A stretch of 64,000 nucleotides of DNA, from positions 3,733-67,732 of the forward strand of contig JACRIR010000135.1 of the NCBI GenBank assembly GCA_016215705.1, read 5' to 3'. How positions within the stretch are numbered: the first letter of the stretch is position 1; each line of letters opens with the position of its first letter. The stretch is from Candidatus Poribacteria bacterium. Lineage in GTDB: Bacteria; Abyssobacteria; SURF-5. Positions 1 to 64,000 of this stretch are shown one piece after another. A model generated the notes under the pieces. It saw nothing but the letters and a program-made list of their open reading frames with translations. It ran no database searches and was not told the DNA's origin. The translations under genes were made by a program, and so were the position numbers.

Positions 1-531
1 TTCAGCACGCTGCCGTTTCTCTCGCCTTTTCTCACGCGCATCGGCGCGGTCAGGGCATGTCAGGAAAACGCGGAGCGGCTGCTCGGAGAGGATCATCTCG
101 TGTGCGTATTCCCCGAAGGCGTCAAAGGTACGGGGAAGACTTTCAGCGAAAGATACAAATTGCAGAGATTCGGCAGGGGCGGCTTCATAAAGCTGTGCAT
201 GAAAATGAAGACGCCGCTCGTGCCCGTTGCGGTGATTGGCGCCGAGGAAATATACCCGATCATGGCCAAGTTCGAGTGGATCGGAAAGCCGTTCGGCCTT
301 CCCTATGTGCCCGTCACACCTTCTTGGCCGCTGCTGGGCCCCCTCGGGCTGATTCCACTGCCGAGCAAGTGGCGCATCAGATTCGGAAAACCTGTTCGTT
401 TCGACAAATATGGCCGCGAGGCGGCGCAAAACGACGTCCTGGTCAACAAGCTGAAGGAAGACGTTCGGAGCAAAATCCAGAATATGGTGGATGACTTGGT
501 GAAGAAACGCAGGTCCGTCTGGTTCGGCTAG
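1..531 (+). CDS. PlsC-family acyltransferase (1-acyl-sn-glycerol-3-phosphate acyltransferase-like), 5' end outside window
   Basis: Frame 1 is open from base 1 (FSTLPFLSPF...), so the listed 100..531 ORF is only the tail. Acyltransferase blocks VCVFPEGVKGTGK (FPEG) and PLVPVAVIGAEE are present. Stop TAG at 529-531. Confidence 0.7.
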   Translation, partial: FSTLPFLSPFLTRIGAVRACQENAERLLGEDHLVCVFPEGVKGTGKTFSERYKLQRFGRGGFIKLCMKMKTPLVPVAVIGAEEIYPIMAKFEWIGKPFGLPYVPVTPSWPLLGPLGLIPLPSKWRIRFGKPVRFDKYGREAAQNDVLVNKLKEDVRSKIQNMVDDLVKKRRSVWFG

Positions 532-878
532 CCGATCTTGACTTTTTGCGGCCGTTTTGCCTTGCTCTGCTTCTTGGAGCCCATCTCTTCCATCTCGCGC
601 TCGAGCACGGAGATGACTGCCTGAAGCACCTCCACCTTGGCTGTGCCGACGGGCGTGGCTGCTTCTTTCTTGCTCACGTGCTCCAACTCGGCCTGAAGCG
701 CCTCGATTATGGTAAGGTAAGTCTCTTTCCTGACGTCGGTCCGGCGGTTCCGTTCTGCCTCCTCCATTCTCTCGATGAGCGCGTCGAGAATCGAGCGAAG
801 GATGACAAACCCGTTCTTTACTAGCGGCAGAATCTCCTGAACAAAACCGTCGCTGACAGCCGATGTCTTCGGGCGCAT
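528..878 (-). CDS. hypothetical coiled-coil protein with Lys-rich tail
   Basis: 116-aa ORF starting 4 nt after the ArsA-like stop on the same strand. It is heptad-like and charged (EEAERNRRTDVRKE..., LEREMEEMGSKKQSKAKRPQKVK). No family recognised and no clear SD. Confidence 0.45.
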   Translation of the reverse strand: MRPKTSAVSDGFVQEILPLVKNGFVILRSILDALIERMEEAERNRRTDVRKETYLTIIEALQAELEHVSKKEAATPVGTAKVEVLQAVISVLEREMEEMGSKKQSKAKRPQKVKIG

Positions 879-882
879 GGGG

Positions 883-2046
883 TTATTTCCCGAACGTTAT
901 GTTGAGCGAGTCCCCCTCGAACTTGGCCTCGACAATCTGGGTCTGGGCCAAGCTTCGGGGCAATAGAATATTGCGGCGGTAATTGCTTACCTCAACTATG
1001 AGTTCCTCTCCGAGCACCCAGATATTGAGGTCCTTTTTCTCGGTTCCCGGCAGATGAATCGACATCATGTATCGTTCGTTCGTTTGCTTCGTCTTGATCG
1101 GAGGCTCTTTATAGAACACCTGGGATGGGTCCGTGTCGCCGAATACGTTGTCTGCGAAAGCGTGTAGCAGTTTGAGCCCCACCATCTCTCGGTCAAAGAG
1201 CTTTCCCATGAACATCGGGAGCGGATCAAATATCGTCTTCGCCTCAGCGAGATACTTCGCCTGCACGGCCCGCCAGCGCTCGAAGTAGGAATCGGCGATC
1301 TCCGCCGGATAAATCCGGTTTGCTATTACCGCGTCGACGGTGAACCCGAAAAGGTTCAAATAGCTGTAAGCCCGCTGGGATTCTTTGATGACCATTTTTT
1401 CGGGATTGAACACGAGCCTTATCGAGGAGTTCTTGGGATTGGTCAGGATTTCCTTCATACCCTCGACTTTATGAAAGAGCTCTTCGACTGAACTGTAAAC
1501 GTCGTCGGTGGGAAGCGGCACTTTCACAATGCGCTCCGCAATGGGCCTCACGGTCCTGACTATGCGGCGTTCGATGTCGAAGAAACGATCCATGTACCAG
1601 CGGATGACGTCCGGCATGCTCAGCATACGCACCGTGTTCGCTGTCGGCGCACAGTCAATTATCGCAACGTCGTACGACTCATTCTCAAAATACTCCCTTA
1701 ACTTCAGCAGGCTGAATAGCTCTTCCATACCCGGGAAAACCGCAAACTCCTCGGCCACCAGGTCCTCGAAACCACGACTCTTCAGGAACTTGGTCACATA
1801 TTTTTGTATGCGGCCCCAATTCTTCTTGAGCTCCTCGTTTACATTGATCTCTTCGGCCGTCAGGTTGTCGGATATCTTCTTGGGTTTTGCCCCAATCTTG
1901 CAGTCGAGCGAATCCGCAAGGCTGTGAGCGGGGTCGGTGCTCATGACGACGGTCTTCTTGCCCAACTCGGCGCACCGCACTGCGGTTGCCGCCGAAACTG
2001 TCGTCTTACCTACTCCACCTTTGCCTGTATAAAGAATTATTCGCAT
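883..2046 (-). CDS. ArsA/GET3-family P-loop ATPase with C-terminal HSP20-like domain
   Basis: Start moved to MRIILYTGKGGVGKTTVS (deviant Walker A GKGGVGKT). The C-terminal ~60 aa (MMSIHLPGTEKKDLNIWVLGEELIVEVSNYRRNILLP...) resemble an alpha-crystallin/HSP20 fold, as in the ArsA_HSP20 architecture. Confidence 0.85.
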   Translation of the reverse strand: MRIILYTGKGGVGKTTVSAATAVRCAELGKKTVVMSTDPAHSLADSLDCKIGAKPKKISDNLTAEEINVNEELKKNWGRIQKYVTKFLKSRGFEDLVAEEFAVFPGMEELFSLLKLREYFENESYDVAIIDCAPTANTVRMLSMPDVIRWYMDRFFDIERRIVRTVRPIAERIVKVPLPTDDVYSSVEELFHKVEGMKEILTNPKNSSIRLVFNPEKMVIKESQRAYSYLNLFGFTVDAVIANRIYPAEIADSYFERWRAVQAKYLAEAKTIFDPLPMFMGKLFDREMVGLKLLHAFADNVFGDTDPSQVFYKEPPIKTKQTNERYMMSIHLPGTEKKDLNIWVLGEELIVEVSNYRRNILLPRSLAQTQIVEAKFEGDSLNITFGK

Positions 2047-2156
2047 TGTTTCGCCTGTTGAGAACCGAAAGTTTGGGGGGAGGATGTCTTCTCGCCCCCG
2101 GTTGACCTCAGCAAATAAATTATTATACACGCTTCTGCTTCAATCTTCAAACCGAG

Positions 2157-5100
2157 TCAGGCTTTCACTTTTCTTAGTTTCGCGATATGGCGCACAATCG
2201 CTGTCGCCGAGTCCAGCGACTCATCGAACGATGCTTTTCCAATCGGCATGAGTAACTTCACGCCGCCTTCGATTTGGACTCGGAGCTTCTTGCCGAAAGC
2301 ATTCGACAAACTCACTAGCTCGGGTGACGCAAATCCCTTGTCGGGTGCGGGACGGAAGAGAACGTCGCCTGCAAGTTTCCCGATGAATTCGAGGCCGGCG
2401 GCGGCGCCCAGCACCCGGAGACGAGCTATCTTGAGGAGGTTCTCCGTCTCAAACGGGAGGGGGCCATAGCGGTCTGCTATTTCGTCCGCAATCGCACCGA
2501 TGTCCTCCTCAGTTTTCGCAAGTCCTATTTTCTTGTATAGGTCAAGTTTCTGAGCGGGCGAGGCGACATAGTCATCCGGAATAAAACAGTCCACGTCGAA
2601 CTCCGCCGTCGGCAGCAACAGTTTCTCGGGTTTCTGCCCTTTGAGTTCGGCCACGGCCTCTTCGACAAGCTGGCAGTACATCTCAAATCCGACTGCCGCG
2701 ATGTCGCCGTGCTGCTCAGCCCCAAGGATGTTGCCAGCGCCGCGTATCTCGAGGTCGCGGAGCGCTATCTTGAATCCGGACCCGAGTTCCGAAAACTCCT
2801 CTATAGCCTTGAGCCGTTTTTGGGCCACTTCGCTTAGAGCCTGGCGGCCTGGGATCAACAGATATGCGTATGCCCTGCGCGTGTAACGGCCGACTCGGCC
2901 CCGCAGTTGATATAAATCGGCCAGGCCGAATTTGTCGGCCCGATTGATAAGCATTGTGTTCACATTGGGGATATCGAGGCCGGATTCGATAATCGTGGTG
3001 CAGACCAGAACGTCAATTTGCCGCTCGAGGAATTGCAGCATAACCGACTGGAGTTCGCGCTCGTCCATTTGACCGTGCGCAATCCCGAGCCGCGCCTCGG
3101 GGACAAGCCTCCGCAGGAACGCGGACATCCTGTCTATTGTTTCCACCCGGTTGTGGACAAAGAAGACCTGGCCTTCCCTCGCCATTTCTCTCAAGACAGC
3201 GTCACGGATCAGCTTGTCGTTGAACTCCGTTACGACCGTGATGACGGCAAGCCTGTCCTCTGGAGCAGTGTTTATCACGCTCATGTCGCGTATGCCCATG
3301 AGCGCCATGTGGAGCGTCCGCGGGATGGGGGTCGCCGTTAGCGTGAGCACGTCCACCAGCTTGCGGAGCTTCTTCAGCCGCTCCTTGTGCGCGACCCCAA
3401 AGCGCTGTTCTTCATCAATAATGACGAGTCCCAGGTTCTTGAAAGTGACATCATTCTGTATCAGCCGGTGGGTGCCGATAACTATGTCCACCTTGCCCGC
3501 GGCAAGGTCTGCAATAGCTTTCTTTTGCTCGGCCGCGGTTCTGAAGCGGCTCAGCATCTCGACGCCTACTGGGTAATCAGCAAGGCGCTCGCGGAACGTT
3601 GTGTAGTGCTGTTGGGCCAGTATCGTTGTCGGAACAAGGACGGCGACCTGCCGGGCCTCCATCACGCATTTGAACGCGGCCCGGAGCGCGACTTCCGTTT
3701 TGCCGTAGCCCACGTCTCCGCAAATGAGCCTGTCCATGGGCGAAGGCTTTTCCATGTCCAGCTTTACGTCTTCAATTGCCTGGAGTTGGTCTTCGGTCTC
3801 GCGGTATATGAATGCCTCCTCGAACTCGGCTTGCCAGGGCGCATCGGCCGAAAACGAGATGCCCGGAAGGACCTGCCGCGAGGCGTATAGATCAAGCAGT
3901 TCGCCGGCCATGTCGCGGATCGCGCGTCTCACTCGTTCCTGTACCTTGAACCAGGCTGTCCCGCCGAGTTTGTACAGCTTCGGCGGCTCGTCGTCCGAGC
4001 CAACGTATTTCTGCACAAGGTTCATCATGTTGACCGGGACATACAGCTTGTCGCCGCCGAGATATTCGAGCATGAGGAACTCGCTCTTCTGGTCGGGCAG
4101 ATAGGAAAGTCCCCGATAAATCCCGATGCCATGGTTCACGTGAACGATGTAATCGCCCACGCGCAGGTCGGTGAAATGAGAGATGGGTGCGCCTCCCTTG
4201 AACTTCCTTCGAGGGCGGCGATGTCCGTAGCGTCTGAATATCTCCTGATCGCTTGCGACAACCAGGCTGGTTTCGTCCGCCGCGAATCCGCTGCGCAATC
4301 TGCCAATGATAACCGACAACTGATGTTTCTCGTCAAATCGCGGGCCGGAGTGCGGGTTCATAGCAGCATCCTGGAGAATCTCGAGCAATCGTTTGCTTTC
4401 GCCCTCGTTGTTGCACACGAGCGCGACCTGATATCCTCCGTCGAGCCATTGCCCGAGTTTACTCATGAAAGTGTCAAGCTGGCCGGCGACAGGGTCGAGC
4501 GAGTTGGAATGGACCCCATAGTAATCGAACCGGCGAAAAGTTTCTGAACTCTGTTCGAACCGGCTCAGGCATACCGTCGGCCCTGTGAATTTGCCGAGAA
4601 CCTCGTCAAGGGTGGCCAGTGACTCGCGGGCCAGGTCGTACAAAGGAGCGAGATGCTCCTGGCTTGCTTCTTGCTCTATCAGAAGAGGCTCATCCCACGC
4701 GATAATTGAGTCTTTCGGCAGATAGTCGAGCAAAGAGGCATCACCGGCCGAGTCGACCCACCTGTTGCGCGGCATCATCTCCAGGCGCTCGAGATTCTCA
4801 AAGGAACGCTGCGTCACAACGTCGAATACCCGGATGGATTCGATTTCGTCTCCGAAGAATTCGAGACGCAAAGGGTCTTGCGAGCAAATGGGAAAGACAT
4901 CCACAATACCGCCGCGAATGCTGAACTCGCCGCGCGTCTCCACCATAGTGCATCTGTGGTATCCTCGTTCAACAAGAGTCAGGCTAAGGTCCTCAAGCGA
5001 CCATGTGTCGCCGACTCTTAGGCAGAGGACCGCCGGGGCTACGAGCGCCGGCCTCGGGAGTTTCTGCAGAATTGATCTGATGGGCGCCACTATGATCGGC

Positions 5101-5447
5101 CGCCTGTTGTTTTGATCCGGTCTTAAGAGAGCCCGAAGGGCGACGAGTCGTTCCGAGACGCTGGTGTCCGGCGGCAGCACTTCGGCGGGCGGCAGGTATT
5201 CCCTTGGCGGAAAGAGGAAGAGGCCGGCCGAATCGTGGAAGCTCTCGTAGTCACCCAATGCCGTTTCAGCGGCTTCCACTGTCGAGGTCACGTAAAGCAT
5301 TGGTCGTTCGAGGATGTCTGCCAGTTCGCCCGCAAACAGACGCGGCAGAGCGCCGCACAACCCGTGTATCCACACGTTTGTGTTATGGGACCGACATGCT
5401 TCGACGGTTTTCCCGAACGCTGAGAGTTTCCGTATTCTGCTTAACAT
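2157..5447 (-). CDS. mfd: transcription-repair coupling factor
   Basis: About 1095 aa with helicase motifs CGDVGYGKTEVA and IIDEEQRFGV, the CarD-like segment GDYIVHVNHGIGIY and a TRG region. Start set at MLSRIRKL (ATG 5447) because the longer ORF would overlap the dxs stop. Confidence 0.95.
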   Translation of the reverse strand: MLSRIRKLSAFGKTVEACRSHNTNVWIHGLCGALPRLFAGELADILERPMLYVTSTVEAAETALGDYESFHDSAGLFLFPPREYLPPAEVLPPDTSVSERLVALRALLRPDQNNRRPIIVAPIRSILQKLPRPALVAPAVLCLRVGDTWSLEDLSLTLVERGYHRCTMVETRGEFSIRGGIVDVFPICSQDPLRLEFFGDEIESIRVFDVVTQRSFENLERLEMMPRNRWVDSAGDASLLDYLPKDSIIAWDEPLLIEQEASQEHLAPLYDLARESLATLDEVLGKFTGPTVCLSRFEQSSETFRRFDYYGVHSNSLDPVAGQLDTFMSKLGQWLDGGYQVALVCNNEGESKRLLEILQDAAMNPHSGPRFDEKHQLSVIIGRLRSGFAADETSLVVASDQEIFRRYGHRRPRRKFKGGAPISHFTDLRVGDYIVHVNHGIGIYRGLSYLPDQKSEFLMLEYLGGDKLYVPVNMMNLVQKYVGSDDEPPKLYKLGGTAWFKVQERVRRAIRDMAGELLDLYASRQVLPGISFSADAPWQAEFEEAFIYRETEDQLQAIEDVKLDMEKPSPMDRLICGDVGYGKTEVALRAAFKCVMEARQVAVLVPTTILAQQHYTTFRERLADYPVGVEMLSRFRTAAEQKKAIADLAAGKVDIVIGTHRLIQNDVTFKNLGLVIIDEEQRFGVAHKERLKKLRKLVDVLTLTATPIPRTLHMALMGIRDMSVINTAPEDRLAVITVVTEFNDKLIRDAVLREMAREGQVFFVHNRVETIDRMSAFLRRLVPEARLGIAHGQMDERELQSVMLQFLERQIDVLVCTTIIESGLDIPNVNTMLINRADKFGLADLYQLRGRVGRYTRRAYAYLLIPGRQALSEVAQKRLKAIEEFSELGSGFKIALRDLEIRGAGNILGAEQHGDIAAVGFEMYCQLVEEAVAELKGQKPEKLLLPTAEFDVDCFIPDDYVASPAQKLDLYKKIGLAKTEEDIGAIADEIADRYGPLPFETENLLKIARLRVLGAAAGLEFIGKLAGDVLFRPAPDKGFASPELVSLSNAFGKKLRVQIEGGVKLLMPIGKASFDESLDSATAIVRHIAKLRKVKA

Positions 5448-5526
5448 GGCTCCGAACACACCAATACCCCACCTCTTCCCCCCAGATGGGGGTGAGGAAG
5501 GGTATGCCTTGTGGCAATTGATTATT

Positions 5527-7443
5527 TCAGTTCTTCCGGGGGTGTGTCTCGATTCTCGTGCCCAACAGCTTGTTGGCGGCATCGATCACACCCTGCGCGC
5601 TCAGCCCGTATTTCCTGAGAAGCGCCGAACGCGGGCCGTGCTCGATAAATCTGTCAGGGAAACCCAGCGTGGCAAAACTGACGGCCTTCTCCGGCTTCAG
5701 GCGCGTTATGAGTCCCATCAACCCGCTGCCGAATCCACCGGCAACAGTGCCGTCCTCAATGGTTATGATGCTTCGGGCCTTCTCAATGATCCGGCAATAT
5801 GACTTCTCGTCGAGCGGTTTTGCGAAACGCGCATTGACGAGGCCCGCATTTACGCCTTCGCGCGCCAGTTTTTCCACTGCCTGCAAACCGACGTCCACCA
5901 TGGCTCCCAGCGCGACGATCAGCAGGTCGTCGCCCTCCCGGATAACCTCGGGTCGGCCCATTTCAATCGGCAGGATAACCCCTTCCTGTGGAACTGATGC
6001 AGATGAATCACGGGGGTAGCGGATGGCCACGGGATGCGGCTGCTCGGTAGCCCAATCCAGCATTGACTTCAGTTCCACGCCGTTTTTAGGCGCCATGATA
6101 ACGATATTGGGAAGGCTTCGGAGAAACGCGACGTCAAACATTCCGTGATGCGTGGGGCCATCCTGGCCGACGGCGCCCGCCCGGTCAATGGCAAATGTCA
6201 CTGGCAGGTTTTGCAGGCAAACGTCGTGGAATATCTGGTCGTAGGCTCGTTGCAGAAAAGTGGAATAGACCGCAAAAACGGGGCGGAACCCTCCGGCGGC
6301 AAGCCCTGCCGCAAAGGTTACCGCATGCTGTTCGGCGATGCCGACGTCAAAGAAGCGATTCGGGAATTTCTCGGCGAATTCTTTCAGTCCCGTCCCCTCG
6401 GTCATTGCGGCCGTAATTGCGACTGTTTTCGGATTCTTCTTTGCAATCTCGACTATGTGTTTGCCGAAGACCTCGGAGTAGTGGGGGCAATGCTGCGAAT
6501 CGCCAGGCGGAGGCAGTGGCTCGCCTGTTTCTATCCGGAACGCGGGAATGCCGTGAAAGCTGCTGGGCTCTGCCTCGGCGTATTCATATCCTTTTCCCTT
6601 CTTCGTGAGAACATGGAACAAGATCGGGATTCTGAACGCGGCAATTTTTTGCAGGGTCTCGATCAGGATGTCGAGGTCGTGCCCATCGACGGGGCCGACG
6701 TATTTGAATCCCAACTCCTCAAATAATGACCCCGGCTTGAGCAGGCTGGCCGCGCTTTTCTGCAGGCGTTTGGCGGTCTGGAAGAGTTTGGAGCCGACCG
6801 CGGGTATCCGCTTGAGGATATACTCCACGTCGCCTTTGAATCTGTTATATGAGGAAGCAGTTATCAGACGGCTCAAATAGAGCGAGAGGGCGCCCACGCT
6901 TTGGGATATGGCCATCTCATTGTCATTCAAAACGACGATCAGGTCTTTCCCCATGTGGCCGACGTGGTTGAGCGCCTCGAATGCGAGGCCGCCGGTCATC
7001 GAACCGTCTCCGATGAGCGCGATCGTCTTGAAATTCTCTTTTGCGATATCGCGCGCGCACGCCATGCCGGCCATCGAGGAAATACTTGTGCTCGCGTGTC
7101 CGGTGGTAAAGCAGTCAAACTCGCTTTCATCCCGGTTGGGGAACCCGGCCAGCCCGCCAAGTGTGCGGAGCGTCTTGAAATCCTGCCGTCTGCCTGTGAT
7201 GAGTTTGTGCGCATAGGCCTGATGGCCTACGTCGAACACTATCTTGTCGTGCGGACAATTGAACACGTAATGGATTGCGAGTATGAGTTCTACTGCTCCG
7301 AGGCTCGAGGCAAGATGTCCGCCGCGGCAGGAAGTCGTCGCGATTATCTCCTGCCTTATTTCTTCCGCCAACTGCCGGAGTTGACTTACCGAAAGAGCCT
7401 TGAGGTCTTTGGGACTGTCTATTTTGTCGAGAAGCCTTTCCAT
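5527..7443 (-). CDS. dxs: 1-deoxy-D-xylulose-5-phosphate synthase
   Basis: 638 aa. N-terminus is MERLLDKIDSPKDLK. TPP-binding GDGSMTGG, GHASTSIS and a transketolase-like C-terminus are present. Confidence 0.95.
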   Translation of the reverse strand: MERLLDKIDSPKDLKALSVSQLRQLAEEIRQEIIATTSCRGGHLASSLGAVELILAIHYVFNCPHDKIVFDVGHQAYAHKLITGRRQDFKTLRTLGGLAGFPNRDESEFDCFTTGHASTSISSMAGMACARDIAKENFKTIALIGDGSMTGGLAFEALNHVGHMGKDLIVVLNDNEMAISQSVGALSLYLSRLITASSYNRFKGDVEYILKRIPAVGSKLFQTAKRLQKSAASLLKPGSLFEELGFKYVGPVDGHDLDILIETLQKIAAFRIPILFHVLTKKGKGYEYAEAEPSSFHGIPAFRIETGEPLPPPGDSQHCPHYSEVFGKHIVEIAKKNPKTVAITAAMTEGTGLKEFAEKFPNRFFDVGIAEQHAVTFAAGLAAGGFRPVFAVYSTFLQRAYDQIFHDVCLQNLPVTFAIDRAGAVGQDGPTHHGMFDVAFLRSLPNIVIMAPKNGVELKSMLDWATEQPHPVAIRYPRDSSASVPQEGVILPIEMGRPEVIREGDDLLIVALGAMVDVGLQAVEKLAREGVNAGLVNARFAKPLDEKSYCRIIEKARSIITIEDGTVAGGFGSGLMGLITRLKPEKAVSFATLGFPDRFIEHGPRSALLRKYGLSAQGVIDAANKLLGTRIETHPRKN

Positions 7444-7468
7444 GTAACGCTTACCTTATTTATTCCTC

Positions 7469-8413
7469 TTATGCCTTGCGATTTCCGACGATATCAGCGA
7501 TGGCCTCCAGCATACCGGCGCGAGGGCCGAAATCGGCCAAATGCTTCTTCGATTGCTCGATCAAGCTGAGGCAGCGCCGCCGCGATTCCGCCACTCCGAA
7601 AAGCCTCGGGTAGGTTGCCTTGTTGAGCGCAACGTCCGAGCGCGAGTCTTTTCCGGTTATTGATGAATCTGATTCCACGTCCAGAATGTCATCCGCGATC
7701 TGGAACGCGAGGCCGAGGCAGTGTCCGTATCCCGTCAGGCTCTTGAGTGTTTCCGTGTCCGTTCCTGCGATTATCGCCCCCATCCGGACGGAGGCGGTAA
7801 TAAGCGCGCCCGTCTTGTGGGAATGAATGTACTCGAGCGTAGGGAATTCCACTTCCTTTCCTGCCCACTCGATATCTGCAACTTGTCCGCCGATCATTCC
7901 CATTGTGCCGGCGGCATGGGCCATCTCATACACGAGCTTTGGAACGACCGACTCGTGACAGTTGGAGAGAGCCTCAAAGGCCAACGTGAGCAAAGCGTCA
8001 CCGGCCAATAGCGCGATGGCTTCCCCAAATTTCTTGTGAGTAGTTGGTATTCCCCTGCGAAGCTGGCCGTCGTCCATCGCCGGCAGGTCATCGTGAATCA
8101 GCGAATACGTGTGCACCATTTCCAGCGCGCAAGCGGCCGGCAAGGCTTCGGTTGTGTTGCCGCCGCAAAGCTCGTTGGTTGCCAGGAGGAGAACGGGCCT
8201 GATTCTCTTGCCGCCGGCAAAAACACTATAGCGCATTGCCTCACAAACCGACTCCTCCAGACCTTTGGTTTCGGGGAGCAGCCGACGGAGTTCCTTCTCG
8301 ACCATGAGGCCCCGGTCTTTCAGGTATTCCTCAAGGCTATTCGTCGAAGAGAGAGTCGGTGTGAGCGCCTTCTTTCCCTGATTGCTTCGACGCTTCCTGT
8401 CCCTGTTCGGCAA
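7469..8413 (-). CDS. ispA: (2E,6E)-farnesyl/geranylgeranyl diphosphate synthase
   Basis: Both polyprenyl synthase Asp-rich motifs are present (LIHDDLPAMDD and FQIADDILD). TTG start at 8413 is preceded by GAAGGAG plus a 7-nt spacer. The alternative ATG at 8305 lacks a good SD. Confidence 0.88.
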   Translation of the reverse strand: MPNRDRKRRSNQGKKALTPTLSSTNSLEEYLKDRGLMVEKELRRLLPETKGLEESVCEAMRYSVFAGGKRIRPVLLLATNELCGGNTTEALPAACALEMVHTYSLIHDDLPAMDDGQLRRGIPTTHKKFGEAIALLAGDALLTLAFEALSNCHESVVPKLVYEMAHAAGTMGMIGGQVADIEWAGKEVEFPTLEYIHSHKTGALITASVRMGAIIAGTDTETLKSLTGYGHCLGLAFQIADDILDVESDSSITGKDSRSDVALNKATYPRLFGVAESRRRCLSLIEQSKKHLADFGPRAGMLEAIADIVGNRKA

Positions 8414-8624
8414 ATTGAATCTCCTTCAAATCACCATGCTCGTCCCGCGTGAGCATGGCAACCTTTTTCTGAGCCTGTTTAAGTTTCTTGTCACAGAAAC
8501 GCGACAGTCGTATGCCTTCCTCGAACTTCTTGAGAGTCTCTTCGAGTGGAAGATTGCCTGCCTCCAATTGTTCTACGATCTTTTCGAGGTTGTCAAGCGC
8601 TTCCTCAAAGCTGGGTTCCGGCAC
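8337..8624 (-). CDS. xseB: exodeoxyribonuclease VII small subunit
   Basis: N-terminal SFEEALDNLEKIVEQLEAGNLPLEETLKKFEEGIRLSRFC is a typical XseB. It lies directly downstream of xseA and carries an unusual ~25-aa C-terminal extension. Confidence 0.9.
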   Translation of the reverse strand: MPEPSFEEALDNLEKIVEQLEAGNLPLEETLKKFEEGIRLSRFCDKKLKQAQKKVAMLTRDEHGDLKEIQFAEQGQEASKQSGKEGAHTDSLFDE

Positions 8625-8628
8625 TGAC

Positions 8629-9975
8629 CTAACCCTCCACTGTTTCCACGGCGCACCCCATCGAACCTTTATGGAGTCTCACACGCACGCGCTCACCCAC
8701 CTTGGCCGTTGCGCTGTCCCTAAGAATTTCTCCAGTGGACGTACGATAGGTTATCGAATATCCTCTGGCCAGAACCGCCAAGGGGCTCAAAGAATCCAAA
8801 TTTGCAGCCATCCCGGCAAGGTTCGCCTCGCGGGCCGCCAGGATATTGACCATGCGTTCTTTGAGCATCCGGGTGGCTGCAGAGAGACTTTCCAGTAGCG
8901 ACACGACCGTTCTGTCCGGCCTTACGGCAAGCAGCCTTTTGGATGCCGTCGATAACCGGATCAAAAGGTCACCTAGCCTGCGCTGCTGCAATTCAGTTAC
9001 TCGCTCGCACAAGTCGTCTAATTGCTGCTGATATTGAACCAGCATATCCGGCGCTCGCCGGAACCCGAAACTCGAGATTGCCAGGTCGAGCCGGTGCTCA
9101 AGCTCCGAGAAATGAGAATCGACCGCGCGAAATATCCGGTCGCGAATCTGCGCTATCTCGGAAATAACCGACTCGCGTTCTCTCACGACAAGCTCTGCGG
9201 CGGCGCTCGGTGTCGGCGCCCTGACGTCAGCGACGAAGTCGGCAATAGTGAAATCCACCTCGTGGCCGACGGCGGAAACGATGGGTGTCTCACACGCATA
9301 AATCGCACGCGCCACCATTTCCTCGTTGAATGCCCAGAGGTCTTCCAGGGATCCGCCTCCACGGCCGACGATTATGACATCGCAGTCACCTCGAGCGTCA
9401 AGCGTCTCGATACCGGCGGCTATTTCCGAGGCTGCCCCTTCGCCTTGAACGGCGGAAGGATACAATATCACTTCAACGGTGGAGAAGCGCCGGTCGATAA
9501 TGTTAAGGATATCGCGGATTGCCGCTCCGGTTGGTGACGTTACAACTCCGATCCGCTGCGGGAAACGGGGGAGAGGTTTCTTATGAGTTTCATCGAATAG
9601 CCCTTCCTCGCCGAGGCGCTTCTTGAGTTGCTCGAATGCGAGCTGGAGCGCTCCATAGCCGACGGGCTCGGCGGTAACGGCGACAAGCTGATAGTTTCCC
9701 CGTTTCTCATAGACTGTCAAGCGGCCGGCAATATTTACCTGTAGTCCGTCCTCAAGCCTGAATTTTAGCCGCGAAGCATCGCTCCGGAAAAAGACGATGC
9801 TAATCTGACTTTGGTCATCCTTCAGCGTGCAGTATACATGTCCCGAACCGTGCAATTTGCAGTTTGACACCTCGCCGCACACCCAAACGTGTCCGAAATT
9901 CTCCTCGAGCAACGCTTTGACAGTGCGCGTGAGTTCGGTAACTGTATAGATGCGCTCCGCGTCAATAAATCGCAT
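8629..9975 (-). CDS. xseA: exodeoxyribonuclease VII large subunit
   Basis: About 448 aa with an OB-fold N-terminus (YTVTELTRTVKALLE..VWVCGEVSN), a catalytic core and a coiled C-terminus. ATG at 9975 chosen over TTG at 9990. Confidence 0.9.
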   Translation of the reverse strand: MRFIDAERIYTVTELTRTVKALLEENFGHVWVCGEVSNCKLHGSGHVYCTLKDDQSQISIVFFRSDASRLKFRLEDGLQVNIAGRLTVYEKRGNYQLVAVTAEPVGYGALQLAFEQLKKRLGEEGLFDETHKKPLPRFPQRIGVVTSPTGAAIRDILNIIDRRFSTVEVILYPSAVQGEGAASEIAAGIETLDARGDCDVIIVGRGGGSLEDLWAFNEEMVARAIYACETPIVSAVGHEVDFTIADFVADVRAPTPSAAAELVVRERESVISEIAQIRDRIFRAVDSHFSELEHRLDLAISSFGFRRAPDMLVQYQQQLDDLCERVTELQQRRLGDLLIRLSTASKRLLAVRPDRTVVSLLESLSAATRMLKERMVNILAAREANLAGMAANLDSLSPLAVLARGYSITYRTSTGEILRDSATAKVGERVRVRLHKGSMGCAVETVEG

Positions 9976-10447
9976 GTCGATAAGTCCCAACCCTCTGAGG
10001 TTTCATAAATTATAGCAGATTCAACGAACTTAAACAAGCATCGGCGACAGCAATGATTTACGACATCAGGGGCTTCCGCCGGCCATGACGCAGGTGAGTA
10101 ATACGAAGTGTAAAGAGTGAAGAGTGAAAGGAACCCTACCAATCAACGGAGTAACACTGATTTTCACGGATTAAGAAAAAGAAAGAGAAGGGTCCTTTCC
10201 GAGGTTTCTAATGGAAATGGCTTGTTCTTTTCCTTTGCCAACGATGTCAGTACATGCGTCTTGACAAAGATGAGTGCTTGGCGGTAATAATAGTAACCTC
10301 GCTGCGACCGGCTCGCAGTCGCAGGGGACAACAGGATTTTTTCAGGGTGTCCCCATTTCTATTCGATTTCATGTTTTGGCGACGACTATATTGTGAAGAG
10401 TTTGGCGGACGCGTCCGACTGAACAGCACCAACCAAAGGGAAGTTTC

Positions 10448-10972
10448 GTGGAGCAACGGACCCAGGATACTGCAGGGGCCTTAACCCGAATTGTGCGTGA
10501 ACACCGGAAAGCGGTGTTTGCCGTGGCTTATGCGAAACTCCGGAATAGTCACGACGCCGAGGACATCACGCAGGACGTGTTCGTCGAGGCGTATCGGAAC
10601 GCTCATAAGCTGAAGAATCTGGAGAAAGTCGCCTCGTGGCTCTATAAGGCGACAGTCTACCGTTGCATAGACCACGTGCGCAAGAGTTCGAGGCGCGAGA
10701 AGCGCGAAGCCACATTCATGGAGTTTGCTCTTGCTGAGCCGCCGCCCGACCCGCAGATCGAAGATGAAAAATATTCCGCAGTTGTGCGGGCCATCGATAA
10801 GCTTCCGGAAGACATGCGTGTGGTTATCATGCTCAAGCATTTCGCCGGGCTCTCATATGACGACATCTCGAAGATGACCGGACTCTCGAAAACTACGATT
10901 GACGGCCGTCTCCGCACCGGGAAGAAGCAGTTGAGGCAGCGGCTTGCCGAAATAATGGATGAGTTAAGGTGA
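10448..10972 (+). CDS. ECF-type RNA polymerase sigma factor
   Basis: 174 aa with region 2 (DAEDITQDVFVEAYRN) and region 4 HTH (LSYDDISKMTGLSKTTIDGRLRTGKKQLRQ). GTG start. Stop TGA at 10970-10972 overlaps the next gene's start. Confidence 0.9.
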   Translation: MEQRTQDTAGALTRIVREHRKAVFAVAYAKLRNSHDAEDITQDVFVEAYRNAHKLKNLEKVASWLYKATVYRCIDHVRKSSRREKREATFMEFALAEPPPDPQIEDEKYSAVVRAIDKLPEDMRVVIMLKHFAGLSYDDISKMTGLSKTTIDGRLRTGKKQLRQRLAEIMDELR

Positions 10973-13599
10973 GTAAGATGCCGAGTTGCAACGAAAGAAT
11001 TTACCGGATACACAGACTCGTCGAAGGGGAATTGGGCCCGGACGAAACCTCCCGTTTGAATGAGCATCTGGCAGGGTGCCCGTCGTGTTCCGAGCAAGTT
11101 CGCGAGTTCAGTCAGATGAAGACGCTCATCGAGGAGAGCCTCGCGTCTAAGTTTGTCCTTCCCGCTGTGGACGAGCTTGTGGCTGGTTGCGAGTCAAGGG
11201 TCAGGCATCGAATATGGCCGAAGAGGGTCGAGCGTGGGTTATTCAAGAGGGCTCTCATCGTTGCGGCTGCTTGTCTGGCAGTGATTCTTCTCACGGGCTA
11301 CATCTCCGGCCGCATATATTTCCGGAAGACGTTTTCGTACCAACTCAGCAGTATGGTCATAAGGTGTTCGGACGGCATCGAGAAAATGAGTCCCGATGGC
11401 AAATGGGAGAAGTTGCATGTCGGCGACCGCTTAAGAAAGGGGACCGTTCTCAGGACACCGGCTGGGGCTCAATCATTCATCTCGTTTGATGGAATCAGGC
11501 TGCTGACTGAGGGTGAGGCGCAAATCGAAGCGGAGGGGAGCCGGAGTCTGTCACTGAAGGAGGGGACGCTGTTTGTAGCGACAGCGGAGAGAAAGAAATC
11601 CGCCAGCGTAAGTTCGGCCAAGGTGGTTGTTCAATCGAGCGGTGGCGCTTTCGGGATTGGTCGCTCTCCGGACGCGACCACGATTGCGGTCGCAGCCGGT
11701 CATGTGAAGCTGACGGCGCCTGACGGAAAAACGCACAAGCTGGCGGAGAACCAGGTGGCTACTCTTCGGGACAGAACGAGCGCGTTCGAGCTAGCCTCTG
11801 CCAAAGTGCTTGACCCATTTGCCCGATATAGAGAGACCGTGATAGAGCGGATCAAGCAGCGGTTCGCGAAAATTATGTCGAGGTACGTGCCAAACTATCA
11901 GTTCACGCGGCGGATGATGAATCGTCTCGATGGGTCTTCCATTCTCGGCATGTGGGCTCAGCCCAAGGGGATGTTCCAGTTCGCCTCGTATACTCCGGCC
12001 GCTCCGCTCCGGTATGCCCAGGCTGACATGAGAGCGATCAGCGAGTATTACGAGAGCCTTTTCGTCCCGAGCAATCGCTCGATTTCCATTGGGAAGGAAA
12101 AGATTGTGTCGCTCGATCCGGGCACGGGCGCAGGTTTTCCGAGATGGTCGAGTGACGGCTCAATGATAGCGTTCATAGAGACGCATCTGATGGCTTTGAC
12201 CGGCATCGCGCGCGTTGTGAGAGTGGACGATCTGGAGAATCCGTGGGATGTTTCACAGGAGTGGTCTAATTCCGTGCGGTCAATGTTCCCGCTGACGTGG
12301 ACACCGGATGACCGACATGTCTTGTTTCAGGTTGAAACGGGGCAAATGTGGGATGAACGCGGGCCCACGAACAACGTTAAAATCAAGATTGCTCCAGTTG
12401 ACCCCGGCGAAGGTCCTCTTGTGGATTTTGACAGCCCGTTCCGTGACATTCCGTTGCCGCTTCCGCTGCCTGTAGGCAAGACTATTTCTCCGGGAATCGC
12501 CAAACTCCCGTATGGAGATGCGATGGTTTGTTCGAATTGGGGCAATCTGGCGTATATTCCAGTGGAGTCCGACGGCCAGGCGGTTCCGGCGGTTCCCGGC
12601 CTGTTCCTGACAAATTTCAATCCGCGCGAAATGTTCGTAATGGGAGGCGGCCTATCGCCATCAGGCATTTATGCCGACTTCACGGGTGTTGCAGGCCTCA
12701 ATTTCAGTCAGATGGGGACGTACATACTCTACGGAGTCGAAGACATAATCGACGGATTCACGCAGCCGCCTCGCTCACTCAACGACCCGAGGATCAAGCG
12801 CATCGCGCCGAGCACGAATATGCAATTCACCGGGGGCTTTTCCTTCGACGAATCACTCGTGTTCTTCCACGAAGACGTAAATCATGCGTTCAACGCTTTC
12901 TATCCGACCAATATCTATCCCTGCGATTTCGACGTCTTCTATGCAAATGCGCTGCCGGGCGAGCCGGGAAAGCCGACACAGATTCACCTGCCGGGCAATC
13001 AGATGTTCATGCAGCCGTCGCCGGAAGGGAATCGTCTGGCGTACAGCAATTTTGACGGCGACAATCTTGAGCTTCGCGTGGTCAGCTTTGACATCGAGGC
13101 GGACATTGATGCAGACCTCGGCGGCGTGCTTATAGACAACAGCGGCACCAATCTAATCGTCCCGCCGGGCGCGTTCGAGAGAGACTTCAAGGTCAAGATA
13201 AGCACCCCATTCAGCATAGGAGAGGAGGCGGAAATGCCGGAGGGGGAGAGCCGGTTCTTTGCAATGCGGCTCCTCGATGCGCAGGGCCTGGAAAAGCCGA
13301 AGTTCATCGAGCCGATGACTCTCACCATCCGATATACCGATGACGAAGTCTCTGGATTGGATGAGGGAATGCTCGAGATTTACTATTATGATGACATTGA
13401 CGCAGCGAACCCGAAGTGGGTTCCCCTCGGCGGAACTGTTGATCCGGAACACAACGAGATAACCGTCGAAATCAGGCATTTCTCGAAATTCTCAGTCGGC
13501 CAAAAGGCCACAGCCGGCTTGAACCACAAAGGGTCGCAGACCCGAGGCGCAAAGAGCGCGGCGAAAAACAGACCTGCCGTCACGAATGGCGCGAATTGA
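10969..13599 (+). CDS. giant anti-sigma factor (zf-HC2, TM, FecR-like, PD40/TolB-like propeller, C-terminal beta domain)
   Basis: Translationally coupled to the sigma gene. Contains N-terminal zf-HC2 (C..H..LAGCPSC), one TM (ALIVAAACLAVILLTGYISG), a FecR-like segment (VGDRLRKGTVLRTPAGAQSFISFDG) and PD40-like repeats (PRWSSDGSMIAFIE, TWTPDDRHVLFQ, PSPEGNRLAYSN). Confidence 0.8.
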   Translation: MSKMPSCNERIYRIHRLVEGELGPDETSRLNEHLAGCPSCSEQVREFSQMKTLIEESLASKFVLPAVDELVAGCESRVRHRIWPKRVERGLFKRALIVAAACLAVILLTGYISGRIYFRKTFSYQLSSMVIRCSDGIEKMSPDGKWEKLHVGDRLRKGTVLRTPAGAQSFISFDGIRLLTEGEAQIEAEGSRSLSLKEGTLFVATAERKKSASVSSAKVVVQSSGGAFGIGRSPDATTIAVAAGHVKLTAPDGKTHKLAENQVATLRDRTSAFELASAKVLDPFARYRETVIERIKQRFAKIMSRYVPNYQFTRRMMNRLDGSSILGMWAQPKGMFQFASYTPAAPLRYAQADMRAISEYYESLFVPSNRSISIGKEKIVSLDPGTGAGFPRWSSDGSMIAFIETHLMALTGIARVVRVDDLENPWDVSQEWSNSVRSMFPLTWTPDDRHVLFQVETGQMWDERGPTNNVKIKIAPVDPGEGPLVDFDSPFRDIPLPLPLPVGKTISPGIAKLPYGDAMVCSNWGNLAYIPVESDGQAVPAVPGLFLTNFNPREMFVMGGGLSPSGIYADFTGVAGLNFSQMGTYILYGVEDIIDGFTQPPRSLNDPRIKRIAPSTNMQFTGGFSFDESLVFFHEDVNHAFNAFYPTNIYPCDFDVFYANALPGEPGKPTQIHLPGNQMFMQPSPEGNRLAYSNFDGDNLELRVVSFDIEADIDADLGGVLIDNSGTNLIVPPGAFERDFKVKISTPFSIGEEAEMPEGESRFFAMRLLDAQGLEKPKFIEPMTLTIRYTDDEVSGLDEGMLEIYYYDDIDAANPKWVPLGGTVDPEHNEITVEIRHFSKFSVGQKATAGLNHKGSQTRGAKSAAKNRPAVTNGAN

Positions 13600-13874
13600 A
13601 AGAATGAAACCACGGATTCGAGAAGAATTCACCACCAAGTCACCAGGAAGAAGAACAGGAAGAAGAAAAAGAAAAGAAGCATTTTAATCACGGATTAACA
13701 CTGATTAACTCGGATTTAGGGGAAAAGAAGAGAAAGAAAAAGAGATTGTAACACGAATTACGCGAATTGCATCACGAATGGATGTTCGGTAGGAACATTT
13801 TTGCTGTTATCAACCGGAGACATGAAACCGGAAACCGTAGGTATAGCCTAAGACACGAGTGGGAGGGTAGGGGA

Positions 13875-15368
13875 ATGAAAACGATTACCTCAATTCTGTT
13901 TGTTATCGTACTTGTTGTTCTTGTTGCGCCGGGTATGGCCGCTGCTTCTGTTTATTACGTGCCCGACAATTATGCCACAATGCAGGCGGCAATCGACGCT
14001 GGAGTTTCCGGCGACACCATTATTGTCCGCGACGGCATATATAAGGGAGCGGGTAACAAGGACATCGACTTCAAAGGGAAAGCACTGACACTGCGCTCGG
14101 AGAACGGTCCCGCAGGTTGCATCATCGACTGCGAGGCCAGCGGCAGGGGGTTCTACTTCCATAGCGGTGAGACATCTGCATCGGTTCTGGATGGATTCAC
14201 AGTAATCAATGGATTCGCCACCGAAGTCTCGCCGGACGACAACAGCGGGGGTGCGGTCAAATGTGTCGGCAACTCCAGTCCGACCATAGAGAATTGCGCG
14301 TTTAGCGGTAATTCGGCCTATCGTGGAGGCGCTATTGCCTGCTGGTTTTCCTCTCCAAGCATAACGTATTGCTACCTGAGCGACAATTCGGCTGATCTCG
14401 ACGGTGGCGCAATCTATTGCGCGCAATCTCTCGCGGACGTCGCCGACTGCGTCTTCTACAGCAACTCGGCGCAATATGGCGGCGGGATTCATTTGACCAA
14501 TTACTCCTATCCGACGATCACTAATTGCATCGTAAGCAGCAACGAGAGCGATCTCGATGGGGGTGGCATTTATTGCTGGTACTCCTCGCCGGCCGTTGCG
14601 AACTGCACTATTGCGGGAAACTCGGCTCTCGACGAGGGTGGCGGGACCGCCTGCTATTTTTCTTCGCCGGTTGTCACTGACTGCATACTCTGGGATGATT
14701 CCAGCGCCCATGGAGCAGAAATAGCGCTCGTATACATCTCTCAACTCACGATCAGTTACAGTGACGTCGAGGGCGGAAGCTCGAGCGTCTATTCGCAGCC
14801 GGGCAGTGTTCTGAATTGGGGATCCGGAAATATCAACTCTAATCCGCTGTTTGCGGCCGGGGCGCTTGGCACATATTATCTCAGCCAGACGGCTGCCGGA
14901 CAGAACGCGAACAGCCCTTGCATGAATGCAGGCAGTGACACTGCCGTCAATGTTGGAATGGACTCGTATACTACGCGGACCGACGGCGTGGGTGACACCG
15001 GCGTGGTTGACATGGGATATCACTACGGTTTGTTTGTGCCAAGCGGTCTCACACAGATAAACCTGCTGTCGCCGGCGAATCAATCGGTTTTGTCCTCGGC
15101 TCCCACGTTCACGTGGACAGCCGACGGTGGCGCAAGCAGCGTCTATGCAGTTGATTTGAGCTATTCTGCCAATTTCTCAAGCTACTGGTCCACATACAAC
15201 AACATGCATCAACTTATTGATCAAACCTCGTGGACTATGCCAGCCTCGATTTGGAACAAAATTCCACATGGGAAACTAGTGTATTGGAAAGTTCGTGGCG
15301 CTGATTTGGATCATACGCCGCTCGAGGTCATCTACAGTGTCGAGGTTCGGTCATTCAATAAACAGTAA
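13875..15368 (+). CDS. secreted right-handed beta-helix protein with Pmp-like repeats and a shared C-terminal module
   Basis: Start set at MKTITSILFVIVLVVLVAPGMAAA (signal peptide), preceded by GGGAGGGTAGGGGA. Repeated N-S-A/GGAI units are present (FSGNSAYRGGAIAC, LSDNSADLDGGAIYC, VSSNESDLDGGGIYC). The last 103 aa match the C-terminus of the gene at 48716..50200. Confidence 0.8.
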   Translation: MKTITSILFVIVLVVLVAPGMAAASVYYVPDNYATMQAAIDAGVSGDTIIVRDGIYKGAGNKDIDFKGKALTLRSENGPAGCIIDCEASGRGFYFHSGETSASVLDGFTVINGFATEVSPDDNSGGAVKCVGNSSPTIENCAFSGNSAYRGGAIACWFSSPSITYCYLSDNSADLDGGAIYCAQSLADVADCVFYSNSAQYGGGIHLTNYSYPTITNCIVSSNESDLDGGGIYCWYSSPAVANCTIAGNSALDEGGGTACYFSSPVVTDCILWDDSSAHGAEIALVYISQLTISYSDVEGGSSSVYSQPGSVLNWGSGNINSNPLFAAGALGTYYLSQTAAGQNANSPCMNAGSDTAVNVGMDSYTTRTDGVGDTGVVDMGYHYGLFVPSGLTQINLLSPANQSVLSSAPTFTWTADGGASSVYAVDLSYSANFSSYWSTYNNMHQLIDQTSWTMPASIWNKIPHGKLVYWKVRGADLDHTPLEVIYSVEVRSFNKQ

Positions 15369-15444
15369 TCTCCAAAGAGCGTGAAAGGGAGAAAGGGGTG
15401 CAGGGGAAAGCAGAAGAACACAGCGTGGCAGAGCCGCAACGCAA

Positions 15445-15489
15445 GGTTAAATTGGGGACACCATGCGGCATGGTGTCCCCAATTTAACC
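15445..15489. repeat. family-1 palindrome (GGGGACACCATGC / GCATGGTGTCCCC core)
   Basis: Perfect 22-bp arms GGTTAAATTGGGGACACCATGC around a single central G. Confidence 0.9.
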
Positions 15490-15538
15490 GGTGTCTGCCG
15501 GACAACTTACGAGGAACACCGTATGAGAACCATGACAG

Positions 15539-15569
15539 GAATTCGCGATTTCGAACGTGAGTAGTACAG
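15539..15569 (+). repeat. 31-nt dispersed direct repeat
   Basis: GAATTCGCGATTTCGAACGTGAGTAGTACAG matches GAATTCACGATTTCAAACGTGAGTACTACAG at 26408-26438 (3 mismatches, same orientation). Confidence 0.8.
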
Positions 15570-15641
15570 CAAACAAGAGACCGAAAGCCGAGTATTAACG
15601 GGGGCACAGGGAAAATTGAGAAACACTTTGACCTGTGCCCC

Positions 15642-15670
15642 TTGACTCAAGACTCAATATGGGCATAATA
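15642..15670 (+). promoter_or_regulatory. sigma70-like promoter candidate (TTGACT-N16-CATAAT)
   Basis: TTGACT at 15642-15647 and CATAAT at 15664-15669. It sits upstream of the small membrane ORF and the FG-GAP gene. Confidence 0.4.
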
Positions 15671-15719
15671 TTATCGTTGTGGTAAAGAATCAAAATGGAG
15701 GGGAAGAGACTATATTCTT

Positions 15720-15932
15720 GTGGCAATTGCCATAGGCTCGTTAACCATTTCGGTGGTGTACAAATATTTCTCAAGAGTTACCTTGCGAATGGCGTGGTTC
15801 ATGGTGGCGCCTATTTTCGTTTCTGTTTACTTCGTGGTTGGTTTTATCGTGGGAGATCTTTGGGGAGTTATCGGCGGCAGAATCCTACGACCCACTCTAT
15901 CCAACCTCTTGATGTGGTTGTCTGGAAAGTAG
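15720..15932 (+). CDS. small hydrophobic protein (two predicted TM helices)
   Basis: 70-aa ORF with a GTG start and GGAGGGG 15 nt upstream. Strongly hydrophobic (WFMVAPIFVSVYFVVGFIVGDLWGVIGG). No family recognised. Confidence 0.3.
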   Translation: MAIAIGSLTISVVYKYFSRVTLRMAWFMVAPIFVSVYFVVGFIVGDLWGVIGGRILRPTLSNLLMWLSGK

Positions 15933-16018
15933 TGCTGAGATGTCACCGTAGCGGTTCACGAAAGGCGAGAATATGCGCGAATCATGCGTCAGTACTCTGA
16001 CATGGAGGAAAGGCAGAT

Positions 16019-17164
16019 ATGAACTGGAAAAAGGTTGCGCTGGGTTGCTCTATTTCCTCTGCGGTTCTTGTCGTCATCATTGCCGTCGGTGGTTACTTTG
16101 CGTTTCGACATTTCCGAAAATTCATTCCCGGTCGCATGGAAATACCAAAGAATCTCATCGACGCCTCAGTCCTTACGGGCTCGGACTTGCTTTCAAAGAA
16201 GACCTTTTTTGAGGATAGCCGACTGGGAAAGATCACTGATATTGAACTCGGGGAACTCGATCCGAGCCCGGGCCAGGAAATCGGGATTGCAGGTTCGCGC
16301 GGCGCAGCGTTCCTGGACGAAGAAGCGAGGCTGAAGTCAACAATCATGTTCAGCGGAGAGACAGATGATGTTAATATTATCGAGATCAACGCTGACGGCG
16401 TTTGTGAATTCCTAAATCGGGGATCATGGGGTGTCAGCGCATCTTTGATGGACCACAAGGGCAATGTCATTTGGACATACAGCGATGAAACGGGCGTTGA
16501 CGACATGGATTCGGGCGACATGGATGGTGACGGCACGATGGAGTTCGTGGTTGGCTTCAACGGCGGTGGAGGCGTGCATCTTGTTGACATCAATGGGAAG
16601 AAGAAGTGGAGCGAGTCCGATGGCAACGTCTGGCACGTTGAATTTGTGGACACCAATGGCGACGGCATTCTTGAAATAGTGCACAGCAACGCCGGCGGAC
16701 AGATGACGATAAGAGACCAAAACGGCAAGGTCGTCCGGCGAACGCATCCCGGCCCGTATTTCTCTCACTTCTCTCTCTGCAAATGGCCGACCCAAAAGGA
16801 TCATGAATACGCCCTGCTGGCCGAAAATGACACCATCTGGATTTTTGACTTCGACGGTAAAACCGTTGCGCAATTTACAGCGCCCAAGTGCGGCACGCTT
16901 GGACACGCCAGAGGCACACCTGTAAAGCTTATGGCTGACCAACCCGAATACTTCGCTACGCTCGTGGAGTTCAGACATTGGAATCGCGCAATTCTATATG
17001 TACATGATCGCGACGGCAAGCTTATGTACCAGGAAATCCTGCCGGAAACCTGTGCATCAATCGCAGCGCTATCTCTCAGCGACTCCAAGACAGACACGCT
17101 TCTAGTGGGCGGAGATGGCAAAGTGTGGCAGTACAAGGCTGGCAACAATTCTGATAAGCATTAG
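16019..17164 (+). CDS. membrane-anchored FG-GAP/VCBS-like beta-propeller protein
   Basis: GGAGGA RBS. N-terminal TM anchor (SISSAVLVVIIAVGGYFAF). Ca-binding-like FG-GAP signatures (DSGDMDGDGTMEFVVG, VDTNGDGILEIVH). Confidence 0.75.
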   Translation: MNWKKVALGCSISSAVLVVIIAVGGYFAFRHFRKFIPGRMEIPKNLIDASVLTGSDLLSKKTFFEDSRLGKITDIELGELDPSPGQEIGIAGSRGAAFLDEEARLKSTIMFSGETDDVNIIEINADGVCEFLNRGSWGVSASLMDHKGNVIWTYSDETGVDDMDSGDMDGDGTMEFVVGFNGGGGVHLVDINGKKKWSESDGNVWHVEFVDTNGDGILEIVHSNAGGQMTIRDQNGKVVRRTHPGPYFSHFSLCKWPTQKDHEYALLAENDTIWIFDFDGKTVAQFTAPKCGTLGHARGTPVKLMADQPEYFATLVEFRHWNRAILYVHDRDGKLMYQEILPETCASIAALSLSDSKTDTLLVGGDGKVWQYKAGNNSDKH

Positions 17165-17267
17165 GGTTTAGAGATGTCTTGCAGGGGCAGAACTTGTGGT
17201 TATTCGCCTGTCGGTCCGATTCTGGCACTATGGAAACTGTCTATGGCCCTCTTAGGGAGGAAAACGA

Positions 17268-19031
17268 ATGAAGAAGCTTTTCTTGGGAAGCCTGCTCGCG
17301 CTCATGTTGGCCCTCGTGCATCCGCTTGGTTATCTTAAGGCCGAATACGAGTCTTCGCGCGTCCCGTCCGTCGAAACCTCGGTTGCGAAGGGCTTCAAAT
17401 CTTCCAAAATGTCTCAGGAACAGAGTCTGATCATGGGCGCGATGAAGCGCGAGCTTGATCGCTCCATGGCAAAGTTATCTCTCGACGACTATCCGTCACC
17501 CTATTTCATCAGCTACCTTATTAGAGACAAACGAGAGGTTTCTGTGACTGCAAGATATGGAGCGATCTTTTCATTCAGCGACAGTAAGTATCGTCCCAGT
17601 CATATAGAGGTGCGCGTCGGCACCCACGAGCTCGACAATTCCGACAAACCTTCATCCGCCTGGCGGCTGGATCATGGATTTCCGGTCGACAATGACGCAG
17701 CCGTGATAGAGAACAGGCTATGGATTCTTACTGATCTTCTTTACAAGAAGGCCCTGGCGGAATATATGAACAAGAAGGGGAAGCGGGCGTTCAAGGCAGA
17801 TGAAAAAGTGAAGGTCAACGATTTTTCTTTTGAGGACAAACAAGACTTCGTCGGAGCCAAGGCAAGCCTTGCTTTTGACAAAGAACACTGGTTTGGAGTT
17901 CTTCGGCGCGTCTCGGAAGTGTTCCTGAAACACCCCGAACTTGTGTACTCCCAGATTGAATTTGACGCAACCGAGGATACGAAATATCTCGTAAACAGCG
18001 AGGGCACTACGGTCGTCGAAGGAAACACTTACTATGCAATCGAGGTATGGGCCGGCGCATGGTCGGAAGATGGGATGCCGCTGGCTCATTCGGTGCGCTA
18101 CTCATGTCGAGACGCCGGGGAGCTTCCTTCCGAAACCAAAATGAAGAGTGACATCGACGAGATGATATCGGAGCTGAAGCTGTTACGGCAGACCGAAGAA
18201 ATAAAGCCTTGCACTGTGCCTGCGATCTTTGATCCTGAAATGAGTTCGGTTCTCTTCCACGAAGCAATGGGACACCGCCTCGAAGGGGATCGGCAACGGG
18301 AAGACAAGGAAGGGCATACGTTCAAGAACAAAGTCGGCGAGAAAGTGCTGCCTGAATTCTTGACGCTTATAGATAATCCGACTTTGCCGGAATACGCAAA
18401 TACGACGCTCTTCGGCCACTATCTGTATGACGATCAGGGGGTTCCCGGGCAGAAGACCATCCTGGTGGAAGATGGAGTTCTCAAGAACTATTTAATGTCA
18501 AGGAGGCCGATAGAGAATTTCGATAATTCCAATGGACACGGCAGGGTTTGCGCGAAATCAGGTATTGGAGCGTCTCTTTCGGCGAGGATGGCAAATCTGC
18601 AAGTCCACTCGAAGAATGAACTATCCAGAACCGATCTGGAGCAAAGGCTTATCGACGAATGCAAGAAACGCGGGCTTGATTGCGGTCTGATATTCGTGGG
18701 AACATTGGGCGGACATACGAACACGGACACATATAATTATCAGGCGTTTCTTGGGAAACCGAAGCTTGTATACAAATTGAACGTCAGCGACGGCACACGT
18801 GAGCTCGTAAGAGGCGTTAACATAGTAGGCACGCCGTTGAACACTTTGGAGAAAGTCATCGCAACAGGAAACGACTATGCCGTCTACAATGGCTATTGCG
18901 GGGCGGAATCCGGTATGGTCCCGGTGAGCGGGATTGCTCCGAGCATCCTCTTGAGCGAAATCGAAATTCAGCGGATTCCGGATGAGAAGTCGAGGCCGCC
19001 AATTCTTCTGCCTCCGGCGTTTGACCGCTGA
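17268..19031 (+). CDS. TldD/PmbA-family metallopeptidase with N-terminal signal peptide
   Basis: HEAMGHRLEGD matches the TldD HExxxH zinc motif. N-terminus MKKLFLGSLLALMLALVHPLGYLKA looks like a signal peptide. GGGAGGA RBS. Confidence 0.8.
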   Translation: MKKLFLGSLLALMLALVHPLGYLKAEYESSRVPSVETSVAKGFKSSKMSQEQSLIMGAMKRELDRSMAKLSLDDYPSPYFISYLIRDKREVSVTARYGAIFSFSDSKYRPSHIEVRVGTHELDNSDKPSSAWRLDHGFPVDNDAAVIENRLWILTDLLYKKALAEYMNKKGKRAFKADEKVKVNDFSFEDKQDFVGAKASLAFDKEHWFGVLRRVSEVFLKHPELVYSQIEFDATEDTKYLVNSEGTTVVEGNTYYAIEVWAGAWSEDGMPLAHSVRYSCRDAGELPSETKMKSDIDEMISELKLLRQTEEIKPCTVPAIFDPEMSSVLFHEAMGHRLEGDRQREDKEGHTFKNKVGEKVLPEFLTLIDNPTLPEYANTTLFGHYLYDDQGVPGQKTILVEDGVLKNYLMSRRPIENFDNSNGHGRVCAKSGIGASLSARMANLQVHSKNELSRTDLEQRLIDECKKRGLDCGLIFVGTLGGHTNTDTYNYQAFLGKPKLVYKLNVSDGTRELVRGVNIVGTPLNTLEKVIATGNDYAVYNGYCGAESGMVPVSGIAPSILLSEIEIQRIPDEKSRPPILLPPAFDR

Positions 19032-19155
19032 ACCGGGCCAGGTAATCCTAACGAGAATGACACTGAGGAGTATGTGTTTGCGGCCTTACCGTGCACAGGC
19101 TCTGATCTCTCTGTGCAGGAATTAGCTTGTTGTGGAAAGTAGGAGTTTCAAGAGA

Positions 19156-20532
19156 ATGAAACATGTTCGGAATGTGTTGTTTGTGATCCTCTTATTGGTA
19201 CTTTTGTCAACTTCGGCCCTTGCCCAGCAAGAGAAAACGCGCATCGGCGTCTGGAATTTCGATGCGGGAGAATTGATCCCGCTTGATGCGAACGTTGCAT
19301 TGTCGGATGTGCTGAGGTCGGAGCTTTTTCTCACCGGCAAATTCGCAGTGATCGAGCGCAGTGACATGGACCGCACTTTGCAGCAGCGGCGCTTTCAGCA
19401 GGCGGAATGTGTATCCACCGAATGCGTTGTTGAGGCAGGCCGGATTCTCGGTGTTGAGAAAATGGTTAGCGGAACCATTGGCAAGGTCGGGGTCACGTAT
19501 ACGATCAATCTGCGGCTTATCGATGTCGGGACGGGCAATGTCGAGAGAATGGCAAAAGAGACTTGCCGGTGCGAAATAGACGACTTGATATACGTGGTCG
19601 GCGCGGCGGCGAAGGCTCTCGCCGAATCTGAAACCAGAGCGGAGCGGCAAGCTCGCATCGAGCGTGAAAGAATCGCTAAAGAGGAAGAGGAGAAGAAGAA
19701 GGCAGCGGAGAAGAAGGCGCGTGAATTTACGGCGGAAGGCATGATATTGATTCCGGCGGGCAAGTTTCTCATGGGCAGTCCTGAAGATGAAGGGGCTGAT
19801 GTCGAACATCCGCAACACACGATATACCTGGATGCTTTCTACATTGACAAATACGAGGTCACAAACGCGCAGTTCAAGGAATTCGTGGAAGCTGCGCATT
19901 ATGTAACCCAAGCCGAGAGAGACGGCTGGGGCAAAGTGTGGACGGGCAAGGGATGGCCAAAAGAAAAGGGCGCAAATTGGAAGCATCCGTATGGCCTGGA
20001 AAGCAGCATAGAGGATATCATGGACCACCCGGTGGTACAAGTGAGCTGGAACGACGCGAACGCATACGCCCGATGGATCGGCAAAAGACTGCCGACCGAG
20101 GCAGAGTGGGAGAAGGCCGCGCGTGGAGCAGATGGCAGGAAATTTCCATGGGGCAATGCGGCGCCGGACGGCAGCAGGTGCAACTTTGCGGACAAGAATA
20201 CTGATTTCGAGTGGAGTTACAAGGGGGCAAATGACAAATACAAGTACACTGCGCCCGTTGGAGCGTACGAAGCCGGCAAGAGCCCATACGGCGTGTATGA
20301 CATGGCGGGAAATGTGTGGGAGTGGTGTTCTGACTGGTACGACAAGGACTACTACATCAAGAGTCCGACAAGTAATCCCGCTGGTCCATCATATGGAACT
20401 GCCCACCCTACTCGCGGCGGCGCTTGGAGTGTTAACGTGGACAACCTGCGGGCGGCGAACCGTTACTACTCCGCCGAGGCCGATTTCAGGGTCAACTACC
20501 TGGGGTTCCGGCTTGCGCACGATGCGGAGTAG
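19156..20532 (+). CDS. signal-anchored LpoB/TolB-N-like domain, charged linker and FGE-fold (SUMF1/EgtB/PvdO family) domain protein
   Basis: Start at MKHVRNVLFVILLLVLL with AGGAG 10 nt upstream. N-domain contains GTIGKVGVTYTINLRLIDVGTGNV. Linker is KEEEEKKKAAEKKARE. FGE-fold motifs are YIDKYEVTNAQFKEFV, VSWNDANAYARW, PTEAEWEKAARG, MAGNVWEW and RGGAW. Confidence 0.85.
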   Translation: MKHVRNVLFVILLLVLLSTSALAQQEKTRIGVWNFDAGELIPLDANVALSDVLRSELFLTGKFAVIERSDMDRTLQQRRFQQAECVSTECVVEAGRILGVEKMVSGTIGKVGVTYTINLRLIDVGTGNVERMAKETCRCEIDDLIYVVGAAAKALAESETRAERQARIERERIAKEEEEKKKAAEKKAREFTAEGMILIPAGKFLMGSPEDEGADVEHPQHTIYLDAFYIDKYEVTNAQFKEFVEAAHYVTQAERDGWGKVWTGKGWPKEKGANWKHPYGLESSIEDIMDHPVVQVSWNDANAYARWIGKRLPTEAEWEKAARGADGRKFPWGNAAPDGSRCNFADKNTDFEWSYKGANDKYKYTAPVGAYEAGKSPYGVYDMAGNVWEWCSDWYDKDYYIKSPTSNPAGPSYGTAHPTRGGAWSVNVDNLRAANRYYSAEADFRVNYLGFRLAHDAE

Positions 20533-20771
20533 CTCGAATTGAGCCAGGAATGTACAGGGACCCGAGGCGCAACGGGCGCAAAGGAAGAAGACCCTGATCA
20601 CGAATGGCGCGATTGGCTTTATTGGTGTGGATTCCCACCCCCGATCAGAGCTTGTCCCCAACTTGATTGGGGATCGAGGGCAGGCTTTTCGCGGGAATGA
20701 CGGATTGTGATGGCTCTCCTCGGTGCGTAAGAACTCTTGAAGCCGTGCATATTTCACGCAGGATAGGCGGA

Positions 20772-22925
20772 ATGAAATCAAACGTGAAGGCCCCGGTTCT
20801 CTCTCTTGCTCCTCTTGACTTGCTCCTCGTCGATATTCTCCGTTTTGCTCCCCGTGTCCACCGTGGTTTGGTTTCTCTCTTTCGTGTCTTCGTTCCTTTG
20901 TGGTTACTGTCCCTTCCTTTCTCGTGTTTCATATTTCCGCAGGAGGGGCTCGCTGCCGGAGACACGGGCAATGGGTCTTCGCGCCTTGTCGCGCAAGCCC
21001 AGCAGTTGAGAGATACTTCAACAATTGTAATCACGGAAGGAATCGGATTCGATGAGTTTGCTGTCGGCGATCCGCGATGCACCAAGGAGTTCATAAAGGA
21101 GCGGCTGGGTCCGCCTGAAAGAGAAACAAAGGATGCGCTCTCCTATTCCGGCAAGCATGGGTTAACCTTTGTCATGGCGTCCGACGCAGACTTGCCCATA
21201 GAAATTCGCTTGACCGATGGATTCAAAGGGAAACTGAGGTCGGGCATCACGATGTTCTCTTCGCAGAAGGACATATTCAAGGTTTACGGTGAGCCGACCT
21301 CTGTAGAACATGTGGATGATTTCCCCGTTTATCGCGGCGACAGGACATTGTACGTGAAGGGGAACGACAACCAGATAGGTTATTTATACCTGGGACTGCG
21401 GTTCGTATTTGCCGGAGACCGAATACGCGAGATAAACATTGTCAGGAAAACAAAACCTGACGCCTCACAGGAATCTCCGCCGGTCTCACATCAACCGCAG
21501 CCCGTTACGGAATACCGGGGGACAATAGATACATCGACGATTGTTGTCGAAGAGGGACGCGGATTCGACCAGTTCGTTGTGGGCGACCCTCAGTGTACGA
21601 AACAGTTCATAAAGTCCAGATTCGGGCGGCCAGCCGAAGAGACTGATCATTGGTTGAATTACAAGCCTCAATACGGGCTTGATTTCCTTACGACTGCCGA
21701 CAAGGACATGCTCATCGAAATCCGCTTGAATCCGGGGTTCAGAGGAAAGCTCGGTTCGAATGTCTCAATGGACTCTCTCATGAATGACGTGTTTCAAATC
21801 TATGGGGGCCCGGTGGCGGAGCAAAGTGTCGATGACTTGGGTCCTCATTTTGAGAACAGGACATTATTCAAGAGGGGAACGTTTAGTAAAATATTCTACA
21901 ATGAATACGGAATGTTATTCTGGTTTAACGGAAATAGAATAAATCAGATAGTCATTCATAGAAAACCGCCAGGTTCTCCCGCGCCGCCTCGCCCAGTTGT
22001 GGCATCGCCTGGGGCGCCGCAACCGCTCGACATTCAGATTGACCGCCGCTATCCTCGGTGGGGACCGCTGGTGCGCATCGAAAAGCTTTGGGAGTACGTG
22101 AAGATGCTTTGGATTTACTGGTACTATACACTGGCAATTTTAGCGCTTCTTCTCCTTCTCCTGAAAGACATCATCTTGAGGCTTTATTACCGCTGGCGTC
22201 CGCTTCCCGATGGGCGTCTGCTCAGTATCACTAACCCGACCGGTGAGCAGTCGACCAACATTAACCTCTGGCTCGAGGCACGACGGTTGAAGAAGAGACA
22301 TCTCTTGATAGGTTCCGGCGCAGGCGTCGACATCCGCCTGCGGCACAAGTCCGTGGACTACCATCATGCGCTGATATCGGCGTACAGGACCGAGGGCGGC
22401 AACGTCACATATATCGAGCAGATGGGAGACGGACAGGTGATCGTCAATGGCGCGCACGGCGAAATCATGCCGCTCGGCCAGAAGGCCGACGTGCAGATCG
22501 GCGAATTTCGGTTCCAGTACGAGAGACCAACCGAATACCGGCAAGTGCAGGCACGGTACAAAGACGGCAGGACGGACGAGGGAGTGCCTGCCACATGGGA
22601 TATCAATGCCGCCGGCTTTGTGCTCATTCCGAGCGACGCGCTCTCATGGAATGAGGCGAAGTTCATTCGCTTCAACAGACTAAAGGGCGTGTATTTCATG
22701 TGCGATTGGGATGAAGACATTCGAAGGGAACTCTTGAAGAGCGGCGACGAGATGCGCAAGCATCCGGCTACGATCGACTTTACGGATGGCCAAACGCTGC
22801 CCGGCTACATGATCGGGTACAACGATGAGAAGAACCAGCGATTCTATTTTTTCCCCGAGGATCAGTCCGGCGACACCGTCTACATTCTCCTCGAGCGCAG
22901 CAGCGTCAAAGCCGTCAAGCAATAG
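20772..22925 (+). CDS. transmembrane FHA-domain protein with duplicated exo-domain and duplicated C-terminal beta module
   Basis: Two ~150-aa repeats sit 172 aa apart (DTSTIVITEGIGFDEFAVGDPRCTKEFIKERLG and DTSTIVVEEGRGFDQFVVGDPQCTKQFIKSRFG). TM helix is LWIYWYYTLAILALLLLLL. FHA-like core is LLIGSGAGVDIRLRHKSVDYHHALI...VIVNG...VQIGEFRFQY. Start is uncertain (ATG 20772 chosen). Confidence 0.8.
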   Translation: MKSNVKAPVLSLAPLDLLLVDILRFAPRVHRGLVSLFRVFVPLWLLSLPFSCFIFPQEGLAAGDTGNGSSRLVAQAQQLRDTSTIVITEGIGFDEFAVGDPRCTKEFIKERLGPPERETKDALSYSGKHGLTFVMASDADLPIEIRLTDGFKGKLRSGITMFSSQKDIFKVYGEPTSVEHVDDFPVYRGDRTLYVKGNDNQIGYLYLGLRFVFAGDRIREINIVRKTKPDASQESPPVSHQPQPVTEYRGTIDTSTIVVEEGRGFDQFVVGDPQCTKQFIKSRFGRPAEETDHWLNYKPQYGLDFLTTADKDMLIEIRLNPGFRGKLGSNVSMDSLMNDVFQIYGGPVAEQSVDDLGPHFENRTLFKRGTFSKIFYNEYGMLFWFNGNRINQIVIHRKPPGSPAPPRPVVASPGAPQPLDIQIDRRYPRWGPLVRIEKLWEYVKMLWIYWYYTLAILALLLLLLKDIILRLYYRWRPLPDGRLLSITNPTGEQSTNINLWLEARRLKKRHLLIGSGAGVDIRLRHKSVDYHHALISAYRTEGGNVTYIEQMGDGQVIVNGAHGEIMPLGQKADVQIGEFRFQYERPTEYRQVQARYKDGRTDEGVPATWDINAAGFVLIPSDALSWNEAKFIRFNRLKGVYFMCDWDEDIRRELLKSGDEMRKHPATIDFTDGQTLPGYMIGYNDEKNQRFYFFPEDQSGDTVYILLERSSVKAVKQ

Positions 22926-23077
22926 GCGAAAGGGGGCCGCGCAGGGCGCGGGGTTCATGGTTTATGGTTGGAGGTTGGAGAGAGGAAGCAAAAGGAAAGC
23001 TACGGAGCAGAAATGGCTTTTCCTCGTGCTCTCCCTGCTTCCCGTCGTTGAAGATAATTGGAGTTCGTTCGGCTTGG

Positions 23078-24157
23078 TTATTGCATGTCTTTTACGCAGC
23101 GGAATCCGATGTCGGCGCTGCTTCCAACAGGTCTGAAATACATTCTGCGAGAGGTTCTCGCTCCGTCGGCGCTATAGAACCATGAGCCGCCGCGGATGAC
23201 CTTGAACTCACCGGTCTCGGGGCCTGTAGGGCCCGTGGGAGGGCTGACCTTGTAGTAGTCTTTGCCCCACCAATCGAAGCACCACTCCCACACATTGCCG
23301 GCCATGTCCTCGACTGCGTAGACGCTTCTGCCGCCGGCAAAGCTGCCCACCGGGGCGGCCTTCTTCTGGTTGTCGCTGAGGGACGCATTGCTCCACATGA
23401 GGCCGGCGCTGCTATCGGCCACATTTGCCAGCGCTATGGTGGGCTCGGCGTTTCCCCACGGATACACCCGGCCGTCGGTTCCTCGCGCCGCTTTTTCCCA
23501 TTCAGACTCGGTAGGCAGTCGCTTTCCGGCCCACAGGGCATATGCGTTTGCATCATTCCAACTTACGCAGGCCACGGGATAGTTGGACATGTTATCTGCA
23601 TTCGAGTCGGCGCCGTAAGGATGTTTCCATGTGGGCAAGGAGGCGTTTGAGGAGGCAGCCATTTCGGCGTCAGTGATGTAGCCGGTGGCATCCACGAACT
23701 TCTTGAACTGCTCGTTTGTAACTTCATATTTGTCGATGTAGAACCCGCGAAGACATACACCGTGAACGGGCGACTCATCTGGCTGCCCCGCTTCGGGCGT
23801 ATTCCCCATGGTGAACGGGCCTGCTGCCACGTACACCATGCCCTCGGGAGCGGCCGCCATGCGCGCCTGAATCACTTGTGGCGCATCGACGGCGCACTGG
23901 CCGGTGGAAGGAGGAGGCGCCGGGGGAGCTGCAAGCGGCTCGGTTCTGACGGGAGCGGACGGCGCTTGCGTCGCCATCTCGCGACGTTTAGATTCGGCTT
24001 CTTTCGCGATCTTTGTTTGTTCGGTAGTCTGTTGCTCTTCTTCGCTCTTTCGTTCTTTATCAATGGATCTCTGGTAGAAGAGACCACCGATGACCAAGAG
24101 GACGATGACTACCGCGATCGCGATAACCGTGGACTGCTTGCCTTGTTTTTCTTCCAT
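23078..24157 (-). CDS. membrane-anchored FGE-fold (SUMF1/EgtB/PvdO family) protein, paralogue of 19156..20532
   Basis: GAGGGG RBS. TM anchor is VIAIAVVIVLLVIGGLFY, followed by a charged linker and a Pro-rich stretch. It shares the motifs of the other copy (FYIDKYEVTNEQFKKFV, VSWNDANAYALW, PTESEWEKAARG, MAGNVWEW, RGGSW, GFRC). Confidence 0.85.
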   Translation of the reverse strand: MEEKQGKQSTVIAIAVVIVLLVIGGLFYQRSIDKERKSEEEQQTTEQTKIAKEAESKRREMATQAPSAPVRTEPLAAPPAPPPSTGQCAVDAPQVIQARMAAAPEGMVYVAAGPFTMGNTPEAGQPDESPVHGVCLRGFYIDKYEVTNEQFKKFVDATGYITDAEMAASSNASLPTWKHPYGADSNADNMSNYPVACVSWNDANAYALWAGKRLPTESEWEKAARGTDGRVYPWGNAEPTIALANVADSSAGLMWSNASLSDNQKKAAPVGSFAGGRSVYAVEDMAGNVWEWCFDWWGKDYYKVSPPTGPTGPETGEFKVIRGGSWFYSADGARTSRRMYFRPVGSSADIGFRCVKDMQ

Positions 24158-24261
24158 GGTCGAATCCCCTCAAAGTTTACCCGGACCCCCAGTGCAACTG
24201 TACTATCTATACTATCCGCAAAAATGCGGAATTGCAAGTGAGAGCGCTCGTAAGGGTCAAA

Positions 24262-24555
24262 TCAATTTGGAGAGAGGAACTGTCCCGTAATTCCGCAGAC
24301 GCGAATTCGCAGGAGCAAGGCGAAAATGGGGCGCAAACAGAATCTCCGGATGATCGCGAAATCCACGTGGGCGCGGAATAAGTACAGCTTGAAAGCGTTG
24401 TTCAGCAAGTGCACGATCGCCACCATTAGAACCGCGAGTTTCACGTCATAGAAGATTGCGAACACCGGGGTCAGTGCGGTGCCGAGTCCGAAGCCTGTGA
24501 GAAGAGTCAGCACGGCCACGGGAAGCGTTACGGCAACGGTGACAATCGTCTCCAT
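24262..24555 (-). pseudogene. TSUP (TauE/SafE) family permease, N-terminal fragment only
   Basis: The 97 aa (LLTGFGLGTALTPVFAIFYDVKLAVLMVAIVHLLNNAFKLYLFRAHVD) resemble the first ~3 TM of an ~8-TM permease. The ORF ends at a TGA 104 nt before the next gene, and no other frame continues as membrane protein. Confidence 0.45.
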
Positions 24556-24576
24556 AAGGTATTTTATCTCCTCGCT

Positions 24577-24885
24577 TCATTGTGCCTTTTCCTCAAGCAC
24601 TTCTTCAACCAGTTCCCGGATTTTTTCTTTGGCCTGTTCGAGGGCCCGCTTGCCTTTGGGCGTTGCGGCGTAATACTTGCGTATTTTGCCGCGAACAATC
24701 TCTCTCTCACAGGAAAGAAGTCGCTCGCGCTCCATCCGGTGAAGCAAAGGATAGAGCATGCCCGGGCTCAGGCGATATCCGTGCCGCCGCAGTTCTTTGA
24801 GCAAGGCGACCCCGTAGACTCGTTCCTTCGAGGCATGATAGAGCACATGGACTCGCACGGACCCTCGCAGGAATTCTTTTATCAT
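24577..24885 (-). CDS. PadR-family transcriptional regulator
   Basis: 102 aa with a winged HTH typical of PadR (YGVALLKELRRHGYRLSPGMLYPLLHRMERERLL...KIRKYYAATPKG). Confidence 0.9.
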   Translation of the reverse strand: MIKEFLRGSVRVHVLYHASKERVYGVALLKELRRHGYRLSPGMLYPLLHRMERERLLSCEREIVRGKIRKYYAATPKGKRALEQAKEKIRELVEEVLEEKAQ

Positions 24886-24936
24886 CTTCTTGCTTGCCTT
24901 TCTTGAATAGATATCTGAGTCCGATATCGTAAACTG

Positions 24937-24965
24937 ATATTACCATAGCATTGACATTATGGCAA
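24937..24965 (-). promoter_or_regulatory. sigma70-like promoter for padR (TTGCCA-N17-TGG-TAATAT)
   Basis: The minus strand reads TTGCCA (24965-24960), a 17-nt spacer ending in TGG, then TAATAT (24942-24937). Three GATATY direct repeats at 13-nt spacing (24910, 24923, 24936) overlap or follow the -10. Confidence 0.5.
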
Positions 24966-25045
24966 GCAGATTCCTTATGCCGGTCACGGGGTTCCGACGG
25001 AGGAGTCGATGTTTCCGACAAGGTTCGACTTGCGCTCGCAAGGCC

Positions 25046-26221
25046 TCAATACCTGCAGTGTTCCTGAAACGTTTCCCACATGGCGCGAAGGTTCTCGGGA
25101 GGAACGTCCGCCTGAACGTTATGAACTGCGGTGAACACGAAGCCACCGCCCGGCGCCAGGTCCTCGATCCTGTGTTTGACTTCATCTTTGACCTGGGCCG
25201 GTGATCCGTGGGGAAGAACGTCCTGAGTATCGATTCCGCCTCCCCAGAACGAGAGCTCTTTCCCGAACTCCCTTTTCAGGTCCTTTGTATCCATTCGCGC
25301 CGCGCTCACCTGAATCGGATTGAGGGCGTCGATTCCGGTTTCGATAAGGTGGGGAATTATGGCGCGTATGCTTCCGCAAGAATGCAAGAGTACTTTCACT
25401 TCGGTCTTCGCTGTTTTCTTGATATGTGAGAAAAGTTTGGTGTGGCGCGGTTTTAGGAGTTTGCGGTACAATTCCGGCGAGAACATCGGGCCGTTTTGTG
25501 TGCCGAGGTCATCACTGTGCAAGCAGACATCGATGTTTCCGCCAACTGTTTCGAGCACCCTTTCCCACAATTGCATCTGGAATCCGTTAATGCGATCAAA
25601 CAGGTCTTCCATGAGTGCAGGATTCAGCATCATGTCTACGAGAGTGTCTTCAATACCGTGCAGCAGGAGGGCCATATCGAATAGTCCGAGGCCGTACAGA
25701 CTGAATACGACGGCGCAGCCCGTGTCGCGAAGTCGCTGAGCTTCCTCGCGGAGTCCCATAAATCTGCCGGCCTGTGCCGGGTCGGGCCACGGGAAGGCGG
25801 CCAGTCGCTGAGGAGTGAGGTCCCCCTTGAGCGGATGATCTACCGGGTCCATGTAGAGGCTTGAGGGGGGCTTTGCCCATTTGATGCCCCACTCGTCATG
25901 GACCACCATAGTTTCGTCCTCGAATTCGACTTTTGCTTCCGGTTCAGAGGGCAACTGGACGAGCGCTCCGCGCACGTCCACGCCGAGATGTCTGAGGATA
26001 TTTTCGGGAATCTGCTTGAAGCCGCCAGCCTCCACATAGAAATTGTACAATGTATCGTCGGGCGTTTCTGCCAGCCCCATCAATTGGATCAATCTATCAT
26101 ACGCCTGAACCGTGATCCCAGTTTCGATTGAACTTCCGATGTCGAAGGGGATTTGGTCAGGCGCTCGGTGGTTGAGCGTGTCGAGCACTCTTTGTCTGGA
26201 TGTAAAGGGGGTGACGTTCAT
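25046..26221 (-). CDS. uroporphyrinogen decarboxylase (URO-D) family protein (MtaA/CmuA-like)
   Basis: 391 aa. The C-terminal half (HSDDLGTQNGPMFSPELYRKLLKP...LLHSCGSIRAIIPHLIETGIDALNPIQ...) is typical of the URO-D/methyltransferase TIM-barrel family. Substrate cannot be assigned. Confidence 0.8.
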   Translation of the reverse strand: MNVTPFTSRQRVLDTLNHRAPDQIPFDIGSSIETGITVQAYDRLIQLMGLAETPDDTLYNFYVEAGGFKQIPENILRHLGVDVRGALVQLPSEPEAKVEFEDETMVVHDEWGIKWAKPPSSLYMDPVDHPLKGDLTPQRLAAFPWPDPAQAGRFMGLREEAQRLRDTGCAVVFSLYGLGLFDMALLLHGIEDTLVDMMLNPALMEDLFDRINGFQMQLWERVLETVGGNIDVCLHSDDLGTQNGPMFSPELYRKLLKPRHTKLFSHIKKTAKTEVKVLLHSCGSIRAIIPHLIETGIDALNPIQVSAARMDTKDLKREFGKELSFWGGGIDTQDVLPHGSPAQVKDEVKHRIEDLAPGGGFVFTAVHNVQADVPPENLRAMWETFQEHCRY

Positions 26222-26298
26222 TTCTTCCTCCCGACAGGTTGTACTGAGCAGATTGAAGCCTCACAGCGCGGCATAGCCGCAGCCAAACAGCACATATC

Positions 26299-26367
26299 GG
26301 GCGCGATGAATCGCGCCCCTACAGAATCTCTTGATTTATGTTTGTAGGGGCGCAATTCATTGCGCCC
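26299..26367. repeat. family-3 GTAG-type REP doublet (REPIN-like)
   Basis: GGGCGCGATGAATCGCGCCCCTAC, a 21-nt spacer, then GTAGGGGCGCAATTCATTGCGCCC. These are two hairpin units in inverted orientation. Confidence 0.85.
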
Positions 26368-26432
26368 TCGTGATTTCCATGTAGGGTGTCGTGCGAAATC
26401 ACGACAAGAATTCACGATTTCAAACGTGAGTA

Positions 26433-27281
26433 CTACAGGTTCAAAACCTCATGTGCGGTTTTCCAGAGAATTCTTTCCTTATCCTCGTCGCTCAAGTTTG
26501 TGCATAGGAGCGTTTCAATGGCGCTTCTGGGTTTGATGAATGGAAAATCACTGCCAAACATCAGTTTCTCCGCGCCGATCTTCCTTATTATACACGAAGC
26601 GCTGTCTGATCCTTCAATTTCGATGAAAAAAGAAATGTCCGCAAACACGTTTTGGCGCCTTTTCATGACATCTTGAGCCTCGTCAATGAAAGGAGTTCCG
26701 AGGTGGGCCATTATGATTTTCAGGCCCGCGAACTCGCGCGCCACGTCATCGACGTCTTTCGGATGTCCATAGATGTCCATTCCCGGAATAGGGTCGAGGC
26801 CCGTGTGGAAAAGCACAGGGATGTTGCATGCCTGCGCTCTTTCATAGACCGGGAACATTCGCTTGTCGTTGACGTGGAACTGCTGCATACACTGGGGGAG
26901 TTTCAAGCCGGATAGTTCGTACACGCCGGCCATTCTCTCGAACTCTTCGAGTCGATCATCTTCCTCGGGGTGTACTCCTCCGAAACAGACAACGTTCTTG
27001 TGCTTGCGTTGAAGCTCCGCGAGCCATGCGTTGTATGAATAGAAATAGTAGTCGTCAGGTTTGGCCATCAGCTTGAGATTCCTGGATTTGAACGGTATGG
27101 TGCTTTGCCATTCTTGAAGGATGACAAACTTGAGAACGTCGATATTGCGATACTCTTCAAACACGCTGTCGAGCGTCGGTCTGCAAACGGCCTTGAGGTT
27201 GCTGTGCGAACCGTAGTTCTCGATATATGCGTCAGCGACGTCATCCGGAAAGACATGAATGTGGACGTCTATCAGTTTCAT
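26433..27281 (-). CDS. amidohydrolase-2 family metal-dependent hydrolase/decarboxylase
   Basis: Start at MKLIDVHIHVFPDD (HxH metal motif), preceded by GGGAGGA. The rest is TIM-barrel-like (LFHTG, IIMAHLG, MFGSDFPF). Confidence 0.85.
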   Translation of the reverse strand: MKLIDVHIHVFPDDVADAYIENYGSHSNLKAVCRPTLDSVFEEYRNIDVLKFVILQEWQSTIPFKSRNLKLMAKPDDYYFYSYNAWLAELQRKHKNVVCFGGVHPEEDDRLEEFERMAGVYELSGLKLPQCMQQFHVNDKRMFPVYERAQACNIPVLFHTGLDPIPGMDIYGHPKDVDDVAREFAGLKIIMAHLGTPFIDEAQDVMKRRQNVFADISFFIEIEGSDSASCIIRKIGAEKLMFGSDFPFIKPRSAIETLLCTNLSDEDKERILWKTAHEVLNL

Positions 27282-27310
27282 AGGTGCTTCCTCCCGCAAG
27301 TCAGATAGCG

Positions 27311-28681
27311 CTAGACCAATCCCCATTTTTTCATTTGTCTGATGAATAAAAGGGCGTCAATCCGTCCTATCTTCTTCTTGTTCATAAACCCTTTAAGTGC
27401 GCTTGCCTTTTCTGAATGTTTGTACTTGTCCATCAGCTTCTCCAATTCAACGATGTTATCCAAACTGATGGCTTTAACGGGACACTTCAATACGCATAGG
27501 TTGCACGCCCTGCATTTTGCCTTTTCAATTACGGCCTTCTTATCTTTGACGGTTATGGCGTTTTCCGTGCATACCCTCGCACACGTTTCACAACCTGTGC
27601 AGAGGCCGGCATCAACCGCTGCGCACAAAACGCCGTAAAGGGTGTCTCGCGCGAGCATGAATTCGCCCAGAACGGAGGCGGGTATGCAATCCTTGCTTCC
27701 AATGCCAACTATTTGATCGAGGCGGGATAGCCCTCGGGCATCAAGATAGCTGTTTAGGTCCTTGAGAATCTTTGAGATGACAGCGGGACCCTTGTCAAGA
27801 ATCGCCGTCTGGAATTGGACGGTTGTCGCCCCGAGCGCCATGGCCTGCACGACGCCTTGATAGTCCCTGATCCCGCCGGAGGCCGAAAGCGCCGGATTCG
27901 TAGTGCCCAATGCGCTGCTGAAAACGGCCAATGCGGAATACGTCAACCTGTGGAGTTCGCCTTCCCATCCGAATGAGGGTATGTGCGGGATCAACGGTTT
28001 GAGGGTTTCGAGGTCCACACCGGGGTTTTGATCGAGCTGACCTACGACGGTCAGGAAGTCGGGCAATCTGTTTGCGAGCTTCGAGCGGATCAAGCCGTTC
28101 AGTATCCGGGGCGAAACGTAGAGAGACACGGTTGACTTGACGCCCACCGGAATCGAGACAGCCTTCTTAGCGCACTTTATTATTTGCGCGTACACCTTCG
28201 GATCCAAGCTCGCGTTTTGGCCCGCGTATCTGTACAAGGTCGTGAATTCGGGCAGCGGGCAACAGAGGTCGAGTTCGATTGCGTCTGCGCCGGCGTCTTC
28301 AACGATCCTGGCGCTTTCCCGATAGCCGGCAAGGGACAGTCCCATGATACTCGCGATTATCGGGATATTGAGATCCCTTTTCATTCTTTCGATCCGCTTT
28401 GCGGTCTCTGAGACGGGGACGTCCGAGAGAGTGGGCAGGCAAAGGAGAGTCCCATCCTTCAAGCTCATGTATTTGTACGCGGGCTTGTAGGGGAATATGT
28501 CACTTCTGCCAACCCATCTCTCGTATTCCTTTTTCGTGAAGCCGGTTTTGGTGACAATGGCTCCTATCCCTGCCTCTTCAAGCTTCTTGATGTGCTCTGC
28601 GTTGGCGGTGATGGGTCCCGCCGATGCTATGAGCGGATTCGCCAGTTGCAGTCCCGCAAAATTCACGCTTAGGTTAGCCAT
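27311..28681 (-). CDS. dihydroorotate/dihydropyrimidine dehydrogenase-like flavoprotein (PreA-like) with C-terminal 2x[4Fe-4S] ferredoxin domain
   Basis: Start at MANLSVNFAGLQLANPLIASAGP, preceded by GAAGGAGGA. DHOD-family motifs are GAIVTKT, IELDLCCP and SASGGI. The C-terminus has CTGCETCARVC and CRACNLCVLKCP. Confidence 0.85.
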   Translation of the reverse strand: MANLSVNFAGLQLANPLIASAGPITANAEHIKKLEEAGIGAIVTKTGFTKKEYERWVGRSDIFPYKPAYKYMSLKDGTLLCLPTLSDVPVSETAKRIERMKRDLNIPIIASIMGLSLAGYRESARIVEDAGADAIELDLCCPLPEFTTLYRYAGQNASLDPKVYAQIIKCAKKAVSIPVGVKSTVSLYVSPRILNGLIRSKLANRLPDFLTVVGQLDQNPGVDLETLKPLIPHIPSFGWEGELHRLTYSALAVFSSALGTTNPALSASGGIRDYQGVVQAMALGATTVQFQTAILDKGPAVISKILKDLNSYLDARGLSRLDQIVGIGSKDCIPASVLGEFMLARDTLYGVLCAAVDAGLCTGCETCARVCTENAITVKDKKAVIEKAKCRACNLCVLKCPVKAISLDNIVELEKLMDKYKHSEKASALKGFMNKKKIGRIDALLFIRQMKKWGLV

Positions 28682-28947
28682 TTGTATTCCTCCTTCTGTT
28701 GTCCAAAACAGCTTTTTTTCACCGCAGAGGGTGCGGAGGAGCGCAGAGAAAAACGGCAAAAAGCCAATGTGTTCAGTGCGCCCTGCGCACTCTGCGGTTA
28801 ATGATTTGTGCAAGTTGTTTCGCCTTTGCAGTTCACGACAAAGAGGTTTCCTGGTTTGCATATGTCAGTGTTTCTCGATTCTGTTCGCTTTTTTTTAATA
28901 TAGAGACTCTAATATATAGACACTCTATGTATATGGCCAAAAAAAAG

Positions 28948-29391
28948 TTATTTCTGAAGCGCGACGGCGGCGATCTTTTCCATTATATCCAGCAAGAACT
29001 TCTGTTCTTGTTCGTTCAGGACGTGGAGCCAGTTTTTGGTTACTTCCCGATGCACGTTTTCGTGTTCCCTGTATGCGAGTTTGCCTTTGTCTGTAAGCTT
29101 TGTGCTCACTACTCTTCTGTCCGATTTGCTTCGCGTCCTTTTGACTATGCCCTTCTTGACCAGCTTATCTATCATGGTTGACATTGTGCTTTGCGCGACC
29201 TTTGCCTGTTCCGCGATTTGGCTGACCGTGCCTTCTTCCATGTTCCCGATGATTTCAATCGTGTGTATTTCATGGAAGGTGAGGTCCTTCATGCTCCCGT
29301 TCTTTATCCCGTCGATCTCGCGAAGCATCAGATTCGAGTACACCACGGCGAGCAGCGCGTTGTATTTATCTATTTTGTCGATGGGAATCAT
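28948..29391 (-). CDS. MarR-family transcriptional regulator
   Basis: 147 aa with a winged HTH (VSQIAEQAKVAQSTMSTMIDKLVKKGIVKRTRSKSDRRVVSTKLTDKG). Confidence 0.9.
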   Translation of the reverse strand: MIPIDKIDKYNALLAVVYSNLMLREIDGIKNGSMKDLTFHEIHTIEIIGNMEEGTVSQIAEQAKVAQSTMSTMIDKLVKKGIVKRTRSKSDRRVVSTKLTDKGKLAYREHENVHREVTKNWLHVLNEQEQKFLLDIMEKIAAVALQK

Positions 29392-29424
29392 GAACCTTCT
29401 ATCCTCAATTGTTTCGATGGTCTA

Positions 29425-29453
29425 ATTATATCATCCCATTGAATGGCTGTCAA
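29425..29453 (-). promoter_or_regulatory. perfect consensus sigma70 promoter for marR (TTGACA-N17-TATAAT)
   Basis: The minus strand reads cTTGACAgccattcaatgggatgaTATAATtag, with -35 at 29453-29448 and -10 at 29430-29425. The spacer contains the palindrome CCATT-N-AATGG, a plausible operator. Confidence 0.65.
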
Positions 29454-29650
29454 GGCCAGGCATTGATGAGTGATGACGAAAGAAGAGTCACGAGTCGTGG
29501 GTCGCGGGTCAAAGCAGAAGGGAAGCCAGTGACTGTTCTTAGATTGTCCGAAGCTTTGGCGAAGAATACTTGGATTCGTCAGATTCGTGTTCCCACGCTT
29601 CTTAACTTTCGCCTTGCTCCTCTTGCCTTTCTCCTCGCGGTCGCAGCGAC

Positions 29651-29881
29651 TCAGCCGATATCAGCGACCGAGACAACTTGTTTCTTGAATGGGCTCTTCT
29701 GCAAATCGTCGTAAAGCTTTCGGTCGGCGGTGACCATTTTGCCTTTTAGAAGGGCTGCTAATGCGACGTATAAGCAGTCGTAAATGCTCTGCCGCGTCCG
29801 GACGGCGATTGCGAAAGCGGAATCGAGGAACAATACGAACGAGTGGTCGTTCCTGTCGTTCCTTGCTCTTCCCGCCGGCAT
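29651..29881 (-). pseudogene. PIN-domain (VapC-like) toxin remnant, C-terminal half only
   Basis: ...SIYDCLYVALAALLKGKMVTADRKLYDDL... matches the C-terminal half of VapC/PIN toxins. The N-terminal acidic residues and an antitoxin gene are absent. Confidence 0.45.
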
Positions 29882-30021
29882 CTGTTATATTATTCGGCAT
29901 GGAATCTCTCTACCTTTTTGTGAAATTACGGGTGAATCGAGAGAGTTTGTTGAAAACCATGAAACAAACCAGTGGCTAACGGCAGAAGCGGAACAAGACA
30001 AGGTAAAGGGAGGTAGATAGC

Positions 30022-31236
30022 ATGTTGAAGAAGCTGGTGGCAGGTGTGGGGACAGTGTTTCTAGTTGCCCAATTCGGCTGCGCTTCAACGGGGTCGTGGC
30101 CAAAGGAGAATCCGTGGCCGTCGTATCCGCCACCGGGCGCATATCCGGGGGTGGGCAGGCACGCCAGCGGATACTGGTGGATGCCGTCGAAGATCGGCCC
30201 GGCCAAAGGAACCGTGATTGAGCAGGGGAACAGGGGCGTTATTTTCTATGTGGGAGAGGCCGCTCCGGCGCCTGTGGCGGAAAAACCGAAGCCGCCGGAG
30301 GCCAAAGTGGTCGAAAGGATAATCTACAAGCCCATCCCGGTGAAGAAGGAAATCCAGGCTGATCGCTATATTTTCCCCACGATAACCTTTGACGAAGGAA
30401 GCGCGGAACTGAAGGCGGAGCGCCTGAGGTTCGACGAGAAGAGAGGAAAATGGGGAGAGCTGCTTGCAAGCGGAACACAGATTGAGTATGCAGCCGAGCT
30501 TATAAAGAAGACCGGGTGTGAGATGATTTGGGTGGAGGGCAATATCGACTCCGCCGAGTCGGCGCAGAACGCGAGCTTGGGCCAGGCGCGGGCCGAAAAT
30601 GTGAAGAAGGCCATCGTGGAATTGGGAGTGAAGCCGGAAGTTCTGATTGTGAAGGACTACGGCCCCACAAAGCCGATGGCAACCTCCGACACAGAGATTG
30701 GCCGAAAACTCAACCGCAGAGTGACCTTCACAATCATTCCACGGGGCGAGAGTCTCGAGCCTGAGACTTTGGTTCAGCCGCCCGCTCCGGAAGTCGGTCC
30801 GGGCGTCAAGGTCGTTGACAAGATAGTGGAGAAGGAAGTGGCAGTGCCTGAGTTGGTCATCACTGACCACATCATTTTCTCCAACATCCATTTCGAGTTT
30901 GACAGGGCCAGGCTGACTCCTGAAGGGCTCGATAGCACCAGGAAAGCCGCCAAGCTGCTGAAAGTGGTCGAGGACGTAAACAAAGTGACTGTCGAAGGCC
31001 ATTGCGACTTCAAGGGTACGGATGAATACAACGACAAGCTCTCGATGCGGCGCGCAAATACCGTCAAGAATGAGCTGGTAAAAGAGGGCGTGGCCGCTGA
31101 GAAGCTGGAAGCGATAGGATATGGCGAGAGCCGGCCAATCGCGGACAACGGCACAACGTTGGGTATGGCCCTCAACCGGCGGGTTGAATTCAAGCTGGGA
31201 TACACAAAGCCGGAAAGCGAGAGAACCTGTAAATAA
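30022..31236 (+). CDS. OmpA-family protein with two OmpA-like peptidoglycan-binding domains
   Basis: AGGGAGG RBS. The signal peptide ends in ...VAQFGC (possible lipoprotein). Two OmpA_C-like units end in NRRVTFTIIP and NRRVEFKLGY. Confidence 0.85.
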   Translation: MLKKLVAGVGTVFLVAQFGCASTGSWPKENPWPSYPPPGAYPGVGRHASGYWWMPSKIGPAKGTVIEQGNRGVIFYVGEAAPAPVAEKPKPPEAKVVERIIYKPIPVKKEIQADRYIFPTITFDEGSAELKAERLRFDEKRGKWGELLASGTQIEYAAELIKKTGCEMIWVEGNIDSAESAQNASLGQARAENVKKAIVELGVKPEVLIVKDYGPTKPMATSDTEIGRKLNRRVTFTIIPRGESLEPETLVQPPAPEVGPGVKVVDKIVEKEVAVPELVITDHIIFSNIHFEFDRARLTPEGLDSTRKAAKLLKVVEDVNKVTVEGHCDFKGTDEYNDKLSMRRANTVKNELVKEGVAAEKLEAIGYGESRPIADNGTTLGMALNRRVEFKLGYTKPESERTCK

Positions 31237-31261
31237 GAAAAGGCAATTGTTGGATGAACCT

Positions 31262-31288
31262 AAAGGCCCCCTGATGAAGGGGGCCTTT
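31262..31288. terminator. bidirectional intrinsic terminator between convergent ompA-like and rel genes
   Basis: Perfect 10-bp stem AAAGGCCCCC/GGGGGCCTTT with a 7-nt loop. It is flanked by A/T runs on both strands. Confidence 0.7.
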
Positions 31289-31352
31289 CTTGTATCCGAG
31301 GAAAGGGCTCTTTGCCCTTTCGCGTTGCTCCTTTCGTCGCCTGCCTATTTTC

Positions 31353-33344
31353 CTATGGTGTTTCCTTGAGCGAACTGCGTTTCACGCTATAGACCCCGTC
31401 AACTTTCCGGATGGCAATGATGATGTTGTTGAGTTCGCTTTGGCCGGTCACATCAATCGTGAAATCGCAGATGCCCGTACCGTCCTTGCGCCCATAAGCA
31501 TTGGCCGTTTGGAGATTCACATTGAGCTCACGTATCGAGGCAAGTATATCGGCGAGAAGGTTGGGCCTATCCGTGGCCTTGACCCGGATGCCGGCCGGAT
31601 ATGTCGCATGCGTCTTGTCGTCCCAGTTCACGTTCAGCATACGCGCCGGGTCGTCATTCGGCACGTTCGGACAGGCTTCACGATGGATCGACAGTCCGCG
31701 CGAACGCGTGATATATCCCCTAATCTTGTCGCCGGGCAAGGGATTACAGCATTTCGCATATCGCACCATCATGTTGCTTATGCCGGCAACGCCTACACCG
31801 GGAGCCTCCTTCGCCGGCGCCTGCCGCGGCAATTCCGTCGGCGGCTGCGGCTCAGGCTGTTTCTGAACGCGAGGTTTCTCTTCCTTCTCGGCTGCGTGCC
31901 TAAGCTCGTCCTCCTGCACCTTCAGCCAGTGGCGTATCTTGCTGCGCGCGCGAGAGGTTTGCACGAAGTCGAGCCAGTCGCGTCTGGGAGTCTGCTTCTT
32001 CGATGTTACTATCTCGACAACGTCGCCCTGTTTCAGGCGGTATCTCAAGGGGACCATTCGTCCGTTCACCTTGGCGCCCCGGCACTGGTTTCCGATGTCG
32101 CTGTGGATGGCGTATGCAAAATCGACTGCGGTCGAGCCTGCCGGAAGCTCGATTACCCTTCCCTTGGGCGTGAATGCATAAACCTCTCCCGAAAAAAGGT
32201 CCAATCTCAGGCTCTGCATGAATTCCTTCGGGTCCTTGAGGTCTTGCAGCCACTCGAGTAACTGCCGCAGCCAGACAAGCTTCTCATCGAATCGCTCCTT
32301 GGGTTCATCGCCTGTCTCTTTGTAAATCCAGTGAGCGGCAATCCCGTTCTCGGCGGTCCGATGCATTTCGCCCGTCCGTATCTGAACCTCGATGCGCTCG
32401 CCGAGCTTGCCGAGAACCGTTGTATGGAGCGATTGATACATGTTCATCTTGGGCATTGCGATATAGTCTTTGAATCTCCCCGGGACCGGCGTCCACAATG
32501 TATGCACGATTCCGAGAGCAGCATAGCAGTCGCGCAGACTGTCTGTGATTACCCGGAGCGCCCTCAAGTCGAACAACTCGTCGAAACTTTTGCGCTGATC
32601 CGCCATCTTGCGATAAATGCTGTAGAAATGTTTGGGCCTGCCCGTAACCTCGGCCTTTATGCCGGCCTTCTTGAGCTCGGTTTGGAGCAGAGCGCAAAAA
32701 GTCTGAATCTCCTTCTCGCGCTGCGCCTTCTTCTCTGCAACCCGCTCCACAAGATCGTAATATACCTTCGAGTTGAGAAAATGAAGAGAAAGGTCTTCGA
32801 GCTCCGACCGGATTTTCGCGATTCCCAGCCTGTGGGCGAGGGGAGCGTATATTTGGAGAGTCTCAGTGGAGATCGATTGAATCTTCTCGGGAGGCAGGTA
32901 CTTCAAGGTCTGCATGTTGTGAAGTCTGTCGGCCAATTTGATCAGAATCACGCGGATATCCTTGGCCATCGCGATGAGCATCTTCCGGATATTCTCCGCT
33001 TGATGTTCTTCGCTACTATGGTATTTGACGCGGCCTATCTGGGTGACGCCTTCAACAAGGGTAGCGACTTCTTCGCCAAATCGCTCCGCCAGTTCCGCTT
33101 TCGTATGATGGGTGTCTTCGATAACGTCGTGGAGCAGACCTGCCGCAATGGTGGTCGTATCGAGATGGAGTTCCGCAAGTAATTGGGCTACTTTTATGCA
33201 GTGCGTCAGGAATGGATCGCCCGAAAGGCGCATCTGGCCCGAGTGAGCCTGTTCAGCGTACGCAAATGCCTGCTCGACGAGCTTCAGGTCACCCTTCCGG
33301 TTGTAGCTTCTTATCTCTTTCAGAAGAGCCGCAAGTTCATTCAT
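31353..33344 (-). CDS. rel: bifunctional (p)ppGpp synthetase/hydrolase (RelA/SpoT homologue)
   Basis: 663 aa with an HD hydrolase domain (LLHDVIEDT), a synthetase domain (YQSLHTTV), a TGS domain (VYAFTPKGRVIELPAGSTAVDFAY) and a C-terminal ACT-like domain. Confidence 0.95.
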   Translation of the reverse strand: MNELAALLKEIRSYNRKGDLKLVEQAFAYAEQAHSGQMRLSGDPFLTHCIKVAQLLAELHLDTTTIAAGLLHDVIEDTHHTKAELAERFGEEVATLVEGVTQIGRVKYHSSEEHQAENIRKMLIAMAKDIRVILIKLADRLHNMQTLKYLPPEKIQSISTETLQIYAPLAHRLGIAKIRSELEDLSLHFLNSKVYYDLVERVAEKKAQREKEIQTFCALLQTELKKAGIKAEVTGRPKHFYSIYRKMADQRKSFDELFDLRALRVITDSLRDCYAALGIVHTLWTPVPGRFKDYIAMPKMNMYQSLHTTVLGKLGERIEVQIRTGEMHRTAENGIAAHWIYKETGDEPKERFDEKLVWLRQLLEWLQDLKDPKEFMQSLRLDLFSGEVYAFTPKGRVIELPAGSTAVDFAYAIHSDIGNQCRGAKVNGRMVPLRYRLKQGDVVEIVTSKKQTPRRDWLDFVQTSRARSKIRHWLKVQEDELRHAAEKEEKPRVQKQPEPQPPTELPRQAPAKEAPGVGVAGISNMMVRYAKCCNPLPGDKIRGYITRSRGLSIHREACPNVPNDDPARMLNVNWDDKTHATYPAGIRVKATDRPNLLADILASIRELNVNLQTANAYGRKDGTGICDFTIDVTGQSELNNIIIAIRKVDGVYSVKRSSLKETP

Positions 33345-33615
33345 AGCAAGGCGTTATATGTGTCCTATATTATAAGATTTACAGCCTTTTGGGCAGTCGA
33401 TGGTTCCTCAGAGTAAGGGCGATTCGCGAACCGCCCAAGACTCCATGAAACCCAAAATTATCATACACCTTTGGGTGAGGAGTGTCAAAAAGAAGGCGAA
33501 AGGCGATAGTCGGCTTACTGCATACAGTTCGTGGTTTACAGTTGCCGATTAGTCAGTCTTGAAGATTGTGAGAGGTTAGTAAGACAACCCGGACTGCGGG
33601 CCTTGAAACCGTCGA

Positions 33616-35334
33616 CTAACCATTCTGTCGTATGTCGCGCAAGGACAGTTGAATGGATGTTGTTCCTTTATACGTGTTGAGTTGGGGAGTGTACGTGATA
33701 TCCAGCGAAGCGCAGTTGGATACCATGTCCGCATATTGCCCCATCTTGAATCCTATGACCGGAAGCATTTTGTCCGCTTGCCGGACGGCGAATTTCAGGT
33801 GGTCGCCCCGGAGGACGCGAACCGTTCCGACCGGTTTGACGCCGAGCGAAGCAAATATGGGAGTCGGGTTGGCATTCCCGTGCGGGGCGAGCATCTCGAG
33901 CTGCTCAAGGAATTCGCCGGTGATCTGAGAGAGGGCCATATCCGCATCGATCCTTACCACAGGCCGCAGATCATCCTGAATTAGTTGCTCTCTGCATATC
34001 TGCTCGAATGCAGCCCGGCACGCATCCACCTTCGAGCATTCAATTGTGAGGCCGGCGGCGTATTTGTGACCGCCAAAACTCACCAGATGCTCCTGGCATC
34101 TCCTCAGCGCCTCATATATGTGAAACTTATGGATGCTTCTGGCGGAGCCCTTGCCGGTCTGTTCGCCCATTGCCACAAGTATTGCGGGTCTATGGTATAT
34201 CTCTACAAGCTTTGAGGCGACAATCCCGATGACGCCCGGATGCCACCGGCAGTCGTGCAGCATAATAGAGAAATCGCGTTCCGGGTCGAACTCGCTCTCT
34301 ATTTTGGAGAGCGCCTGGTTCAGTATCTCGTCTTCGATTGTCTGGCGGTTCCGGTTCTCTTCGTCCAGCTTTCTCGCGATTCTTTGAGCGAGCGCCTGTG
34401 AAGTCGTCAGCAGGAGTTGCACGCCCAGTTGGCCGCATCCCAGTCGGCCCGCCGCGTTCAGTCTCGGCGCAAGCTGAAACGCAACATTTCCTGAATTCAC
34501 CTGGCGGCCTTCGAGGCCGGAAACCTTACAAAGCTCAGGGAGACCGGGCAAGGGGTTCTGGTTTTCGTTTACCATTTTCAGGCCGGCCCTCGCCAGGATT
34601 CGGTTCTCATCAACAAGGGGAACGATATCAGCTATTGTCCCCAGCGAGGCAAAATCGAGCCTGTCAGGCAGTCTCCCGAGCAATGCCGTCGCCAGTTTGA
34701 AGGCGACTCCCGCCCCCGAAAGGTCGCGAAACGGATATGTGGAATCGCTTCTTTTCGGATTCAGCACTGCGAGCGCAGCCGGCAACTGGCCTTCGGGCTC
34801 GTGGTGGTCGCACACGATCACGTCGATACCATGACTCGAGGCAAGCCTGATTTCTTCATGGCTCGATACGCCGTTATCGACCGTTATGATGAGAGTAACC
34901 TTTTCGTCGCGCGCTCTGCACACCCGTTCTTTGTTCAAGCCGTAGCCTTCGACGAGACGGTTCGGGATGTAGTAATAAGGCTGGCAACCCAAAGCATGAA
35001 GCTCATGCACAAGCAGCGCCGTGCCTGAAATGCCGTCCACGTCATAGTCTCCAAACACCAGTATTTTCTCGTGGTCATTGACGGCTTGCTTGAGCCTGTA
35101 TACGGCGGTGTCCATGTCCCTCAACAGAAAAGGATCGTGCAGCCTCTCGAGGACGGGGTTCCAGAAGGCGAGCGCTTGCTCGACGGTCTCTAGCCCGCGA
35201 TTCAACAGCAACTGCCCGATGACAGGTGAACAGCCGACCCCCTGCGAGATATGCGTGACAAGCTGGGGATCAGATTCACAGAATACCCACTTCTTCTCAT
35301 CTAAATCCACGTGTTGCTTCCTTCTAGGAACCAA
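33616..35334 (-). CDS. recJ: single-stranded-DNA-specific exonuclease RecJ
   Basis: DHH-family motifs are present (VFGDYDVDGISG, VCDHHEP) with a DHHA1 region. TTG start overlaps the ispH stop by 11 nt. Confidence 0.92.
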   Translation of the reverse strand: MVPRRKQHVDLDEKKWVFCESDPQLVTHISQGVGCSPVIGQLLLNRGLETVEQALAFWNPVLERLHDPFLLRDMDTAVYRLKQAVNDHEKILVFGDYDVDGISGTALLVHELHALGCQPYYYIPNRLVEGYGLNKERVCRARDEKVTLIITVDNGVSSHEEIRLASSHGIDVIVCDHHEPEGQLPAALAVLNPKRSDSTYPFRDLSGAGVAFKLATALLGRLPDRLDFASLGTIADIVPLVDENRILARAGLKMVNENQNPLPGLPELCKVSGLEGRQVNSGNVAFQLAPRLNAAGRLGCGQLGVQLLLTTSQALAQRIARKLDEENRNRQTIEDEILNQALSKIESEFDPERDFSIMLHDCRWHPGVIGIVASKLVEIYHRPAILVAMGEQTGKGSARSIHKFHIYEALRRCQEHLVSFGGHKYAAGLTIECSKVDACRAAFEQICREQLIQDDLRPVVRIDADMALSQITGEFLEQLEMLAPHGNANPTPIFASLGVKPVGTVRVLRGDHLKFAVRQADKMLPVIGFKMGQYADMVSNCASLDITYTPQLNTYKGTTSIQLSLRDIRQNG

Positions 35335-36169
35335 GCTGTTCCAAAGCGGCCCTCACTGCGTCAACATGAGACCGTGGCGTAGACGCGCCTGCCGTAATCC
35401 CGATCCGTTCCTTGCCGCGAACCATTTCCGGAACGATTTCGTCAGCCGATTCGATGTGGTACGTCGTTGCGCCGCTTGTGCGACAGAGCTCGGCGAGACG
35501 CGCCGTATTCGCGCTGTTCTTGCCGCCTACAACGAACATGACATCCACGGCGTTCGCCATCTCTACGGCGGCCGTCTGACGCGACTGGGTGGCCTTGCAG
35601 ATAGTGTTATATATGCGGCACTCATATGCCACGGTCAATAAGGCTTCAACGACCTTTGCGAAGTTTTCCTGAGCCTGCGTCGTTTGGGCAAGCACACCGA
35701 CCTTCGGACCAATCTCCTTGTTCTTCAACTGTTCCGCATTGCTCACGACAATCGGCTCTTTCATGCAATAGCCCACGATTCCCTTTACTTCCGGGTGCGC
35801 CTGCTCGCCGACTATTACCACCTGATACCCGTCTTCCGAAAGTTTTTGCGCCAGTCTCTGCGCGTTTCTCACAAAGGGACAGGTTGCGTCAACGATTTCA
35901 AGTCCTTTCCTGTGAATTTCATCGAGGAGCTTCTTCTCGACTCCGTGAGAGCGTATCACTACAACGCCTTCCTCCACGTCATCGAGTGTGTTGACGGTTG
36001 CCAGCCCTTTTTTGCGGAGTTCTTCCACTACCTCGGGGTTATGGATTATCGGGCCGAGCGAATAGACTTTTTTCGTCTTTTCCGACAGGTAGTCTTTTAC
36101 CATGTCGAGGGCGCGGCGAACGCCGAAGCAATAGCCGGCCTGGTCCGTCACCTGAATGGCCCTTTTCAT
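35324..36169 (-). CDS. ispH: 4-hydroxy-3-methylbut-2-enyl diphosphate reductase
   Basis: 281 aa of LytB family (GYCFGVRRAL, LGPIIHNPEVV, conserved Cys). ATGA overlap with the cmk stop. Confidence 0.92.
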   Translation of the reverse strand: MKRAIQVTDQAGYCFGVRRALDMVKDYLSEKTKKVYSLGPIIHNPEVVEELRKKGLATVNTLDDVEEGVVVIRSHGVEKKLLDEIHRKGLEIVDATCPFVRNAQRLAQKLSEDGYQVVIVGEQAHPEVKGIVGYCMKEPIVVSNAEQLKNKEIGPKVGVLAQTTQAQENFAKVVEALLTVAYECRIYNTICKATQSRQTAAVEMANAVDVMFVVGGKNSANTARLAELCRTSGATTYHIESADEIVPEMVRGKERIGITAGASTPRSHVDAVRAALEQLGS

Positions 36170-36861
36170 TCTTTCATCGCTTCCTTGCGGATTGTGTGTA
36201 CGTGTTCAACAATTACTTCAACTACTTGCTCTATGGACATCGCAGTAGTGTCAATCACGAGGGCATCCTCGACTTTTCGGAGTGGTCCCACTGCGCGTGT
36301 CATGTCCCTGCGGTCACGCGCGACCACTTCGCGCTCCAGGTCTTCCAATTCAACATTGTGGCCGGCGCGTTCAAGGTCGTTCTTTCGCCTGCGCGCTCGC
36401 TCGCGGCTCGAGGCGTCCAGATAGAATTTGAAGGGCGTGTCAGGAAAAACCACCGTTCCGATGTCGCGTCCCTCCATCGCGACACCGCGGGTGCGCCCCA
36501 TTTCCTGCTGCTGTCTGACGAGCACTTCCCGAACCGCTCCGATGGTGGCGATCCTGGAGCTTGCCTCGGTCACCTCGGGCTCACGGATAAGATGAGTTAT
36601 CTCCTTGCCGTCGGCGAACACCCGCGCCCCCCGGTCTGCCGGAGCGAGTTCGATCTTCATTTGTCTCGCCAGTTCCGCGACTATTCTCGCGTCCGAAATA
36701 TCCGTTTTCGTCGTGAGCGCCTTCCATGCGACAGCTCGATACATGGCGCCGGAGTCAATGTATAGCAGCGAAAGCCTGCGCGCCACCAGTTTGGCCACCG
36801 TGCTTTTGCCCGCTCCGGCGGGTCCGTCAATGGCGACGACTATATGGTTTCTTTTGTCCAT
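36166..36861 (-). CDS. cmk: cytidylate kinase
   Basis: P-loop AIDGPAGAGKST, then YIDSGAMYRA, in a typical Cmk layout. Confidence 0.92.
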   Translation of the reverse strand: MDKRNHIVVAIDGPAGAGKSTVAKLVARRLSLLYIDSGAMYRAVAWKALTTKTDISDARIVAELARQMKIELAPADRGARVFADGKEITHLIREPEVTEASSRIATIGAVREVLVRQQQEMGRTRGVAMEGRDIGTVVFPDTPFKFYLDASSRERARRRKNDLERAGHNVELEDLEREVVARDRRDMTRAVGPLRKVEDALVIDTTAMSIEQVVEVIVEHVHTIRKEAMKE

Positions 36862-36863
36862 TG

Positions 36864-38030
36864 TTAAACGAGAGCCTCGAGAAAACTCTCTCCTTCTTCC
36901 AGCGGCGATAGATCGAGGAAATCAGCTATGGTTGCGCCCACGTCAGCGAAGGTCTCCCGCACTCCCAGGCTGATCCCCTCCCTGTGTCCCGATGACAGGG
37001 CGAGCAGCGGAACGTACTCACGCGAATGGTCGGTGCTCGGTGTAGTCGGATCATTGCCGTGATCGCCGGTGATGAAGAAAAGCTGATCCGAAGCCATCAG
37101 TTCCATATATAAGGGGATTGCAGCGTCAAATTCCATCAGCGCTCGAGCGTAGCCGGCTGAATCGTTGCGATGCCCGTATTTCATGTCGAAATCGACAAGG
37201 TTCGCGAATAGCAGTCCCTCGAACCGCTTCTGCATCTTCTCCGCGATGACTTTGATCCCTTCTGTATTTGATTCCACGTGTCTGCATTCCGTGAAGCCGC
37301 GCCCTGCGAAAATATTATCGATCTTGCCGACACCCTGCACTTCCATGCCTGCGTAGAGGGTTTTGTCGAGAAGTGTAGGGGACGGCGGCTCGACCGAGAA
37401 ATCCTTGCGGTCAACCGTGCGAACGAAGCTACCCGGCTCGCCCGAATAGGGTCGCGCTATGACGCGGCTCACTCCGTAAGGCCCTGTAAGCATGGCGCGA
37501 GCGGTCTCGCATACGCGGTAAAGCTCATCCAGCGGAATTATGCTCACGTGGGCGGCCACTTGAAAAACGCTATCGGCGGACGTGTACACTATAAGTTCCC
37601 CGGTCCGCAATTGACGCGGGCCAAGCTCATCGATTATCTCGGTCCCCGACGCGGTCTTGTTGCCGATTACCTTGCGCCCCACCTTTTTCTCAAATCGTTC
37701 GATCAATTCGCCGTCGAACCCGTTTGGAAACAGCGGAAAGGGTTCTGAAAGTATGGCGCCCATCATTTCCCAATGACCGGCAGTTGTGTCTTTGCCGGGG
37801 GAGCGCTCGGCCATTTTGCCGTAGCAGGCTGCCGGATTCGGGGTGGGGGAGACGCCTGCAATCGGCATTATGTTGCCAAGACCCATCCTCCGCATGTTGG
37901 GGAGACAGAAGCCGTCGAGCGAAGCGGCTGCGTGCGAGAGTGAATTCGAGCCTTCATCCCCATATAAATTTGCGTCGGGCAGGGCGCCGCAGCCCACACC
38001 GTCGAGCACAATCAGAACCGCCCTGGCCAT
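36864..38030 (-). CDS. deoB: phosphopentomutase
   Basis: 388 aa with VLDGVGCG at the N-terminus and TGDHGNDPT near the C-terminus (alkaline-phosphatase-like metalloenzyme motifs). Confidence 0.9.
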   Translation of the reverse strand: MARAVLIVLDGVGCGALPDANLYGDEGSNSLSHAAASLDGFCLPNMRRMGLGNIMPIAGVSPTPNPAACYGKMAERSPGKDTTAGHWEMMGAILSEPFPLFPNGFDGELIERFEKKVGRKVIGNKTASGTEIIDELGPRQLRTGELIVYTSADSVFQVAAHVSIIPLDELYRVCETARAMLTGPYGVSRVIARPYSGEPGSFVRTVDRKDFSVEPPSPTLLDKTLYAGMEVQGVGKIDNIFAGRGFTECRHVESNTEGIKVIAEKMQKRFEGLLFANLVDFDMKYGHRNDSAGYARALMEFDAAIPLYMELMASDQLFFITGDHGNDPTTPSTDHSREYVPLLALSSGHREGISLGVRETFADVGATIADFLDLSPLEEGESFLEALV

Positions 38031-38031
38031 C

Positions 38032-39138
38032 TTATGCGACTCCGCGTCCCGCTTTCCCGCGGGCGGGCTTCTTGTGTCCCCTGCTTGAGCCTCCGCAAAG
38101 AGCCGCTGTGATAGCGCGCTTGTAAGGCGGGCGTATTATTCCTTTTTCCGTAATGAGCGCAGTGATGAGTCTCGCGGGCGTCACGTCGAAGGCCGGATTG
38201 TAGACATTAACGTTGCGCGGAGCGGTTCGCTTGCCCATGCCTTCGGTAACCTCGTCCGGACTACGCTGCTCGATGGGGATTTCCTCTCCACTTCGCAAGG
38301 TGAGATCAAACGTCGAACTCGGGGCTGCCACGTAAAAAGGGATGCCATGCGCTCGTGCGAGCACCGCCACGCTGTATGTCCCTATTTTATTTGCCGCGTC
38401 GCCGTTTGCGGCGATTCGGTCAGCGCCCGTTATCACGAGGTCAACCTTGCCCTCTCGCATCACCTGGGCCGCCATGTTATCACAAATAAGTGTCACGTCG
38501 ATTCCGGCCTGCATCAACTCCCACGCCGTAAGTCTCGCCCCTTGCAGTAGCGGGCGCGTTTCGTCCGCAATGACGCGCACCTTCTTCCTTTTTTCGTTTG
38601 CAACGAAGATGGCTGCCAGGGCTGTGCCTACCCCTCCCGTCGCCAGCGCGCCGGCATTACAGTGAGTGAGAACCGTGGCGCCCGAGCGAATTAGCCTGGC
38701 CCCGTGTTCGCCGATCTTTCGGCAAAGATTCCGATCCTCGTCGTGAATAAGAAGCGCCTCTTCCCGCAGGGCCGACATGATACGGTCGGGCGGCTGCCCT
38801 TTCATGTTGCGGGCCACCGAACGCATGCGCTCGAGCGCCCACTTGAGATTGACGGCTGTCGGCCGCGCGGATGCGAGATAGGAGACGGCCTCGTCAAGCT
38901 TCTTCGTGAGCGCGTCTGAAGACGTGGCTTTGTTGTTCCGCAGCGCGACGAGCACGCCGAACGCGGCTGCTATTCCGATGGCGGGCGCTCCCCGCACCTT
39001 CAGTTGCTTTATCGCATCCCATACGTCCTCAACGGTGTCACAATACACGTATGACAACTCGGCCGGAAGTCTTGTCTGGTCGATTATTTTAAGTCGTCCG
39101 TCTTCCCACGCTATTGTCTCAGGCCTTGTGTCAGGCAT
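38032..39138 (-). CDS. mtnA: S-methyl-5-thioribose-1-phosphate isomerase (eIF-2B alpha/beta/delta family)
   Basis: RGAPAIGIAAAFG and THCNAGALATGGVGTAL are MtnA-type motifs. Only 1 nt separates it from deoB. Confidence 0.8.
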   Translation of the reverse strand: MPDTRPETIAWEDGRLKIIDQTRLPAELSYVYCDTVEDVWDAIKQLKVRGAPAIGIAAAFGVLVALRNNKATSSDALTKKLDEAVSYLASARPTAVNLKWALERMRSVARNMKGQPPDRIMSALREEALLIHDEDRNLCRKIGEHGARLIRSGATVLTHCNAGALATGGVGTALAAIFVANEKRKKVRVIADETRPLLQGARLTAWELMQAGIDVTLICDNMAAQVMREGKVDLVITGADRIAANGDAANKIGTYSVAVLARAHGIPFYVAAPSSTFDLTLRSGEEIPIEQRSPDEVTEGMGKRTAPRNVNVYNPAFDVTPARLITALITEKGIIRPPYKRAITAALCGGSSRGHKKPARGKAGRGVA

Positions 39139-39302
39139 TGATGGATCTCCTCATTCTCAGTCAGTCGCAGAGACTGGCATTATTTTATTCATTGGACAAA
39201 TCCCCCCTCCCCCTTTATTAAGGGGAGAAAGCGGAGGCCCTTTTATAAAGGCGGAAAGAAGACCTTTGATGAAAGGGGATGGGGGAGTTCTCTTCATAGG
39301 TT

Positions 39303-41039
39303 CTACCGCATATAACCGCCGAGATTCGCAGGCGCGCAATTCTCCGTATATAAAGCAAGCAATCCGGTTCGTGCAGGCGGCCTGTGTTCGGGCAGGTTCT
39401 GCAAGCGGTCCTTCAGAATCCTATCGATTTCAGCCTCCGATTCTTCTTCACCGTCTGCGCCCACGAGATCAAGCCGTCCGTTCTCGACGTCGATCAGAAT
39501 GAGATCGTCATCCTCAATCGCTGCGATGGGACCGCCGTCCGCAGCTTCGGGGCACACATGGCCTACGCACGGGCCCTTCGAGCCGCCTGAGAATCTGCCG
39601 TCCGTTATGAGCGCCACGCTCCTGCTGAGGATTCTGTCCGATGCTATTGCCTCTGTCACATAGTATTGCTCCGGCATGCCGTTGCACCGGGGGCCTTGAT
39701 AGCGTATGACGAGGGCATCCCCCGGGCGTATTTTCTTCTCATAAATGGCTTCCAGGGCGTCCGCCGGATTATCATACACACGGGCCTTGCCCGTAAAATG
39801 CATCATCTCTTTCTCGACGGCCGACCTTTTCATCACCGCGCCGTCGGGCGCAATATTTCCCCATAGGACGGCCAGACCGCCGGTGTCTTTCAAAGGATCC
39901 GTGACCGGTCGGACGATATCGATCTTGCCGAGCGAATAATTCTCGAGGAATCGGGGCCTGTTCTGGAAGAATCCCTCCTTCTCGAGTTGCGCCAGATTCT
40001 CGCCGACTGTTTTGCCCGTGACCGTGAGCGCATCAAGATGGAGATATTCCCTGAGTTCGCGCATGATGGCGGGAACTCCGCCTGCCGCCCACACCATGCT
40101 CGCGGGATGCGAGCCCGTTGGGCGCACGTTAAGGATCACAGGCACGCGGTTGTTTATTTTGGAAACCGTCTCGAGCGAGAACTCGAGGTCGAGCTCATGC
40201 GCGATTGCGGGCAAATGCAGCAGAGCGTTCGTGGACCCACTGATGGCGGCGAGAACCACGAGCGCGTTTTCAATAGCTTCCTGCGTGAGTATCCTTTCGG
40301 CCGTAAGCCTTTTGTCAAAAAGTTTCAACACCGTATTGCCTGTGCGCCGCGCTATCCGCGCCTGCAGCATGTATCCGGCCGGCAGGAGCGCCGAGCCCGG
40401 CAGCGCCATCCCGAGCGCCTCGGAAAGTATCTGCATCGTGTTCGCCGTGCCGAGAAACGCGCACGTGCCCGCGGTCGGACACGCATGGGTGCGATAGAAT
40501 TGGTAGTCTTTTCGCGTCATTGCGCGTCGCCGGTAACGCGAATAATATGTGCCGACCATGTCGAGTGTCGTGTCGGACGGGCCTGCCTGCATCACTCCGC
40601 CCGGCATGAAAATGGCGGGTATTCTGAGCCTCGCCGCCGCTATGAGATGCGCCGGAACGCTCTTGTCACAGCCCGAAATGAAAATGGCGCCGTCGAAGTG
40701 GCCCGCTTGCGCATGGAGCTCCGACGCCATTGCGAGCACCTCCCGTGAGGCAAGCGAGTAACTCATCGCCTCGGTGCCCTGGGCAATCCCGTCGCACATA
40801 TCGGTGCAATAATGGATGGACGGGGCGCCACCCGCCTCGATGACACCGTCCCTCGCCACCCGCGCCAAATCCGACAGGTGAACTGAGCATGGATGCGAAT
40901 CGCCGCCCGAGCATTCAATGAGAGTCCACGGTTTCTCGAGGTCGGCCTTTGTCCAGCCGGTCCCGAGTCTGAGCGCGTCGGCCTCGGGCGCCTGCGCTCT
41001 TCGCTCGATGCTCAGCCTGTCTTTCTTCCGATGTGGCAT
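39303..41039 (-). CDS. IlvD/Edd-family dehydratase (sugar-acid/dihydroxy-acid dehydratase)
   Basis: 578 aa with SGCDKSVPAHL, the cluster-ligand region HYCTDMCDG and the ...GRFSGGSKGPCVGHVCPEA motif. Substrate cannot be assigned from sequence alone. Confidence 0.85.
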   Translation of the reverse strand: MPHRKKDRLSIERRAQAPEADALRLGTGWTKADLEKPWTLIECSGGDSHPCSVHLSDLARVARDGVIEAGGAPSIHYCTDMCDGIAQGTEAMSYSLASREVLAMASELHAQAGHFDGAIFISGCDKSVPAHLIAAARLRIPAIFMPGGVMQAGPSDTTLDMVGTYYSRYRRRAMTRKDYQFYRTHACPTAGTCAFLGTANTMQILSEALGMALPGSALLPAGYMLQARIARRTGNTVLKLFDKRLTAERILTQEAIENALVVLAAISGSTNALLHLPAIAHELDLEFSLETVSKINNRVPVILNVRPTGSHPASMVWAAGGVPAIMRELREYLHLDALTVTGKTVGENLAQLEKEGFFQNRPRFLENYSLGKIDIVRPVTDPLKDTGGLAVLWGNIAPDGAVMKRSAVEKEMMHFTGKARVYDNPADALEAIYEKKIRPGDALVIRYQGPRCNGMPEQYYVTEAIASDRILSRSVALITDGRFSGGSKGPCVGHVCPEAADGGPIAAIEDDDLILIDVENGRLDLVGADGEEESEAEIDRILKDRLQNLPEHRPPARTGLLALYTENCAPANLGGYMR

Positions 41040-41066
41040 AAAGCCTCCTGGCCATTGTTAACGTAT

Positions 41067-41102
41067 TATTGGGGATATCATGCGACATGGTGTCCCCAAT
41101 TA
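41067..41102. repeat. family-1 palindrome, degenerate copy
   Basis: GGGGATATCATGCGACATGGTGTCCCC, with the two left-arm differences giving T:G oppositions. AT-rich flanks. Confidence 0.75.
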
Positions 41103-41108
41103 TGATTT

Positions 41109-41735
41109 CTAGACTTGAATCAACACGGCTCTGCAAGGTGAGCCGTCACCCCCTGCAATGCGCAGCGGGAGACAGATAAGCTCGTAACTGCCCGGTTCTA
41201 CCTCCGACAAATTCAAACCTTCAACCACAACGACCCCCGCTCCAAGCAACGCGCGATGAACCACAGAGTCAGCCGAGCCAAATTTTTCGACCGAAAGATA
41301 GTCAATTCCGACCAGCTTCACACCTGCCTGAATAAGATATCCGGCAGTGTCTTCCGCTATATAAACGAAATCCTTTCGGAATTCTTTCTCGCGCCACAAC
41401 CGGGAATTTCGTGTTTTGAAGAGGACTCGTTTTTCCCCTTTCAATGGAGCAGTCGCAAGCTCCTGATGTTTGATTTCAACCGGGTCGGTAACCTCGACGA
41501 CGGCGGCGCGCCCGATCAGAACGTCGGGCGGTATCTCGTCTATCGACTTGCCGCCCTTGATGAAATGTAGCGGCGCGTCGATGTGCGTGCCTGTATGCGT
41601 GCCCAGGAACAGGCGCGACACGTTGTACGGGTCGCCTTTTTCAATTGATGAAGCGGATATCACCTCGACCGGCGTATCCCCTTCATAAACCGGCATCCCG
41701 GCGCAGATAGGCACGGATATATCATAGTATTTCAT
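41109..41735 (-). CDS. cyclase-family protein (kynurenine formamidase-like)
   Basis: The HxGTHxDxPxH motif is present (GTHTGTHIDAPLHF). Start set at MKYYDISVPI; the longer ORF would begin 4 nt from a palindromic repeat. Confidence 0.8.
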   Translation of the reverse strand: MKYYDISVPICAGMPVYEGDTPVEVISASSIEKGDPYNVSRLFLGTHTGTHIDAPLHFIKGGKSIDEIPPDVLIGRAAVVEVTDPVEIKHQELATAPLKGEKRVLFKTRNSRLWREKEFRKDFVYIAEDTAGYLIQAGVKLVGIDYLSVEKFGSADSVVHRALLGAGVVVVEGLNLSEVEPGSYELICLPLRIAGGDGSPCRAVLIQV

Positions 41736-41760
41736 CGGTCTTTTATGATAGGGCATTCGT

Positions 41761-41861
41761 CATAATCCGGGGACACCATGCCGCATGGTGTCCCCGGATT
41801 ATGACGCCCCCGCATGGTGTCCCCGGATTATGACGCCCCCGCGTGGTGTCCCCGGATTATG
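41761..41861. repeat. family-1 palindrome plus two extra right-arm copies at 29-nt period
   Basis: CATAATCCGGGGACACCATGCCGCATGGTGTCCCCGGATTATG, followed by ACGCCCCCGCATGGTGTCCCCGGATTATG and ACGCCCCCGCGTGGTGTCCCCGGATTATG. Arm starts are at 41783, 41812 and 41841. Confidence 0.9.
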
Positions 41862-41917
41862 CAACACGATTATGTTCACGCCGCTATCCGAGCGCGTCGG
41901 CCACAAAGAGCAATTTC

Positions 41918-42268
41918 CTACCGAAGATTACGTGAGGAAGAATGTGGAGGGTGAGGTTGGCTCCATCGCTTGAGCGCTCTTACCTCGGAAACAAACTTGC
42001 GGATGTCTTTCTCCAGCCCCTCTATCATATCGTCCAGCACATTCGAACTGGGGGTCCTGATAAAACTGCCCTCGAGCAGCCTTTCAACGTCCTTCACCAT
42101 CCGGTTTAGATACGGTCGAACGTTCCCTATTGTGTCACCGATGATCTTGTCGACCCGGCGCATCAGTTCTTCATCCGACGGCCTGGGGCGTGTCAGCACG
42201 CTGAACTCCTCATCTGCGCTGCATCCCAACTCTAGTTGCCTCGTGTCCGGCTCTTTCATGGCTTTCAT
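41918..42268 (-). CDS. hypothetical protein (no family recognised)
   Basis: ORF with ATG at 42268 (AAGGA 4 nt upstream) or GTG at 42292. It lies downstream of a near-consensus promoter at 42357..42385. The C-terminal ~10 aa may run into repeat DNA. Confidence 0.4.
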   Translation of the reverse strand: MKAMKEPDTRQLELGCSADEEFSVLTRPRPSDEELMRRVDKIIGDTIGNVRPYLNRMVKDVERLLEGSFIRTPSSNVLDDMIEGLEKDIRKFVSEVRALKRWSQPHPPHSSSRNLR

Positions 42269-42356
42269 GAAATCCTTGGGGGACGGCCTCACGTTTTCCC
42301 CCTAACAAAGGGGGTAAGGGGGAATTTCTCCTCATAATCCTGCTTCTCTCGTCTGA

Positions 42357-42385
42357 ATTATATATGTTCAAATGCCAAATTGCAA
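42357..42385 (-). promoter_or_regulatory. near-consensus sigma70 promoter (TTGCAA-N17-TATAAT)
   Basis: The minus strand reads cTTGCAAtttggcatttgaacataTATAATtcag, with -35 at 42385-42380 and -10 at 42362-42357. Confidence 0.6.
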
Positions 42386-42578
42386 GGCAAAAGAGAGTGT
42401 CTCGCCGGAATTTATGAAATGAAAACCTTTATTTAACTGATTGCTTTGACACCACTTATAAATGTATGGGCGGCCAACGCCACCGGGACAAAAGGGAGAC
42501 GGAAACTAATGACGAGTGATGAATGATGAACAAATAGGAACACGGCGAAGGGGATGGATCAAACCGCAAAGGCGCGGC

Positions 42579-42718
42579 GGGAGCAATGAATTGCGCCCCT
42601 ACAGACAAGAATGAAGAGAATCGGGGACACGATGTCGAATCAGTGTCCCCGATTCTCTGACGCGCGATTCATCGCGCCCGATATGTTCTGTTTGGCTGCG
42701 GCCACACCTGGCTATGCT
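42579..42718. repeat. second copy of the family-3 doublet (opposite orientation) with extended flank homology
   Basis: Its reverse complement aligns to 26268-26367, including GCCGCAGCCAAACAGNACATATCGGGCGCGATGAATCGCGC and GTAGGGGCGCAATTCATTGC. The spacer is interrupted by the family-1 palindrome. Confidence 0.8.
42615..42658. repeat. family-1 palindrome nested inside a family-3 doublet
   Basis: AGAGAATCGGGGACACGATGTCGAATCAGTGTCCCCGATTCTCT. Confidence 0.85.
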
Positions 42719-42814
42719 TCCGTTTGATTCTGCCTCTTCTTCTCGCCTCCATGATCTGAATGACGTTCATGGTGAAAGAAGCTCTTCGCTGCGCTCAGGA
42801 TGACGGTCAAGGGC

Positions 42815-44194
42815 TTAGAAGAATCCGTCCTTGCGCATGTCGGTTAGTGAGGCTTTGAAGGCGCCGATTAGCGTGTCAACATCTTCCGGCTTGTGGGCGA
42901 TGGAGAGGAAGACGACGTGGCTGTCGGGCATGTGGACGCCATGGCGCCGCATGTAATAGCTAAGAAGCTTTCCAGCCACCATGTTCGCGTTTTTCTCCAG
43001 TTGGCGCATGTCCTCGGGATCATCTTCGAGGAAATGAGAGACGAAGGCGCTCTCGAAACCCATCATGCGGAAGGGCACATTATTCTTGCGCGCAAACTCC
43101 TGCACCGCGCCGGTAAGGCGTCCGCCTTGTTCCCTGAGATAGGGATATACAGTGCCCTGGTTTTCTTTGAGATAATTGAGTTGAGCATAGCCCGCCGCGC
43201 ACGAGACAATGTTGCCGGCATTGGTCCCGACGGAGTGAATTTTCGTGTTGACGTCCTCGCGGGGGTCACCCGTGGTGACTGCGACCTCCATGATGTCGTG
43301 TCTGCCCACGACCGCTCCGAGCGGCAGTCCGCCACCCATTATCTTGCCGAAGGTCGTCATATCGGGAACGATGTCCCACCTGTCCTGCGCGCCTCCGAAG
43401 CAGGTGCGGAATCCTGTCACCACCTCGTCGAAAATGAGAAGCACATTCGCTTCCTTTGTCACTTGTCTCAGTTTTCTCAGAAACTCGATGTTGAGTTTTG
43501 GCCAGCCGGGCCCCATCGGCTCGAGGATGACGCAGGCGAGGTCCCTCGCGTTCTCACGAATGATATTGAACGCGGCCTCGTTATCGCGAGGGAGCACCAT
43601 CGTCGTATTCAGGATGTGTTTGCAGATGCCCGGTGTGTCGAGCACGCCCTCGGGCCTGTCTTTTGTGCCCCGGCGCTCAGTGCCCAGGTTTGAGCTGACC
43701 ATCACATCCGGATGCGTGCCGTGATACCCGCCTTCGAACTTGGCGATTTTCTCGCGACCCATGAATGCGCGCGCTATCTTTATTGCCTGCATCGTCGCCT
43801 CGGTGCCCGAATTTGTGAATTGAAGACGCTCCGCGCACGCGACGTTGTCAATGATGAGCTTTGCGAGCTTGTACTCGAACTCGTGACCCACCACCACACT
43901 CGTGCCGAGCGTAACTGCCTCCTGCACTGCCTTGACGACGACATCCGGCCCGTGTCCCAGTATGAGCGGCCCGTAGCTCATCGCGATATCGATGAACTCG
44001 TTGCCATCGAGATCGACCAACCTGCAACCCTTTGCCTTCTTGATGATCATTGGGACAAACGGCGAATGGCGCGGCCCCTCCGTGAACCATGAAATCACGC
44101 CTGCTTTCTGCCGCTCCGCGTGCGCTTCCATGCACTTCTTCTGCTTTACAATCAGTTCTTGAATGATCGGCAATTCCTTGACCTCTTCGAGCAT
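42815..44194 (-). CDS. class-III pyridoxal-phosphate aminotransferase/aminomutase (glutamate-1-semialdehyde aminomutase-like)
   Basis: 459 aa with FTNSGTEATMQAIKIAR, FDEVVTGFR and the PLP-lysine context TTFGKIMGGGLP. Confidence 0.85.
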   Translation of the reverse strand: MLEEVKELPIIQELIVKQKKCMEAHAERQKAGVISWFTEGPRHSPFVPMIIKKAKGCRLVDLDGNEFIDIAMSYGPLILGHGPDVVVKAVQEAVTLGTSVVVGHEFEYKLAKLIIDNVACAERLQFTNSGTEATMQAIKIARAFMGREKIAKFEGGYHGTHPDVMVSSNLGTERRGTKDRPEGVLDTPGICKHILNTTMVLPRDNEAAFNIIRENARDLACVILEPMGPGWPKLNIEFLRKLRQVTKEANVLLIFDEVVTGFRTCFGGAQDRWDIVPDMTTFGKIMGGGLPLGAVVGRHDIMEVAVTTGDPREDVNTKIHSVGTNAGNIVSCAAGYAQLNYLKENQGTVYPYLREQGGRLTGAVQEFARKNNVPFRMMGFESAFVSHFLEDDPEDMRQLEKNANMVAGKLLSYYMRRHGVHMPDSHVVFLSIAHKPEDVDTLIGAFKASLTDMRKDGFF

Positions 44195-44484
44195 GATCGT
44201 ATCCCCCTTTCAAAACGACCCATTCTCTTGTCCGCAAAGGCCCTCAGACCCGAGACGCAAAGGACACAAACAAAGATGCAGTTTTCTTCGCATCCCTTGA
44301 TTCTTATGTTTGCATCGAAGAACTTATTATACCACTCGATGTCGGTCCTGACCTATTCGCTGCGTGCGCGTGACGCAGTCTTTGCCCACAGGTGGCGTCA
44401 TGAGGTCGTCGTTGCGCAGGAATGTCTGGTAGGAAAAAACCGATAAATGCGGGATGGGGGATGGCGCGTGAAACCAGGGTGGCC

Positions 44485-46113
44485 TCAGACTTTGCTTGTG
44501 TAGGGCCCCATATCGCCGTGTCGCTTCTCATTCTTTGTGCGGTCGGAAATTTCTACGGCAAAAATCCATTTTCTCAGCATGGTTCGCTCAGCCACGGTCA
44601 GGTCAACAAAGTCGATGCCTGCCTGAAAAGCCAGGCCGTGTTCCGTGTCGTTCTTGGATATCCACACGACGCGTCCGGTCTTTTCACCAAGGCGAAGATC
44701 ATTGAACAACTTCGATTCCAGTTTGAGTATCTCGCCGGTCTTGAGCGCCATATTGGTTGCGATTCTCATTCCGCCTTCGCTGATATCGAGAATCTCGCTG
44801 TCCATCCTGACGGTGATCTTGCCCGAAATCGCCTTGCGGAAGAATCGTCTGCTCTCGATTGACCGTTGCTGTCCGAGCAGCGCGCCCTCAAGCTTGGAGA
44901 CGAGGATCGAGGGATCGAGCGGTTCCGCGATGATATCGTTTATGCCGCTCCGGAACGCCGTTTCCACTTCCTCGCGTGAAATGCCGTGACTCAGCAAGAT
45001 CAGTTGAACGGGAGGCTTCTTCTCGACGTACCTTATCTTTTCAACCAGGCGGAACGTGACTGACTTGCCCGGTTCATGGCTGAGGATCACAAGCTTTGGC
45101 ATCAGTTCTGTATACTTCTTGATCATCTCGCCGGGGGTTGGAGCATTCACTATCCTGTGCCTGATGTTCCTCAATGCCGCGCTCACGGCGCCAAATAGAA
45201 TTCTCTGCGGAATGTAGCAAATGACGAGTGGGGCGGTCTGGCCTGCGGCGGTCTCACGGGCCGGCTCTTTCGGGGTATCACGCGCCTCTTTTTTCCACAA
45301 CTCAAGCTCATATGCGACCTCGCGCGCCGTCGTGTATCTGTCGGAAGGACTTTTTGCAAGCATCCTGCGCAGGATTTTTACGATTCTCGGCGGGACTTCC
45401 TCGCCGCTCGGGAATCTCGGTGTATCAAGCAGGTGGCCCTTGATAATCTCTGCCGGTGTCTTACCCTCAAAGGGCGGTTTGCCGACGACCATCTCGTAGA
45501 AAATGACGCCGAGAGAATAGATATCTGTTCGATGGTCGAGCACGCCCTCTCCGCATTGTTCAGGCGACATATAGATGGGTGTGCCGACAAAAGTCAGCGT
45601 ATCTTCGGATGTGTCGCCCGAGACAATCTTCGAGATGCCGAAGTCCGCGACCAGCACGCGGCCGCTCGATTCCACCAGAATGTTGCTCGGCTTCAGGTCG
45701 CGATGGACGATGTCATTCTTGTGCGCGCATTCGACTGCTTCGCACACCTGCAGAATGTATTCGACTGTTTCGTCAACCTCGAGCTTGCCCCTTTCCGTCA
45801 GCACACGCGAGAGGGGACCACCGTGCACGTACTCCATCGCCAGAAAAGGCATGCCATCGTGTTTTCCTACGCTGTAAATCTGAACAATGTTGCGGTGGCG
45901 AAGCTTTGACAATGCTCTCGCCTCTTGCTGGAACTTGCCGACGAAATTCTGGTCCTCGACATATCTCGGGTCAAGTACCTTCAGCGCAACGTCACGCTCG
46001 AGGTCCTTGTCGAATGCGCGGTAGACCGATGCCATAGCTCCCCGGCCCACAAATTCAACGACGTGGAAGTTGCCGATATCCTGGTCTAATAGCGCTGTAT
46101 CGAGCGATGACAT
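44485..46113 (-). CDS. Ser/Thr protein kinase fused to a degenerate receiver-like domain and a C-terminal PilZ domain
   Basis: Hanks motifs are present (GRGAMASVY, VALKVL, HRDLKPSNIL, VADFGISK, YMSPEQ). The mid-region is REC-like but lacks the acidic pocket and phospho-Asp (VILSHEPG). PilZ motifs are RRFFR and DISEGG (about 44550-44850). Start set at MSSLDTALL. Confidence 0.85.
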   Translation of the reverse strand: MSSLDTALLDQDIGNFHVVEFVGRGAMASVYRAFDKDLERDVALKVLDPRYVEDQNFVGKFQQEARALSKLRHRNIVQIYSVGKHDGMPFLAMEYVHGGPLSRVLTERGKLEVDETVEYILQVCEAVECAHKNDIVHRDLKPSNILVESSGRVLVADFGISKIVSGDTSEDTLTFVGTPIYMSPEQCGEGVLDHRTDIYSLGVIFYEMVVGKPPFEGKTPAEIIKGHLLDTPRFPSGEEVPPRIVKILRRMLAKSPSDRYTTAREVAYELELWKKEARDTPKEPARETAAGQTAPLVICYIPQRILFGAVSAALRNIRHRIVNAPTPGEMIKKYTELMPKLVILSHEPGKSVTFRLVEKIRYVEKKPPVQLILLSHGISREEVETAFRSGINDIIAEPLDPSILVSKLEGALLGQQRSIESRRFFRKAISGKITVRMDSEILDISEGGMRIATNMALKTGEILKLESKLFNDLRLGEKTGRVVWISKNDTEHGLAFQAGIDFVDLTVAERTMLRKWIFAVEISDRTKNEKRHGDMGPYTSKV

Positions 46114-46458
46114 AGTTATCCCTCGCTGATAATTGCCTATGCAACTGACGTCCGCATGTGCTGTCGCTCCGGCGCCCAATAAAACCGTGGAATGAACTCC
46201 GGACACTAATATTCGCTTGCTTGGAAAGCAAACATCATACCAAAGATTTGCGATCGTTTCCTCCGGTTATATAACTGCTTGTTGTGACAACTACTTCCGC
46301 AAATACAACAGAGTGCCATGTTATCCCACGAGTTCGCAAATAATGTCATTCATGTGCACAAAGGGACGCGGGAATACGAGTTCCCTTTCCCGTTTGTTCC
46401 CTCCATGCTACAATATGACCAAAAACATGCTCCGAACCCACTAAGCGAGGGCAACCCT

Positions 46459-47490
46459 ATGCTTGTCGGAGAACAAACGACCTATCGGGCCGATTTCTGG
46501 AATCCGGAACGGAATAATGAAGTTGATTGTTTCCTCTGCTGCCACCGTTGTCGCATCCTGAGCGGAAAACGTGGTATTTGCGGAGTTCGCGAGAACAGGG
46601 ACGGCGTCCTCTATAGCCTCGTATACGGCCGTGTCATCGCGGAGAATCCTGACCCCATCGAAAAGAAACCGCTCTACCATTTCCTTCCGGGCACGCGCTC
46701 GTATTCCATTGCAACGCCGGGCTGCAATTTCCGGTGCGGCTTCTGCCAGAACTGGCAGATTTCGCAGGCTCGCGGCGAACTCGAAAAATTTCCGAGGACT
46801 TACGTTGAGCCTCGCGAGATCGTGGATGGCGCGCTTCGCGCGTCTTGTGCAAGCATTGCCTACACCTACACCGAGCCGACTATCTTCATGGAATACGCGC
46901 TCGCCGTCGCCAGGCTTGCGAAAGAGAAGAGTCTTAAGAACGTCTTTGTCACTAACGGTTATGAGACTCCCGAAGCAGTAAAGGCGATGTGCGGCCTCAT
47001 CGATGCGGCCAACGTCGACCTCAAGTCATTCTCCGATACCTTTTATCGCAGCGTTTGCCACGGGCGGCTCGAACACGTGCTCAACTCCATCCGCAGCATG
47101 CACGAGGGCGGCATACACATCGAGGTCACGACCCTCGTGATTCCCTCTCAGAACGATTCCGAGGAAGAACTCGAAAAGATCGCAGGTTTTCTTTCTGAAG
47201 TCTCGCCGGACATGCCGTGGCACATCTCGCGATTCCATCCCGATTATCAGGCGCTGGACACGATTCCCACTCCCATCAGCACCCTGGAGCGCGCGGCGCA
47301 GATAGGCGAGCGCAAGGGGCTCCGTTATATATATGTCGGAAACGTGCATGACACCGAGCGCCAACACACCCACTGTCCCAGTTGTGGCAAGACCGTCATC
47401 AGTCGCTCGCTCATGCGTGTGACCGCCTCTAAGCTTAAGGATGGCAGTTGCGCTTACTGCGGCTCGTCGCTGCCACTGATAACGAAATAG
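46459..47490 (+). CDS. amrS: AmmeMemoRadiSam-system radical SAM enzyme
   Basis: N-terminal Cys-rich CFLCCHRCRI...GICGVR, then radical SAM CNFRCGFCQNW, and C-terminal HCPSCG...CAYCG. Start at MLVGEQTTY. Confidence 0.85.
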   Translation: MLVGEQTTYRADFWNPERNNEVDCFLCCHRCRILSGKRGICGVRENRDGVLYSLVYGRVIAENPDPIEKKPLYHFLPGTRSYSIATPGCNFRCGFCQNWQISQARGELEKFPRTYVEPREIVDGALRASCASIAYTYTEPTIFMEYALAVARLAKEKSLKNVFVTNGYETPEAVKAMCGLIDAANVDLKSFSDTFYRSVCHGRLEHVLNSIRSMHEGGIHIEVTTLVIPSQNDSEEELEKIAGFLSEVSPDMPWHISRFHPDYQALDTIPTPISTLERAAQIGERKGLRYIYVGNVHDTERQHTHCPSCGKTVISRSLMRVTASKLKDGSCAYCGSSLPLITK

Positions 47491-47676
47491 GGGAGAAACG
47501 AAAGGAGCGAGGCGCAATGAAACTGCACAGTGAGCGATGAACCATGGCAAATCTCAAGACGAAAGTGAAGAAATGATGAAAGATGGGGAAAGGGGAATAG
47601 AATGCTCTCACTCATAGATTGGCAACCCTAAACCATGAACCGTAGACCGTGAACTGTAGACCGTGAACCACATGCC

Positions 47677-48255
47677 ATGATTGCATTTGATGCAGGCGAC
47701 CATTTTGCAGAACTTAAGAGGCTGCATTCGCAAGTGCGGCGCTGCCGCAAGTGTTTCCTCTGGAAGACACGCAAAAAGGCGGTTCCCGGTGAAGGGCTGC
47801 CCGATGCAACCGTGATGCTCATCGGTGAAGCGCCCGGAAAGAAAGAAGACGCTGCCGGGCGCCCGTTTGTTGGGCCGTCCGGAAAATTCCTCGACCAGAT
47901 GCTCGAGGAAGTCGGCCTCGTGCGCGAAAACATATTCATAACATCCACCATCAAATGCATTCCTGTTCCCGCCGGCAAGCCGAAAAAAGTCAGCATCGAA
48001 GCCTGCAATCCCTATTTGCAGGGGCAACTCAAACTCGTCAACCCGAGAATCGTCTGTCTTCTCGGTGAAGTGGCGGCGCGGAACGTCCTTGGGGTTGATA
48101 AAGTCGCCGATGTCCGAGGAGAGATAATCAGGCGCAGTGAACACATATTCCTTGTCACTTATCATCCGGCGGCCGCTCGCCGATTTCCTGCCCTGCATGC
48201 GCACATGCGCAAAGACTTCCGTCTTCTCGCGCGTCGCGCCAACATACGACAATAG
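47677..48255 (+). CDS. uracil-DNA glycosylase, family 4
   Basis: CRKC...GEGLPDATVMLIGEAPGKKED...GRPFVGPSG...TYHPAAARR are family-4 UDG motifs. Confidence 0.9.
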   Translation: MIAFDAGDHFAELKRLHSQVRRCRKCFLWKTRKKAVPGEGLPDATVMLIGEAPGKKEDAAGRPFVGPSGKFLDQMLEEVGLVRENIFITSTIKCIPVPAGKPKKVSIEACNPYLQGQLKLVNPRIVCLLGEVAARNVLGVDKVADVRGEIIRRSEHIFLVTYHPAAARRFPALHAHMRKDFRLLARRANIRQ

Positions 48256-48386
48256 AGGAAGGGGGAACAAGCGGAGAAAGGGTCGAAAGGGGAAAAGGGG
48301 CAAAAGAGAGCCGAGAGGAACAAACTAAAGCGGCAGTTTCGGGTCACAGGAATTTGGAAACCCACTACCGAGAAAAGGGGCGGAAT

Positions 48387-48704
48387 ATGCAAGAACCACT
48401 GCGTGTGCCTCCGAGTGAGGCTCGAGGGAAGGTCAAATCAGGCGACGCGCTGCTCGTATGCGCATACTCAGACGCGGAGATGTTCAAGAGCATGCATTTG
48501 GAGGGCGCGATCTCGCTCCAGGAGTTCGAGTCGAAAGTGGCTGCGTTGCCGAAGACCCAGGAAATCGTCTTCTACTGCGCTTGACCCAATGAGCGCAGTG
48601 CCGCCGGTCAGGCGGCAAAGTATCTCGAAAAAGGATACACTAATGCAAAGGCTCTCGGCGGCGGTGTCGAAGCGTGGAGGAAGGCGGGTTTTCCGCTCGT
48701 CTAG
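48387..48704 (+). CDS. single-domain rhodanese-like protein with an in-frame TGA (48582-48584): candidate selenoprotein, otherwise a pseudogene
   Basis: The listed ORF stops at TGA after ...KTQEIVFYCA. The same frame continues PNERSAAGQAAKYLEKGYTNAKALGGGVEAWRKAGFPLV* (TAG 48702-48704), which is the conserved second half of a ~105-aa rhodanese. The TGA lies inside the active-site loop. Confidence 0.55.
48599..48617 (+). promoter_or_regulatory. SECIS-like hairpin downstream of the in-frame UGA
   Basis: Perfect 7-bp stem UGCCGCC/GGCGGCA with loop GGUCA. The stem starts 14 nt and the loop 21 nt after the UGA. Confidence 0.4.
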
Positions 48705-48715
48705 CTTGACGGGAG

Positions 48716-50200
48716 TCATTGTTTGACAAATGACCGCGCCTGGCCGCTCGTAATCACGTTGAGCGGCTGCTGGCTCAAATCCGCTCCGCGCACGCGCCAA
48801 AACACCTGCCGTCCGGCCGGAATGCGGTTCCAAATCGCCGCCGGCATCGCCCAGCTTGTCGCCGTGACGGTCATCCGCAGATTCTCGCGCGTCGACCAGA
48901 ACGGCGTGAAGGTCGGAGCGAGACTCAGGTCCACCGCGAATCCGTTGTTTGTTCCACCATCCGGCGTCCACGCAAACGTTGGGGGAGAAGTCAATACGGA
49001 CAGGTCTGCCGGCGATTGGAGAGTGATTGCCGCAAGCGTGCTGACGGTCGTTAAGCGATAGATTGTCCCGTCCACCGGGGATGAGTGCCCAAGATAGAGT
49101 TCACCCGCCTCGTCCTCACCAAAAGTTGTGATCGCGAGTGCCGTGTCCAGCATCGGGACTACTGTCCATCCACCAAGTCCGTCCGGAACCGCGCCCGAAA
49201 TTAATCCCGAGCAGAAATCGGCGAAGAAATATATCCCGAAAAGGTCGGGGAAGTCGGCCCCTCTGTATCGGTAACCGCCGGTGATGGAGCATCCGCCCGT
49301 GAGGTGGCTGTATTCCAGGATGGGCAGGGTCAATGTTCCGTCATTGCAGGCCGTTGTAGGATTGAAGCAATGATTACCCTCCATGAATCGCCACCCATAG
49401 TTCTCGCCACCCACGCTCGAGGCAGGCTGAAAATCAATTTCCTCCCACATATCCTGCCCAACATCCGCAATGAACATATCGCCGGTCAGCCGGTCGAACG
49501 TGAACCGCCACGGGTTGCGCAACCCGAGCGCCCAGGTTTCTCCACGCGCACCCTGAATCCCGACAAAGGGATTGCCGGCAGGGGTCGCATAAGGAACAGC
49601 GCTGTCGACGTCGATGCGGAGCATCTTCCCCAGGATCGTGTCCAGGCTCTGGGCGTTATTGAAAGGGTCACCCGCCGAGCCGCCGTCTCCCATGCCGATA
49701 TAGAGGAATCCGTCGGGTCCGAATTGGAGCTGGCCGCCATTATGATTTGCGAATGGTTGCTGTTGCGTAAGCACAATAATCGCCGAATTCGGATTGGCAA
49801 CATTCGGATTTGCCGAAACGGAATAACGCGCTACAACCGTGTCGCCGTTAACGTCCGTGTAGTCGATGAAGAAGAAACCATTGATTGCATAGTTCGGGTG
49901 GAATGCGACACTGAACAGTCCGCGCTCGCCGCCTGTCGATACAAGCGTTCTGATGTCCAGGAATGGAGTCGCCAACACTTGCGTACCATCAAAAACCACA
50001 ATTCGCCCGTCCTGAAGTGTAATAAAAAGCCTGCCGGAACCGTCACCCGCATTGGTAATATATGTTACGTTTGGCACGCCGGTAGCAATTGGCTGCAACT
50101 GCAAGACGGTTGCAGATTGCGCGCTTCCCGAAATCAGCAGAAGCGCAACACACACTGACAACCCAACCCACTTTCTCATTTCCATGAACTGCGTATTCAT
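48716..50200 (-). CDS. secreted PQQ-dependent sugar (glucose/sorbosone) dehydrogenase-like beta-propeller with a shared C-terminal module
   Basis: Signal peptide is WVGLSVCVALLLISGSAQSA. GSDH motifs are NHNGGQLQFGPDGFLYIGMGDGG and HLTGGCSITGGYRYRG. The last 103 aa match the C-terminus of 13875..15368. The start could be an internal Met. Confidence 0.85.
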   Translation of the reverse strand: MNTQFMEMRKWVGLSVCVALLLISGSAQSATVLQLQPIATGVPNVTYITNAGDGSGRLFITLQDGRIVVFDGTQVLATPFLDIRTLVSTGGERGLFSVAFHPNYAINGFFFIDYTDVNGDTVVARYSVSANPNVANPNSAIIVLTQQQPFANHNGGQLQFGPDGFLYIGMGDGGSAGDPFNNAQSLDTILGKMLRIDVDSAVPYATPAGNPFVGIQGARGETWALGLRNPWRFTFDRLTGDMFIADVGQDMWEEIDFQPASSVGGENYGWRFMEGNHCFNPTTACNDGTLTLPILEYSHLTGGCSITGGYRYRGADFPDLFGIYFFADFCSGLISGAVPDGLGGWTVVPMLDTALAITTFGEDEAGELYLGHSSPVDGTIYRLTTVSTLAAITLQSPADLSVLTSPPTFAWTPDGGTNNGFAVDLSLAPTFTPFWSTRENLRMTVTATSWAMPAAIWNRIPAGRQVFWRVRGADLSQQPLNVITSGQARSFVKQ

Positions 50201-50664
50201 GATGCACCCCCAACCCCTTATGCTCTAACCCCCCAATATGTCCCCGAGATTGTTTCGCCCCGCTCGCAATGACCGCCCAGGGGGCAGTGTTTCTTTCACA
50301 ATTAGCCACGTATGGCATGTGACGAGGCGCTCCTGGAGAAGGATGCGAAAGATGAAACGCCCTTCTCCTTTTTAGAAACTTGGCACAAAATCAAATGATA
50401 CGCCAACCAAGCGGCAATTTCATCGCGATGTTTCAAAAACAGGCAATGAAAACGACCTTAATTGTATTATCTTGCGACAACAAATCCGTTGCTCCGACTT
50501 GCGTCTGCAAAGCATTGTTGAGCGTCATTGCGCAACTGCCTGTGAAATAATTGCTTATGTATTCGACCGCGAAAGTCGTCTGTCCCATGATCCCATTGGC
50601 ATAGTCAATGCTCTCCAGTAAAGTAAAAAAAGGAAGAAGAGAAAACAAGTAAGGAGGTACGTAA

Positions 50665-51138
50665 ATGGCTATCGTAAGACATAGAGGGGCGAGAGAGTTC
50701 GAGCCCTTTACAAATTTCTTCGATTTTCCGGAACTCTTTACGGATCGGTCTGTCGATTTCCCGTTAGGGTTCGGTGGCAGACGGCTCTTGGACATGCCTA
50801 CGGTGTGGCATCCGACCGCCGATGTGTTCGAGGACGACAACTATTTCTATGTAAGGATGGACCTGCCGGGAATGACCAAGGACCAGATCGCGTTGTCCTT
50901 TGACGGCCATATCCTGTCCGTTACGGGTAACCGCGGAGAAGGCCAATATGGGGACGACACTTGCTACTGGTCCCGCGAGCGATACACGGGCGAATTCCAT
51001 CGATATGTCCACGTTCCGGGGGAGGTCAACTCCGAGAACCTGATGGCCAAGTATGAAAGCGGAGTCCTCGAAGTGGCGCTGCCCAAAACCGAAAAGGCGA
51101 AAAGACTCAAGATAGCTATCGAGTCCGGAGAAAACTGA
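50665..51138 (+). CDS. Hsp20/alpha-crystallin family small heat-shock protein
   Basis: TAAGGAGGT RBS. The alpha-crystallin domain is DVFEDDNYFYVRMDLPGMTKDQIALSFDGHILSVTG...GVLEVALPK. Confidence 0.9.
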   Translation: MAIVRHRGAREFEPFTNFFDFPELFTDRSVDFPLGFGGRRLLDMPTVWHPTADVFEDDNYFYVRMDLPGMTKDQIALSFDGHILSVTGNRGEGQYGDDTCYWSRERYTGEFHRYVHVPGEVNSENLMAKYESGVLEVALPKTEKAKRLKIAIESGEN

Positions 51139-51177
51139 GTGAGAGGGCTTTCCTCTTGACCCGTAACTCAGACCCGC

Positions 51178-51211
51178 GCGCCAGCGCACTCCAGCGCTGG
51201 CGCTTGCTTTT
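51178..51211 (+). terminator. intrinsic terminator after hsp20
   Basis: Perfect 10-bp stem GCGCCAGCGC/GCGCTGGCGC with a 6-nt loop, followed by TTGCTTTT. Confidence 0.7.
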
Positions 51212-51292
51212 GACTTTCCACTTTCGGCCTGCGCAATGCCTCAACATCTAGATGAACTTCCGTGTATGGGTTCTATATGTTGTATTTTTTTC

Positions 51293-51320
51293 TTGACAAA
51301 TCCCCAAAATATGGTACACT
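51293..51320 (+). promoter_or_regulatory. sigma70-like promoter for smc (TTGACA-N16-TACACT with TGG extended -10)
   Basis: TTGACA at 51293-51298, TGG at 51312-51314 and TACACT at 51315-51320, about 68 nt upstream of the smc ATG. Confidence 0.5.
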
Positions 51321-51387
51321 GTAGCCATAGTCATTCCAATTCACATCATTAGGCGGCGCGCACAGTATCATCCTGGAGACATAACTC

Positions 51388-54300
51388 ATGTATTTAAAAG
51401 AACTTGAGCTTTGCGGGTTCAAGTCATTTGCACACAAGACTACGCTCAATCTAGAGAAGGGAATATCGGGAGTTGTAGGCCCCAACGGGTGCGGTAAAAG
51501 CAACATAGGGGACGCAATCCGTTGGGTCCTCGGTGAGCAGAAGATGCGGGTGCTCCGCGGGCAGCACATGGAAGACGTCATATTCAGTGGAAGCGAAGAC
51601 CGCCACCCCCTCGGAATGGCTGAGGTCTCACTTGTTCTTGATAATTCGAGCGGAAGGCTTCCGCTTGAATATTCCGAAGTAAGTATCACCCGAAGGCTTT
51701 TCAGGTCGGGCGAAAGCGAATACTACCTCAATAAACTGCCTTGTCGCAGGAAAGATGTCGTTGAACTTCTCATGGGAACGGGCATCGGCGTCGATTCCTA
51801 TTCTCTCATTGAACAAGGGCGGATTGACCTCATCCTCAGCTCGAAACCGGAGGAACGACGCTACATCTTCGAGGATGCCGCCGGCATTATGAAGTACAAA
51901 ACCCGGAAAGACGCCGCGCTCAGGAAAATGGAGCGCGCCGACACGAACTTGCTTCGCCTCCAGGACACCATCATCGAGGTCCGGCGCCGGATAACTTCTC
52001 TCAAACGACAGGCCAACGCCGCTCAGCGGTATCGGCAATTCCGCGACGACCTGCGCGGCCTCGAGCTCAGGCTGGCTCTCCTCAAGTACCGCGAGCTCGA
52101 CGAAGAACACAACGTTCTTGCCGCTCGCGCAAAGCAACTCGGCGACCAACTGGCGGAAATCACGGCCAGACAATCGGGGGAAGAAAGTGATCTTGAAAAA
52201 GATCGCATGGGTATGCTGGAACTCGAGAAGGCCCTCTCGCAAGCCCGCGGTCATTCGCGAGACCTCCAATCGCAGATAGAGAAGACCGAAAGCCAGATTG
52301 CCTTGTTGCGCGAGCGAATCTCGGCAATAGACGCTCGAGAGAAACGCGACATCGCCGATATCGAGGAACTCGATCGATCGCTCGAAACACAAACGCATGA
52401 CCGCGCTTCGACCGAGGAAAAAGAGCGCGAGGCCACCGGGCGTGTTTCAGAGGCTCAACGCGGTCTCGACGAGAAAGAGGCCCAAATGGCCGGCCTCCTT
52501 CAGCAGCTTGCCGCCGGTGAGAAAGCGATAGAGGAATTACGCTCCCTCCAACTTGAGAAACTGAATCGGAAGATCAACCTGCAGAACGAGATCAATGCGA
52601 CCGAGACGAACATCCAGTCGCTCTCCAAACGCATGGCGAAGTTGTCCGAACGCAAAGTTCAAGTGGAGCAGAGCGTTTCGCAGCAAGAAAACCGACTGAG
52701 CGAGACCAGGTTCATGATCGAATCCCTCCGCGCCGCCCTGGCCTCGCTCGGCTCGGAATTAACCTCATTAAATGGAACTGTCGCTGCCAGGCATTCTGAA
52801 CTGGAAATGTCAGTCACGCGTCGCGATACGGCCCGTGACTCGCTCGCGTCCGCCCGCTCGAAGCTTTCCTCGCTGGAAGAACTGCGGGACAAGTTCGAGG
52901 GCTACGAGGACGGCGTGCGCGCTATAATGCTTGCAAAACAACACGGCGATGCCCGGGCAATCGGCGTCCTGGGTCCGCTGGCCGACCTTGTCCGCGCCAA
53001 TAAAGAACACGAGGCCGCCCTCGAAGCCGCGCTCGGTCAGCGACTCCAGAATATTGTGGTCGAGGACCTCGACGCAGCCCGCCTTTGCGTTCAACTGCTC
53101 GAATCAAGCCATGCGGGCCGCGCAAGCCTGATTCCCCTGGGCTCGTTTCCCACGAACGGGCATACTGCCGAGCCGCTGTCGCTCTTCGAGGCGGCGGGGA
53201 CCCGGGCAATCGATCTTGCGCACTGTGACGAGCGAATCCGGCCCGTCATCGAAAAACTTCTTGGCTCGACGTTCGTCGTCGAGTCACTCGACGCCGCCCT
53301 CGCGCTTGCGCCGTCGCTGGACCCCCGGCGCGACCTCGTCACGTTGCGTGGCGAGGCCATATCCTCCGTCGGCATTATCACCGCGGGCGATACCGGTAAA
53401 GGTCGCGGATTACTGGGCCGAAAAAACGAGATAGAAGAACTTCGTGACTCGATTGGAAAAAACACTGCTGTCGTCGAAACCGAGAACGCAAAAATAGCGA
53501 GCCTGAAAAACGACATCGAACAATGCCACGGACTCATCCAGAAACTCCGAACTTCCGTGGGATCGCATGAGGTTGAGCTTGCGAAGGCCGAGCGAGACCA
53601 GCAGCAACTGAGCGCAGGCAAACAGCGCGATGAGCAGGAATGTGACGTGCTCGAGCAGGAGCGCTTGCTCACCGCCCATGAAAGTCAGGAGCTCGCAAAA
53701 CAACAACAATATCTCATGCTCCGGATAGAGCAAGCCAGGATCGTTGAAGCCGAAACACAGGAAGAACTGAAGGGCGCAGGAGTTGCGCTCGGCGAGTTCA
53801 GAAACCGCAAAGACGTCCTGGCCGCCGAAATAGCCGATTTCAAGGTCAACCTTTCTTCACTGCAACTTACCTGTCAGACCTTCAAGAGAGAAATTCATCG
53901 ACTCGAGGCGGATATGCTGGAAACGGCGCGTCGTATCTCCGAGAAACGGAACGACGTCGCCGAGGGCGCCAGGACGCGGGCAGCTTTCGCAAATGAGATC
54001 GAGGACTCTCGTAGCGCGATCCAGCGGATATTCGAGCAGAAGCGCACACTCGACGCCGATATCGAGAAGACCGACGAGCAGAGACGCGAGCTCTTCGACA
54101 GAATGAAGGCCCTCGACGACAGTCTCAAGAAGACCCGCGCACTGGCTCACGATGTCGGAGCCCAACACCATCAGACCGAGATTGCGCTCGCGCAGAATGA
54201 AGAAAAAATATCGTTCCTGAAGGAGAAGACAATCGCTGACTACCGCCTGTCGATGTCCGAGATTGCCCAGGAGATTACGGTCGAGGAGAACTTCGACCCG

Positions 54301-54984
54301 CAGGCGGCCGCCGATGAGGCGCAGCGGCTGAGGAGTAAGATCGAATCGATCGGCCCCGTGAATCTTATCGCAATCGAAGAGTTTGAAGAACTCCAGCAAC
54401 GCTACAACTTCCTCATTCAGCAGGAGGCCGACCTCAGAAAAGCAAAAGAGGCGCTTCTCGGGATCATCAAAAAGATAAACGAAACCACGCAGACGATGTT
54501 CATGGAAACCTTCGAGCAGATTCATGGCCATTTCCATGAGATATTCAGGAATCTTTTCGGCGGCGGGCGCGCCACTGTGCAGCTCATCGATCCGTTGAAC
54601 CCGCTTGAGAGCGGCATCGAGATCAGCGTGCATCCGCCCGGCAAGAAAGCGCAAAGCATCTCCCTGCTCTCCGGTGGAGAGAAGGCGCTCACTGCGATTG
54701 CGCTCCTGTTCGCGATTTTCAAATCGAGGCCGAGCCCCTTCTGCGTGCTCGACGAGGTGGACGCGGCCCTCGACGACAGTAACATCCTCCGGTTCACCCG
54801 CCTCGTCAAGATGTTCTCGAGCGACGTCCAGTTCATCGTCGTTACGCACAACAAGCGCACTATGGAACTGGCCGATGTGCTTTACGGCGTCACGATGGAA
54901 GAGCGCGGCGTGAGCCAGATTGTATCGGTCAAATTCAAGAAGACGAGCGCATTCGAGTTTCTTGAGCCTAGCGTCGCTTCTTGA
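51388..54984 (+). CDS. smc: chromosome segregation protein SMC
   Basis: 1198 aa with Walker A GPNGCGKSN, long coiled coils, a hinge, the signature LSGGEKALTAIALLFA and Walker B FCVLDEVDAALD. Confidence 0.95.
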   Translation: MYLKELELCGFKSFAHKTTLNLEKGISGVVGPNGCGKSNIGDAIRWVLGEQKMRVLRGQHMEDVIFSGSEDRHPLGMAEVSLVLDNSSGRLPLEYSEVSITRRLFRSGESEYYLNKLPCRRKDVVELLMGTGIGVDSYSLIEQGRIDLILSSKPEERRYIFEDAAGIMKYKTRKDAALRKMERADTNLLRLQDTIIEVRRRITSLKRQANAAQRYRQFRDDLRGLELRLALLKYRELDEEHNVLAARAKQLGDQLAEITARQSGEESDLEKDRMGMLELEKALSQARGHSRDLQSQIEKTESQIALLRERISAIDAREKRDIADIEELDRSLETQTHDRASTEEKEREATGRVSEAQRGLDEKEAQMAGLLQQLAAGEKAIEELRSLQLEKLNRKINLQNEINATETNIQSLSKRMAKLSERKVQVEQSVSQQENRLSETRFMIESLRAALASLGSELTSLNGTVAARHSELEMSVTRRDTARDSLASARSKLSSLEELRDKFEGYEDGVRAIMLAKQHGDARAIGVLGPLADLVRANKEHEAALEAALGQRLQNIVVEDLDAARLCVQLLESSHAGRASLIPLGSFPTNGHTAEPLSLFEAAGTRAIDLAHCDERIRPVIEKLLGSTFVVESLDAALALAPSLDPRRDLVTLRGEAISSVGIITAGDTGKGRGLLGRKNEIEELRDSIGKNTAVVETENAKIASLKNDIEQCHGLIQKLRTSVGSHEVELAKAERDQQQLSAGKQRDEQECDVLEQERLLTAHESQELAKQQQYLMLRIEQARIVEAETQEELKGAGVALGEFRNRKDVLAAEIADFKVNLSSLQLTCQTFKREIHRLEADMLETARRISEKRNDVAEGARTRAAFANEIEDSRSAIQRIFEQKRTLDADIEKTDEQRRELFDRMKALDDSLKKTRALAHDVGAQHHQTEIALAQNEEKISFLKEKTIADYRLSMSEIAQEITVEENFDPQAAADEAQRLRSKIESIGPVNLIAIEEFEELQQRYNFLIQQEADLRKAKEALLGIIKKINETTQTMFMETFEQIHGHFHEIFRNLFGGGRATVQLIDPLNPLESGIEISVHPPGKKAQSISLLSGGEKALTAIALLFAIFKSRPSPFCVLDEVDAALDDSNILRFTRLVKMFSSDVQFIVVTHNKRTMELADVLYGVTMEERGVSQIVSVKFKKTSAFEFLEPSVAS

Positions 54985-55048
54985 GTCCGGCATCGCTTAG
55001 TGCTATACTGTTGTCCGCATGAATCTGTCCGGCGATTGACTTTTTCCA

Positions 55049-55070
55049 GGGGCGCAGCATGCTGCGCCCC
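55049..55070. repeat. family-3-like perfect palindrome
   Basis: GGGGCGCAGCATGCTGCGCCCC in the smc-ftsY spacer. Related hairpins are GGGGCGACTCGGCGAGTCGCCCC at 58673-58695 and GGGCGATTCGCGAACCGCCC at 33417-33436. Confidence 0.8.
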
Positions 55071-55211
55071 TCGTGTTTACTCTCATTCCCACGGCTCATC
55101 GTAATTCCCGTGAAAGCGGGAATCTCTTCTCGTCGCGCATGGCGGTCCCGGCCGAGCGCCCGCTCCCGAGGGAATGACAACCCGCACATGAACAGAAAGG
55201 ACTGACAAGCA

Positions 55212-56147
55212 GTGGGGGAGAAGAACCGATTTGGCATCATTGCAAGACTGAGAAGCCAACTGAGCAAGGCGAGGGAAGGCTTCGCCGCGAAGGTTCGCAG
55301 TCTGCTTCGCAGGGGCAAAATAGATGAAGGTATTTTTGAAGAGCTTGAGGCTGCGCTTATTCAGGCCGATATGGGCGTCAATACCACTTCCGAGCTTGTC
55401 GAGAAAATGCGCAATCGCGCGAAAGATGACAAGCTTACTGACGCCGAGCAACTCTACTCAGTGCTCGAAGAAGAGCTCATCTCACTCCTTTCGCGTCCGG
55501 CCGGTGTCGAGCCTAAACCGGTTCAGCCCGTTGGTCCGCGGGTGACGTTGATGATAGGCGTCAACGGCGTCGGCAAGACCACCACTATCGGCAAACTCGC
55601 AAACATGCATCGTCAGGACGAAAAGAAAGTGCTGATCGCCGCGGCTGACACCTTCCGGGCCGCCGCCATTGAGCAACTGGAGATATGGGCCAACCGCTCG
55701 AGCGCAGACCTGGTAAAACATAAGTCAGGCGCAGACCCGGCCGCTGTCGCCTATGACGCGCTCGCAGCCGCCATTGCAAGAAAATGCGATTATCTGATTA
55801 TTGATACGGCCGGAAGACTTCATACCAAGACAAATCTAATGGAAGAACTCAAGAAGATAAAGCGCGTTCTGGGCAAGCTCGACCCCACTGCCCCTCACGA
55901 GATTCTCATGGTTCTCGACGCCACTACGGGGCAAAACGCGCTCTCTCAAGCGCGTCTTTTCACTGAGGCGCTCGGCATTACCGGCATTGTTCTGACAAAA
56001 CTCGATGGGACCGCCAAAGGCGGCATAGTCGTGGCCATTCAGCAGGAATTCGGAATACCGGTCAAATATATCGGCGTCGGCGAATCGCTCGACGACCTGA
56101 AACCCTTTCACCCCGACGAATTCGTGAAAGCCCTCTTCGAGGACTAG
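55212..56147 (+). CDS. ftsY: signal recognition particle receptor FtsY
   Basis: The NG domain carries GVNGVGKTTTIGKLA, DTAGRLH and TKLDGTAKGG. GTG start. There is no long acidic A-domain. Confidence 0.92.
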   Translation: MGEKNRFGIIARLRSQLSKAREGFAAKVRSLLRRGKIDEGIFEELEAALIQADMGVNTTSELVEKMRNRAKDDKLTDAEQLYSVLEEELISLLSRPAGVEPKPVQPVGPRVTLMIGVNGVGKTTTIGKLANMHRQDEKKVLIAAADTFRAAAIEQLEIWANRSSADLVKHKSGADPAAVAYDALAAAIARKCDYLIIDTAGRLHTKTNLMEELKKIKRVLGKLDPTAPHEILMVLDATTGQNALSQARLFTEALGITGIVLTKLDGTAKGGIVVAIQQEFGIPVKYIGVGESLDDLKPFHPDEFVKALFED

Positions 56148-56171
56148 AAACCTTTGCCCTTTCGCCTTTCT

Positions 56172-56459
56172 CTATCCTCCCGCTATGGCTGAAAGAACTG
56201 AAATCTCATCCCCGTCGTTCAGCTTTCGCTTCAAATCGTTGGGCAGGTCGAGACGATCTCCGTTCAGCAGAAAAGTGGCCTGCCCTCGCTTTACGACTGT
56301 GGTGAAGAATCTGCGACCAAGCGCCTTTCTCTTGTCAAGGCGAGTGAACACCGCTTGAGGGGTATCATCCTTTGTGAATGGTTCCTCAAAGGCGGTATTT
56401 AACGACTGTTCAACGAATGCGCCGATTATTCGTACACGTATCGACAATGCGATCACCAA
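56172..56459 (-). CDS. MoaD/ThiS-family ubiquitin-like sulfur-carrier protein
   Basis: 95 aa ending ...DGDEISVLSAIAGG (C-terminal Gly-Gly). It lies directly downstream of the AOR gene. The start codon is non-ATG (TTG/GTG). Confidence 0.65.
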   Translation of the reverse strand: MVIALSIRVRIIGAFVEQSLNTAFEEPFTKDDTPQAVFTRLDKRKALGRRFFTTVVKRGQATFLLNGDRLDLPNDLKRKLNDGDEISVLSAIAGG

Positions 56460-56512
56460 CTACGTACTTTGAGATTCTCTCCGCAATCGGGTAGGTGCAA
56501 ATTCATTCGCAC

Positions 56513-58504
56513 TTACTTCATATCCTTTACGACGTTATCCAGGCGGAGGGCCATGAGTCTTGCCTTGTCAGGCACGCCCGTTTCATAGTTCCACCCCATC
56601 TTGTCATAATATCGTTTGGCCGTCTTGTCAAGATCGAGTGTGATGCCTGCAAGCGGTCCCTTACCAAGGGCAGGATGCCCGGATGCCCTGTTTCGGATAC
56701 GGGTATCGGCCGGTTTGATTCCTTCCCGGACATTAAAGCAATGTCTTAAGGTAAGTATCCTTTCTCCAATGTCGAGAAAGTCTTGTGTATTCAGTTTCCA
56801 TCCGGTTGCCAGATTGATCCACTCGAAAAGCGGGTACTCTCCGACCATTAGGCCGAACATGCAAATGCCCGCACTGTTCCCTACTTGAACGTATTGACTG
56901 TTGATGGCCTGGTACTCACCCACCTTATCATAGTTGTACTTCGACGATTTCAAGGAGACCTGTTTGAACGGCTTGACTTGCTTGAATTTCTTGTGCAATT
57001 CCATGAGCATGACATAGGTGTCCGACGAAATCGTGTGGCGACCGGGGGTAGGCTCGACCTCGTATGCGGTCCCAAACGAAGGGTCAAAAAGCGGACTGTG
57101 CATGGGTAGTTCCTGTCCGCCTGCATGAACGGCAAATTTCTCCGAGCCCTTCCCGATCTTCTCGGCAGCCTTCTTGACCCCATCGGCCAGGACATCACCG
57201 AAACCGGACCGCGTAGCCAGCATTTCGGTCATTTTGACAATCGCGTCGGCGTTTCCCCATGTCAGCTTGATGCCGTCGGTGTCCTTGTCGGTGATGAGCC
57301 CGTTTTCGTAGCACTCGATTGCGAACGCGACCGACGCCCCGGCTGAGATCGTATCGAGTCCGGTCCGGTTGCAGATTTCGTTCGCGGCAATGATTGATTC
57401 TAGATCATCGTTCAGGCACATTGTCCCGAAGGCAGCGAGGGTCTCGTATTCGGGCTTGTGGCCGTTCTCCATTGCGTATTTGCCCTCTTTCACTTTCACA
57501 ATGCCGCCACAACCGAGCGGGCAAAAGGCGCAGAAGTATCGCTTCTCCTGATACTTGAGCACGTTCTCGCTGCTGATCTTGCTGGACTTGGAGTCGAGGG
57601 GAAAATCATGGTAACCGCTTCCGCCCCAGTTCTTCACAGGGGAATCACCCGATTCCGATGAGAAAGCGGTCAGCCCGGCGGTTCCGTACCGCAATATGAG
57701 TTCTTTATAGGTTGTAGGCGGTGTTGCGAAGAGGAAGGGAAAGAAGCTGCGAACCAGTTTGCCCATAAAGTTAAGGTTGTCCACCGATGCCTTATCTTTG
57801 AAAGGAGGCTTCTTCTTGAATTTCTCCAGATAGCTTTTTCGTATCTGCGAAAATGAATTAGAGTCTGCCAGCTCGGTCTTCTTATCGCCTAGCGCGGCGA
57901 TAGCCTTCAGCCTCTTCGATCCCATCACCGCGCCCAGACCCGACCGCCCCGCCGCTCTTCCTCCGTCCGTTATCACACCCGAGATTAGCGAGAGCTTTTC
58001 TCCGGCAGGTCCGATGCAGGCAACCTGGTATTTATTGTCTCCCAGTTTCTCGCGGATTATGGTTTCCGTCTCGACGCAGTCTTTTCCCCAGACGAACGAG
58101 GCGTCCATAAGTTGAGCCTTGTCCTGGTTAATGACGAGAACTACGGGTTTCTGCGAAATACCTTTCACGAAGACGGCGTCGTAGCCGGTTCGTTTAAGCA
58201 TCGGCGAGAAATATCCGCCTGAGTTCGCGTCCCCCCATGTTCCGGTGAGCGGCGATTTCCCTGCAACCATGTATCGCCCTGAAAACGGCGCGCCTGTGCC
58301 GGTCAGGAGACCGGTCGTAAAGCTGATAATGGCGTCGGGTCCGAGCGGGTCAATCTTCGCGGGCTGACGATCATATATAAGCTTTGCGGCGAGCCCGTAT
58401 CCGCCGAGAAAATCACGATAGATCTGTTCGTCGATTTTCTCGTCCCAAATTTTTCCCGTGCTCAGGTCGGCCCACAGCACCTTACCCATGAAGCCAAAAG
58501 GCAT
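56513..58504 (-). CDS. aldehyde:ferredoxin oxidoreductase (tungsto/molybdopterin AOR family)
   Basis: 663 aa with N-terminus GKVLWADLSTGKI, the [4Fe-4S] motif CAFCPLGC and AOR C-terminal domains. Confidence 0.92.
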   Translation of the reverse strand: MPFGFMGKVLWADLSTGKIWDEKIDEQIYRDFLGGYGLAAKLIYDRQPAKIDPLGPDAIISFTTGLLTGTGAPFSGRYMVAGKSPLTGTWGDANSGGYFSPMLKRTGYDAVFVKGISQKPVVLVINQDKAQLMDASFVWGKDCVETETIIREKLGDNKYQVACIGPAGEKLSLISGVITDGGRAAGRSGLGAVMGSKRLKAIAALGDKKTELADSNSFSQIRKSYLEKFKKKPPFKDKASVDNLNFMGKLVRSFFPFLFATPPTTYKELILRYGTAGLTAFSSESGDSPVKNWGGSGYHDFPLDSKSSKISSENVLKYQEKRYFCAFCPLGCGGIVKVKEGKYAMENGHKPEYETLAAFGTMCLNDDLESIIAANEICNRTGLDTISAGASVAFAIECYENGLITDKDTDGIKLTWGNADAIVKMTEMLATRSGFGDVLADGVKKAAEKIGKGSEKFAVHAGGQELPMHSPLFDPSFGTAYEVEPTPGRHTISSDTYVMLMELHKKFKQVKPFKQVSLKSSKYNYDKVGEYQAINSQYVQVGNSAGICMFGLMVGEYPLFEWINLATGWKLNTQDFLDIGERILTLRHCFNVREGIKPADTRIRNRASGHPALGKGPLAGITLDLDKTAKRYYDKMGWNYETGVPDKARLMALRLDNVVKDMK

Positions 58505-58764
58505 AGGCGACTCCTTTCAATGCTTTAGCCGGATTCCCGCCTTGCTCCACGTACATCTTACAGAGCAATCCCGCCTCCGTCAAGGGGGTCTTCGCGTCGA
58601 TCAGATTGACGTGAAGCGCAATTCACCTTTCACAATTATCATGAATGCGGCGCCTTATTTGTTTGCCTCGTAGGGGCGACTCGGCGAGTCGCCCCCATGG
58701 ATATTGTGTCTTAATATTTGCGAAACTCCGTACGAGTAAGCCGCTAAGCGTCGTCCTCGCATGC

Positions 58765-59982
58765 TCAAATCTCCATTCTCTCCAGTTTCCTCTTAAGAAT
58801 CTGAAGGAACTTGGCCGCAGGCGCTCCATCCACAAGCCTGTGGTCGAAAGAGAGTGAAAGCTTCATGATCGGCGCGATTTCAATCTTATCGTTCTTGACC
58901 ACTGGTTTTTTCACGATCGAGCCGACTCCGATTATCGCGGCCTCGGGCAGATTGATTATAGGGGTAAAGCAATCAATATCGTATGTCCCGAGACTGGAAA
59001 CCGTGATGCTGCTGCCGGTGACATCGTCCACTTGCAGCTTGCCCGTCCGCGCTTTCTCGACGAGCGCATTGCAATCCTTCGCTATGGCCATTAGGTCTTT
59101 CTTGTCGGCGTCCTTCACGGAAACGGTTATGAGACCTTCATCGAGCGCTACGGCCAGGCCGATGTTGATGTCGGCGTGCTTGCGAATCGAATCGCCCTCG
59201 AGCGAAACATTGAGCGCCGGATACTCGCGCATCGAGGACGCGGTCGCCTTTATGAGAATCGTGTTATATGAGAGGTCAGGGCCGCCGTCGCGCTTGTATG
59301 CATCCCTGTTTTCCTCGCGGTACTTGACTGCCCCGGTCATGTCGACCTCGGCGATGTGAACTACGCGGGCGACCGTATGCGCGCTTCGGGCCATGTTGTC
59401 GGCTATCGAGCGTCGCATCTTGCCTATAGGAATAGTCTCGCCCGGCCTGCCCGCGACAGCGCCACTTGCGGCTGAGCCGCTCTTGGCCGCTTCGATTGCC
59501 GCGAGGACGTCTTCGCGGATAACTCTGCCTTCAGGCCCGGTTCCCTTGATGAGCGACAAATCAAGTCCGTGTTCTCTCGCCATGCGTCTCGCGGCCGGCG
59601 ACGCTTTAGCCTCGGCCTCTTCCCGGGTGGATTCCGGCTGAGGCGTCGCCTCTTTGAGCGCTTGTTTCTTTTCCCACTGCTCGCGCGTCAAGGCGACTGC
59701 CCTTGTCTCGGCGATTATCTTGTCGAGGCCGGGTATCTCTTCATTTGGTTCGGCGATAATGGCAATTGTCTTGCCGCATGGGATGACCTCGCCCTCGACG
59801 GCGATTATCTTGCGGATGACACCCGAGACGGTTGACTCTATGAGAGTGGTCACCTTATCCGATTCGATTTCGAGGAGTTCCTCGCCCACCTCGACTCGCT
59901 CGCCCTCTTCCTTGTGCCACAGCACGACGAGTCCTTCCCTCATCACAAGGCCCAATTTGGGCATCACAACTTTTGTAGCCAT
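58765..59982 (-). CDS. 2-oxoacid dehydrogenase E2 (dihydrolipoamide acyltransferase)
   Basis: Start at MATKVVMPKLG. Lipoyl motif LEIESDKVT, an E3/E1-binding segment (ASPAARRMAREHGLDL) and the catalytic SFDHRLVDGA are present. Confidence 0.9.
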   Translation of the reverse strand: MATKVVMPKLGLVMREGLVVLWHKEEGERVEVGEELLEIESDKVTTLIESTVSGVIRKIIAVEGEVIPCGKTIAIIAEPNEEIPGLDKIIAETRAVALTREQWEKKQALKEATPQPESTREEAEAKASPAARRMAREHGLDLSLIKGTGPEGRVIREDVLAAIEAAKSGSAASGAVAGRPGETIPIGKMRRSIADNMARSAHTVARVVHIAEVDMTGAVKYREENRDAYKRDGGPDLSYNTILIKATASSMREYPALNVSLEGDSIRKHADINIGLAVALDEGLITVSVKDADKKDLMAIAKDCNALVEKARTGKLQVDDVTGSSITVSSLGTYDIDCFTPIINLPEAAIIGVGSIVKKPVVKNDKIEIAPIMKLSLSFDHRLVDGAPAAKFLQILKRKLERMEI

Positions 59983-60014
59983 TTCTCTTTCCTCATAAGA
60001 AGGTGGCATTTGTT

Positions 60015-60057
60015 CCTTAATCGGGGACACCATGCCGCATGGTGTCCCCGATTAAGG
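60015..60057. repeat. family-1 palindrome
   Basis: Perfect 21-bp arms CCTTAATCGGGGACACCATGC around a central C, immediately upstream of the E2 gene. Confidence 0.9.
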
Positions 60058-60092
60058 ACTGTTTCTTATCTTTTCCACCTTCTGTCTTTTCA

Positions 60093-60110
60093 TTCCCGCG
60101 AAGGCGGGAA
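60093..60110. repeat. family-5 hairpin (TTCCCGC-GAAG-GCGGGAA)
   Basis: TTCCCGCGAAGGCGGGAA. A second copy, ATTCCCGTGAAAGCGGGAAT, is at 55103-55122. Confidence 0.8.
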
Positions 60111-60139
60111 GCCATTTCCCTCGCCAAAATGACATTGAT

Positions 60140-60166
60140 GTAGGGGCACGGCGTGCCGTGCCCCTA
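60140..60166. repeat. family-2 GTAG-type palindrome
   Basis: GTAGGGGCACGGCGTGCCGTGCCCCTAC. Confidence 0.9.
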
Positions 60167-60182
60167 CAAACAATTGTCGGAC

Positions 60183-60226
60183 AAATCCCCCCTTCCCCCT
60201 TTTATGAAAGGGGACGAGGAGGATTT
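60183..60226. repeat. family-4 C-tract/G-tract imperfect palindrome
   Basis: AAATCCCCCCTTCCCCCTTTTATGAAAGGGGACGAGGAGGATTT. Homologous copies are at 39196-39290 (1.5 copies) and, inverted, at 42294-42327. Confidence 0.8.
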
Positions 60227-60227
60227 T

Positions 60228-62249
60228 TCATTCTCCCATAGCATTCCGGATAGCGGCTTCCAGCTTGTCTTCATCCGGAATTACGCTCTGCTCGAGTGGC
60301 GGCGCGAACGGAACAGGCGTGTCGAGCGCGGCCACGCGCTCTATCGGCGCATCCAGATAATCAAACGCTTCCTTCGCCACTATTGCCGCAACCTCCGCGC
60401 CGAAGCCGCCCGTCAAGCATCCCTCTTCCGCAATAACGAGCCTGCCCGTCTTCTTGACCGAGTTGATGATGGTTTCTTTATCGAGCGGCGCGAGCGTGCG
60501 CGGGTCTATCACCTCGATCGAGATGCCGTCGTTCTGTAGTCTCTCGGCAACCCCGAGCGCCTTGGGCACCATGGCAAGCAGCGCCACAACTGTCACATCT
60601 TTTCCGGCCCGCTTGATGTCGGCCTTCCCGAATGGAATGGTATATTCCTCTTTGGGCACTTCTCCCGAGTTGAAGTACATTGTCTTGCTCTCGAAGAACA
60701 ACACGGGATTGTCCGAGCGGATGGCGGTCCTGAGCAGCCCCTTCGCATCGCGCGGCGTCGAGGGGACGGCTACGATCAAACCCGGAATGTGCATGAACAA
60801 TGCCTCGAGGCTCTGCGAATGCTGGGCAGCGGCCGAAAAGCCGGCGCCGACGTTGGTGCGTATCACGAGGGGGACCTTCACCTGCCCGGCCGTCATGAAC
60901 CTGAGCTTGGCGGCCTGGTTTATGATCGGGTCCATGCAGCACGTGAGGAAGTCGCCAAACTCAATTTCGGCCACGGGCCTTAAGCCTGTCATCGCTGCTC
61001 CGACGGCCGCTCCGGCTATGATATTCTCGCTGATGGGTGTATCGAGAACGCGGTTTTCTCCGAACTCCTGCGCCAGACCGGCGGTCGCCCCGAAGATTCC
61101 GGTTGCCACGTCTTCTCCGAGTACGACAACGCTCGGATCCCGGGCCATTTCCTCACGGAGAGTTTCCTGTATCGTCATAGCAAGAGTGTTCTCTTCGGTC
61201 TCGCCTTTCGGCAGCGGTTTATCAGGTTGGTTCTCGGTGACAAACACGTTATGGGTCACGGTTGATGGGTCGGGCGACGGGCTTTCTTCCGCGAAATTGA
61301 TTGCTTCTTTTATCGCGTTATCGACAGACTCCTCTATCGCATTGAGTTCTGCTTCCGTCGCGATGCCCTCGGCCACGAGCTTGGCCCGGAAATTCGATAT
61401 CGGACATTTCTGTTTCCACTGCTCGATCTCTTCCTCGTTACGATACGAGTACACGTCGCCCTCGTAATGTCCGTGCCAGCGGTAAGTCTTGCACTCGATC
61501 AGTGTAGGGCCTTTTCCGGCCCGTGCGCGCTCGACTGCTTTATCTGTCGCCGCTTTGACGGCCATCACGTCGTTTCCATCCACGATCACGCCGGGCATGC
61601 CATAGGCCTTCGCCTTCTCGGCTACGTCGGCCACCTTCGAGTGTTTCGCGTAAGGCGTGAACTGGCCGTAGAGATTGTTCTCACAGACGAAGACAACTGG
61701 CAGGTCCCACACCGAGGCAAGGTTCATGCTTTCGTGAAACATACCTTCGGTCGTAGCGTCGTCGCCAAAGAAGCAGACAACCACTTTGCCGTTGTTCAGC
61801 ACTTTTGAGCTCAGGCCCGCGCCCGCAGCAATCTGAGTGCCCGCGCCGACGATCCCGTTGGCCCCGAGGATTCCAAGTCCGACGTCCACGATGTGCATCG
61901 AGCCGCCACGCCCGCGACAATACCCCGTGTCTTTCCCGTAGAGTTCGGCCATCATCTTGTTGAGGTCGCCGCCCTTCGCGATGAGATGCCCGTGTCCGCG
62001 ATGGGTGCTCGTAATATAGTCATCCTGCCGCAGGCTGGCGCATGCGCCCACTGCGACTGCTTCCTGCCCCGTATATAGATGAACAAAACCGGGAATGCTT
62101 CCATTTGCGAATTGCACGGAAACTTCTTCCTCAAACTTCCGAAGTCTGAGCATCAGATCGTAGAGTTTCAAGAGTTCTTGTTTAGATGATGATGTCATTT
62201 GCTGCATACCTCCAAATCTGCCAACTGCCCGGTCGATTGTATTCGACAA
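60228..62249 (-). CDS. 2-oxoacid dehydrogenase E1 component, fused alpha and beta subunits
   Basis: 673 aa. The N-half is E1-alpha (TPP motif FFGDDATTEGMFHESMN). The C-half is E1-beta (VVVLGEDV..., transketolase-like Pyr and C domains). Confidence 0.9.
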   Translation of the reverse strand: MSNTIDRAVGRFGGMQQMTSSSKQELLKLYDLMLRLRKFEEEVSVQFANGSIPGFVHLYTGQEAVAVGACASLRQDDYITSTHRGHGHLIAKGGDLNKMMAELYGKDTGYCRGRGGSMHIVDVGLGILGANGIVGAGTQIAAGAGLSSKVLNNGKVVVCFFGDDATTEGMFHESMNLASVWDLPVVFVCENNLYGQFTPYAKHSKVADVAEKAKAYGMPGVIVDGNDVMAVKAATDKAVERARAGKGPTLIECKTYRWHGHYEGDVYSYRNEEEIEQWKQKCPISNFRAKLVAEGIATEAELNAIEESVDNAIKEAINFAEESPSPDPSTVTHNVFVTENQPDKPLPKGETEENTLAMTIQETLREEMARDPSVVVLGEDVATGIFGATAGLAQEFGENRVLDTPISENIIAGAAVGAAMTGLRPVAEIEFGDFLTCCMDPIINQAAKLRFMTAGQVKVPLVIRTNVGAGFSAAAQHSQSLEALFMHIPGLIVAVPSTPRDAKGLLRTAIRSDNPVLFFESKTMYFNSGEVPKEEYTIPFGKADIKRAGKDVTVVALLAMVPKALGVAERLQNDGISIEVIDPRTLAPLDKETIINSVKKTGRLVIAEEGCLTGGFGAEVAAIVAKEAFDYLDAPIERVAALDTPVPFAPPLEQSVIPDEDKLEAAIRNAMGE

Positions 62250-62301
62250 CCTGCCTCAGTCGGATGTGTTCGACAATGACGACTTTGATGCAGTATCACA
62301 T

Positions 62302-62329
62302 GTAGGGGCACGGCGCGCCGTGCCCCTAC
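62302..62329. repeat. family-2 GTAG-type palindrome
   Basis: GTAGGGGCACGGCGCGCCGTGCCCCTAC. A related long-loop hairpin GGGGCACAGG...CCTGTGCCCC lies at 15601-15641. Confidence 0.9.
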
Positions 62330-62377
62330 GATAAGATAAATGTCGCCCGACCTCGCGCGGATGAATCCTCGTTGAGG

Positions 62378-62806
62378 CTATTCGACTATCAGGTTCTCGT
62401 AACCTAGCTCCTTCAGCACTTGCTTATATATTGCGAATGTGGGGCGAATCGCAGTCACAAGGCCGAGAGCCTTCTGAACGGCGCCCGACGCCTTTATCTT
62501 CTTGGTTGCGAGCGCAGTGACCGCATTCTCTTTCCCCTGCCAGTAGCGATGGGTGAAGTCCGCCGACTGCGTCATCGTTACGTCGGCCGGCGTGCCCTTA
62601 TCGCCAAGTTCATAGTTGCCAAACTGCCCCGGCGGAGCTGGGTCCGCAAAGTTCAGAAGAATGCTCGCTTCCGGATCAGTATAGTTGAAGCGTATCTTGA
62701 TCTTGGCCTTCTGAAGTTTCGGCCCGACCTCCGGATGGGAAACCACGCGTTTCATGAATTCCCCAAAGATTTGATAAAACTGCTGGCTGTCCTTGAAGTA
62801 CCCCAT
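62378..62806 (-). CDS. SCP2 sterol-carrier-like domain protein
   Basis: 142 aa with an SCP2-like pattern (KIRFNYTDPEASILLNF...VTMTQSADFTHRYWQGKENAVTALATKKIKASG). Confidence 0.75.
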   Translation of the reverse strand: MGYFKDSQQFYQIFGEFMKRVVSHPEVGPKLQKAKIKIRFNYTDPEASILLNFADPAPPGQFGNYELGDKGTPADVTMTQSADFTHRYWQGKENAVTALATKKIKASGAVQKALGLVTAIRPTFAIYKQVLKELGYENLIVE

Positions 62807-62908
62807 TGTGCGCTCCTTTCATGTTTGATGGACACCGCCCCATCTCTAGTAAAAAGGGACGGCCAGCCCCCATGCAATCGAAATTATTTGCTGTCCCTAA
62901 GCAGGGAC

Positions 62909-63013
62909 GCGCTCATTCGGGGACACGATGCGGCATCGTGTCCCCGAATAAGCGCTATTTCGCATCATGCTCCCGAACAAGCGCCAAGCGGCATCGTATC
63001 CCCGATAAATGAT
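62909..63013. repeat. family-1 palindrome plus two degenerate right-arm copies at 29-nt period
   Basis: GCGCTCATTCGGGGACACGATGCGGCATCGTGTCCCCGAATAAGCGC, then GCATCATGCTCCCGAACAAGCGC and GCATCGTATCCCCGATAAATGAT. Arm starts are at 62933, 62962 and 62991. Confidence 0.85.
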
Positions 63014-63041
63014 ACCGCGCAAACAAGCGATCCGGCCAGCG

Positions 63042-64000
63042 TCAACAAGATTCGCACTTGAGTCCGAATGCGTCTGCTACGCCGTGGTGCATGACCTTGC
63101 CGTACGCCACGTTCACGCCCTTTTTCAGGACGTGGTTATCCGCGACCGCGCGCTCCCAACCTTTGTTCGCTAGCTCGAGGCCGTAGAGGAGCGTGGCGTT
63201 CGTCAGCGCATATGTAGAAGTCCTGGGAACCGCGCCGGGCATATTTGCGACGCAGTAATGAACAACACCCTCCTCGACATATGTCGGGTTTGTGTGTGTA
63301 GTGGGGCGAGTGGTCTCGCAACAGCCGCCCTGGTCGACCGCTATATCCACTAATGCCGAGCCCGGGCGCATGCGCCGAAGCATTTCGCGGGTAACGAGCT
63401 TCGGGGCCTTCGCGCCGGGGATGAGTACCGCTCCTATGACAAGGTCGGCGTAAGCGACCTGCTCTTCGACATTGGCAGGATTCGACATCAAGGTTGACAC
63501 ATGACCCTGCATAATGTCGTGGATGTATCTGAGTCTCCCGAAGTTTATGTCGAGGATGCTCACGCGCGCGCCAATGCCCACGGCCACGGAGCATGCGCTC
63601 GCGCCCGCGATTCCAGCGCCGATGATCACTATTTTCGCAGGGGGCACGCCCGAAACGCCCGGAAGCAGCACCCCGCCGCCTCCGTTCTTGGCCTCGAGGC
63701 AATACGCGCCCATCTGGATTGAAAGGCGTCCGGCTACTTCGCTCATTGGGGCCAGCAGAGGCAGAGAGCCGTCATCGAGCTGTATCGTCTCGTAGGCGAT
63801 GCCGACCACTTTCTTCTTCATCAGGCTCTCTGTCAGATGTCGATCTGCGGCGAGGTGAAGATATGTGAATATCACCTGTCCCTCGCGCATGAGAGGGAAC
63901 TCCGCCTCGAGCGGCTCCTTCACCTTTATAATCATGTCCGCGCGCCGCCACATCTCTTTCACGTCATCACAAATCTTCGCGCCCGCCTCGACGTATGCCT
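63042..64000 (-). CDS. ald: alanine dehydrogenase, 5' end outside window
   Basis: KVKEPLEAEF and the NAD-binding IIGAGIAGASACSVAVGIGARVSILD are present. The frame stays open to base 64000 (..AYVEAGAKICDDVKEMW), so the N-terminus is missing. Confidence 0.9.
   Translation of the reverse strand, partial: AYVEAGAKICDDVKEMWRRADMIIKVKEPLEAEFPLMREGQVIFTYLHLAADRHLTESLMKKKVVGIAYETIQLDDGSLPLLAPMSEVAGRLSIQMGAYCLEAKNGGGGVLLPGVSGVPPAKIVIIGAGIAGASACSVAVGIGARVSILDINFGRLRYIHDIMQGHVSTLMSNPANVEEQVAYADLVIGAVLIPGAKAPKLVTREMLRRMRPGSALVDIAVDQGGCCETTRPTTHTNPTYVEEGVVHYCVANMPGAVPRTSTYALTNATLLYGLELANKGWERAVADNHVLKKGVNVAYGKVMHHGVADAFGLKCESC

Follow-up and report, generated by a model that had tools for sequence, protein, structure and literature searches.

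On the forward strand of the window, as we call the whole 64-kb stretch of DNA analysed here, an open reading frame begins at ATG 48387–48389 and is closed by TGA at 48582–48584. The same frame then stays open for 39 further codons until it reaches TAG at 48702–48704, and a hairpin lies within this extension. An earlier sequence-only reading of the DNA had described these elements as a candidate selenoprotein gene, and we recovered all of its coordinates (ORF, TGA, 39 codons, TAG and hairpin). The same Met serves as the start in homologues. The gene is monocistronic and convergent with the next gene. Its host is Candidatus Hydrogenedentota, class Abyssobacteria. We distinguish the following features:

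48376–48380, forward strand: Shine–Dalgarno-like AAGGG, 6 nt ahead of the ATG at 48387, from direct reading of the sequence
48387–48704, forward strand: predicted full selenoprotein gene, from its translation, a match to Pfam PF00581, the same architecture in orthologues and an identical second assembly
48459–48461, forward strand: codon of Cys25, part of the LLVCAY motif; hardly varying within the clade, this Cys takes the place of the Asp in the usual rhodanese D-x-R motif
48576–48578, forward strand: codon of Cys64, which opens the active-site loop as the canonical catalytic Cys of a rhodanese and aligns with its counterpart in rhodaneses of known structure
48582–48584, forward strand: in-frame UGA, very probably read as selenocysteine (Sec) 66, from TGA in 79 of 81 orthologues and Cys in 38 distant homologues
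48599–48617, forward strand: putative bacterial SECIS hairpin within the coding sequence, −14.0 kcal/mol, passing the published criteria and showing covariation

Read through the TGA, the gene encodes 105 residues with one rhodanese domain, in which Sec would occupy position 66; beyond the TGA the translation is PNERSAAGQAAKYLEKGYTNAKALGGGVEAWRKAGFPLV. The active-site loop is entered through TGC for Cys64 (48576–48578) and GCT for Ala (48579–48581), followed directly by the in-frame TGA. The read-through protein matches PF00581 over residues 16–99 (model positions 9–101/102, E = 1.6e-9) with a score of 38.6 bits (cutoff 22.2 bits), which places it in the rhodanese domain family. Because the match spans residues 16–99, a product of 65 residues would break off before the active-site loop is complete and would miss the final third of the domain. 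The NCBI name for such 65-residue ORFs is 'hypothetical protein'. Cys25, in the upstream part of the protein, is present in 82 of 83 proteins derived from the orthologous loci and forms an invariant column in both homologue alignments; HMMER aligns it with the Asp of LLIDTR in PDB 6mxv.

We then compared the TGA column across 81 distinct orthologue sequences. TGA is found in 79 of them, and TAA, TAG and TGG in none. One of the two remaining sequences carries a Ser codon (TCC), and the other, from locus L042, is a regular-expression match to a neighbouring rhodanese gene in the same locus, the true L042 orthologue reading CA*. The genomes with TGA-bearing orthologues are labelled Thermodesulfobacteriota, Nitrospirota, Brocadia (Planctomycetota), Acidobacteriota, Binatia and others. 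The closest relative, at locus L002, shares 83% identity over the 65 residues preceding the UGA (BLASTP) and 81% over all 105 (tblastn), and the orthologue of the Olavius Delta 1 symbiont (locus L036) matches the window protein at 62% identity. In the Cys64 column, 72 of the 81 orthologues have TGC or TGT and 9 have TGA, giving rise to U-x-U forms. In a set of 97 representative domains with the LLVCAY Cys in common, the Sec column is of the type C-x-C in 38, C-x-UGA in 23, U-x-U in 5, C-x-S in 15 and C-x-D in 4, so that Cys aligns with Sec in homologues. Inspection of this column in orthologues, which the sequence-only reading had recommended, thus returned TGA with a conserved hairpin in the orthologues, Cys in distant homologues and Ser in others.

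Within the loop, Pro at U+1, Glu at U+3 and Ser or Thr at U+5 are conserved in the clade. The residue at U+4, Arg70 in the window protein, is Ala in 45, Lys in 8, Gly in 8, His in 6 and Arg in 5 of 80 sequences. The C-x-U spacing noted at the outset stands, whereas its placement in a CX5R-length loop does not hold for the family, in which the position of Arg70 is mostly taken by Ala, Lys, Gly or His.

The codons past the UGA evolve as protein-coding sequence. Mean pairwise divergence at codon positions 1, 2 and 3 amounts to 0.28, 0.31 and 0.62 in the downstream part, calculated without the hairpin, and to 0.35, 0.21 and 0.63 in the upstream part. Between L002 and the window, the downstream codons differ by 13 synonymous and 8 non-synonymous changes and the frame is intact. 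Across the orthologues the downstream 39 codons are kept as protein, the GGV..W motif included. By these patterns of substitution, the sequence downstream of the UGA is translated like the part upstream of it. The initial judgement that a random truncation is unlikely is borne out by the conserved TGA and by the downstream coding periodicity. The window and a Logan assembly of SRR12113407 show 100% identity over 421 nt, TGA included.

The hairpin at 48599–48617 is composed of the 5′ arm UGCCGCC (48599–48605), the loop GGUCA (48606–48610) and the 3′ arm GGCGGCA (48611–48617). Its stem is a perfect 7-bp helix that starts 14 nt past the TGA and places the onset of the loop 21 nt past it, as originally described, and we calculate a folding energy of −14.0 kcal/mol. 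Published criteria for bacterial SECIS elements, as quoted in PMC13188914, call for an apical loop of 3–9 nt, an upper stem of 4–16 bp, a G within the first two bases of the loop, a distance of 16–37 nt from UGA to loop and a minimum free energy of −7.5 kcal/mol or lower. With a 5-nt loop opening on GG, 7 bp, 21 nt and −14.0 kcal/mol, the window hairpin falls within these published limits, and a strict form of the test, with bulges disallowed, is passed by 66 of the 78 orthologues.

Across the orthologues the hairpin is kept in register. Its family-wide core comprises 48601–48605 paired with 48611–48615, and these pairs are maintained in 74–78 of 78 sequences; the two outermost pairs of the 7-bp stem lack such conservation, being paired in 35 and 53 of 79 sequences (34 and 53 of 78 according to the pair tool). 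Alignment columns 21 and 33 are each a synonymous third-codon position; they hold UA in 54 sequences, CG in 14, GC in 3 and UG in 4, and are unpaired in 3. The covariation score of 0.224 compares with 0.142 in shuffled alignments, none of 500 shuffles scoring as high, and sliding the partner by 1–3 columns lowers pairing from 86% to 22–52%. Third-position divergence drops to 0.05 at GCC, 0.07 at GGU and 0.00 at CNG, compared with ~0.65 elsewhere. The Ala-Gly encoded by the hairpin is fixed in Sec forms (74 of 80 and 70 of 80) and variable in Cys forms. Lack of conservation of the hairpin in TGA-bearing orthologues had been named in advance as an observation that would speak against a SECIS; what we found is a conserved and covarying core.

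Some properties of the locus and of the window bear on how a single hairpin is to be read. The hairpin overlaps the Ala-Ala-Gly-Gln-Ala-Ala codons, whose partial palindromy has a protein-level cause, and in the single Ser-form DNA that we looked at, a GCCGCC-GGCGA-GGCGGC palindrome is still present. By a simple test, 101 of the window's 2105 TGA triplets (4.8%) precede a hairpin that passes the criteria. Given this background rate, a lone hairpin is modest evidence, and the strength of the case lies in its conservation among orthologues. Rfam gave no match at gathering thresholds over the whole window, and a permissive scan of 48300–48800 gave chance-level matches only; since bacterial SECIS elements are poorly covered by Rfam, this result is uninformative either way.

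The SECIS of E. coli fdhF provides the closest point of reference. Its UGA is followed by GCA GGU CUG CAC, a sequence that we confirmed in 5419 genomes, and the GGUC loop that the sequence-only reading ascribed to fdhF is correct. Both elements are stem-loops within the coding sequence shortly past the UGA, and both loops start with GGUC in the same frame. The loop codons are GCA GGU CUG in fdhF, GCC GGU CAG in the window and GCC GGU CUG in 10 orthologues. The distance from UGA to loop is 18 nt in fdhF and 21 nt in the window. The fdhF SECIS has a four-base loop, an A-U closing pair and a bulged U in its stem, whereas the window hairpin has a five-base loop, a C-G closing pair and no bulge.

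Elsewhere in the window TGA is an ordinary stop codon, as had been pointed out for the sigma-factor gene ending at 10970–10972; we count it at the end of ~20 of 46 likely genes. As the earlier reading had also observed, the window shows no sign of Sec machinery: selA, selB, selD and tRNA-Sec are absent from these 64 kb, which contain no tRNA gene and in which a Pfam scan of 40 ORFs returned housekeeping genes only, SelA, SelB and SelD not being among them. A screen of all TGA-ended ORFs in the window with a long in-frame extension yielded no convincing further selenoprotein gene. The candidate at 15695/16019 proved to be junk upstream of a real start, and the candidate at 24262–24885 on the reverse strand is by eye a PadR-like gene followed by a separate truncated fragment of a membrane protein.

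We consider it very likely that 48387–48704 is an intact selenoprotein gene in which UGA 48582–48584 is read as Sec by means of the downstream hairpin. The original proposal of a candidate selenoprotein with a C-x-U motif and a SECIS-like hairpin is supported by the conserved TGA, by coding evolution on its far side, by covariation in the stem and by Cys in homologues. The same observations weigh on the alternatives. A recent nonsense mutation, for example from TGC or TGG to TGA, next to a coincidental hairpin would leave a pseudogene; it would fit with standard gene callers stopping at 65 residues, with Sec machinery not being seen in the 64-kb window and with the 4.8% of window TGA triplets that are followed by a criteria-passing hairpin by chance. 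Such a mutation would, however, have to be reconciled with the same TGA in nearly all distinct orthologues from several phyla, with a downstream frame that is open, shows coding periodicity and remains unbroken through the 21 differences from L002, and with a hairpin that covaries, which makes a pseudogene highly improbable. That the contig is metagenome-derived could point to a sequencing or assembly error at 48582–48584, but the separately assembled Logan contig carries the identical TGA and the codon is also TGA in orthologues from 79 other assemblies, and we regard the chance of an error as practically negligible. With TGA in 79 of 81 orthologues and an identical second assembly, the GGA/TGC-to-TGA pseudogene or sequencing error that the sequence-only reading had kept as its alternative is effectively excluded.

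Translation past the UGA could also proceed without Sec if UGA were decoded as Trp or Gly under an alternative code (4 or 25) or by non-specific near-cognate read-through. Many database homologues do show 'W' at the Sec column, and Trp in orthologues had been listed beforehand as an observation that would contradict Sec. For the three such proteins that we checked, the DNA reads TGA and the deposited protein is not reproduced under code 11, and we trace the 'W' to code-4 gene calls on short contigs; the apparent Trp in protein databases is, for these three, an artefact of translation. Moreover, TGG occurs in no orthologue, TGA ends many genes of the window itself, distant homologues have Cys rather than Trp or Gly at this column, and a conserved hairpin of the SelB-binding type lies at the right distance, so we think recoding to another amino acid extremely unlikely. 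We find it equally hard to believe that the 65-residue product is the real one and the hairpin a terminator, an attenuator or part of an independent small ORF. The gene is monocistronic and convergent with its neighbour, and a terminator-like stem has been reported at 48696–48713, although terminator-like matches occur at chance level (1 found, 1.1 expected) and no U-tract follows the hairpin. The 65-residue product would furthermore end inside the active-site loop and lack roughly one third of the rhodanese fold, while the downstream 39 codons, GGV..W included, are conserved as protein.

For the reading of UGA 48582–48584 as Sec, we propose the following course of events. During translation, SelB carrying Sec-tRNA(Sec) would be expected to bind the hairpin at 48599–48617, and this contact would cause the UGA to be decoded as selenocysteine without termination. 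The predicted product is a 105-residue single-domain rhodanese with the loop Cys64-Ala65-Sec66-Pro-x-Glu-x-Ser. In this loop Cys64 would play the part usual for a rhodanese Cys, as nucleophile or persulfide carrier, and Sec66 that of a second redox-active residue, which could resolve or attack an adduct on Cys64 through a Cys64–Sec66 selenenylsulfide; the invariant Cys25 may act as a third partner. The position of the motif suggests that Cys64 and Sec66 form a redox pair, and the protein would then act as a redox-active carrier of sulfur (or selenium) or as a reductase and not as a plain thiosulfate sulfurtransferase.

The prediction of a rhodanese-like CxU selenoprotein reportedly goes back to Zhang and Gladyshev (2005, Bioinformatics). 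That rhodanese-type proteins are a reported prokaryotic selenoprotein family, as the sequence-only reading stated, agrees with the literature, where the CxU form and a UxU variant are described (PMC1976440, PMC9312934, PMC13188914). The UxU variant was reported in 2007 in Olavius symbionts (PMC1976440), and selenoprotein reviews list the rhodanese CxU family as predicted only (PMC9312934, PMC13188914). The window protein shares with the described form a single rhodanese domain, Sec two residues past the loop Cys (Cys64-Ala65-UGA66), U-x-U variants within the clade (9 of 81) and a SECIS in the coding sequence just downstream. Its placement in this form, of which TKB26178.1 is the published exemplar, relies on domain and motif, and on this basis the C-x-Sec rhodanese belongs to the described CxU group; the orthologous locus L036, from an Olavius symbiont, adds an indirect link. 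Two differences stand out. The 2007 study counted zero Cys homologues in its own dataset (PMC1976440), whereas the whole representative library used here yields many C-x-C relatives, and the host is Hydrogenedentota/Abyssobacteria instead of Deltaproteobacteria.

The best curated model for the protein is NCBIfam NF041203, rhodanese_LYCAU, named 'rhodanese-related (seleno)protein', with which it has Y-C-A-U in common and which it resembles in domain length. Against this model the window protein reaches 54.4 bits when the Sec position is written as X and 61.2 bits when it is written as C, below the cutoff of 115, and ten further clade members and Cys homologues score 46–63 bits. Scores this far from the cutoff put the FYCAU/LLVCAY clade outside the NF041203 equivalog, and the model leaves it unnamed. 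With some hesitation, we put forward as a possibility that FYCAU/LLVCAY is a distinct group of rhodanese selenoproteins outside NF041203, marked by Cys25, Cys64 and Sec66 and by repeated replacement of Cys64 by Sec, and that the gene is the first indication of UGA as Sec in Hydrogenedentota (Abyssobacteria). Our literature search for Sec use in Hydrogenedentota or Abyssobacteria found no report.

Solved rhodaneses (6mxv, BH2092 (3nhv/3o3w), Alr3790, GlpE (1gmx) and YgaP) share with the window protein the fold and a catalytic Cys that follows a hydrophobic strand; searched with the family profile, 6mxv is the closest solved structure by sequence (E = 1e-16). The loop of the window protein is one residue longer than the usual rhodanese C-x-x-G-x-R-[ST], which appears as a gap in the alignment to 6mxv, and it holds a Glu where ordinary rhodaneses have basic residues. 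The clade also has Cys and Tyr in place of the Asp and Arg of the ordinary D-x-R motif. With the C-X5-R loop of Cdc25 and Acr2, the window protein has in common a seven-residue span from Cys to helix start and an Arg at the C-X5-R position. We rejected a Cdc25/Acr2-like loop because this Arg is not conserved (Arg in 5 and Ala in 45 of 80 sequences) and a PDB profile search with E values up to 1 returned no Cdc25 or Acr2 chain; the likeness is one of loop length only. The idea that Cys25 might correspond to the 'backdoor' Cys of Cdc25 we keep as no more than a tentative lead; HMMER places Cys25 on the Asp of D-x-R, a position which we take to be one before that of the backdoor Cys.

The rhodanese CxU selenoprotein family has been predicted since 2005–2007, and as one of its members the gene is a correct but ordinary find. 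Its interest lies partly in annotation, as the gene and dozens of its orthologues are misfiled in public databases, either as 65-residue 'hypothetical proteins' or as full-length proteins with a false Trp, and Sec is shown in neither the 65-residue ORF nor the code-4 protein. Because the nearest NCBIfam model falls short of the clade, annotation pipelines keep missing the gene. It also marks its Hydrogenedentota/Abyssobacteria host as a likely, predicted user of selenocysteine. The ~80 Sec forms standing beside Cys and Ser relatives show the constraint that a SECIS within a coding sequence imposes on synonymous sites and on Ala-Gly, and the Sec, Cys and Ser variants make up a defined set for asking why Sec sits two residues from the catalytic Cys of a rhodanese.

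When the neighbouring ORFs of ~80 loci were clustered, no conserved neighbourhood and no hint of a pathway emerged. The commonest real neighbour, QueF-like by eye, occurs in 8 loci only, which argues against an operon partner, and synteny with the window is confined to L002/L007.

The rhodanese gene at 48387-48704 (+) is very probably a genuine selenoprotein gene, as the sequence-only reading had proposed, and this interpretation is supported by the conserved TGA, the translated part downstream of it, a covarying hairpin and the literature on CxU (Cys-x-Sec) rhodaneses. The positions of ATG, TGA and TAG were rechecked, and the earlier description of sequence and frame proved exact. The relevant features are:

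48387, + strand: ATG start of the rhodanese gene, with a Shine-Dalgarno-like AAGGG upstream
48582-48584, + strand: in-frame TGA (predicted Sec codon 66), directly after ...QEIVFYCA
ending at TAG 48702-48704, + strand: post-TGA extension of 39 codons in unchanged frame, PNERSAAGQAAKYLEKGYTNAKALGGGVEAWRKAGFPLV
48599-48617, + strand: hairpin UGCCGCC-GGUCA-GGCGGCA, -14.0 kcal/mol

The gene-caller product of 65 residues would stop within the active-site loop; the read-through product comprises 105 residues and matches the Pfam rhodanese domain (PF00581, model positions 9-101/102, E 1.6e-9). TGA terminates ~20 of the 46 likely genes of the window, including the sigma-factor gene already cited as an example of ordinary TGA usage, and genome-wide reassignment of TGA does not occur in this organism.

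A protein search returned full-length homologues together with ~60 homologues cut off at the identical point, ending in ...FYCA. A genome scan covering one genome per GTDB species yielded 237 relatives, and we read the best 80 of these 237 loci, which together with loci fetched via protein look-ups and the window itself gave 81 distinct sequences. TGA occupies the Sec column in 79 of the 81, and TAA, TAG and TGG in none. The source genomes bear the labels Thermodesulfobacteriota, Nitrospirota, Candidatus Brocadia and other Planctomycetota, Acidobacteriota, Binatia and others, and the Olavius Delta 1 symbiont (L036) is among these loci. The sole non-TGA orthologue in the close set, from a Deferrisomatales MAG (L006/L074, 3198-3230), carries the Ser codon TCC; it retains a GCCGCC-GGCGA-GGCGGC palindrome from which the loop U is absent and which may be the relic of a lost SECIS.

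A pseudogene and a sequencing error had been raised earlier as alternatives. Mean pairwise divergence among 78 distinct orthologues at codon positions 1/2/3 is 0.28 / 0.31 / 0.62 over 34 codons after the TGA (hairpin codons omitted) and 0.35 / 0.21 / 0.63 over 25 codons before the Cys. The closest relative, L002, which has HSP20 and SMC neighbour genes in common with the window, is 83% identical over the 65 pre-UGA residues (BLASTP) and 81% identical over all 105 residues (tblastn); its post-TGA codons differ by 13 synonymous and 8 non-synonymous changes in an unbroken frame. A Logan contig assembled separately (SRR12113407) matches at 100% identity across 421 nt, TGA included. Taken together, coding periodicity downstream of the TGA, the comparison with L002 and the Logan identity effectively exclude a recent pseudogene and an assembly error.

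Trp or Gly in orthologues at the Sec column had been named as an observation that would speak against selenocysteine. Database proteins with W at this column (FYCAW...) do exist, all of them on short contigs, and for the three looked up (P0001, P0009 and P0002) the DNA reads TGA in every case and the deposited protein is not reproduced under code 11. The W is an artefact of gene calling with genetic code 4 on short contigs, and such false Trp residues could mislead alignment-based tests for selenoproteins. Full-length versions written with Trp or Trp-x-Trp comprise P0001-P0011, P0019, P0213, P0243 and P0350, with the corresponding DNA at L001 322-324, L088 and L089. Searching 1.84 billion cluster representatives with an HMM gave 928 proteins at E <= 1e-10; among the best 150 of these 928, which were classified, 97 domains have the LLVCAY Cys of the clade.

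Residues at the Cys64/Sec66 columns in the 97 LLVCAY domains (best 150 of 928 proteins)
C-x-C: 38 of 97
C-x-UGA: 23 of 97 (20 truncated, 3 written W)
C-x-S: 15 of 97
U-x-U: 5 of 97 (3 truncated at the first UGA, 2 written W-x-W)
C-x-D: 4 of 97

C-x-C relatives are thus abundant at the Sec column, where the sequence-only reading had advised looking for Cys, and therefore the classical Sec/Cys correspondence holds.

Of the 81 DNA sequences, 9 have TGA as the codon of the catalytic Cys as well, for instance one from a Desulfosarcinaceae MAG (L004, 3280-3294: ttt tac TGA gca TGA). The double-TGA loci (L003/L004/L005, L022, L041, L053, L069, L071, L077, L080) read as Sec-x-Sec with one hairpin serving both codons, and they match the UxU form reported in 2007 (PMC1976440). 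In the L003-L005 group, a signal-peptide-like segment precedes the domain at the N terminus, and the hairpin loop differs (AGUUU). In a Thermodesulfobacteriota MAG (L042, 3340-4182), a second rhodanese-domain gene lies directly downstream of the CxU rhodanese, with TGA at the catalytic Cys position (IIVY-TGA-AVGGRS), a long helical C-terminal extension and a strong predicted stem after the TGA (-27.9 kcal/mol over 60 nt). This second gene appears to represent another type of rhodanese selenoprotein, UxxG.

The window hairpin begins 14 nt past the TGA and its loop 21 nt past it. The published criteria for a bacterial SECIS, as quoted in PMC13188914, ask for 3-9 nt in the apical loop with a G in its first two positions, 4-16 bp in the upper stem, a UGA-loop distance of 16-37 nt and an MFE <= -7.5 kcal/mol; a coded version passes 101 of the 2105 TGA triplets of the window (4.8%). 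By itself, the hairpin is weak evidence, and it is the comparative evidence that is decisive. In the orthologue DNA alignment (A3), which is gap-free from the TGA onward, the inner five stem pairs are present in 74-78 of 78 sequences; the outer two pairs of the 7-bp stem are not conserved. Columns 21/33, the synonymous third positions of two Ala codons, covary (UA 54, CG 14, GC 3, UG 4, unpaired 3) with a score of 0.224 versus 0.142 +/- 0.013 for shuffled alignments, a value reached in 0 of 500 shuffles. When the 3′ partner is shifted by 1-3 columns, pairing falls from 86% to 22-52%, and RNAalifold independently predicts the four inner pairs. Loop base 2 is G in all sequences and loop base 3 is U in 76 of 79, and the third positions of GCC, GGU and CNG are near-invariant (divergence 0.05, 0.07 and 0.00 versus ~0.65 elsewhere). 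At the stem-loop junction, Sec forms encode Ala-Gly (74/80 and 70/80), whereas Cys relatives vary (Val/Ala/Thr/Ile/Leu at one position, Ala/Glu/Gly/Arg at the other), a contrast to which phylogeny contributes, since the Cys forms are more distant. Judged from these substitution patterns, the hairpin is under RNA-level selection and is itself tied to the TGA, which bears out its predicted conservation in TGA-bearing orthologues. The minimum-energy fold of 48582-48650 contains a second, weaker predicted hairpin, GUAUC...GAUAC at 48621-48639, 3′ of the SECIS stem and formed by conserved Tyr and Gly-Tyr codons.

The GGUC loop of E. coli fdhF, cited in the sequence-only reading, was verified: of 5426 E. 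coli genomes, 5419 contain UGA CAC GGC CCA UCG GUU GCA GGU CUG CAC... under fdhF at 100% identity. Its loop starts 18 nt past the UGA, compared to 21 nt in the window, and both share the codon register GCN GGU CNG.

Among the selenoprotein families listed by Zhang and Gladyshev in 2007 is 'rhodanese-related sulfurtransferase', represented by 8 genes of the Olavius symbionts; they also reported a new form whose second Sec gives the UxU motif (PMC1976440). The CxU form appears in reviews from 2022 and 2026, which trace it to the bSECISearch paper (Zhang and Gladyshev 2005) and connect it with NCBIfam NF041203 (PMC9312934, PMC13188914). The window gene fits the described CxU rhodanese selenoproteins and would work alike. 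Its best NCBIfam match is indeed NF041203 (rhodanese_LYCAU, 'rhodanese-related (seleno)protein'), but with 54-61 bits the protein remains below the curated cutoff of 115 for this equivalog; ten further members and Cys homologues, the Olavius one included, score 46-63 bits. The gene belongs to a sister clade of NF041203, with FYCAU and LLVCAY motifs and without a trusted model, and for this reason the truncated ORFs are named 'hypothetical protein' or 65-residue 'sulfurtransferase' by NCBI/JGI.

In bacteria, selenocysteine insertion depends on SelB, which carries GTP and Sec-tRNA and binds the SECIS loop. The alignments show a retained UGA, a downstream part that evolves as translated sequence and a SelB-type hairpin at a conserved distance, and by the established mechanism the ribosome would place Sec at codon 66. 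Cys64 would be the canonical rhodanese nucleophile. Compared with ordinary rhodaneses, the active-site loop has one extra residue and is acidic instead of basic (Glu at U+3 in 76 of 80 sequences), which argues against a simple thiosulfate-anion-binding enzyme. Cys25 (LLVCAY, 48459-48461) is near-invariant and occurs in Sec, Cys and Ser members of the clade alike; it stands where the usual rhodanese D-x-R motif has its Asp, and Tyr takes the place of the Arg. Because Sec or Cys lies two residues past Cys64, a second Sec has repeatedly taken the place of Cys64, and Cys25 is near-invariant, we propose, with low to moderate confidence, a two-residue redox centre. In it, Cys64 and Sec66 would form a selenenylsulfide that Cys25, perhaps a third redox partner, may reduce; the target of the centre would be a sulfur or selenium adduct.

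The rhodanese gene is monocistronic, with a uracil-DNA glycosylase gene on one side and, on the other, a convergent glucose/sorbosone dehydrogenase-like gene. No neighbour gene is conserved across ~80 orthologue loci, and the context therefore gives no clue to rhodanese function. In agreement with the earlier remark that Sec machinery is not visible, the 64-kb window holds no tRNA gene, and none of the 40 ORFs scanned against Pfam has a SelA, SelB or SelD domain. It is an ordinary chromosomal region (mfd, dxs, ispA, xseA, relA/spoT, recJ, ispH, cmk, ilvD, smc, ftsY) that further encodes an aldehyde:ferredoxin oxidoreductase and a 2-oxoacid dehydrogenase. For its Dxs (5527-7443, -), the best named relatives come from a Candidatus Hydrogenedentota MAG (80% identity) and Candidatus Abyssobacteria SURF_5/SURF_17 (76-77%), and on this basis we assign the contig to the little-studied Candidatus Hydrogenedentota. 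A literature search found no paper on selenocysteine in this phylum, and the gene adds a new host phylum to an already predicted kind of selenoprotein. One further locus, 24109-24885 (-), was rejected as a selenoprotein: by eye, a PadR-like regulator ORF of 102 residues ends in TGA, and the same frame continues into a ~97-residue membrane-protein fragment resembling a truncated TauE/SafE-type transporter, which we take for two distinct genes, the latter of them probably a remnant.
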